Virus record (IMG/VR): IMGVR_UViG_3300020037_003876
Length of the DNA: 36,621 nt
Direction: 5' to 3' (one strand)
DNA from: a virus
In this document: in pieces, positions 1 through 36,621 of the stretch
Numbering within the stretch: position 1 is the first letter of the stretch
How the letters are laid out: every line of letters begins with the position of its first letter
Notes under the pieces: model-generated
The model's database searches: none
What the model was told of the DNA's origin: nothing
What the model saw: only the letters and a program-made list of their open reading frames with translations
Program-made: the position numbers and the translations under genes

Positions 1-121
1 AAGATATTGAAGCGAAAAGCAAGAGAATCACGTACAAAAATGAATATCTGGATAACGCCGTGGTTAGTAATTACGTTCTGCAGGGTAAGCGCCCGGTTAA
101 ATTAGAAATTGTACTTGGTTC
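1..121. repeat. Terminal direct repeat, identical to 36501-36621. It is the closure overlap of a circular or terminally redundant genome.
   Basis: Read directly: aagatattgaagcgaaaagcaagagaatcacg... is present at both ends, 121/121 identical. Confidence 0.95.
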
Positions 122-335
122 GGATGAATGCTTTTTTACGATTGATGCCAAATCAATGATTAGCAAAATCACACTTCCTGATCTGGTTGAGGACAGATCT
201 GAATTCGATACTGATGATGATTATTTTGATAACGAGTTCACCATCAGGTCAGGGCAGTGCTTAAAGATAATCAACGATCTAATTGGCACTCTCGGAGAAC
301 AGCTGCCTTTGGATGAGCAAGAAGAGGCTGCTTGA
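1..335 (+). CDS. rdgC: RdgC-like protein, C-terminal part (wraps from 35948).
   Basis: In frame with 35948-36621. The tail FDNEFTIRSGQCLKIINDLIGTLGEQ resembles the RdgC C-terminus ([26 protein letters not shown]). Stop tga at 333-335. Confidence 0.75.
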   Translation, partial: DIEAKSKRITYKNEYLDNAVVSNYVLQGKRPVKLEIVLGSDECFFTIDAKSMISKITLPDLVEDRSEFDTDDDYFDNEFTIRSGQCLKIINDLIGTLGEQLPLDEQEEAA

Positions 336-337
336 TC

Positions 338-562
338 ATGGAGAATTCAAACATTTTATATGACATATTCCTGTTTTTTATATTTGCATCCGGATTTGGT
401 TGGGGTAAGTGGCATGCAGAGAGTTCTGCACGTAAGGAAAAAATCCTTGCTGAGGAAGGAAGGCTCGTTGTATCTGTACCGATGAATAAAGATGATGCAT
501 CAAGAGTATTTGAGGCTCTCAGTATTCTTTCGAAACGCGCAAAGGAGATGCATGATGAGTAA
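338..562 (+). CDS. Small membrane protein with one N-terminal TM helix, function unknown.
   Basis: ATG at 338 follows gaagagg (321-327). The track start at 332 is TTG. Hydrophobic segment ILYDIFLFFIFASGFGWG. Confidence 0.6.
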   Translation: MENSNILYDIFLFFIFASGFGWGKWHAESSARKEKILAEEGRLVVSVPMNKDDASRVFEALSILSKRAKEMHDE

Positions 563-1214
563 AAAACATGAGTGCACTCAAAAGCTGTTTCTAAGAGATG
601 TCAATAGTCACAACATTAAAATCGTCTCAGATAACGACACTCACAGACACATCATTTTTAAAAATCCGGAAAGCTCTAATTATTGGTTTGAGTTGATAAC
701 TTGGCCAGGAACGCTATGCATAAACGGCGACTGCGGCACTTACGTTTTCTCACGAATCCGTGACATGTTCGGGTTTTTCAAAATGGAAGACAACGACTTT
801 AATAAACGTAAAGACGTGATGCTGAATATCAATCCCAGCTATTGGGGTGAGAAATTGCAGTCTGTTGATAGATGCTCAGAATTCACTGAGTTTGACAGCG
901 ATGGTTTCAGAGAAAGAGTTAGAGAACATTACGATAGCTTCATTGAATCTAACGATGATATCGATGATGAGCACAAAAATGAATTGTGGGCAGAAATAGA
1001 GGATGAGGTTCTTTTCCACTCTGACAATGAGCACGAAGCATATCGAGCAGTACAAGATTTTTCTCACAAAATCGGTGATTGCACTTTCGAGTTCACGGAT
1101 TTTCTTGACGGCGGCGGAACAGAAACTTACACGTGGCGGTACATGTGGTGCTTGTACGCAATAGTCTGGGGAATTCAGCAATACGATCTGACCAAGGGAA
1201 AGGTGGCAGCATGA
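555..1214 (+). CDS. Hypothetical protein with a very acidic C-terminal half.
   Basis: ORF 492-1214. The likely start is ATG 552/555 after aaaggag (541-547). No family recognised. Confidence 0.6.
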   Translation: MSKKHECTQKLFLRDVNSHNIKIVSDNDTHRHIIFKNPESSNYWFELITWPGTLCINGDCGTYVFSRIRDMFGFFKMEDNDFNKRKDVMLNINPSYWGEKLQSVDRCSEFTEFDSDGFRERVREHYDSFIESNDDIDDEHKNELWAEIEDEVLFHSDNEHEAYRAVQDFSHKIGDCTFEFTDFLDGGGTETYTWRYMWCLYAIVWGIQQYDLTKGKVAA

Positions 1215-1480
1215 TAACGGGTGAATCACAAAGCAACCAGTATTATCTTCAAGATAAACGAGATTTCGTCGGGAACGATATGTTGTTTTGGCGACTTGGT
1301 GGGGGTTATACGACCGATGTCAGCAAAGCCGAAATATTTACAAAGGAATCGGCACTTAATCAGCATCGTGCTAGAGAAACCGACATACCTTGGGCTAAAG
1401 AATACATCGACAGCATTACCAGGCCAGCAGTTGATTTTCAGTATGCCAAAAAGGATTTTTGTCTGATCGGGAAAGGGTAG
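1211..1480 (+). CDS. Hypothetical protein.
   Basis: ATG 1211 overlaps the upstream stop (ATGA). This is the in-frame part of ORF 1133-1480. Confidence 0.6.
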   Translation: MITGESQSNQYYLQDKRDFVGNDMLFWRLGGGYTTDVSKAEIFTKESALNQHRARETDIPWAKEYIDSITRPAVDFQYAKKDFCLIGKG

Positions 1481-1484
1481 TGAT

Positions 1485-2045
1485 ATGGACACAAAAGAGA
1501 TCATTGATCAAATTAAACCAATATTCCCGGAATCCGAGGAAGCTGCAAAGTTTGTAACCGGGATTAGCGGGTGGATTGATCGGAACGGCGGATTTTTTGG
1601 AGATGATGAAAGATTGGCCAGGTATTCCGGATCAACACATAAAAAGTGTAGTTGCGGCGAAGTAATTACCAAGAATTCATACTGCCAGAAGTGCTATAGA
1701 AGCGCTGATATTGAGAGATACAAAAGTGCGAAGAAATTAGAGTGGGATCATAAAACGCCGCTCTACTCTGACAGTAATGATGAATATATTCTTACCATAG
1801 ATGATTTGATTAACTTAATGGAAGAGTTGGAGATTACATGTGTTGACGATCTGAGGCTTTTTATTTGCGAGCCTAATTATTTATCTCAAATTGAGATCGA
1901 TTACTGGTCTGATGATATACCGGAAGACGGAGATCTTCCAGGGAACGTAGGTGAAGCTTTAGATGCGCTGAATAAATTAATAAGTGAAAGTGGGCCTGTC
2001 AGTTGGAGTCCAGGCAAATTCGCGGCAATTATTAATTTGGAGTAG
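1485..2045 (+). CDS. Hypothetical protein with a putative Cys4 zinc ribbon.
   Basis: ATG at 1485. Motif CSCGEVITKNSYCQKCY. Confidence 0.6.
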   Translation: MDTKEIIDQIKPIFPESEEAAKFVTGISGWIDRNGGFFGDDERLARYSGSTHKKCSCGEVITKNSYCQKCYRSADIERYKSAKKLEWDHKTPLYSDSNDEYILTIDDLINLMEELEITCVDDLRLFICEPNYLSQIEIDYWSDDIPEDGDLPGNVGEALDALNKLISESGPVSWSPGKFAAIINLE

Positions 2046-2047
2046 CC

Positions 2048-2947
2048 ATGATAGACATCAACAAATTCAGCGGGCAAGGGGATGATAGTCCACCTGCATC
2101 AAATAATCTTAATGAACTTTGCATCTACCATGCTAACTGCTTAGATGGCTTCGCCTCAGCTTGGGTAGTTAAACAAGCATTACCTGATTGTGTATTCCAT
2201 CCTGGTATCTACAATGACCCTCCCCCAGATGTTACTGAGTTGGATGTAGTTTTAGTAGACTTCAGTTACAAAAGGGAAGTAATATTAGAAATGGCGAAGG
2301 TAGCAAATAGTATTACTATCATTGATCACCATAAGACTGCTATTGAAAATTTGGTAGATTTACCTGAGAATGTTAGGCTAATTGTTAATCTTAATAAAAG
2401 TGGGTGTATACTTACTTGGGAATATTTTTTCGGTACTACCACAGAAGAACCGCCACCACTACTACGGCATATCCAAGATCGTGATCTATGGCAGTTTAAG
2501 TTACCCAACACTAATCTAATAACTCTTGCGCTTTCTTCCTATGACTGTGACTTTGATGTATGGTCAGATATTATAAATACTGTAGGTATTGGTACATTAG
2601 TTAATGAAGGCAAGACTCTCAATAGAAAGTACCAAAAAGACTTATACTCTCTTATTGAACTTACCAAACGTAACCTTTGGATTGGTGGGCAGACAGTACC
2701 AGCAGCCAATGTATCCCATCAGTATGCTAGTGACGTTGGAAATATTATGGTTCAAGAGACACTGGGAGCAGCCTTTGCTGCTACTTATTATGATACAGCG
2801 GAGTGGAGAATATTTAGCTTGCGCTCTGTTGATGGTGGTATGGATGTTTCTGAGGTAGCTAAACTGTATGGGGGTGGTGGACATAAGCATGCTGCCGGAT
2901 TTAGGGTAACAAGGTACCAGGCTCAAGACTTTGAGATCGCATTGTAG
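2048..2947 (+). CDS. DHH/DHHA1-family phosphoesterase (NrnA/RecJ-like superfamily).
   Basis: Motifs IIDHHKT (DHH) and GGGGHKHAAGF (DHHA1 GGGH), plus N-terminal YHANCLDGFASA. 299 aa. Confidence 0.8.
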   Translation: MIDINKFSGQGDDSPPASNNLNELCIYHANCLDGFASAWVVKQALPDCVFHPGIYNDPPPDVTELDVVLVDFSYKREVILEMAKVANSITIIDHHKTAIENLVDLPENVRLIVNLNKSGCILTWEYFFGTTTEEPPPLLRHIQDRDLWQFKLPNTNLITLALSSYDCDFDVWSDIINTVGIGTLVNEGKTLNRKYQKDLYSLIELTKRNLWIGGQTVPAANVSHQYASDVGNIMVQETLGAAFAATYYDTAEWRIFSLRSVDGGMDVSEVAKLYGGGGHKHAAGFRVTRYQAQDFEIAL

Positions 2948-2972
2948 TTTACTAGCTACCTAGCTGAATAAC

Positions 2973-3018
2973 AAAAAGGGATAATAAGATTAAGTTCTTA
3001 TTATCCCTTTTCTTTTTC
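2973..3018. terminator. Bidirectional intrinsic terminator between the convergent plus-strand early and minus-strand late operons.
   Basis: A 14-bp stem (2975-2988 aaagggataataag with 2997-3010 cttattatcccttt) and an 8-nt loop. It has an A-run upstream and a T-run downstream. Confidence 0.85.
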
Positions 3019-3024
3019 CGGCTC

Positions 3025-3357
3025 TTAGCTTACAGGCTTACTGGTATCACTTGCTTGTGGTACTGGCACAATAGGTACAAGACCTGTCTCAGTCTTATTT
3101 CCAAAGTTAGCCACCTTCACCTTATTAAAGATATTAACAAGCCCCCCAATAGAACTCTGAATTACGGGCCAGATTTTATCGAACTGTCCAGCAGCTTCAG
3201 TTGAGTTATCATAAGTAGCCTGTAACATTGTCTTTAGCAGGGCTAACTTATCTGCACCAGCCCCTTGATTAGGTACTGCCGCCTCAATTGTCTTGATAGC
3301 ATCAATGATACTTGGTAACAAGCTAATAATTAATTTCAATATTTGAACAAACCCCAT
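3025..3357 (-). CDS. Small protein with a hydrophobic N-terminus; a holin-like role is only tentative.
   Basis: Last gene of the late operon. N-terminus MGFVQILKLIISLLPSIIDAI followed by a GAGADK motif. The call rests on position and weak resemblance. Confidence 0.3.
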   Translation of the reverse strand: MGFVQILKLIISLLPSIIDAIKTIEAAVPNQGAGADKLALLKTMLQATYDNSTEAAGQFDKIWPVIQSSIGGLVNIFNKVKVANFGNKTETGLVPIVPVPQASDTSKPVS

Positions 3358-3358
3358 G

Positions 3359-3748
3359 CTATAAAACTCCTATATAATGTAATATACCATAGCCAGCACC
3401 TCCTAATACAGTACTAGCCCCTACAATAACACTTACCTGTTTTGCTGTTTCTGTTATTACATCCAAGGCAGTGTAATTGTTCTTCGTGCGATTGATAGTA
3501 ATATCATCAATCTCTTCCTTCTTTTTAATACCTCTTAACTCCTCTGTTAACTCTTTTACTGCGGAAGTTAAGCCATTCATAGCATCATCGTGCCTTCTAT
3601 CATGCGCCTTATGAGCCTCATGCTGAGTATCACATACCCTGATCTTATCATCTATCTTGGTATCTACCTCTATTAATCTACGCCTAAGTCTCTTTTCTGA
3701 TTTCCTCATCTTAGCTAACCGTTCCTTATTCAGAAATACGAAGCCCAT
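3359..3748 (-). CDS. Charged/helical protein with a C-terminal TM anchor, function unknown.
   Basis: C-terminus VSVIVGASTVLGGAGYGILHYIGVL is hydrophobic; the body is basic and acidic and looks helical. Confidence 0.5.
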   Translation of the reverse strand: MGFVFLNKERLAKMRKSEKRLRRRLIEVDTKIDDKIRVCDTQHEAHKAHDRRHDDAMNGLTSAVKELTEELRGIKKKEEIDDITINRTKNNYTALDVITETAKQVSVIVGASTVLGGAGYGILHYIGVL

Positions 3749-3782
3749 CAGAGTTCTCCTTATTATTTATATGTGATAAAAG

Positions 3783-4754
3783 TCACAGTGGAGCATTAAG
3801 TCTTAGAACTGGTAAATTATTCGACATCTCGCTCTCAGAGAGATAAGGTATATTAGCTGGGTTATCAGTCCACACGCTATCAGTACTACCCCCAACAACC
3901 GTATTTGTTGCGCGCATTGTGGAGAAAGTTACCCGTATTGGTGATCCATCTTCCGGAAGTAGCTTTGATGCAGATCCCCCTAATCCGGGCAAGTAAGTGG
4001 CTCCAGAGAGAACTCCGCTACCAAGCGAATCTGTATTGTATTTATTATCCATGCCCACACTTATCATGATCTTTGGCGTTGCATCGAAAGCTGCACCAGT
4101 TGGATTAAAAAGTCTCGCTTTACAAGTTGCCATACAAGCTATTACATCAGATGCGTCTACTGTCTGCATTGGCATAAAAGCATTGTGTAAATTCTTAAAT
4201 GCTCCTAAGTATGTATTAGTCCATCCTGTATGCCCATAATCATCGTAGTAGTTCGTACCCGCGACGGCGGAGTTCCATGCTGTTGTTGGATACCATGAAA
4301 ACGCAAATGCGGGCCTCCCGTCTCTACTATCTACCCTAGTCCACCGCCCGGTAGAAGCTAGCAATGTGTATAACTGAATATCATATACAGCAGTATAAGC
4401 ATTTGTGCAGGTATTTGATTCCTCGCCAACAATCACAGCCCAGCAATTAATCAAGTTCCAATAATTTGTTAATGCTGGGTTATACCATAGAGACGCGGGA
4501 CCTCCTGGCAGAGTAACTGACGTAACAGCTGGATCTGTACCACGATTAGTTAGTGTGTTGACAAATGCGCGAGGCTGATTATCTCCATGTAAGCGCCGAC
4601 CGGTTGTAATAAACCCGTAGTTAGCAAACGAAGTCAACCACCCGGCATTCGGCATATACCAAGTACCGTCATTAGTACCCATTGAGCTTGTTAGGTGAGC
4701 TAGAGTAATCTCATCTTGATTATCAAGCAACATACCGTACGGATATAAGCTCAT
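3783..4754 (-). CDS. Hypothetical virion or tail-associated protein (323 aa).
   Basis: Lies in the distal tail-fibre gene cluster. Trp/Tyr/Asn/Thr-rich. No family recognised. Confidence 0.4.
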   Translation of the reverse strand: MSLYPYGMLLDNQDEITLAHLTSSMGTNDGTWYMPNAGWLTSFANYGFITTGRRLHGDNQPRAFVNTLTNRGTDPAVTSVTLPGGPASLWYNPALTNYWNLINCWAVIVGEESNTCTNAYTAVYDIQLYTLLASTGRWTRVDSRDGRPAFAFSWYPTTAWNSAVAGTNYYDDYGHTGWTNTYLGAFKNLHNAFMPMQTVDASDVIACMATCKARLFNPTGAAFDATPKIMISVGMDNKYNTDSLGSGVLSGATYLPGLGGSASKLLPEDGSPIRVTFSTMRATNTVVGGSTDSVWTDNPANIPYLSESEMSNNLPVLRLNAPL

Positions 4755-4756
4755 GA

Positions 4757-5572
4757 CTACACCTCTAAGTAAACTCTATAACCAAAAAATAAATCAGTGT
4801 TTGTGTCGCCGCCGGTCGCTGGCATAATAGAAAAACTCAGTTTATAAGTAGATCCGTAGCTGTGAGTTATCGACGCATCCATCAAACCACCAAGACTCCC
4901 GCTTGTTGCTACACCGGCTGTTGAATTAGCTATCGTGTCTGTCCAAGTCATGCTACTAGCAGATAAGAATTGCACAAATGTACTAACCATCTGCTGTTTA
5001 TTAGTGCCTGTCGACACAGTTACGTCTGATACTTTGGGATTGCTTAAAGGTGTTCCACTAGTGCCTAACAATGTGTAAAAGTTTGATGCAGCGGCACTCG
5101 TGGCACCTTTACCCCAATAGCTCTCTATCGTGAGTCTAAAGCCTAGGTGAGTAAAATTAGCAGGGAACAATATATTCCCATTTGGTAATGTAATATTAGC
5201 TTCTACCGCTCCAGTACCGGTGGGAATGGACACTAACGGTGAGGCTTTGGTACTAAATTCCTGAGCGTAAAGCTGACGATTAGGTGTGTGCCACACGACA
5301 CCATCTGACTGTAAAATAATACCGGCAGCTGGCATAGCTGTTAGTGCTGCCCCACCAACAAAAGTAAACTCGGATCGTGGGTGCCTAATTAAGCTTCCAA
5401 CAGCGACACTAGAAGCATCAGGTCTCCCGGCAATCGTATACTCTGGTATTCCAGTTATAGGTAAACCCGTTGCAGGATCAATTACAGATCCATTTACATA
5501 ATAAAGAAGACTTAACGACCTGCGTATAAATCCTTTGTACAGAATTACAAGAGCTTGAAAATCCTCATTCAT
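4757..5572 (-). CDS. Hypothetical tail-fibre-cluster protein (271 aa).
   Basis: Position, plus Ser/Thr/Gly-rich beta-type composition. Confidence 0.4.
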   Translation of the reverse strand: MNEDFQALVILYKGFIRRSLSLLYYVNGSVIDPATGLPITGIPEYTIAGRPDASSVAVGSLIRHPRSEFTFVGGAALTAMPAAGIILQSDGVVWHTPNRQLYAQEFSTKASPLVSIPTGTGAVEANITLPNGNILFPANFTHLGFRLTIESYWGKGATSAAASNFYTLLGTSGTPLSNPKVSDVTVSTGTNKQQMVSTFVQFLSASSMTWTDTIANSTAGVATSGSLGGLMDASITHSYGSTYKLSFSIMPATGGDTNTDLFFGYRVYLEV

Positions 5573-5581
5573 ATCATTCCT

Positions 5582-5815
5582 TTATTCGTAAGTTCCAGAA
5601 GCTCTGTCAGTCCATGAGTTGCTAAAACCGCCGGATGGGCCGGTTTTCCACAAAACAGTGCCGTCCGCAGATGTTTCCCTCATTATTGCCCAAACTGTGT
5701 CTGTATCAGCAGATCCGCTGTCTGCGAATCCGGTATAAACATAAGTACCGGTATTTTCTGTTTTGCTCATCAGCTGCGATAAGCGTACGCCTTTTGGACT
5801 CACTATAATAGTCAT
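5582..5815 (-). CDS. Small hypothetical protein in the tail-fibre cluster.
   Basis: 77-aa ORF tightly packed between fibre genes. Confidence 0.45.
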   Translation of the reverse strand: MTIIVSPKGVRLSQLMSKTENTGTYVYTGFADSGSADTDTVWAIMRETSADGTVLWKTGPSGGFSNSWTDRASGTYE

Positions 5816-5824
5816 TATATATCC

Positions 5825-6832
5825 TTAAATATTGTTAATTTTTCTTACGCTAAACAAAGATGTGGCTGATGATGTTGAATCATTCGAGCCGTCATCATGT
5901 TGCCTCAATATATCGCCTGCATCACAATAAATAATCACAGAATTTTCAAGAGTTGGGTTACCTGTGTTGATTGAACATAACATCTTTCTATGTGCTGCGG
6001 TTATGCTAGTGATTGCTGTTGTAAGTTGGTTGCTGTTTTTTGAAACTCCGATCGTAACGCCAGTTGCAGCTTTTGCGTCTCTTACTGTACATTGATACAG
6101 CCCAGCAGTATTAATCAGATATGACTCTCCGTCTGCTGCGCTGTCGGTGTAAGTTATATCTGTGCCTGAATTTTCTTCAATGACGCTATGTCTACGTATC
6201 TTTGTATTTATTGATCCGTAACCGAGACCTGCGGTAACAGTTACAACACTATTTCCTACGCCTGAATACAATGATTCCCAATACGACGTGGAATCTGGTG
6301 GTATATTTCCCACATTATCATTAACTTTCGATCGGTATAATTTGCCATTAGAATACAATGCTATGATGTTTTGAGCGTAGGGTATATTTGCATCCCAAAT
6401 TCTTATAAATTCTACTTCGCTCCAAAATGTTGTATTGGCTGCTGTTGGGTCATTGCCCAAGTTATTATCCGATGTTGATATGTAATAAGCATTATCTGAC
6501 CCCACAACAACATCAGGAATATCATATATCCTGTAGTCTTTCCATGCCTCAAAATTACCTGTTTGCTCATCACCTTCAGGGTCCCTAACTTCAATTTGTG
6601 TGTTGTCGCTCTTGGTTAAAATTACCTTAGCAGATCCTCCGAAGAAGATATTAGGCTGACGTCCAGCCGCCGTCAGTATAACTGGGTTTGCATTGGCAAT
6701 CGTCAGAGAGGCATCGGCGAAAGTGTTTTTAGGTGTGGTTGTGCCGGATTCATAAAAATACAGTTTGCCCGATATCAATGGGTCGCCAGCATCATCAAAA
6801 TACTGTTTCCCTATACTGCCGAATCTTGCCAT
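5825..6832 (-). CDS. Tail fibre or tail spike protein.
   Basis: N-terminus GKLYFYESGTTTPKNTFADASLTIANANPVILTAAGRQPNIFF matches the conserved N-terminal module I recall from many phage fibre/spike proteins. Confidence 0.6.
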   Translation of the reverse strand: MARFGSIGKQYFDDAGDPLISGKLYFYESGTTTPKNTFADASLTIANANPVILTAAGRQPNIFFGGSAKVILTKSDNTQIEVRDPEGDEQTGNFEAWKDYRIYDIPDVVVGSDNAYYISTSDNNLGNDPTAANTTFWSEVEFIRIWDANIPYAQNIIALYSNGKLYRSKVNDNVGNIPPDSTSYWESLYSGVGNSVVTVTAGLGYGSINTKIRRHSVIEENSGTDITYTDSAADGESYLINTAGLYQCTVRDAKAATGVTIGVSKNSNQLTTAITSITAAHRKMLCSINTGNPTLENSVIIYCDAGDILRQHDDGSNDSTSSATSLFSVRKINNI

Positions 6833-8994
6833 TATTTTTGATCCTCTGTAATTTTTGGCACAACTGCTGACACACCAATTGCCGACGCAATTGCCGGGAA
6901 ATCTCTCTCGAATGATGATATCACTTGCTTATATGCTGGCTTTGCGTTCATCGCTCTGCGAACCGCACGTTCATCAGATCCGGCTTTAACTATGTACTGC
7001 ACGGCATCACGAAAAGCCGCAAGCCCTGGGATGCTGCCTGCTCGATTAAGGATATCTAATATTACTGGAGCTGAACCTTTAGGAGTTGCAGCCGCAGCAG
7101 GTGACATATCAAGTGCCGTCTGTTTAAGATTCAATAACCTTGAAAGCATTCTTTCATTGCCTTTGAAAATCTCTTTTAGTCTATCTTCTCCAAGATTATT
7201 TAGAGCTTTCGCGAATTGATCGCCGCCTACAGTTTCTATTCCGTTAACTTTTCTTGACGTTGATTTTAATGACGCGTCAAGCGCATGCAGCACTGTTGAT
7301 GCTTGTAAATCACTAATAGCTTTTTGTCCGCTTGCGCCAGAACTTCTCAAGCTTTGCATTGTTCTTTGCAGTGTTTCAATTCCAGCATCGCCATTTTTTA
7401 ACAGTTCTTTTATAACCCTCGATGATTCGATTACAGGAGTTACTCCGTCACGCTTAACATCTATCAACCTGCCGGTTATCGCTTGCGGGGAAAACTCTGT
7501 TTTCATGGTGCGCACTATTCCGCGAGCTTTAGACAATTGATCTAATGAGCTTTTGCTAGCAATGCCAGCGGATCGTATTTGATCATCCACCATATCCATC
7601 TCAGCATCAAGAGCTGCCTTGATCGGTCCTGTCATAACCGATGCTGCTCCTGTTTGATCTGCTCGCTCGATATTGCCCAACACCTTGCGCAACCTGTCGT
7701 GGTTACCAACTGTCAGTTGTTGTGGGGTGAGTTTTGATCTAGCTAATAACTCCACCGAGTCATCGCTCTTATCAACTCCAAATCGAGCCAAAGCTGTTTT
7801 AATTTGCTTAACAGCTTCTGGCGCCGTGATTGACAAGTCTTCAATGGTGTTTGCGTCCGGCATGGCCGCTGATATTTTATCTGTAATAATAGGGAAATTC
7901 TTTATCTCTGGAGATGATTCTGCAACGGCTTTATAGAGAGCATTCTTCTCACTCCTAAGCATTTGTTTTCTGCCGGACAAAGCATCCTTAACCGAATCAC
8001 CAACATCACTCGGAACTCCGAGCGAATCTACCAACTCATTGACCTTTGATTTAAAAGCCTCGCTTTGAGCAAGCTTTAGCTGCCGCAGCGGTTCTGATGC
8101 ATCGTTTCCAGCTTGCTGCAATAATCTTTGCTCTGTCGCCTGCTTGCTAAAATCTTGCGTTATATCTCCCGCAGTAGCCGGTATGCCTTGGTCCGCAAAT
8201 CGCGCAGCACGAGTAGCTTGCTCAGGATTTACGCCCTGCTTGTTTACGCTTGCGAATGCCGTTTTTGTAAGATCATCAAAAGACGTCCCGGTTTTATCAA
8301 GAGCTTCCTGTAATTCTGGGGTTGGTGTTCCTTGCGGGGTTAAAAGAGGCCCTTTAGGTTCTCTGCCAAGTTTTGCGAATACCGCACGGCCAAGCTTACC
8401 AAGCAAAGGGATGATAGCCTCAATACCACCTGCAACAGCGCCACCGACGCCAGCGGAAGCCAACGTTTCAACAGCGTCCGCCCCTTTACCATTTGCCAAT
8501 ATCCCACCCTGAGCCGCCCCTAAAATTGTTGATCCAACTATTTTACCAGCAAGAGTCTTTGCGGCAGGGATTATAACTTTACCTGTCGATGTTGCAAGAC
8601 CAGCTCCGGCTATAGGTGCGGCAGCAAGAAAAGGCGCAGATTCGCCAACTATCTCTCCGGCATTTGCAGCCAAACTATCCTTTGATAATCTTCCGAAAGC
8701 TTCTTTAGTCAAAGGGTCTTCAGGCGCAGCAAGCCCTACGCCTCGTGCAACAGTCATCATCCCACGACCGGCACCGACAAGAAACTTTTGGAATCCATTC
8801 ATGTCGTTATTGATTTGGTCTAGCAGCTTTGTGTGAGTGTCGTTAGCTTGCTGCTCGGTTAGGCGTGGTGATAGCATATCGTAATTATTTGATTTTATTC
8901 CAGCCTCATCAAGTAAGTCACCACCGATACGCCGCACATTACCGCCTATACGCTCGCTAGATTTACTTCCCAATTCATCCAATAAATCAGCCAT
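6832..8994 (-). CDS. Internal virion / DNA-ejection protein (largest, in the P22 gp16 position).
   Basis: 720 aa with Gly/Ala-rich hydrophobic stretches. It is last in the block of ejection-type genes after the gp10-like gene. Confidence 0.5.
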   Translation of the reverse strand: MADLLDELGSKSSERIGGNVRRIGGDLLDEAGIKSNNYDMLSPRLTEQQANDTHTKLLDQINNDMNGFQKFLVGAGRGMMTVARGVGLAAPEDPLTKEAFGRLSKDSLAANAGEIVGESAPFLAAAPIAGAGLATSTGKVIIPAAKTLAGKIVGSTILGAAQGGILANGKGADAVETLASAGVGGAVAGGIEAIIPLLGKLGRAVFAKLGREPKGPLLTPQGTPTPELQEALDKTGTSFDDLTKTAFASVNKQGVNPEQATRAARFADQGIPATAGDITQDFSKQATEQRLLQQAGNDASEPLRQLKLAQSEAFKSKVNELVDSLGVPSDVGDSVKDALSGRKQMLRSEKNALYKAVAESSPEIKNFPIITDKISAAMPDANTIEDLSITAPEAVKQIKTALARFGVDKSDDSVELLARSKLTPQQLTVGNHDRLRKVLGNIERADQTGAASVMTGPIKAALDAEMDMVDDQIRSAGIASKSSLDQLSKARGIVRTMKTEFSPQAITGRLIDVKRDGVTPVIESSRVIKELLKNGDAGIETLQRTMQSLRSSGASGQKAISDLQASTVLHALDASLKSTSRKVNGIETVGGDQFAKALNNLGEDRLKEIFKGNERMLSRLLNLKQTALDMSPAAAATPKGSAPVILDILNRAGSIPGLAAFRDAVQYIVKAGSDERAVRRAMNAKPAYKQVISSFERDFPAIASAIGVSAVVPKITEDQK

Positions 8995-10232
8995 TAGTAC
9001 AATGGTCCTTTAATCCCAAGTTGATTGGCGATATCTTCCGGCGTGGTGCCGCGATTCTGCGCCGTCTCATAAAGTTCTGCGACAGAAACATCACGCTTCA
9101 GAGTTGGTGCATTAACTTTGGTACGCCACGCCTGGTTTAATCCTTTCCCAGTGCTTTTATTGCTTATAAAATCAGATTTGAACTGATTGTAGCCAGCTTC
9201 TATTCTTGATATTTTAGCCGCGCCTCTTAAGTATGCCGCCGTTTGTTCCGCGCTTGCATTAGCATTAATCTGGGTTGACGTAACTAGGCGTATATCAGCA
9301 TCAGATGCCGCTCCAGGTGGCAATAATTTAATCGCTTCTGACATTCTTGTTTCGTTAACTTGCCGCCTAAACTCAGATATAGCATCCTGAGTTCCAAGCA
9401 AAGATTTTAATGATTCTTCTGCTGTTGATTTTAATCCACCCTGTATTTTCAGCTTCTCGAAGTCGTTGGCTAAAAGATCAAACTTATTTGCTTTACGTTG
9501 TGATGTTACCGTAGCGTCCTGAGACGTGAGTAAGACTTTTTCAAGACCGGCAGATAATTTATTGGTTTGACGAGCCTCTGATTGTTCCTGTAATTGCAAT
9601 TGCCGTTCGCGTAAACTCTGATCTCGCATACGCAAATTAATGTCAGTGCGATCCTTCTGAAATCCTTGCACCGGAGCAGCAGTTGCCTGACCGGTTGTTG
9701 GATCGATTGTTACAACCTGACCATCAACAATTTGAGTTTTTGGCATAACCGTTTTAGGTGGCGGTGCCATAAAGCCTTCAATGGGAGCAGCTGTAGCTTT
9801 ACCTTGTGGACTAATGGTAACCGCTTGACCGTTCACAATCTGTGTTTTTGGCTGCGCGGATTGAGGTAATTTAAGCAATCCATTAGCCTGAGCAAAATTA
9901 ACAACAGTCGATACATCAGCATGAGCGCCTTCTATATCACCATCCTCGATCTTTTGTAAGACTCCCATGGTGTCACTTGGATCTCCGCCAAGCTTGCGTA
10001 TAGCCGACAATCGATTGATTAAGGTAGCGCGAGCCGCTGGTATATTCCCTGTTTGTAAATTCTGCTGCACAGTATAAGCGTCTTGTAGCAAAGCCATTTT
10101 TCTGCCTTCGCTCAACTGCTGTTGCTGTTGCTGCTGCACGTGCATAAAATACGGCCCCTGACCAGCAACACCGGCACCAAACCCCTGCAATGCGTTAGCT
10201 ATTTTTGAGTAAGTACTTGGCTGATTATCCAT
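8994..10232 (-). CDS. Internal virion / ejection protein with a polyQ tract and an internal about 30-aa duplication.
   Basis: The track start 10247 is TTG. ATG 10232 (MDNQPS) follows gaggg. Contains QQQQQQQ and a duplicated PKTQIV(N/D)GQ.VTI..motif. Confidence 0.5.
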   Translation of the reverse strand: MDNQPSTYSKIANALQGFGAGVAGQGPYFMHVQQQQQQQLSEGRKMALLQDAYTVQQNLQTGNIPAARATLINRLSAIRKLGGDPSDTMGVLQKIEDGDIEGAHADVSTVVNFAQANGLLKLPQSAQPKTQIVNGQAVTISPQGKATAAPIEGFMAPPPKTVMPKTQIVDGQVVTIDPTTGQATAAPVQGFQKDRTDINLRMRDQSLRERQLQLQEQSEARQTNKLSAGLEKVLLTSQDATVTSQRKANKFDLLANDFEKLKIQGGLKSTAEESLKSLLGTQDAISEFRRQVNETRMSEAIKLLPPGAASDADIRLVTSTQINANASAEQTAAYLRGAAKISRIEAGYNQFKSDFISNKSTGKGLNQAWRTKVNAPTLKRDVSVAELYETAQNRGTTPEDIANQLGIKGPLY

Positions 10233-10239
10233 AATCCCT

Positions 10240-11310
10240 CTATGCAAATGCCATCATTGCTGTTCCGATGCCGGATGCAGCCTGCCCTATGCTTCCAAGA
10301 ACGCCTTGAGTTTGCTGTATTCCTGGGACACCTTGCAAACCGGCAACCTGTCCGCTTTGAGTCATGCCGAGGCTTGAAAGTAATTGTGCAAGCTGCATTT
10401 TTGCATCAGCATTACCATTTCCAGCTCCGGCAAGCAATTGCGCCAAGTTGCTTCCGCCCTGATTAATAATGTCAGAAACCCCAGCACCTTGCTGGCTATT
10501 TAGTGCAGCAAGCTGTTCACCTGCTCGCGTTCTTCCTGATGCCAATGAATTCCCTGTGTTAAATGCGTAATTCGCGGCATTGTTACCATAGTTATAATTA
10601 TTGTTTGCTATTTGCCCGGTCAAGTTTGCAGATATATTTAATCCGTTAAGCCCAGTATTTGATATCTGACCTAACCTATCAAATTGATTTCCGAAATCTT
10701 GCTGTGCAAATCCTATGCCCTGTCGCTGCAATTCTTGCAACACTCTACTTCCGCCAAGTCCACCAACCGCAGACGCATTTCTCAATACCGCCTGTTCTCC
10801 TCGGTCTTGCAGAAATTGTTGTCCTGGGCTTGAGTTATAGTTCGCAAAGGCTTGGGCCTGAGCTTCAGGCCCAAGCGCGCCAGATAACGCAGCCTGCAAA
10901 TCAATAGCAGAACTTCCCGCTTTGACAAACGGATCAAGCGCGGATATTCCGCTCTGCAAAACTGAATTTGCTTGTGAGTTACCTTGCTGCAAAGCATCCA
11001 GAGACCCAGATAACCCGCCCTGCAAAGCAGATTCGGACCCAATCAACCCAGTTTGTGGCGCTCCTGGCACAGATGTTTGAGTCATTGTTCCTGGGTCTGT
11101 ATATCCTTGGCTAGCCAGATATGGCATAGCCGCTTGATTGGTGAATCTTGGGTCATTTGGAGCTGCGGCCTGTATCTGGCTCAAACTCACGCCATTTGCA
11201 TTTGCAGCAGATAGTATCTGGTCTGGCGTAAGATTTGGATTGGAAAGAAACTGACTGATATCATTGCTTGATATTGCTGAATTTCCAGTGCCAAATATTG
11301 TTTGGGCCAT
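10240..11310 (-). CDS. Internal virion / ejection protein (Gly/Gln/Ala/Asn-rich).
   Basis: Composition, and position equivalent to P22 gp20. Confidence 0.5.
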   Translation of the reverse strand: MAQTIFGTGNSAISSNDISQFLSNPNLTPDQILSAANANGVSLSQIQAAAPNDPRFTNQAAMPYLASQGYTDPGTMTQTSVPGAPQTGLIGSESALQGGLSGSLDALQQGNSQANSVLQSGISALDPFVKAGSSAIDLQAALSGALGPEAQAQAFANYNSSPGQQFLQDRGEQAVLRNASAVGGLGGSRVLQELQRQGIGFAQQDFGNQFDRLGQISNTGLNGLNISANLTGQIANNNYNYGNNAANYAFNTGNSLASGRTRAGEQLAALNSQQGAGVSDIINQGGSNLAQLLAGAGNGNADAKMQLAQLLSSLGMTQSGQVAGLQGVPGIQQTQGVLGSIGQAASGIGTAMMAFA

Positions 11311-11942
11311 TAGAGCATAGCTCCGTATCGTGTAAGAAGGTTTTGCATTCTAATTTGATTAGTTGGATCAAGACCGCTTCCATTACCTGACACACTCTGA
11401 ATTGCTGAATTAGGATCTGAAACAAACCTAGTAGAGCTTGAGAAATCTGGTGTTTGTTGCAAAAGCTGACCATACCATTGACGGTCAGCAGAACTCAGTC
11501 CAGGTATATCACCATTAGCAGCAGCACGCAGAAGATCCGCGTCTGTTTTGATATTAGCAAGCTTGTTTTTTGTCTCAAAACTTCCACCGGTTAAAGCATC
11601 GGCAATAGTTTGGTATTTCGGCAATTGCTGACTGCTAAATGACGTGTTTGGAGATATCGTATTAATGGTTGGATCTCCACCAAGTATTGCGGCTTGAGCA
11701 GCAGCATTGCCCGCCGTAAACGCATTTATTTGACCAGGAATTGTCTGACCTAAAACATCAAGAGCGCCTTGATATCCAGAATTTCTTGCATCTTCCGCAG
11801 CCGGACCAAGACTCAACAAATCGCTCCTAGCTTGCGCCCCTTGTGTTTTGATGAAATCTGTCGCAGCAGCATTTTGCGCTGACTGACCTTTTTGAGCGCT
11901 TTTGTCAGTTCCTCCAAAGATCGTTTTAACTATTTTACCCAT
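11310..11942 (-). CDS. Internal virion / ejection protein (in the P22 gp7 position).
   Basis: 210 aa, Ala/Gly/Gln-rich. Overlapping start and stop with neighbouring genes. Confidence 0.45.
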   Translation of the reverse strand: MGKIVKTIFGGTDKSAQKGQSAQNAAATDFIKTQGAQARSDLLSLGPAAEDARNSGYQGALDVLGQTIPGQINAFTAGNAAAQAAILGGDPTINTISPNTSFSSQQLPKYQTIADALTGGSFETKNKLANIKTDADLLRAAANGDIPGLSSADRQWYGQLLQQTPDFSSSTRFVSDPNSAIQSVSGNGSGLDPTNQIRMQNLLTRYGAML

Positions 11943-12415
11943 TCCAACTCACCCCTAGTTACTCCCATGAGCCATTGGCTGCACAGATTACCGTTCTTTT
12001 TATAACTCAATCGATTAATGCCTTCAACAATAAACCCAAATGATTCGGTGAACTTTTTCACGTTGTCGTAAATTGATGGAATTGTGGCAACAATCTTTTG
12101 ATAATCAGTATTATTTATAATCCATCTTAGAGCAGCCAGGCCTGATTCTCGACTAAAATCTTTTCGGTATTGTGGCAAAACATGAGCATGTATCTGTAAT
12201 GTAACGCCGTTAAGTGCGTGCATGTTATATATCGCAACCACTAAGTCATCATTCTTTATCACAAGCCAGCACTCGCCAACTGTATCAACGTCGAATCCAT
12301 CTTGCGTATGATCACCATCCTCGGTAATGCAATCCCATATTACCGGATCAAATATCACTGATTTTATTACGTTTACATCGTATGTTCTATCGCAAGTTAT
12401 CATACAATAACCCAT
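11930..12415 (-). CDS. Conserved phage structural-module protein, possibly GNAT-like/DUF2824-type (in the P22 gp14 position).
   Basis: 161 aa. Start is ATG 12415 or ATG 12403 (ATGA overlap with the upstream stop). The family assignment is from memory only. Confidence 0.4.
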   Translation of the reverse strand: MGYCMITCDRTYDVNVIKSVIFDPVIWDCITEDGDHTQDGFDVDTVGECWLVIKNDDLVVAIYNMHALNGVTLQIHAHVLPQYRKDFSRESGLAALRWIINNTDYQKIVATIPSIYDNVKKFTESFGFIVEGINRLSYKKNGNLCSQWLMGVTRGELEWVK

Positions 12416-12660
12416 CCCTTTTTCCTGTTCCCACCTATATCGGGTAGCATTTTTCTGTAAATTACCGGAGTTGCAGGGATTGTTTCGTCAACATAAACGC
12501 AGTATTGCGGAGCCTCTATTACATCCTCTGGAGATCCTGTTGAAACAATGTTTACGCTATTTTGTAGTTGCAGAAGATATCTTTGAAAATGAGGGGAAAC
12601 CGTGCCATCGCCATTTATTATGGGCAATCCGACGTTGAGTTTTATTTGATTTTGTGGCAT
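12400..12660 (-). CDS. Small virion-module protein, function unknown.
   Basis: 86-aa ORF between the gp10-like and gp14-position genes. Confidence 0.5.
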   Translation of the reverse strand: MPQNQIKLNVGLPIINGDGTVSPHFQRYLLQLQNSVNIVSTGSPEDVIEAPQYCVYVDETIPATPVIYRKMLPDIGGNRKKGWVIV

Positions 12661-14109
12661 TTATACACCGATAATATCAGCCGTAAGCTGAAGTATAACA
12701 GGCTTCGCCGGATCTGAAAGAGTAAACCTCAAAACAAAGAATCTCTCTATTCTTCCATTCCTGCGCCAGATTGCTCTTTTGCTGTATTCGCCAATTTTTC
12801 CAATTGCGCGAGAAGTTTGACAAAACCACGTTTTCCCACCGTCTTTACTTATCTCCATCTCAATGACAGGATCTATTATATCCGTGTTTCCTACTCCAGA
12901 TTCAACAGTTAACTCAATCATGGGGATAAACATTGGTCGCATATTATTTTGAAATGGCTGCGTAGCTATCACTCTAACAATATTATTGTTATATTCGGTG
13001 TGAACGTCTGAATCAAGATATCCTACACGCCCATCCAAAGAATCAGAAACCAAAACTTTACCGTACGCATTCTCTATTGAATTTACCCTATAAGTTATAT
13101 TCTTTGGAACACCGAACCCGTCAGTTAATCTTGACTTTCTTTCGTGCCATCTTCCTGATACTTCGTCATAAACTATTGTGGTTTCCGGCAATGAGAATCC
13201 CACAAAATACGCGCCTTTTTGCGCATAAGTCCAGGTGAAAATATTACTTACATCATCGGCAGATAGTCCGCTTAAAAGAGTATCGATAGCGGTTGTTGAT
13301 ATCTTCTCGACCGAATTGCCATTTAATCTCCATATCGCCGGAGATTCTCTCTTCCCAGCACCAACAAAAATAAAAGAGTTGCTTGAACTTGTCACTCCAA
13401 ACTTTGAACTTAATCCTTTTTGTATAAATAAACCTGACCTTTGAAAAGGAAAATCAGCGCTGCCAATATTTTGGTATGATTCAATTGTTTGAGACCCAAA
13501 AATATAAAGCTGATTATTAAAAACAAAAGGAGAAACAATATCATCCGGGTCTGATTCTGCGCTACCGAAATCAAGAGCGTTAAAAGACAATCCGTCATTC
13601 AGAGAAGAAACAATAAATTTCTTGCTGTCTGTTGAAAACAGAAAATACCCGTCGATATAAACAACAATTTGCGGCTGGCCATTTGCTTTGAAATCAAGGT
13701 CGGTTATTTCCTCAAGTGCTCCGGTAGACCAAGTGTAAATATATCCTGTGCTTACTGCTCCCGGCACAACAATGCATAATTGATGGCCGTTATCTGCAAT
13801 TGAGACTCTACCACTTCCGGTTACAGAACCAAGCATAGTCATGTCAGACAAATTATCTTCAAGTCTATACAGACTGTTTCCATTAACAAAATACGGCACC
13901 CCAGCCATGACATGCGAGCCGCGATTCTGTTGGTTGTATAACCCTGATGTTGCAATCTGCTTAATTCCTGGTGTTCCGATCAAAGTCTCTTTGTTTAAAA
14001 CCTCAGCAGTTTCAATATTTGGATACCAATTTACACACTGCTGCGCAGACAAAGGTAAGCTATCGCTTATGTAAAATCCGTTAGCAATCGGAAGAGTGGT
14101 GACGGTCAT
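12661..14109 (-). CDS. P22 gp10-like tail accessory factor (packaged-DNA stabilisation / tail hub).
   Basis: 482 aa. GSGRVSIADNG compares with P22 GSGRVSMAHGR. The C-terminus RAIWRRNGRIERFFVLRF compares with P22 RVLWKRVGRIRRLIGFKL. Confidence 0.7.
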   Translation of the reverse strand: MTVTTLPIANGFYISDSLPLSAQQCVNWYPNIETAEVLNKETLIGTPGIKQIATSGLYNQQNRGSHVMAGVPYFVNGNSLYRLEDNLSDMTMLGSVTGSGRVSIADNGHQLCIVVPGAVSTGYIYTWSTGALEEITDLDFKANGQPQIVVYIDGYFLFSTDSKKFIVSSLNDGLSFNALDFGSAESDPDDIVSPFVFNNQLYIFGSQTIESYQNIGSADFPFQRSGLFIQKGLSSKFGVTSSSNSFIFVGAGKRESPAIWRLNGNSVEKISTTAIDTLLSGLSADDVSNIFTWTYAQKGAYFVGFSLPETTIVYDEVSGRWHERKSRLTDGFGVPKNITYRVNSIENAYGKVLVSDSLDGRVGYLDSDVHTEYNNNIVRVIATQPFQNNMRPMFIPMIELTVESGVGNTDIIDPVIEMEISKDGGKTWFCQTSRAIGKIGEYSKRAIWRRNGRIERFFVLRFTLSDPAKPVILQLTADIIGV

Positions 14110-14110
14110 T

Positions 14111-15694
14111 TCAAGCTATCCTTATCACCGCATCGACCACCACAACTCCTGTAGTATCGGTGTTATCAGCAACCCAAAACTCAATATAATCATTGGTAGC
14201 AAATGTTCTGTTCCATATCATATTGTAAATAGTTGTTATCGTACTAACGTCAGATGCAGTTGATTTTGTCTCGGCAATAATAGCTCCGTTAACAGCAATG
14301 TAACCGCTTACTGATTTTGTTCCAGATGATGGGCTTATTGATGCGGTTATTGAGATAGACATTATCGCAGCCTTCTCTCCTGTGTACGTTAACTTACCAT
14401 CAACAGCAGCAGTAAATTGAGACGTTCCTTTATTCACCCAAGCATTGTTTCCGTTCGCTTTTACAGCGGTTCCGGACACTGAAATTGTTGTTGCCGTGGC
14501 GTTGCTATTTAAAGATATTAAACCGCTCGGCCTTGTATCCTGTATCTTACTATTGGCCAAAAACTGCCAACGGTTATCGGTGACAGCGATTGTTGACAAA
14601 GGAGTACCAGAGCCAGTTGTCTTGCAGTTTATAACTGTACCTAAGCTGCCTGATGATATGTTTGCGGATGCTGCGGCACCAGACAACAACGACACACCGA
14701 CAGCAAGATCAACCCTTGCGCGATTCAATGTAAAGTCATTAAACACTGCAGTTCCGAGTTTAAACAGGACTCCAGATGCAACTGTAGCAACGATATCTTT
14801 AGCAGAAAACTTTATAACCGTCGCGCTTCCGAAGTTAAATCCGTCTGTAATAACGCTATTTGCATATAGAGTACTTATTCTAATTTCACCAAAACTGCTA
14901 CCGGCTATAGCTCCGAGCTTGTTGCAACTGTCTATAACAACATTTGATAAACTAAATAGCGCAAGACCAGTACTATCAGTCATATTAAAAACCTGACCTG
15001 ATGTAGCGGAAAGTCTGATATTTGAAAGTACAAAACTTACACCAGATCCGGTAAACATGTCACCAGACCCTGTATATGTTATTTTTGCTGGATAAGCATT
15101 GTTGATAGATTGTATAGATATCCCACCAGCGCTCACATCGAACCGGTTTACTGTGCTCACATCGGCCATCAGCATGTAATAAGTATTAGCTGGCAACGTG
15201 ATAACACCCGCAACATCCTCTGGGAAATCAGACATTGAGCTTACTATTACCGCCGTCGCTGGTATTGGTGAATTTGAAGCTGTTACCTGAACACCACCTG
15301 CCACCGCTGCAACAGATATGTTTGCCCCGGCAATGACATTGCCGATTTGCGGACTGGCTGCTGAAGGATTGGTTAATATTGGCTGACCGCCTGTGCCAGA
15401 TTGAAAATTATGTTCAATTAGTACGCCATTTTCTGGCGAGACTGAAGCAGATATTCCAGCCCCCGCCTCTATATTTCTAATGTTGTTTATTGCACCTTGT
15501 ACATCAAGTATTGGTACGCTGGTAACGTCTCCGTCCTGAACAATGGTTCCAGTAACTCCGATAGATGCCTGGAAATCAGCTAATGTTATCCTATAATTTA
15601 CACCATCAGCTACAAAGCTTATCTCGGTGTTGGCTGGCAGTGTTGTGTCTGCCGGGAATTCACTTATCTTTCTGCCGCGAGCTTGATTTGTCAT
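14111..15694 (-). CDS. Spike-like, probable beta-helix protein inserted between the gp4-like and gp10-like genes.
   Basis: 527 aa. N-terminus RKISEFPADTTLPANTEISFVADGVNYRITLADF resembles fibre/spike attachment modules. The body is Ser/Thr/Gly/Val/Ala/Asn-rich. Confidence 0.5.
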   Translation of the reverse strand: MTNQARGRKISEFPADTTLPANTEISFVADGVNYRITLADFQASIGVTGTIVQDGDVTSVPILDVQGAINNIRNIEAGAGISASVSPENGVLIEHNFQSGTGGQPILTNPSAASPQIGNVIAGANISVAAVAGGVQVTASNSPIPATAVIVSSMSDFPEDVAGVITLPANTYYMLMADVSTVNRFDVSAGGISIQSINNAYPAKITYTGSGDMFTGSGVSFVLSNIRLSATSGQVFNMTDSTGLALFSLSNVVIDSCNKLGAIAGSSFGEIRISTLYANSVITDGFNFGSATVIKFSAKDIVATVASGVLFKLGTAVFNDFTLNRARVDLAVGVSLLSGAAASANISSGSLGTVINCKTTGSGTPLSTIAVTDNRWQFLANSKIQDTRPSGLISLNSNATATTISVSGTAVKANGNNAWVNKGTSQFTAAVDGKLTYTGEKAAIMSISITASISPSSGTKSVSGYIAVNGAIIAETKSTASDVSTITTIYNMIWNRTFATNDYIEFWVADNTDTTGVVVVDAVIRIA

Positions 15695-16167
15695 TATGGT
15701 GTTCCTGTTTCAAGTCCGATTGCACCGGTTGTCTCAGCCAATATTTCAGCTTCCAAATCTGGATAAAAATTAGAGTATCGGATATTTGGCATATTACCAG
15801 ATCCTATTGGCAGTGTTGATGGGTACTCGGTCTGTATGCTTATTTGCCCAAGTTTACGCATAGTTTCCATGCCTTCAGCCGCAGCCACTTGAAGCCCAGG
15901 TGTTATTACTCCACTGTAATCAGGTGCCACCTCAATCGCCATGTTTGCGATAATACCGCGCAACGCTCCTGTCGGAACAGTAACGGTATCCCCAAGATCC
16001 GACACGACAGTATACCCAAGTGATATACCATCAGCATCAAGCGCTAACATGTAATTGTTAAGCGCAAAAATGTAATCCTGATACTCCTCAGCTTGTAGAT
16101 CAGCATTAGATCCTTGAACTAAGATTCTTTGCAGAGACGCTTTTGCAATCTGGGCAACTGTAGCCAT
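15694..16167 (-). CDS. P22 gp4-like head-to-tail adaptor (tail accessory factor).
   Basis: 157 aa. VAPDY, PSTLPIGSGN and YSNFYP parallel P22 gp4 IAPDY, PSRMPTGSGN and WHYFP. Confidence 0.75.
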   Translation of the reverse strand: MATVAQIAKASLQRILVQGSNADLQAEEYQDYIFALNNYMLALDADGISLGYTVVSDLGDTVTVPTGALRGIIANMAIEVAPDYSGVITPGLQVAAAEGMETMRKLGQISIQTEYPSTLPIGSGNMPNIRYSNFYPDLEAEILAETTGAIGLETGTP

Positions 16168-16310
16168 TATTTAATTTCTTTATTTGGTTCTTCTTTCTTT
16201 GGTTCTTCTTTTCGCTTCCATCCGAGACTAATAGCGGCTTCTATGTTAGCTTGCAAATCATTGGTAACAACTTCAGTGCCATTCTTCTTTATCCATTTAA
16301 TCATATTCAT
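16167..16310 (-). CDS. 47-aa basic small ORF, below the track cutoff.
   Basis: ATG 16310 lies 9 nt after ggag. The stop overlaps the next start (TAATG at 16169-16165). Sequence MNMIKWIKKNGTEVV...KEEPKKEEPNKEIK. Confidence 0.5.
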   Translation of the reverse strand: MNMIKWIKKNGTEVVTNDLQANIEAAISLGWKRKEEPKKEEPNKEIK

Positions 16311-16334
16311 ATTTACTGCTCCATAAAGTTAATA

Positions 16335-16350
16335 CGGGGCCGAAGCCCCG
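16335..16350 (-). terminator. GC hairpin directly after the coat gene; a likely partial terminator or RNA stabiliser.
   Basis: cggggc-cgaa-gccccg. On the minus strand it is followed by a T-containing tail (tattaacttt), not a clean U-run. Confidence 0.5.
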
Positions 16351-16357
16351 CTTGATA

Positions 16358-17635
16358 TTAGCTCCCCCAACCCTGACCGGCAAAGAATGGATTCAGGCAA
16401 GCATACGCTGGACGCAAATCAAAACGAACTATCTGTTTGTTTGCATCACCGTCAGAGTATTTACATACTCGTATCTGCAAGCCATCTTCAGTCGTTGCAA
16501 TCGTGTCTGTGGCATAAAGTTTTTGTAATGGCACGGAACCGATAGAAAATGCTTTTTTATGCCAGAACAGGTTTGGCTGTAATGTCACTCCAGCCGAGCC
16601 TAGCCGAGTTACAACATCGCCGGAAGTAACAGCAGAAGCAACGGTATTGTAAGCTCCGGTTGCCTCATATATTGCAGGCCCAGAAATAACAAGAGTGCCC
16701 TCACCGCTAGATCCAAGAGTAACTGGGGCGGTAACAACGCCGGTAAACAATACGACGGCTCCTGTATCGTCAAGAATAGCTCTGCGGGTAGACAGATTCA
16801 TGCGATTACGACCAGTTATCTGGATTACCTCACCAGCTGCCACAACTGCATTAGCTCCCATTGCAGTGACCGCAATGCTCATGGTCATCGAGTCTTTTGC
16901 GCCAACATAAGTAGCTGTCGGAGTTGCCGTCAAAGTACCGGCTCGATCACTTGCAGCATCAGTTGTGTACCGTGGCAATGTTGTTGCTGTCATTACCCGA
17001 TCAAAACCGGCGAACATACTTGATATGGTGCTTTTTTGATGCGCTTCTGTGATTAACTCACCGGCTGTTCCACCGGCACCTAAAGATCGCTGATTGCTAG
17101 CCAGTTTCTTTTGAGTGTACGGATTCACGGTATAGTACCAGGGCTGGTCAGTGGGTATTCCGTGCGCAGACATTACCGCACCGGCCTGGGCAATATGATC
17201 CCAAGTGGTTGCGGCAGTGCCAACCGTTCCAGCCAACAAACCTGCTCGAGTAAGCATGAAGTTGGTAAAATCAAGTTCCAGGTCGGTAATTATACGTGTC
17301 GCTGCGGGTGCTATTAATTGATCGAGCTGATCCATCTTAATTGCTTCATCAGCCTCGTTCCAATCAATAGGAACAGTAAAGTAATTTTGAACCGTTCCAG
17401 AAGCTTTCCCTGTGATAATGTCCTTTCTAACACCTGTTATATCACCAGCCGCTGTGCGCGAGCTTGTGTAATCAGTCGGACGCTTGAAATCTACAGTGTC
17501 GCCGCTGGAAGGATCAAATTTTCCGGTTAATAATTGCGTGTCAACGTTTTTAGAGTGAACCCTGGCGGCTTCGGCTTTCTCCAAAAACACACGCGCAAGT
17601 TTGCGCGTAATATTACTATCATAATTACTAGCCAT
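16358..17635 (-). CDS. Major capsid protein, P22-coat-like.
   Basis: 425 aa, placed after the scaffold. It resembles the P22 gp5 layout (e.g. ..SSMFAGFDRVMTATTLP compared with ..QVAGFDDVLRSPKLP). Confidence 0.8.
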   Translation of the reverse strand: MASNYDSNITRKLARVFLEKAEAARVHSKNVDTQLLTGKFDPSSGDTVDFKRPTDYTSSRTAAGDITGVRKDIITGKASGTVQNYFTVPIDWNEADEAIKMDQLDQLIAPAATRIITDLELDFTNFMLTRAGLLAGTVGTAATTWDHIAQAGAVMSAHGIPTDQPWYYTVNPYTQKKLASNQRSLGAGGTAGELITEAHQKSTISSMFAGFDRVMTATTLPRYTTDAASDRAGTLTATPTATYVGAKDSMTMSIAVTAMGANAVVAAGEVIQITGRNRMNLSTRRAILDDTGAVVLFTGVVTAPVTLGSSGEGTLVISGPAIYEATGAYNTVASAVTSGDVVTRLGSAGVTLQPNLFWHKKAFSIGSVPLQKLYATDTIATTEDGLQIRVCKYSDGDANKQIVRFDLRPAYACLNPFFAGQGWGS

Positions 17636-17647
17636 TCTTAAATCTCC

Positions 17648-18430
17648 TTATTCGTACTTAGCGCCCTTCGGCCCACGCTCAGGCTTTGTAACTCCACCAC
17701 CTCTCAATGTATCTGCAGGTTCCGGTATTGCGCTAATTTTGTTCTTTAACTGAAGTTTTGGCTTAATAACGTTGCTGATATGAACCGCAGCTTGCATCGG
17801 ACTGAGTTTACTTATTGCTTCAAGTTCAGCCGGATTGCGCGCCAAGAATGTTGTTATTGCAGGGCCTTTATCATCACCTAAGATAAAATGCGCCACATCA
17901 TCATGCATTCCATAAGCAGCAATAGCTTTCCCTGCAACAGCTAGCTCATTTTCTGATATGCCAAGTTCTTTGGCTCTACCAGAATACGTTTCAACGCTTT
18001 TGACCAAGTCGTTATTTTTTCTTTCTTGCTCTGCTTTGTTCTGAGACTGTATCTGATTATTCCGTATTTCCTCGTTTGCATCGTAAATTGCCGCATTCCT
18101 TATGGCTTCGTCACGTTGCTTTATTCTGATGTCATAATCTTCATCATACGGGTCAGGTAGATCAGGTATCACAGGCTTTTGAACGTTTGGAAGCTTCGAT
18201 TTAAGATTTATTACCTCTGCTTCCGCCGCCTCTCTCAATCGCTTCTCTTCCATCAATTCAAAATGCTTCTGATTCATCCGTTTGGTAAAACCGGCCGGAT
18301 CTTTATCAGTATTCGATTCATCAGTTACAGTTTCAGTTTCAGCATCTTCCGAAGTTCCTGATTCTTCGGTGTCCATCTCTGGATTCTCGATCAATTCTTC
18401 ATCGATCTCTTGCAGGTTTTCTTGTGTCAT
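17648..18430 (-). CDS. Scaffolding protein.
   Basis: 260 aa between the portal and coat genes. Acidic N-terminus and helical, charged composition. Confidence 0.6.
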   Translation of the reverse strand: MTQENLQEIDEELIENPEMDTEESGTSEDAETETVTDESNTDKDPAGFTKRMNQKHFELMEEKRLREAAEAEVINLKSKLPNVQKPVIPDLPDPYDEDYDIRIKQRDEAIRNAAIYDANEEIRNNQIQSQNKAEQERKNNDLVKSVETYSGRAKELGISENELAVAGKAIAAYGMHDDVAHFILGDDKGPAITTFLARNPAELEAISKLSPMQAAVHISNVIKPKLQLKNKISAIPEPADTLRGGGVTKPERGPKGAKYE

Positions 18431-18478
18431 TTTTAAGCCTTTAGAAAGGTTGCCGCGATACCGTCACGTACGGGTTTA

Positions 18479-20602
18479 TTACATGTTAAGCGATTCGTTA
18501 AGTAAATCAGTTGCCTTGCTGTATGCTTCCGCATTCCCGCTGCCAATAATTTTATCTATGCCGGTAGCATCTTTTATTGTTTTCAAAGTTGCAGCTAAAG
18601 TATTTTGAGTTTCTATGATGGCCTTTTGTTGCTCGAGTTGTCGCTCAAACATCTTAAACATTCTATCCATATCAATTTTTTGCTGATTCTGATTTATTTC
18701 TGCGTTAGCAACAACGTCAGCCCTATCCTCTCTACGTTGCGCCACCTGAGCATCAACATTTACCTTTGCTGCCTGCGCTTGAGCTTTGTCAATCTCAGCC
18801 TGAGCCAACAGTGTGGCTGGATCTGGCTGTTGTGGCTGCGACTGCATTTGTTGCATTTTCTGCTTTTCTTCGTCGGTCATTTGCTCGACCGGTATCACAC
18901 CTGCCTGGAACAATTGTTGACGTTTTCTTTGGGCTATTAAATCCATGCCTGGTGAAGAAAGATTGTTAAATAGTATATCACTACCCATTTGTATTACAGA
19001 TGGGTCAACCACGGCAATCTCAGTTATTGCTGCTACAGTTTCTTGCTGTCGACTCTGGAATGACGGACCGGATGAGCATGAGACACTGAACTTACCTTTT
19101 GATAAATCATTAACAGTTACCATTTTTCTGGTCTGCTGATCAAATACAGGCTGGTTAATAGTGCGAATATCGACGCTTCCGTCTTGACCGAGAATCATCA
19201 TTTCTCTTTCTGTACTATATACACGTGGAATTGTGTTTACTTGTATTCTTGCTGTGCGTGCAATAGCTCTCTCATGAGCGCGGAAATATTTTATTGTGCC
19301 TACATCTCCCTTGTCTTGCAGCCTTTTTATAGCCACACCAGATTGCAGACCAGGATTATCGCCCATGCTTGCAGCGTACAGGCTTGCAGACTGCTGATGA
19401 ACTGTTCTCATATCAGCAGATAAAGTAGCCAGGCCAGGGTTAACCATTGCACCCCCAGATTGTTGCGGAGTCCCTGGATTAAGCGGATCTGGATTAAAAT
19501 GCTGCACCGGGTCAGCATTAGTGTTAAGAGTTGCCAGCGTATCTTCGTGTCCAGCGGTTTGTGTTTGCGTCAGCCAGTACTTAGCCCTGGGAGCGAGAGC
19601 CGCCTCTTCAATTTCGCGTGATTTGCTGTAGTTGAAAACACGCTGCGAGTCCATCAATTTCTCAACTACTCCGCGATAGATTACTTTATTTTCAAATATT
19701 TTAAAGTTTGCAAATTCAGGTATTACAGGTATTTCACTAAAAACCGTTTCTTGCGGCTCGTTAAGCCATTCTTTGCCGTCAAAAAGTCTTGAATACACGG
19801 TTGCTTCATTGCGCTTGCGTGTCTTTGCTATTGAATCTCCAGCGGCGATAATATCATCTATAATGTCTTGATTGTCTTCTTCGTCTAGCACCTTACCTGA
19901 CTGCATTAATAGCAGAGTCCTGGGTTCATACTCTATATAAAATATATTTCCTATTATTACCTGATCTGCTTTGTCATAATATGCCTGAGCAGTTCTACCA
20001 TCCCCCACTGAAACGCACGACATTTCATCGCCATACTTTTCTTTATATTCGTCTTTATCCATTGCTTCCAAAACTACGCACCACTCTGCGTCAGATGCGT
20101 CAGGTTTTTTGAATGGTCCGAACCAAACCGAATCAATGAAATTTGCTATGGGAACAACAGCAAGATCCTGCTCGAAACTGTCGCAGTCCTGGAACTTCTG
20201 AACGATCATCCATCCGTCTATTCCCGACGTAACCATGTTACGAGCTGACATATTGTAGATGTCAATTGCGCCAGATTGATCTTCAATGCTGCGAATTATC
20301 CCGCCAAACAGCTTTGCATCTTCTTTAGAAGATACTCCTCCAGCTGGAGTTATTGACACACCAAAGTCTGCGCGTTCAATCTCTCCAGAAATCGCATCAA
20401 CAACAGGCCCGGTCATGTCAAACGTATATCGAGGCTTCCCCTCGCTAGCATTCCACCAATACGGCTCCCATTGCCCATCACGCTTATCAATGAATAAGTG
20501 AGCCTCACGAGCAGCGTCCCGGTTATCCTTATCTGCGTCTTGAGATTCTTTCAAGCACTTTAAAACGTACGCGTGATCAGAGTAATCGCTCATCATCCCC
20601 AT
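18479..20602 (-). CDS. Portal protein, P22-like, with a long Gln/Ala-rich C-terminal barrel.
   Basis: GKFSVSCSSGPSFQSRQQET compares with P22 [20 protein letters not shown]. The C-terminal coiled QAQAAK.. region resembles P22. An alternative start at ATG 20596 gives an ATGA overlap with the terL stop. Confidence 0.9.
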   Translation of the reverse strand: MGMMSDYSDHAYVLKCLKESQDADKDNRDAAREAHLFIDKRDGQWEPYWWNASEGKPRYTFDMTGPVVDAISGEIERADFGVSITPAGGVSSKEDAKLFGGIIRSIEDQSGAIDIYNMSARNMVTSGIDGWMIVQKFQDCDSFEQDLAVVPIANFIDSVWFGPFKKPDASDAEWCVVLEAMDKDEYKEKYGDEMSCVSVGDGRTAQAYYDKADQVIIGNIFYIEYEPRTLLLMQSGKVLDEEDNQDIIDDIIAAGDSIAKTRKRNEATVYSRLFDGKEWLNEPQETVFSEIPVIPEFANFKIFENKVIYRGVVEKLMDSQRVFNYSKSREIEEAALAPRAKYWLTQTQTAGHEDTLATLNTNADPVQHFNPDPLNPGTPQQSGGAMVNPGLATLSADMRTVHQQSASLYAASMGDNPGLQSGVAIKRLQDKGDVGTIKYFRAHERAIARTARIQVNTIPRVYSTEREMMILGQDGSVDIRTINQPVFDQQTRKMVTVNDLSKGKFSVSCSSGPSFQSRQQETVAAITEIAVVDPSVIQMGSDILFNNLSSPGMDLIAQRKRQQLFQAGVIPVEQMTDEEKQKMQQMQSQPQQPDPATLLAQAEIDKAQAQAAKVNVDAQVAQRREDRADVVANAEINQNQQKIDMDRMFKMFERQLEQQKAIIETQNTLAATLKTIKDATGIDKIIGSGNAEAYSKATDLLNESLNM

Positions 20603-22041
20603 GCTTTAAACTTAATTGTCTTTGATTTTACACCTATATCCCCAACTCTAACAGAAAATCTACGCATCATGTAAGCATATCTTACAGCATCAAGCAAATC
20701 ATCCATTGTTTTAGATATCTTGCCTTTATCGTCTCGATGATATTGCAACACTTCATCGAGTAATTGTCGCAATCCAGAGAATATTTTAAACTTCCCTTTT
20801 CGCATCAGGTCGTTTATTTCGTAAAGTCCAGTTTCAACACTATTCCCTCCCTCGGGCCATGTCGCGAATGAATGCAGCATCTTAAATCCAGCATCTTCGT
20901 AGTGGACCTTTAGCTGCTTAGAATCATCCCTTGCTTTCTCGTGCTGCAGACCATCATGCGGCCATGCTGTCGGCACATTCTCCGACCATAGTTTAACAGC
21001 CCCCCACGCGTCGTTTGCGCTTACTTTGCTTGCTTTGTACGCATTGACAACATAAAACATATCATTGTCACGGTCTTCGACTAATCTTATATGCGCTTGC
21101 GGATGGTCATAACCAAAATCCATTCCGTTTATAACAAAGAAATGATCTGGGATATGAAATGGATCGCACGTTATATAATCCTCACCAAGATCATAAATTC
21201 TTCCATGCCCGAGCATCGGTATTCCTTTTGTCCGCATATCCCGCTGGTGCAATGGATACTGCTTGATAAGCCTCTCTCTTTTCTCCGCAGTCATGTGCGG
21301 AGCGTCATCCCAGCCTTTCTGCATAAAAAATTGCGCCGGACTCGGGTTATCCATAAACTGCACGACCAGCTCAGTGCGGCCATTTTCAGGGGTGAACGTG
21401 TAAATCCCCCTTCCACCTCTGCCGTTATCGCCATTAATTGTTCTGGTTAATACTTGAGGTCTGATGTTTTGATCTTTGGGCTCCTCATCGATGTGGAACC
21501 AATCGACAATATCCCCCATGATCGCATGCTGCCCTTGCGAGTACGACCAAAACTGCATAGTAGACAACTCACCTGACGAATGTTTCACGCGAACTGTTCT
21601 CATCGCGTTTGTCGTTCCCATTGCGCTTTCGTGAGATACGATCCGCTCTCTCGGCACTAAACCACCAGATAACTCTCCGTTTTCAACTATGCCAAATAAA
21701 GCAGTTTGCAGCAGATCCCTGGTTTTTTCCATAGAATACCCGAGACCCCAACAGAGCGGAGCGGCTTCAAACCTGTGCCCAGTCCATCCATCCGGGTAAT
21801 CACCCAACAAATGAATTGCATCAATAGTTGTTCCTGTGAACGTTTTGCCAATCTGATTTGCAGCACAAAGACAAGATTCGTAGTATTTTGAAGTTGCTTC
21901 CACAAATTCAATCTGCCATGGATACATTGATTTAAATGCATTCCTGGCAGCATAGAGTCGCTCTCTTCTAAGTTTTTCATCAATCAAGACAACTAACTCA
22001 GCCTTCAATCTTGGAGATAATCGATTTAATTTTTCTATCAA
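20593..22041 (-). CDS. terL: Terminase large subunit.
   Basis: 482 aa. Walker-A-like AANQIGKT, a WQIEF motif and a nuclease-half DD/E signature. The track start is TTG and overlaps the small-subunit candidate. Confidence 0.9.
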   Translation of the reverse strand: MIEKLNRLSPRLKAELVVLIDEKLRRERLYAARNAFKSMYPWQIEFVEATSKYYESCLCAANQIGKTFTGTTIDAIHLLGDYPDGWTGHRFEAAPLCWGLGYSMEKTRDLLQTALFGIVENGELSGGLVPRERIVSHESAMGTTNAMRTVRVKHSSGELSTMQFWSYSQGQHAIMGDIVDWFHIDEEPKDQNIRPQVLTRTINGDNGRGGRGIYTFTPENGRTELVVQFMDNPSPAQFFMQKGWDDAPHMTAEKRERLIKQYPLHQRDMRTKGIPMLGHGRIYDLGEDYITCDPFHIPDHFFVINGMDFGYDHPQAHIRLVEDRDNDMFYVVNAYKASKVSANDAWGAVKLWSENVPTAWPHDGLQHEKARDDSKQLKVHYEDAGFKMLHSFATWPEGGNSVETGLYEINDLMRKGKFKIFSGLRQLLDEVLQYHRDDKGKISKTMDDLLDAVRYAYMMRRFSVRVGDIGVKSKTIKFKAWG

Positions 22042-22297
22042 GATCTTCGTCGCTTATTTTTATAGGATTATCCGGTTGCCCGCCGAGATTCACATCTTTT
22101 GGAAGTATTTTTCCTATAAGACCCATAAACGCAGATGGGTTTTCCATTGCTTGCAACGCAAGATAATTTTGCCCACCAGCATCATCAAGAGCGCCACGAA
22201 TCATGTCTTTGAGTTCGGTTGTTACTTTGTTAGGCTTTCCCTTTCGACTCCCGCCCTTAGGTTGCGGCCTCTTATACTTTGGTTTTTCGGCACTCAT
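21998..22297 (-). CDS. Putative terminase small subunit or DNA-binding protein with a basic N-terminus.
   Basis: ATG 22297 (MSAEKPKYKRPQPKGGSRKGKPNK...); the track start 22312 is TTG. It sits immediately upstream of terL, and I recall the family being annotated as small terminase. Confidence 0.5.
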   Translation of the reverse strand: MSAEKPKYKRPQPKGGSRKGKPNKVTTELKDMIRGALDDAGGQNYLALQAMENPSAFMGLIGKILPKDVNLGGQPDNPIKISDEDLDRKIKSIISKIEG

Positions 22298-22308
22298 TTG
22301 GCATTTTG

Positions 22309-22584
22309 TCAATAAACTATTGTAGATCGTGTAACAGCATTTAAGTTGCTCGGCTGTCTGTTTTGATAAACATTACCATACTGTCCATAAGGATTTCTAA
22401 CGCTATCAGGTGAGTATACGCTACCATATCGGCCATAAGGATTAGAAATTGAATTTGGATCATACGGATTAGAGTTGTAATTACCCAAGTATTTCCCGGT
22501 GTTTGGATCAACCAAGATCGGTTGCTGTGCATAAACTTCAAAGCACAATAAAAATAATATAGTAACAAATAAATATTTACTCAT
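22309..22584 (-). CDS. Secreted Asn/Pro/Tyr-repeat protein.
   Basis: ATG 22584 lies 6 nt after aaggag. Signal peptide MSKYLFVTILFLLCFEVYA|QQ. Repeated NPY(G/D)..(G)S.YSP.S motifs. Confidence 0.7.
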   Translation of the reverse strand: MSKYLFVTILFLLCFEVYAQQPILVDPNTGKYLGNYNSNPYDPNSISNPYGRYGSVYSPDSVRNPYGQYGNVYQNRQPSNLNAVTRSTIVY

Positions 22585-22603
22585 GATCATCTCCTTTTTA
22601 TGT

Positions 22604-22873
22604 TTATTGTTTCACCTTCAGTTTATCCATTGCATTTTCAAGTTTATCAGTCAATCCATTCGGTGATGATTTATATCGACACAGATCAACATCAAGCAAC
22701 CAGTTAATTTCACTGACAGACAATTTAACACCAATCATCTTTTCATTAAGCCTCAGCATCCTGCTAATCTGGCCCTGATCAACTCCGTGCTTCCTTCCTG
22801 CATCGGCTTGCGACATCCCTGCCTTGATGTCATCAAGCGCGTCCTGTGTTTGTTTTGAGCGCGGCCTAGGCAT
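22604..22873 (-). CDS. HTH DNA-binding protein; an alternative small-terminase or regulator candidate.
   Basis: MSQADAGRKHGVDQGQISRML is a helix-turn-helix-like segment. Confidence 0.5.
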   Translation of the reverse strand: MPRPRSKQTQDALDDIKAGMSQADAGRKHGVDQGQISRMLRLNEKMIGVKLSVSEINWLLDVDLCRYKSSPNGLTDKLENAMDKLKVKQ

Positions 22874-23183
22874 TTAACCACTCTATTATTTTGATTTGAT
22901 CGTTATTAACGACCGCATAATCAGTGAATCCGTCATATTTGTTAATAATTCCATCAGCCTCGTTTTCTTCTAATTGTTCTGCAACATCGCTGTTTTTGCC
23001 GTTAAAAATTGGATCGTTTATTTCAATCTCAACAATCGCAACATATTTATATCCGGCAGCACCAATTTCTTCAAGCATTTCTTCTTGATCAGGGCTTATG
23101 CTTGTGAACCAGAAACCGTCTGATTTTTCAGAATCGAACTTATCAAATTTAACATTGCTGTAGTGATATACTTTCATCTTCAT
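22866..23183 (-). CDS. Acidic hypothetical protein, first gene after the late promoter.
   Basis: 105 aa. YHYSNVKFDKFD...GFWFTS; no confident family. Confidence 0.5.
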   Translation of the reverse strand: MKMKVYHYSNVKFDKFDSEKSDGFWFTSISPDQEEMLEEIGAAGYKYVAIVEIEINDPIFNGKNSDVAEQLEENEADGIINKYDGFTDYAVVNNDQIKIIEWLNA

Positions 23184-23213
23184 TATCCAATTTGTTTAAC
23201 TGCTGATGTGATA

Positions 23214-23241
23214 ATTATACTATGATTTAAAAATAAGTCAA
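23214..23241 (-). promoter_or_regulatory. Near-consensus sigma70 promoter for the late (morphogenesis) operon.
   Basis: On the minus strand: TTGACT (23241-23236), 16-nt spacer, TATAAT (23219-23214). Confidence 0.65.
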
Positions 23242-23321
23242 GAGTTATTTATAAGATACCGCGACATTCCTTTCTTACATTTTTTGTGCGTAATCGTTTG
23301 CTATATCTATTTCATCAGCCA

Positions 23322-24827
23322 TTAAGATAACCTCAAAATAACAACATTAACCGAACATCCCTGGAATTCATTGTGCAGCACCTCGCTGTATTCATGCTTC
23401 ATACCATCGACTATAGTTTTATTCTTGTAACTGGCCGGTAACACAGCAACCAATAAACCTCCTTTCTTGATCAATCCTGCTGCGTGAATAACATGAGTTT
23501 CTGCGCGCTTATCAGAAAAAGGCGGATTCATAACGCATTTATCCCACTTAACGCTAGGATTGTAAGAGATAAAATCCTTGCACATAACACGCTCATAACC
23601 CTTTGCTCTAAGCACATCACAATGCAGCTCTGAAATATCAATGCAATAAATAAGAGCTTCTTTTGTGATTTGATCTGCGATCGCTCCCTGTCCTGCGCTT
23701 GGTTCTAAGACTTGATCGCCCGGCTGAATAACCGCCCACTCAACAACACGCATTGCGATATGGTCTGGCGTTGGATAATATTGGTGAGACTTTTGCTCTG
23801 GTAGCATTCCTTGCCGACATATTTCAGAAATAACCGGCTTGACGTTGTATTCAAACTCCCAATAACCACCTTTTGAGTTAACCCCTCCGATGTACTCGAG
23901 CGTTGTTTTAGTTCGTGTTGATAATTCAGATCCCCACGACCTCATCCCAGATTCTTCTATCCTTAGCTCACGCAACTGATTCACAACATCGAATCCTAGC
24001 AAGTCGTATTGCAATTCAAATTCTTTTGATTTCTTCTTCGGCGGCGTGCGGAATTCGTTAGGAATTGCGTTCGGGTGTAGGTAAGCCAATACCTGATTTA
24101 ACCGATAAGCCATTTCCTGGTGAACTTCCATGTGCGCAGTGCCGATCTTGTACAGCCTGATTTTCCAGGCGCCGCCATCAAACGAATACCACTGGCCATC
24201 TCTCGGCAATCTATTAAGATCAGACCAGGTGTTGCTTGAACTTGCGTGACCCCTGCCCATGAAATTAGCTATTACCGTTCGCATATCGTGGATGTATTGG
24301 CACCTATCGTGAGAGAACGACCCGTAATCAAGCGTGTAACCAATAATAAAACGCTTGCCGAAACCTTGCGGAATGTTTGTTACGTGGCTGTGCGATAGAT
24401 TAGTGAATATCCCATCAACGCGTTCAGCAAGGAATCTTTCTCGGCTCACCAACAAATCTTTAAGCGTCGCATACACCGTATCAATCTCAAACTTTGGTGT
24501 TTTGTGCTTTCTGATTTGTTCGTGCCAGTCATTGCGCTTTGCGGCCGGCATATACTCAAGAACATCGGTAAGTTTCATGGCTCTCTGCCAGAATTCGGCA
24601 TCTACCGCTTTTTTTGCAGATTCAGCTTTGAAGATTTCTCCTACGTTACAAGATCCTTTGTAATCGTTTGCCGCCGCAGCACGGAAGAAATAATCAGTAG
24701 CCGCGCTATCAATTGATTCAGCCACCGACTCTACGCGTGAAATTATGCTGCTGTACTCGCTAAAAAGGCTGTTTAGCGGGTTGTACAGATCAAGGTCTGA
24801 TGATTGATTGATATTAAGTTGGCTCAT
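23322..24827 (-). CDS. N6-adenine DNA methyltransferase with a DUF4942-type N-terminal domain.
   Basis: Motif I VLEPSAGQGAIA and motif IV VMNPPF. ATG 24827 (MSQLNIN); the track start is TTG. Confidence 0.85.
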   Translation of the reverse strand: MSQLNINQSSDLDLYNPLNSLFSEYSSIISRVESVAESIDSAATDYFFRAAAANDYKGSCNVGEIFKAESAKKAVDAEFWQRAMKLTDVLEYMPAAKRNDWHEQIRKHKTPKFEIDTVYATLKDLLVSRERFLAERVDGIFTNLSHSHVTNIPQGFGKRFIIGYTLDYGSFSHDRCQYIHDMRTVIANFMGRGHASSSNTWSDLNRLPRDGQWYSFDGGAWKIRLYKIGTAHMEVHQEMAYRLNQVLAYLHPNAIPNEFRTPPKKKSKEFELQYDLLGFDVVNQLRELRIEESGMRSWGSELSTRTKTTLEYIGGVNSKGGYWEFEYNVKPVISEICRQGMLPEQKSHQYYPTPDHIAMRVVEWAVIQPGDQVLEPSAGQGAIADQITKEALIYCIDISELHCDVLRAKGYERVMCKDFISYNPSVKWDKCVMNPPFSDKRAETHVIHAAGLIKKGGLLVAVLPASYKNKTIVDGMKHEYSEVLHNEFQGCSVNVVILRLS

Positions 24828-24828
24828 G

Positions 24829-25266
24829 TCAAGCAACCTTCAAATCAAGTTCACGCACGATCACAACAACTCCGGGTGTTTCAGCATATCTTTTGCTTTG
24901 CGATGATTTAATAATCTGCGTATCGTCGTTGTAAACAACACCATTCATGCCATCTTCGATTGCTTTAAGTACATTCGAGCAATCCGGTTTTTTTGTGGCG
25001 GCTATCAATCCTTCAGCAGCTTGTTGCTGCTTTTTCTTTGACCATGATTGAGGTATCTGCAATCGAATATCAATCTCCATTGATACCGGCCCGGTAATTA
25101 ATGATCTTCCAGCCATCGCTATGTGTCCGGCATGCGCCACAAGGGATTCATAATTTGCTGTTTTCTCAGGCGTGTAATGAGTGAGAAATTTTCCACGCCT
25201 TGCTGTTTTATGTCTTCCTTTTGCCACCGGATGCCCTGGCACCGTAAAAATAACTTCAGTAGTCAA
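24829..25266 (-). CDS. rusA: RusA-family Holliday junction resolvase.
   Basis: FTVPGHPVAKGR... KKPDCSNVLKAIEDGMNGVVYNDDTQI matches the RusA signature (KPDxDN..K...D.L.G....DD.Q). The start is TTG. Confidence 0.85.
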   Translation of the reverse strand: MTTEVIFTVPGHPVAKGRHKTARRGKFLTHYTPEKTANYESLVAHAGHIAMAGRSLITGPVSMEIDIRLQIPQSWSKKKQQQAAEGLIAATKKPDCSNVLKAIEDGMNGVVYNDDTQIIKSSQSKRYAETPGVVVIVRELDLKVA

Positions 25267-25294
25267 AATTTCACCAGTCCTTTTTCAATTAAAA

Positions 25295-25561
25295 TTACCC
25301 GTATAGACTTTGCATTGTTTCACCAAGCAAATTCAATTCGTTCTGCTTCATTACTTTCAGCATAAATTGCTGCCCGTGAATTCCGTTTCGTTCGCCCTGG
25401 TGGCAATCCTTGCAAAGCGGTATCGTGCAAAAATCGTGCGCTCTACGTCCTTTGATTCGACCTTCTAAAATGTGATGTGCGTCGCTTGGAGCACTGGCGC
25501 CACACAAACAGCACGGCATTGATTTGATGCGCTCAATGTGTTTATAAATCGACTTACTCAC
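25295..25561 (-). CDS. Ref-like / HNH-type zinc-binding nuclease (recombination enhancement family).
   Basis: CCLCG...AHHI...IPLCKDCHQG..GIHG. The GTG start overlaps the upstream stop (GTGA). Confidence 0.55.
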   Translation of the reverse strand: MSKSIYKHIERIKSMPCCLCGASAPSDAHHILEGRIKGRRAHDFCTIPLCKDCHQGERNGIHGQQFMLKVMKQNELNLLGETMQSLYG

Positions 25562-26133
25562 TCATCCACCATCAGATCAGCCATGCTTTCAATCTGCCCG
25601 GGAGAAAGATCTGGCCAATATTTTTCCGCGATGAATATGCATATCTTTTCAGCCGCGCAATGAAATTCAGCTTCATCCATGCTATCGAAACTCAGGCTTC
25701 TTGGGATTCGTGAAATCATGAATCCGTTGTCATTTATTCGGAATCCGATCAAAGATAAAATTGGCTCTACAACTGACCGCACATATTTCCAGACTTGAAA
25801 CTCGAATCCGTGAATTTTTATTGCTATTTCGTCACAGCATATATTTCCTTCAAGCTGTAGCCGTTTTATTACCGCGTGCCCGTCCATGCCGATAAACTCT
25901 TCGATGTTCTGTGCGCACAGCAAACCTAGCTTATGCACAAGCCGGTTAAATTTTGGATTCCGCAGCTTAACGATATCAACCTTTACCACATCCCCAATGT
26001 GTAGCTTTTTATTACGCAGCATGGTCTCAGCGTACTTGTCGGCAGGGGCAAATCCGCCTTTGATTACACGCAGATGCACCTTCTCGCGCTTTTGTCTTGG
26101 TCTGGCTGCTGGTAGTGTGTTTGCGCTATTCAT
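25558..26133 (-). CDS. nin-region protein, DUF1367-like (tentative).
   Basis: 191 aa. VDIVKLRNPKFNRLVHKLGLL resembles the RNxxFHRKFFALL motif I recall for DUF1367. Confidence 0.4.
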   Translation of the reverse strand: MNSANTLPAARPRQKREKVHLRVIKGGFAPADKYAETMLRNKKLHIGDVVKVDIVKLRNPKFNRLVHKLGLLCAQNIEEFIGMDGHAVIKRLQLEGNICCDEIAIKIHGFEFQVWKYVRSVVEPILSLIGFRINDNGFMISRIPRSLSFDSMDEAEFHCAAEKICIFIAEKYWPDLSPGQIESMADLMVDE

Positions 26134-26359
26134 TTGTCGTTCTTTGTACCCATAGTCTCTTCACCACTTCCTTCAATTTTTGCATCGCTTCAGGCCCGCG
26201 CTTCTGTCCGTATCTTTCTATTTCTGCTGATCGCTCTTGCCGATCTGTCATTTCACAGATTTTTACTGCCAAATTGTGACGCTTCAGGCACTCCTGCTTG
26301 TATTTTTCGGTGTACGTTGGCGCCGGTTCTTTGCTGCATTGTTCGCATTGGCATGGCAT
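26126..26359 (-). CDS. Hypothetical protein with a Cys-rich N-terminus.
   Basis: 77 aa, MPCQCEQCSK... Confidence 0.55.
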   Translation of the reverse strand: MPCQCEQCSKEPAPTYTEKYKQECLKRHNLAVKICEMTDRQERSAEIERYGQKRGPEAMQKLKEVVKRLWVQRTTNE

Positions 26360-26364
26360 AGAAA

Positions 26365-26559
26365 TTATTTATTCTCTGGCTCGTAAACTAGCTTTGGCAG
26401 CCATCCAACACACCCAAGTTCTTCTGGCGAGAAATTAAAATCCTGATCGTCAGTAAGAATTCCATCTTCTTCGAGACGCAGCATAGCCAAACAACTTACC
26501 TCGCCGCACTCATCAATAAATATCAGAACATCACCATCCGATGTTTTTAACTCACTCAT
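26365..26559 (-). CDS. Small acidic hypothetical protein.
   Basis: 64-aa ORF, tightly packed. Confidence 0.55.
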   Translation of the reverse strand: MSELKTSDGDVLIFIDECGEVSCLAMLRLEEDGILTDDQDFNFSPEELGCVGWLPKLVYEPENK

Positions 26560-26605
26560 CGGATAAGCTCAGTTACTATTATTTTGTTGCCGGATTGGTG
26601 GAGTT

Positions 26606-26812
26606 TCATTTCTTATTACCATTCAATTCATCAAGCTTGTCGGCGATTTGTCGTAGATCTGCAGAGCTAGAAACCTCAAAATTGTTGAACCATGTAAACA
26701 GCCATCTTTTGTCCTGCTGCTTACGTAATTCAGCCAATCTGTTAACACCGCGAGTAACAGTCACCCTTTCTTTTGCAACGCTTAAAGTAAACTCCAACAT
26801 ATATATCTCCAT
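26606..26812 (-). CDS. Small hypothetical protein.
   Basis: 68-aa ORF. A second in-frame ATG at 26800 has the better SD (ggag). Confidence 0.5.
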   Translation of the reverse strand: MEIYMLEFTLSVAKERVTVTRGVNRLAELRKQQDKRWLFTWFNNFEVSSSADLRQIADKLDELNGNKK

Positions 26813-26991
26813 AAAAATAAAACCAAGTCAGAAGCTGGCCAGATTTTCACTGGCAACGCTGTGTATTCTAAGCAGTACTTTCATGCTATCCCAAGTCTCC
26901 CATTTCACAGCAAACCTGCCATTAAGGTTGAGTGTACTATCCGCTCCGCAGCTTCATTCTTGGCCACCGTTTAACCACGGTAGCACGGGTT

Positions 26992-27108
26992 TTGTTAGTG
27001 ACCGGAGCTGAGTCTCTTTACCCGGCATGGCTTCAAAGTGTTCCAGTCCATCTCTGCCTACTACACTGGTTTCGCTGCACGTCAGCTTAATCGTGCATTC
27101 ACTAACAA
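26992..27108. repeat. Module I: a 10-bp closing helix plus a conserved internal hairpin.
   Basis: ttgttagtga (26992-27001) pairs with tcactaacaa (27099-27108). Hairpin gcacg (27077-27081) / cgtgc (27092-27096) has loop tcagcttaat. Confidence 0.7.
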
Positions 27109-27199
27109 GTTGTTGATACTTCCTTGGCTACCTCAAGCATGGCGGTTAGAGGATTTTTAACTACGCCAATTTACCCAGAAATATCAACACTTCTTAGTG
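27100..27199. repeat. Hairpin IIa.
   Basis: cactaacaagttgttgata (27100-27118) pairs with tatcaacacttcttagtg (27182-27199), with one C.C mismatch and one bulged T. Confidence 0.7.
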
Positions 27200-27208
27200 C
27201 TGCATTCA

Positions 27209-27351
27209 CTAACAATTAAGGCGGCTGGGCTTGATACCAGCTCCGGGCTGCTAATGTACTGAGCTACATTCCGGTTCCTCGTGACTTTATCTCAGTTTGC
27301 ACCAAGCGTGTCCTTACGGTTTTATCCTCCACGCCGCGCCTTAATTGTTAG
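27209..27351. repeat. Element B1, closed by a perfect 15-bp helix.
   Basis: ctaacaattaaggcg (27209-27223) pairs with cgccttaattgttag (27337-27351). Inner hairpins: 27224-27241, 27253-27270 and 27306-27334. Confidence 0.75.
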
Positions 27352-27373
27352 CCATCCGTATCGTGGATGAGAC

Positions 27374-27490
27374 GTGTTAGTGACCGGAGCTGGTACTATC
27401 CCGGCATTCCCGTTTCTTGATTGATCAGACCAAGCGCAAGGCAAGTACCCACCTCAAGGCACGTCAGCTTAATCGTGCATTCACTAACAA
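27374..27490. repeat. Module I', the second copy of module I.
   Basis: tgttagtga (27375-27383) pairs with tcactaaca (27481-27489). 27459-27492 is 34/34 identical to 27077-27110, and 27374-27392 is 18/19 identical to 26992-27010. Confidence 0.75.
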
Positions 27491-27618
27491 GTCATGTGCT
27501 CTAAAGGCGAAAAGCGGTTCCGGTATCTTGGACAGTCCAAAGGGCGTCAGGCACTTTGACCCTACGCCCTGCCGGTGCGACCTTCTCGGCTTGTAATAAG
27601 AGCACATGCTTCTTACTG
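27482..27618. repeat. Hairpin IIb.
   Basis: cactaacaagtcatgtgctct (27482-27502) pairs with agagcacatgcttcttactg (27599-27618). Confidence 0.7.
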
Positions 27619-27625
27619 CTGCATT

Positions 27626-32375: not shown

Positions 32376-32635
32376 TGAGTGAATTTCTGAGTTTTGTTGT
32401 TAGTTTTGATGGCGGGTCTATTGCAATAATTTTTAGCACATCAGCAATGATCTACTTTTTATCAAGAGGTTATTCGCGAATTACTTACTCTTATTTCGAA
32501 GTAACGAATGACGGTGGAGATGAATATATAAAACAATCAAGAGATGACCTAACAATTGCTTTTTTAATTGCCGGATTACAGCAAACAATTTTGATATTTT
32601 TAGCAATCGGTAATTTTCTTGGATTCTTTGTATGA
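32375..32635 (+). CDS. Small membrane protein with two predicted TM segments.
   Basis: ATG 32375 overlaps the upstream stop by 1 nt (TGATG). Hydrophobic segments FLSFVVSFDGGSIAIIFSTSAMIYF and IAFLIAGLQQTILIFLAIGNFLGFF. Confidence 0.6.
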   Translation: MSEFLSFVVSFDGGSIAIIFSTSAMIYFLSRGYSRITYSYFEVTNDGGDEYIKQSRDDLTIAFLIAGLQQTILIFLAIGNFLGFFV

Positions 32636-32760
32636 AAACGTTACTAGATTGGAAGTTTATAGCTGAGTAAGAGATTCTTGATCAAGAATATGAGCATCTT
32701 CATGACAAGGATTTTTTGTGTACGTGATTTGGATTTGAAAATAAAAATTAAGGGGAAGTT

Positions 32761-33801
32761 ATGAGTACAGGAATAGCAACACGAGAGGATTTCTCAGGAA
32801 CAGGCACAACGCTTGCGGTTCAGGAAACGGCATCAACAGCCATAGCAGCGCAAGCGAAAGCAATGGTCGAATCGCGCTACATCATGGCAATGAGAAACCC
32901 GCGCAATTGGGATCAAGTTAGGCAAGATTTGATCAAAGAGTGCGAGCGACCAGCCTTTGCGCATAATAAAAGCACTTACTACAAAAAACCCATTGGGAAT
33001 GGTGTCGAGGGTTTGGGTATCCGCTTTGTAGAGGTTGCTTTGCGCTGCATGAGAAATGTACTGATCGAAGCAAACATGATTTTCGAGGATGACCAAAAGG
33101 AAATTCACCGGGTTTCAGTGACCGACTTGGAGAGCAACGTAACCTACCCTCTTGACGTTAAAGTTACAAAAACCGTTGAGCGCAGCAAACCGGCTGATGA
33201 CGGCTCATTCATCAGTGCGCGAAAAAACAGTTACGGAAACATGACATACACCATTCCAGCCCAAGACGACGAGCTGCTAAATAAGAGAGGAGCAATGATA
33301 TCCAAGGCGGTAAGGACATTGGGGCTTCGCATTATACCGGGTGATCTTTGCGACGAAGCAGAGAAAATAATAAAAGAAATTAGACTGGACAAGGCAGCGA
33401 AAGACCCTAGTGCGGAACGCAAACTTATTGTTGATTCATTCTCAGACATTGGTGTTAAAGCTGTCGATCTAGTCGAATATTTAGGGCACTCAATAGAACA
33501 ATGCTCGCCTACTCAATTAGTCGACCTTCGCGGAATTTATGGCGCAATAAGGGACGGAGAGGCGACTTGGAAAACTGTAATGGATAACAAGCGTGATCAG
33601 GAAACAGGATCAGCAGCACGCAAAACCGAAACAACTGAGCTAACAGATGAAGAATTTGCGCCTATCCGCAAGAAATATTACCAAGCCGTTGCTGATAAAA
33701 AGATCACGCCAGAAAAGCTAATTGGCGATCTTTCAAAAAAATACGCATTCAGCGAAGCACAAAAACAAGCCATAACAGACTGGAGTTTGGCAAATGACTA
33801 A
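32761..33801 (+). CDS. Probable single-strand annealing protein (recombinase partner of the exonuclease).
   Basis: 346 aa, immediately upstream of and overlapping the YqaJ-type exonuclease. I recall the conserved-looking ..AQAKAMVESRYIMAMRNPRNWDQVRQDLIKECERPAFA.. from phage recombination modules. The family is not pinned down. Confidence 0.5.
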   Translation: MSTGIATREDFSGTGTTLAVQETASTAIAAQAKAMVESRYIMAMRNPRNWDQVRQDLIKECERPAFAHNKSTYYKKPIGNGVEGLGIRFVEVALRCMRNVLIEANMIFEDDQKEIHRVSVTDLESNVTYPLDVKVTKTVERSKPADDGSFISARKNSYGNMTYTIPAQDDELLNKRGAMISKAVRTLGLRIIPGDLCDEAEKIIKEIRLDKAAKDPSAERKLIVDSFSDIGVKAVDLVEYLGHSIEQCSPTQLVDLRGIYGAIRDGEATWKTVMDNKRDQETGSAARKTETTELTDEEFAPIRKKYYQAVADKKITPEKLIGDLSKKYAFSEAQKQAITDWSLAND

Positions 33802-35464
33802 TAATGTTATCGAATTATACTTCGAACAGGGTTCGCCAGAGTGGTTAGCGAGTCGCAGAACCACATTTAATGCTAGCGAACTAGCTGCTGCAATGGGTAT
33901 GCACCCTAACATCATTCGGAATGAACTAATTAGACTGTACGCCATGGGTACTGAGATCGAATATTCAGATTACGTGAAAAACGTAATTTTCCCGAACGGT
34001 CATAGAGTGGAAAAAATCATTCGCGTGCTTGCAGAGAAACATTTTGATGAAGATTTCATCCCAAAAGTTTTTGCTCTTGACGGCAAATACTCTTGTTCAC
34101 TGGATGGGCAAACAATAATCGGTGATAGAAATCTTGAGATAAAGCAGTACGCAAAAGAGCTTTATGAATCCGTTGCAAACGGAATACTTCCAGATCATCA
34201 CAAGCCGCAGGTGCAGCAAGGGCTTTGGATAACCAGCGCAGAGCTAACCATCTTCGCAGTTTCATCCGAAGATGAGCAGAGCTTTGTTAGCATGGAAGTT
34301 TTCCCTGATTATGAATTCATCGATACCATCCCTAGAATATGGGCAAAGTTTAAAGAAGATTGTGAAAACTATACTGATATTGAGCAAGTATCTTTTCTGA
34401 GCGATGTTGAAAAAGACGACAGGCTGCCGGTAGTTAAGCTGTCTAGCGGTGGGATTACAGTAGCCAGCAATATAAAGACATGGTTCTCTCTAAAAAAACA
34501 GGATTTTGAAAAATTGCCGGAAATCATTGATGCAGAATCAATCGGAGAATTCCAGACTACAAAAGATAATTTTGAAGTGGCGTTACCGCTGATACAGCAC
34601 CTACGCAAAGGGTTGGAAGAAAATGCAAAACCTCTCGTAGATGTTATTGACGAGTTGATCAGCATAGAGAAGTACCTAAAGAAATGCGTATCGCACTGCT
34701 CCAATACGCTGACTGAATTCAGAAGATCAATTAGGCAAAAAGCGTGCGATGAAGCTACCGAAGATTTTTGGGCTTACGTGGAACAAAAAAACCAAGGTTT
34801 TCCGGTACGAATTGATGTTCTGGTGCCTGATTTTATGGCGTGCTGCAACCGCACGAAAAACCATGACTCTTTGGGTTCAGCAATTGGCGCTGAACTGATG
34901 AATGCAAAAATCGAAGTTGACAAGATCTCTGAAGTTTTGCACGAGAAAATCACTTGGTACAGCAGCATAGCAGATGGTTACCAGCATTTATTCGGTGACT
35001 TGCAAGAAATAATATACAAGGATGACGAGCATTTCAGGCTGCTTGTAACGACTCGCATCGAGCAGCACAAGAAATCTGATGCTGATCGTTTAAAGGCCGA
35101 AAAGATGATGGCTGATGCGCATAATGCATCTCCGATTCCAGATCAAGCGCCACCATTAGCGCAACCGGCAGCACAGCAAGATCAAATCCAGGAACCAATC
35201 AAAGAACAACCAGCAGAAAAAGTAATTTCCGCTTCAAATGATGCACCAACAATTCCGCAACGCGGCGAACCTACTCTCAAGCTCGGAGATATAAATTCAC
35301 GCCTTGGCTTCACGGTAACCTGCGATTTCCTCAGCTCACTCGGTTTTTCTGCGCATTCGGTTGGATCAAAGAAACTGTACCACGAAGAGGATTTCCCGAT
35401 GATCTGCGCAGCAATTGTTAAACACATAGAAAAACTGGTAGATCATGAAATCAATCTTTCTTAG
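33794..35464 (+). CDS. YqaJ / lambda-Exo-like PD-(D/E)XK exonuclease with a roughly 350-aa C-terminal extension.
   Basis: N-terminus EQGSPEWLASRRTTFNASELAAAMG, then ...SLDGQ...LEIKQ... (YqaJ signature). This is followed by a coiled region, a Pro/Gln linker and a terminal about 70-aa domain. Confidence 0.75.
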   Translation: MTNNVIELYFEQGSPEWLASRRTTFNASELAAAMGMHPNIIRNELIRLYAMGTEIEYSDYVKNVIFPNGHRVEKIIRVLAEKHFDEDFIPKVFALDGKYSCSLDGQTIIGDRNLEIKQYAKELYESVANGILPDHHKPQVQQGLWITSAELTIFAVSSEDEQSFVSMEVFPDYEFIDTIPRIWAKFKEDCENYTDIEQVSFLSDVEKDDRLPVVKLSSGGITVASNIKTWFSLKKQDFEKLPEIIDAESIGEFQTTKDNFEVALPLIQHLRKGLEENAKPLVDVIDELISIEKYLKKCVSHCSNTLTEFRRSIRQKACDEATEDFWAYVEQKNQGFPVRIDVLVPDFMACCNRTKNHDSLGSAIGAELMNAKIEVDKISEVLHEKITWYSSIADGYQHLFGDLQEIIYKDDEHFRLLVTTRIEQHKKSDADRLKAEKMMADAHNASPIPDQAPPLAQPAAQQDQIQEPIKEQPAEKVISASNDAPTIPQRGEPTLKLGDINSRLGFTVTCDFLSSLGFSAHSVGSKKLYHEEDFPMICAAIVKHIEKLVDHEINLS

Positions 35465-35951
35465 CTTAGGTTTAGAAGCTCCACCTGAGCGGTGGAGCAA
35501 ACCTGTTAATTGCAACAAAATTGAAAAAAAACATCCTTCAATAGACTATCTGATAAACATTTCAATCGAACCTAGTGAAAGAAAAGCGCTACGTGCAAAT
35601 ATCAGAATAAAGCTTGATAAGCATGGTGTGAATATAAAGTTCAAGGATCTTTATCAAGAAATGCTAAAAGAATCAATGATACCAAGACGACATGACGGAA
35701 ATTTGTTAAGTCTGAATGGGTTTTCAAAGTACGTTATTCGAGTAAAGAAGGATATTAGTGTAGGCATATCCGACAAAGATATAGTTGAAATGTTTGTTAG
35801 AAACAATAAGTCAATAAATTGCATAGCGCAAGATCTTGGAATTAGCGGAAATATGGTTAGAGACATACTTATTTCACACGGTTTTGATACATCAAAACAC
35901 AGTGTTAATAAATCTGCAGCAAAGCAAAAAATAAACGGAGGATTAGCATGA
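35445..35951 (+). CDS. HTH-containing hypothetical protein.
   Basis: 168 aa. SINCIAQDLGISGNMVRDILISHGF looks like a helix-turn-helix. Confidence 0.5.
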   Translation: MKSIFLSLGLEAPPERWSKPVNCNKIEKKHPSIDYLINISIEPSERKALRANIRIKLDKHGVNIKFKDLYQEMLKESMIPRRHDGNLLSLNGFSKYVIRVKKDISVGISDKDIVEMFVRNNKSINCIAQDLGISGNMVRDILISHGFDTSKHSVNKSAAKQKINGGLA

Positions 35952-36621
35952 AAAATTTAACTATTTACAGATCACAAAAGGGCTGGGTTCCTGACCTTGA
36001 AAGACTCAGAGATGAAATCTCTTTTCCTGGCAGGATCGGGTATGCATGGAAGGAATTGCGCAACGGCGATCCATTCATTGGAGTAGGTAAAAACATCATG
36101 CTTGTTTGCGAAAAACAGGAGAAATTGTTACCTACCAGCGTAATTAATCGGGAGTTAAAGATTCGCGCTGATGATTTGTGCAAACGGCTTGAGGTAAAAA
36201 GACTTACAAAAAAACAGTTAGGAGAATTGAAGGATCAAGTGATTGTGGAACTGTACGCAAAAGCTTTTGTAACCAGCAAATTAATAAATGTATGGATTAA
36301 TACCGAGCATGATTTGCTGTGCGTCGAATCGACTTCGACAAAGCTTGTTGATGATGTGATGACGCGCATTTATAAACACCTTGGATATGAAGGCGCAATC
36401 CTGAGATTTGGCAGCTCAGTTGAAATGTTTATGCGCAGACTGATTCTTGATGAAGATTCAAGTATTGATAATTTTTCTTTGGGCAGGAGTTGCGTTCTCG
36501 AAGATATTGAAGCGAAAAGCAAGAGAATCACGTACAAAAATGAATATCTGGATAACGCCGTGGTTAGTAATTACGTTCTGCAGGGTAAGCGCCCGGTTAA
36601 ATTAGAAATTGTACTTGGTTC
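35948..36621 (+). CDS. rdgC: RdgC-like recombination-associated protein, N-terminal part. It runs off the window end and continues in frame at 1-335 through the overlap.
   Basis: ATG at 35948 overlaps the upstream stop. MKNLTIYRSQKGW... and LPTSVINRELKIRADDL...LKDQVIVELYAKAF resemble E. coli RdgC (LPSPVIKQALEAKI...LKDEVLHSLLPRAF). The frame is continuous with ORF 60-335 once 36501 is equated with 1. Total about 295 aa. Confidence 0.75.
   Translation, partial: MKNLTIYRSQKGWVPDLERLRDEISFPGRIGYAWKELRNGDPFIGVGKNIMLVCEKQEKLLPTSVINRELKIRADDLCKRLEVKRLTKKQLGELKDQVIVELYAKAFVTSKLINVWINTEHDLLCVESTSTKLVDDVMTRIYKHLGYEGAILRFGSSVEMFMRRLILDEDSSIDNFSLGRSCVLEDIEAKSKRITYKNEYLDNAVVSNYVLQGKRPVKLEIVLG
36501..36621. 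repeat. Second copy of the terminal direct repeat (equals 1-121).
   Basis: Same 121-nt string as the window start. Confidence 0.95.

What the first reader, a model, noticed from the sequence alone, without database searches (positions are those of the whole stretch)
26992..27492. Module I and I': near-identical ends around unrelated cores (scaffold plus variable-segment pattern)
27077-27110 and 27459-27492 are 34/34 identical. 26992-27010 and 27374-27392 are 18/19 identical. A short cccggcat box lies at a similar offset in both (27021 and 27400). The roughly 65 nt between these conserved pieces share no obvious similarity.

Conserved scaffold ends with freely diverging cores are typical of programmable or decoy RNAs (guides, antitoxin or sponge repeats) and of cassette-type DNA arrays. 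They are less typical of a simple recent duplication, which would preserve the core equally. Any function is inference only.
Basis: inference. Interest (0 to 1): 0.6.

Follow-up and report, generated by a model that had tools for sequence, protein, structure and literature searches.

The report
Phage RNA scaffold with swappable cores
The two "modules" are two copies of a previously undescribed ~120-nt folded RNA element in a Nitrosomonas phage: the folded frame is kept almost letter for letter while the middle is swapped wholesale, and its relatives sit among phage tRNA genes.

Summary
27077-27110 equals 27459-27492 (34/34), 26993-27010 equals 27375-27392, the cccggcat box is in both copies, and the ~50-65 nt between them are no more alike than shuffled sequence.

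I and I' are two copies of a structured element ("type A"). It is best read as RNA on the minus strand, the direction of the replication-to-nin operon. Its frame has three helices:
- a closing helix, UUGUUAGUGA/UCACUAACAA;
- a 5' hairpin, GCACG-AUUAAGCUGA-CGUGC;
- a 3' hairpin, CCGGG...CUCCGG.

A loop-loop contact GCUGA x UCAGC is possible. Across 14 copies from about 20 metagenomic contigs and two Nitrosomonadaceae prophages the frame persists, with compensatory changes, around at least 8 unrelated cores.

The modules belong to a 1.1-kb array with two other element types. Relatives lie in phage tRNA arrays, co-oriented with the tRNAs, and some cores are tRNA-like. A Nitrosomonas type I-C CRISPR spacer matches the invariant 34-mer exactly.

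No Rfam family matches. The cores show no guide-like complementarity to the phage or to two host-family genomes. No integrase or Ro60 partner was found. "Scaffold plus variable segment" is therefore supported, while "guide, antitoxin or DNA cassette" is not. Function is unknown. The scan's own first-reader notes already flag this same island; no look-alike was noted on other DNA.

The parts
26992..27110 (-). Type A module I (whole element, RNA read on the minus strand)
   Evidence: It is closed by TTGTTAGTGA (26992-27001) and TCACTAACAA (27099-27108).
27374..27492 (-). Type A module I' (whole element)
   Evidence: The minus-strand fold is -44.1 kcal/mol (z -3.0) against -34.9 (z -1.9) on the plus strand. 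The same core occurs in L082 and L125/L136.
27077..27110 (-). Invariant 34-mer of module I. It holds the P1 5' strand (27100-27108), an AA linker, and the P2' hairpin GCACG (27077-27081) / CGTGC (27092-27096) with its loop AUUAAGCUGA.
   Evidence: Identical in all canonical copies. P2' covaries in the variant lineage. It is the exact match of a Nitrosomonas CRISPR spacer, at 27075-27108.
27459..27492 (-). Invariant 34-mer of module I' (P1 5' strand plus P2' hairpin)
   Evidence: 34/34 with 27077-27110. The CRISPR spacer matches it with 2 mismatches.
27002..27028 (-). P3 hairpin of module I plus the AUGCCGGG box. CCGGAG (27002-27007) pairs with CCCGG (27021-27025); cccggcat lies at 27021-27028.
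   Evidence: The pairs are G.U on the minus strand where the plus strand would have A.C. The loop tail UCAGC is complementary to the P2' loop GCUGA.
27384..27407 (-). P3 hairpin of module I' plus the AUGCCGGG box (cccggcat at 27400-27407)
27029..27076 (-). Variable core of module I (seen only in this window so far)
   Evidence: no relative carries it; unrelated to core I' and no complementarity to the phage above chance.
27408..27458 (-). Variable core of module I'
   Evidence: the same core is in L082 (identical) and in L125/L136 (a few substitutions)..
27100..27199 (-). Neighbouring hairpin E1. Its base strand (27100-27109) is the same nucleotides as the P1 5' strand of module I.
   Evidence: -35.2 on minus against -27.8 on plus; base-stem probability is about 1.0 in the full-length fold, so it competes with P1.
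27482..27618 (-). Neighbouring hairpin E2. Its base strand (27482-27491) is the same nucleotides as the P1 5' strand of module I'.
   Evidence: A homologue in the G045 prophage is 89% identical.
27626..27708 (-). Hairpin D (same conserved base helix, different upper stem)
   Evidence: Found in 7 loci.
27207..27353 (-). Type C element, copy 1 (15-bp closing stem, two conserved hairpins, variable core)
   Evidence: I5; z about -4.2.
27714..27899 (-). Type C element, copy 2
   Evidence: (I4).
27928..27995 (-). tRNA-like element ending in ACCA at the upstream edge of the array
   Evidence: Read: a 7-bp acceptor-like stem and a CUCG-UUCGAUU-CGAG hairpin. Not called by ARAGORN or Rfam.

Best explanation
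Modules I and I' are two copies of one structured RNA element ('type A', about 115-175 nt). It is made from the minus strand as part of the early-right transcript: promoter near 30600, then cro-like gene, O-like initiator, phrog_6028 protein, 130-aa ORF, the array, NinB, RusA.

The conserved ends are the frame of the fold:
- P1, a 9-10-bp closing helix, 5'-UUGUUAGUGA / UCACUAACAA-3'.
- A 2-nt linker, then P2', a 5' hairpin (GCACG-AUUAAGCUGA-CGUGC).
- P3, a 3' hairpin (CCGGG-loop-CUCCGG) that abuts the 3' strand of P1.
- The P2' loop (GCUGA) can pair with the tail of the P3 loop (UCAGC). This would tie the two hairpins together much as the D and T loops are tied in a tRNA.

The topology is tRNA-like: closing helix, 2-nt linker, 5' arm, central region, and a 3' arm stacked on the closing helix. 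The central region, where the anticodon and variable arms would be, is the interchangeable part. Phages of this group carry at least 8 unrelated cores in the same frame, exchanged by recombination within the conserved boxes.

The element is one of three kinds (A, C and E/D hairpins) strung into a 1.1-kb ORF-free array. In other phages the same kinds lie inside tRNA gene arrays on the tRNA strand.

Inferred, not shown: the array is cut by the host's tRNA/RNA-processing nucleases into stable small RNAs. The frame provides folding, processing and stability. The core is a payload that binds or distracts a host or phage factor, so a decoy or sponge is more likely than a base-pairing guide.

The 5' strand of P1 is also the 3' base strand of the upstream hairpin. 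The two helices exclude each other, yet both are kept by compensatory change, so ordered refolding or processing is probably part of the mechanism.
For: Shown:
1. Frame helices. Of 278 cells in P1, P2' and P3 across 14 copies, 259 pair on the minus strand. Three P1 positions and four of five P2' pairs carry double (compensatory) changes: GCACG/CGUGC, GCGUA/UACGC, GCGCA/UGCGC, GCGUA/UGCGC, UGCA/UGCA (94% paired, 0 of 500 shuffles reach it).
2. Strand.
- Single changes give G.U on the minus strand where the plus strand would have A.C: L011 in P2', G045 and L162 in P3, G039 in the type C hairpin. The count is 15 G.U on minus against 7 on plus.
- 12 of 14 neighbouring hairpins fold better on minus, by about 7 kcal/mol on average.
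- In all 7 related loci that hold tRNA genes, the elements are co-oriented with the tRNAs.
- T-loop hairpins (stem plus UUCGAUU) occur in the arrays only on this strand: window 27941-27955, L063, G045, L224.
3. Scaffold and variable core. The 34-mer is identical in all canonical copies while the cores are unrelated. L125 combines the P3 loop of module I with the core of module I', which shows recombination inside the frame.
4. Context.
- The 1.39-kb gap has no ORF with family support.
- It sits in the same position, after the replication genes and before ninB/rusA, in L188, L140 and the G045 prophage.
- The host is Nitrosomonadaceae: an exact 34-nt spacer in a type I-C array of a Nitrosomonas MAG and prophages in G045 and G039.
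5. Three-way covariation. In L188b, G039 and L224, changes in the shared strand are matched both in the type A 3' strand and in the base of the upstream hairpin.
6. The loop-loop pairing GCUGA x UCAGC is possible (5-6 bp) in 14 of 14 copies, and the one change, in L162, gives G.U.
Against: - That an RNA is made at all is inferred.
- In a thermodynamic fold of the whole island, P1 of both modules is out-competed by the neighbouring hairpin bases: P1 probability is at most 0.03, against 0.8-1.0. The autonomous 'closed module' may exist only transiently or after cleavage.
- The folds of I and I' alone are only modestly better than shuffles (z -1.7 to -3.0).
- Most double changes separate two lineages (UUAGUG and UUGGUU), so the number of independent compensatory events is small.
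- P3 and the loop-loop contact are nearly invariant, so conservation supports them but covariation does not.
- The central domains share no common shape, with 1-3 hairpins each.
- Nothing identifies a partner or target.
Confidence: 0.58

Rival explanations
1. The elements act only in cis within the operon transcript. On this reading they are processing or 'punctuation' sites, mRNA stabilisers, barriers against Rho-dependent polarity across a long untranslated stretch, or a refolding switch that tunes expression of the downstream nin and late genes. The variable cores would then be mere spacers.
For: - The array lies inside an operon, with no promoter-like site of its own found upstream.
- In relatives, ORFs in the operon direction are inserted between elements (L011, L125, L133).
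- Single hairpins with the conserved base lie between ORFs elsewhere in the nin region of L188 and L011.
- The mutually exclusive helices are kept by three-way covariation.
- In L188 and L082 the type A element ends about 25 nt before the next start codon.
Against: - Each core allele is itself conserved between contigs: I' in L082 and L125, and one core in 7 contigs. Spacers would drift.
- The same element kinds live in tRNA arrays, where there is no mRNA to regulate.
- Some cores carry D-arm and T-arm motifs.
Confidence: 0.2
2. The repeats are DNA sites, and the 'modules' are recombination cassettes. CTTCTTAGTG-N7-CACTAACAAG looks like a tyrosine-recombinase core site (two 10-bp inverted arms around a 7-bp spacer). 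The stem-closed modules look like integron attC sites or MITEs with TG...CA terminal inverted repeats.
For: - Inverted 10-mers sit at every module boundary.
- Modules are shuffled, duplicated and interspersed with ORFs among relatives.
- As in attC sites, the ends are conserved and the middle is free.
Against: - No integrase or transposase is in the window or next to the arrays.
- Breakpoints between relatives are not at one fixed position: after CTAAC in L011 and after CTAACAATTAAGG in L133.
- GTTAGTG does not fit the attC core GTTRRRY (direct reading).
- Copies are confined to this one locus and are not dispersed in the phage or in host genomes.
- Internal hairpins far from the ends covary, and the strand asymmetry (G.U against A.C, T-loops, tRNA co-orientation) is not expected of double-stranded sites.
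- Variant and canonical arm sequences coexist in one phage (L188), each with matching partners. This fits pairing, not one binding protein.
Confidence: 0.1
3. The modules are programmable guide-type RNAs, or mimics of defence-system RNAs, in which the core base-pairs with a nucleic-acid target.
For: The scaffold-plus-variable-segment architecture. A 12-nt perfect complementarity links 27235-27246 and 27384-27395 (I16).
Against: - The longest core matches to the rest of the phage are 11 nt, no better than shuffles.
- In two host-family genomes there are only chance-level 14-24-nt hits. These run through the conserved CCCGGCATGGC box and mostly lie inside coding genes.
- The 12-nt complementarity is not conserved in any relative.
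- No effector protein is associated.
- The cores are structured, not single-stranded.
Confidence: 0.05
4. The modules are decayed remnants of a tRNA gene array, or a recent local duplication kept alike by gene conversion, with no present function.
For: tRNA-like fragments are scattered in the arrays. ARAGORN and Rfam find no tRNA. The window array is a tandem duplication of a C-E-A unit.
Against: - The 34-mer is identical across samples and across a prophage of another species while everything around it differs.
- There are compensatory changes in three lineages.
- Decay would not preserve helices or discrete, conserved core alleles.
Confidence: 0.05

Closest known systems
Non-tRNA stable RNAs encoded within phage tRNA gene clusters (for example T4 species 1 and species 2 RNAs; from my own knowledge)
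   Same: Small structured RNAs of unknown function that sit among phage tRNA genes on the tRNA strand and are presumably cut from the same precursor. Relatives of type A and type C lie in tRNA arrays and are co-oriented with the tRNAs.
   Different: No sequence relation was tested or is known. Here the elements form an array of their own, without canonical tRNAs, inside the replication-to-nin operon of a lambdoid phage, and they share a common junction helix.
Bacterial Y RNAs / YrlA (PMC4201824)
   Same: 80-130-nt RNAs with a long conserved closing stem and a module that mimics tRNA. They are sometimes encoded in tandem and processed from one precursor, and they occur in phages. Some elements of this array place D-arm and T-arm hairpins inside the conserved closing helix (G045, L063, L224).
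   Different: No Ro60/Rsr (TROVE) gene is in the window or in two host-family genomes. There is no Rfam Y_RNA or YrlA match. Modules I and I' themselves have no T-loop or D-loop, and the closing-helix sequence is different.
tRNA
   Same: The order of helices matches: closing helix, 2-nt linker, 5' arm, central region, then a 3' arm abutting the closing helix. A contact between the loops of the 5' and 3' arms is possible. The genomic company is tRNA arrays.
   Different: P1 is 9-10 bp rather than 7. There is no T-loop, no D-loop GG, no anticodon loop and no CCA. ARAGORN and the Rfam tRNA model do not call it.
Integron attC sites
   Same: Conserved inverted ends around a middle that is free in sequence and length, lying between cassettes.
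   Different: No integron integrase, ends that do not fit RYYYAAC/GTTRRRY, imprecise boundaries, and covarying internal hairpins with a strand bias typical of RNA.
Phage T7-type RNase III processing hairpins (from my own knowledge)
   Same: For the neighbouring E/D hairpins: repeated intercistronic hairpins with a conserved lower stem that holds a mismatch, below variable upper stems.
   Different: The upper parts here are large branched domains of 60-160 nt. Cleavage is untested. Type A is a multi-helix junction, not a hairpin.
Unnamed candidate structured RNAs catalogued from IMG/VR (PMC10690425)
   Same: That study lists 8,495 covarying intergenic motifs in phage contigs, including tRNA-like ones. 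Type A or type C may be among them.
   Different: I could not check, because the supplements are not held. No name, structure or function for these elements appears in the text I read.

Membership tests
Any Rfam 15 family | Match to a curated covariance model | tested here: not met
   No hit at gathering score in the window. Over 26700-28300 at E<=10 there were only chance miRNA/snoRNA hits. There was also no relevant hit in the G045 prophage array, nor on the type C elements of nine related loci.
tRNA | Cloverleaf with 7-bp acceptor stem, D-loop, anticodon loop and T-loop (UUCRANY) | tested here: not met
   ARAGORN finds none in the window, L011, L063, L082 or L206. The Rfam tRNA model finds none. 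Read directly, modules I and I' lack a T-loop and an anticodon loop.
Y RNA / YrlA | Encoded next to, and bound by, a Ro60/Rsr (TROVE-domain) protein | tested here: not met
   PF05731 is absent from G001 and G045, while the control genomes gave hits. No TROVE hit appears among the window ORFs scanned.
Y RNA / YrlA | tRNA-like domain with D-arm and T-arm inside a conserved closing stem | tested here: not met
   Not present in modules I and I'. It is present in some sister elements: G045 10096-10262, the L063 E-core and the L224 core.
Integron attC / gene cassette | Integron integrase IntI nearby | tested here: not met
   No integrase family appears among the ORFs scanned in the window or is conserved next to related arrays.
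Integron attC / gene cassette | R''/R' core sites RYYYAAC...GTTRRRY and exact cassette boundaries | tested here: not met
   The ends read CACTAAC and GTTAGTG, which do not fit. Breakpoints among relatives vary by up to 8 nt.
CRISPR array or solitary-repeat RNA (anti-CRISPR RNA) | Regular repeat-spacer periodicity; repeat matching a host CRISPR repeat | tested here: not met
   Spacings are 107, 275 and 144 nt. The host array's repeat, GTTTCAATCC...GCGCTAC, is unrelated, and the 34-mer matches a spacer, not the repeat.
Type III toxin-antitoxin RNA (ToxI-like) | Exact head-to-tail ~36-nt repeats next to an endoribonuclease toxin gene | tested here: not met
   The repeats are not head to tail. The flanking ORFs have no such family.
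MITE / transposon | Terminal inverted repeats with dispersed copies and target-site duplications | tested here: not met
   Inverted ends are present, but all copies lie in one locus. No copies occur in the host genome G001 outside the CRISPR spacer, and only prophage copies occur in 190 family genomes.
New 'type A' element family (as defined here) | P1 closing helix, P2' hairpin with loop ...GCUGA, AUGCCGG box and P3 hairpin with loop tail UCAGC | tested here: met
   Both I and I' carry every feature. 14 copies are tabulated, and the alignments are A1 and A3.

The most novel reading that the evidence does not exclude
Type A, together with the much more widespread type C, may be a new class of phage 'cassette RNAs'. 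A tRNA-shaped frame, processed by the tRNA machinery, would display an interchangeable structured payload. Phages would swap payloads by recombination in the frame to match the RNA-binding or RNA-cleaving defences of their particular host strain. This would be an RNA-level counterpart of swappable anti-defence genes. The mutually exclusive helices shared by neighbouring elements would impose an ordered, processing-coupled folding pathway on the array.
Probability: 0.2. Interest if true: 0.85.

Novelty: new variant of a known kind. Interest (0 to 1): 0.64.

Why it matters
Phage tRNA arrays are usually annotated tRNA by tRNA, and whatever lies between is ignored. This work shows at least two unannotated structured-RNA families, type A and the widespread type C. 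They live on the tRNA strand of such arrays, and in Nitrosomonas phages they can replace the tRNAs altogether.

Their design, an almost invariant frame around wholesale-swapped cores, is what one expects of molecules that present something to a partner. It is also the sort of variation seen in arms races. If the cores are decoys for host nucleases or RNA-binding proteins, this would open a new layer of phage-host conflict in ammonia oxidisers, which matter in wastewater treatment and soils.

The exact CRISPR spacer links an uncultured phage group to its host. It also shows that the host targets the one piece the phage apparently cannot change.

Tried and rejected
1. Known RNA family. Rfam at gathering and at E<=10 on the window, on the G045 array and on nine related loci gave nothing relevant. 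ARAGORN gave nothing.
2. Cultured relatives. There is no DNA match to INPHARED phages or E. coli genomes. The neighbouring protein has only <=51% relatives, in Ralstonia and Pseudomonas phages.
3. Replication origin or iterons. I rejected this.
4. Operator sites. TGTTAG also occurs in the early promoter region, but only as a 6-mer, so I treated it as coincidence.
5. Guide or target search. The cores were compared with the window and with genomes G001 and G045. The recurrent ACCCGGCATGGC hits lie in flhA-like and lipoamide-dehydrogenase-like coding sequence and are at chance level.
6. Ro60 partner: absent.
7. A conserved protein neighbour of the arrays: none beyond the replication and nin genes.
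8. Wider distribution of the frame.
- Pattern searches in 190 family genomes and 401 order genomes gave only two prophages (G045, G039). The remaining hits were no more numerous than the reversed-pattern controls, and those I read were chance matches in unrelated sequence.
- The 15-mer and 18-mer scans of IMG/VR, genome and metagenome collections returned mostly chance hits, which had to be filtered by BLAST.
9. A covariance model of type A was not built. MAFFT cannot align the unrelated cores, and it placed the AUGCCGG box in different columns. Helices were tabulated by hand instead.
10. Hammerhead-like reading of CUGACG...GAAAC in module I. I rejected it, since there is no stem II and the motif is in one copy only.
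12. The IMG/VR candidate-RNA catalogue. Its supplements are not held.
Full report
OBSERVATION

The repeats are exactly as described. 27077-27110 and 27459-27492 are 34/34 identical. 26993-27010 and 27375-27392 are identical, with 26992 and 27374 differing (families D1 and D4). cccggcat lies at 27021-27028 and 27400-27407. About 2e-12 exact 34-nt repeats are expected by chance in a window of this size (my arithmetic). The segments between the conserved pieces are unrelated: a global alignment scores 24, against 18.8 +/- 5.5 for shuffles, and 97 of 500 shuffles score as high.

The same 10-mer, or its one-mismatch variant CTTCTTAGTG, also recurs in alternating orientation a dozen times between 26992 and 27899.

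SETTING

The window is a lambdoid phage with P22-type portal, coat and stabilisation proteins. The modules lie in a 1.39-kb stretch (26813-28205) without supported ORFs. Genes on either side all read on the minus strand:
- upstream, an O-like replication initiator (29220-30134), a phrog_6028 protein and a 130-aa ORF;
- downstream, small ORFs, NinB (25558-26133), an HNH-like protein and RusA.

The same position is occupied by related arrays in other contigs and in a prophage. No promoter-like site precedes the array on the minus strand, so it is most simply part of the early-right transcript.

RELATIVES AND HOST

Nothing similar is in cultured phages or E. coli. Scans of IMG/VR, metagenomes and genomes with pieces of the conserved ends, filtered by BLAST, gave about 15 related contigs. 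One hit, L086, is a 45-repeat CRISPR array in a Nitrosomonas sp. MAG. Spacer 25 of its 44 spacers equals window 27075-27108 exactly and matches 27457-27490 with two mismatches. The adjacent cas genes are type I-C. That type targets DNA, so the spacer says nothing about transcripts.

A search of 190 genomes of the same family found prophages with related arrays in G045 and, more diverged, in G039. Only chance-level hits were found in 401 genomes sampled from the order. The host is therefore very probably Nitrosomonas or a close relative.

THE FRAME IS A FOLD, READ ON THE MINUS STRAND

On the minus strand each module reads as follows:
- 5'-UUGUUAGUGA (P1 5' strand);
- AA linker;
- GCACG-AUUAAGCUGA-CGUGC (hairpin P2');
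- the core;
- AUG-CCGGG-loop-CUCCGG (hairpin P3);
- UCACUAACAA-3' (P1 3' strand).

The 19-mer is P3's 3' strand plus the P1 3' strand. cccggcat is the 5' strand of P3.

I tabulated 14 copies: nine of the canonical lineage, and five of a variant lineage found in L188, G039, L224, L225 and L251. Across them 259 of 278 helix cells pair.
- P1 shows A-U to G-C, G-C to U-A and U-A to A-U exchanges.
- Four of the five P2' pairs change on both sides (GCACG/CGUGC, GCGUA/UACGC, GCGCA/UGCGC, UGCA/UGCA).
- The loop motif GCUGA stays fixed.

The tool count on the canonical set plus one variant gives 94% paired, and none of 500 shuffles reaches the observed values. Most double changes separate the two lineages, so the number of independent events is small.

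Four lines of evidence point to the minus strand:
- Single substitutions give G.U on minus where plus would have A.C (L011, G045a, L162, L224, and the G039 type C hairpin).
- 12 of 14 neighbouring hairpins are clearly more stable on minus.
- Stem-plus-UUCGAUU hairpins occur four times in these arrays, always on this strand.
- In every related locus that carries tRNA genes (7 of 7), the elements are co-oriented with the tRNAs.

The P2' loop tail GCUGA is complementary to UCAGC at the end of the P3 loop in all 14 copies, over 5-6 bp, and the single change gives G.U. This contact is supported by conservation only.

THE CORE IS SWAPPED, NOT MUTATED

The same frame holds at least eight unrelated cores:
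- I, seen in this window only;
- I', also in L082, and in L125/L136 with a few substitutions;
- a 96-nt core shared by seven contigs;
- L143;
- L162;
- a core family shared by L063, G045, L188b and L225;
- G039;
- L224;
- L251.

Copies of one allele are nearly identical, so this is allelic replacement, not hypermutation. L125 joins the P3 loop of I to the core of I', which places a crossover in the cccggcat box. With the frame helices enforced, the cores fold into one to three hairpins with no common shape. The L224 core contains a T-arm hairpin. In G045 a sister element in the same frame has a D-like arm and a perfect T-arm abutting the closing helix.

THE ARRAY AND THE COMPETING HELIX

I and I' are the last members of a twice-repeated unit. 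Read on minus, the order is type C, then hairpin E (plus hairpin D in the upstream unit), then type A.

The E/D hairpins have an invariant base, CACUAAGAAG/CUUGUUAGUG, with a purine-purine mismatch. Their upper stems differ in each of 14 examples yet always pair.

The 3' base strand of the hairpin is the very same nucleotides as the 5' strand of type A's P1, so the two helices exclude each other. In a partition-function fold of the whole island the hairpin bases win, with probability 0.8-1.0 against at most 0.03 for P1. Yet in the variant lineages the shared strand's changes are matched in both partners (L188b, G039, L224). Both pairings therefore appear to be under selection. This points to ordered refolding, or to P1 forming after the upstream hairpin is cleaved off. 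This point is inference.

WHAT IT IS NOT

- No Rfam family matches, and no tRNA is called.
- It is not a Y RNA system. TROVE/Ro60 is absent from the window and from two host-family genomes.
- It is not a CRISPR-like or ToxI-like array, because the spacing is irregular.
- It is not an integron or transposon. No recombinase is present, boundaries are imprecise, and copies are confined to one locus.
- There is no sign of a guide. Core complementarity to the phage and to genomes G001 and G045 is at chance level.
- The 12-nt complementarity between 27235-27246 and 27384-27395 is not conserved in relatives.

WIDER CONTEXT FOUND ON THE WAY

The type C element is far more widespread than type A. Its hairpin motif hits 39 IMG/VR contigs where about five are expected by chance, giving 28 distinct instances. 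Their closing stems are unrelated in sequence but complementary, and the second hairpin occurs in at least five compensatory variants. Type C sits inside phage tRNA arrays (L226 with 13 tRNAs; L249 with 8 tRNAs and a tmRNA) and also has no Rfam match. The window's island is thus a tRNA-array-like locus built entirely from non-tRNA elements, plus one tRNA-like piece ending in ACCA (27928-27995).

MECHANISM, WITH ODDS

Most likely (about 0.58), modules I and I' are copies of a structured RNA whose conserved ends are a tRNA-shaped frame and whose centre is an exchangeable payload. They would be co-transcribed with the early operon and released by host RNA-processing enzymes.
- Shown: the fold and the strand are supported by comparative evidence.
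- Inferred: transcription, processing, and a decoy or sponge role of the core.

The main rival (about 0.2) is a purely cis-acting role in processing, stability or switching of the operon transcript. DNA-level cassettes (0.1), guides (0.05) and decayed junk (0.05) fit the data poorly.

NOVELTY

These are undescribed families, as far as Rfam 15 and the papers I could read show. They belong to a known general kind: structured small RNAs that accompany phage tRNA genes, and tRNA-mimicking RNAs. They may be hidden, unnamed, in the IMG/VR candidate catalogue of PMC10690425, which I could not check. The scan's own first-reader notes already flag this same island (e1-3634407, -408, -409, -412). No look-alike was noted on other DNA.

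Noticed in passing
window 27207-27353 and 27714-27899; loci L226-L262: The type C element reads: closing stem, GCGUG-GAAGGA-CACGC hairpin, variable core, GCUGG-UAUCAAGC-CCAGC hairpin. It is a widespread phage RNA family, with 28 distinct instances in IMG/VR. It sits inside tRNA arrays on the tRNA strand, shows strong covariation and has no Rfam match. It deserves its own study.
   Followed up: partly
L086 2687-5878 (Nitrosomonas sp. MAG CP45, contig NZ_QPHG01000014.1); window 27075-27108: A 45-repeat type I-C CRISPR array whose spacer 25 matches the invariant 34-mer of the phage element exactly. This links the phage group to Nitrosomonas. The flanking bases do not give a clean TTC PAM (TTC lies one base off).
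   Followed up: partly
window 27928-27995 (minus): A tRNA-like element with a 7-bp acceptor-like stem, a 5-bp stem with 7-nt loop UGAAAAU, a CUCG-UUCGAUU-CGAG hairpin and a 3' ACCA, but no D-arm. ARAGORN and Rfam do not call it.
   Followed up: partly
L206 (G045 prophage) 10096-10262; L063 4660-4745; L224 about 4790-4830; L252, L238, L237 cores: In relatives, the same frames (type A, type C and the E hairpin) sometimes enclose cores with genuine D-arm and T-arm motifs. The frames therefore act as holders for tRNA-like and non-tRNA-like inserts alike.
   Followed up: partly
window 27100-27109 and 27482-27491; L224 4880-5080; L188 10880-11090: One strand (CUUGUUAGUG on minus) serves two mutually exclusive helices: the base of the upstream hairpin and P1 of type A. 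Changes in it are compensated in both partners in three lineages.
   Followed up: partly
window 27899-27925; L206 9716-9745; L213 1655-1690: A small hairpin after type C has the conserved loop CGGGUAAGA (minus strand) and a stem that covaries: UGAC/GUCA, CUAGC/GCUAG, CCUGCC/GGCAGG.
   Followed up: no
L011 1823-2257, L125 about 880-1170, L133 about 2600-3200: In relatives, small ORFs in the operon direction are inserted between array elements, with junctions at or near the CTAAC motif. The array is therefore a hotspot for gene insertion.
   Followed up: no
L249 3033-3397: A phage contig carrying a full-length tmRNA gene (Rfam 91 bits) within an 8-tRNA array, next to a type C element.
   Followed up: no
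window 2048-2947 (+): A 299-aa ORF with weak DHH/DHHA1 phosphoesterase matches (nanoRNase/RecJ-like family), at or just below the Pfam cut-offs.
   Followed up: no
window 27235-27246 and 27384-27395: A perfect 12-nt complementarity between type C copy 1 and module I' (TACCAGCTCCGG / CCGGAGCTGGTA). It dominates the full-length MFE fold but is absent from all relatives, so it is probably a recombination scar.
   Followed up: yes
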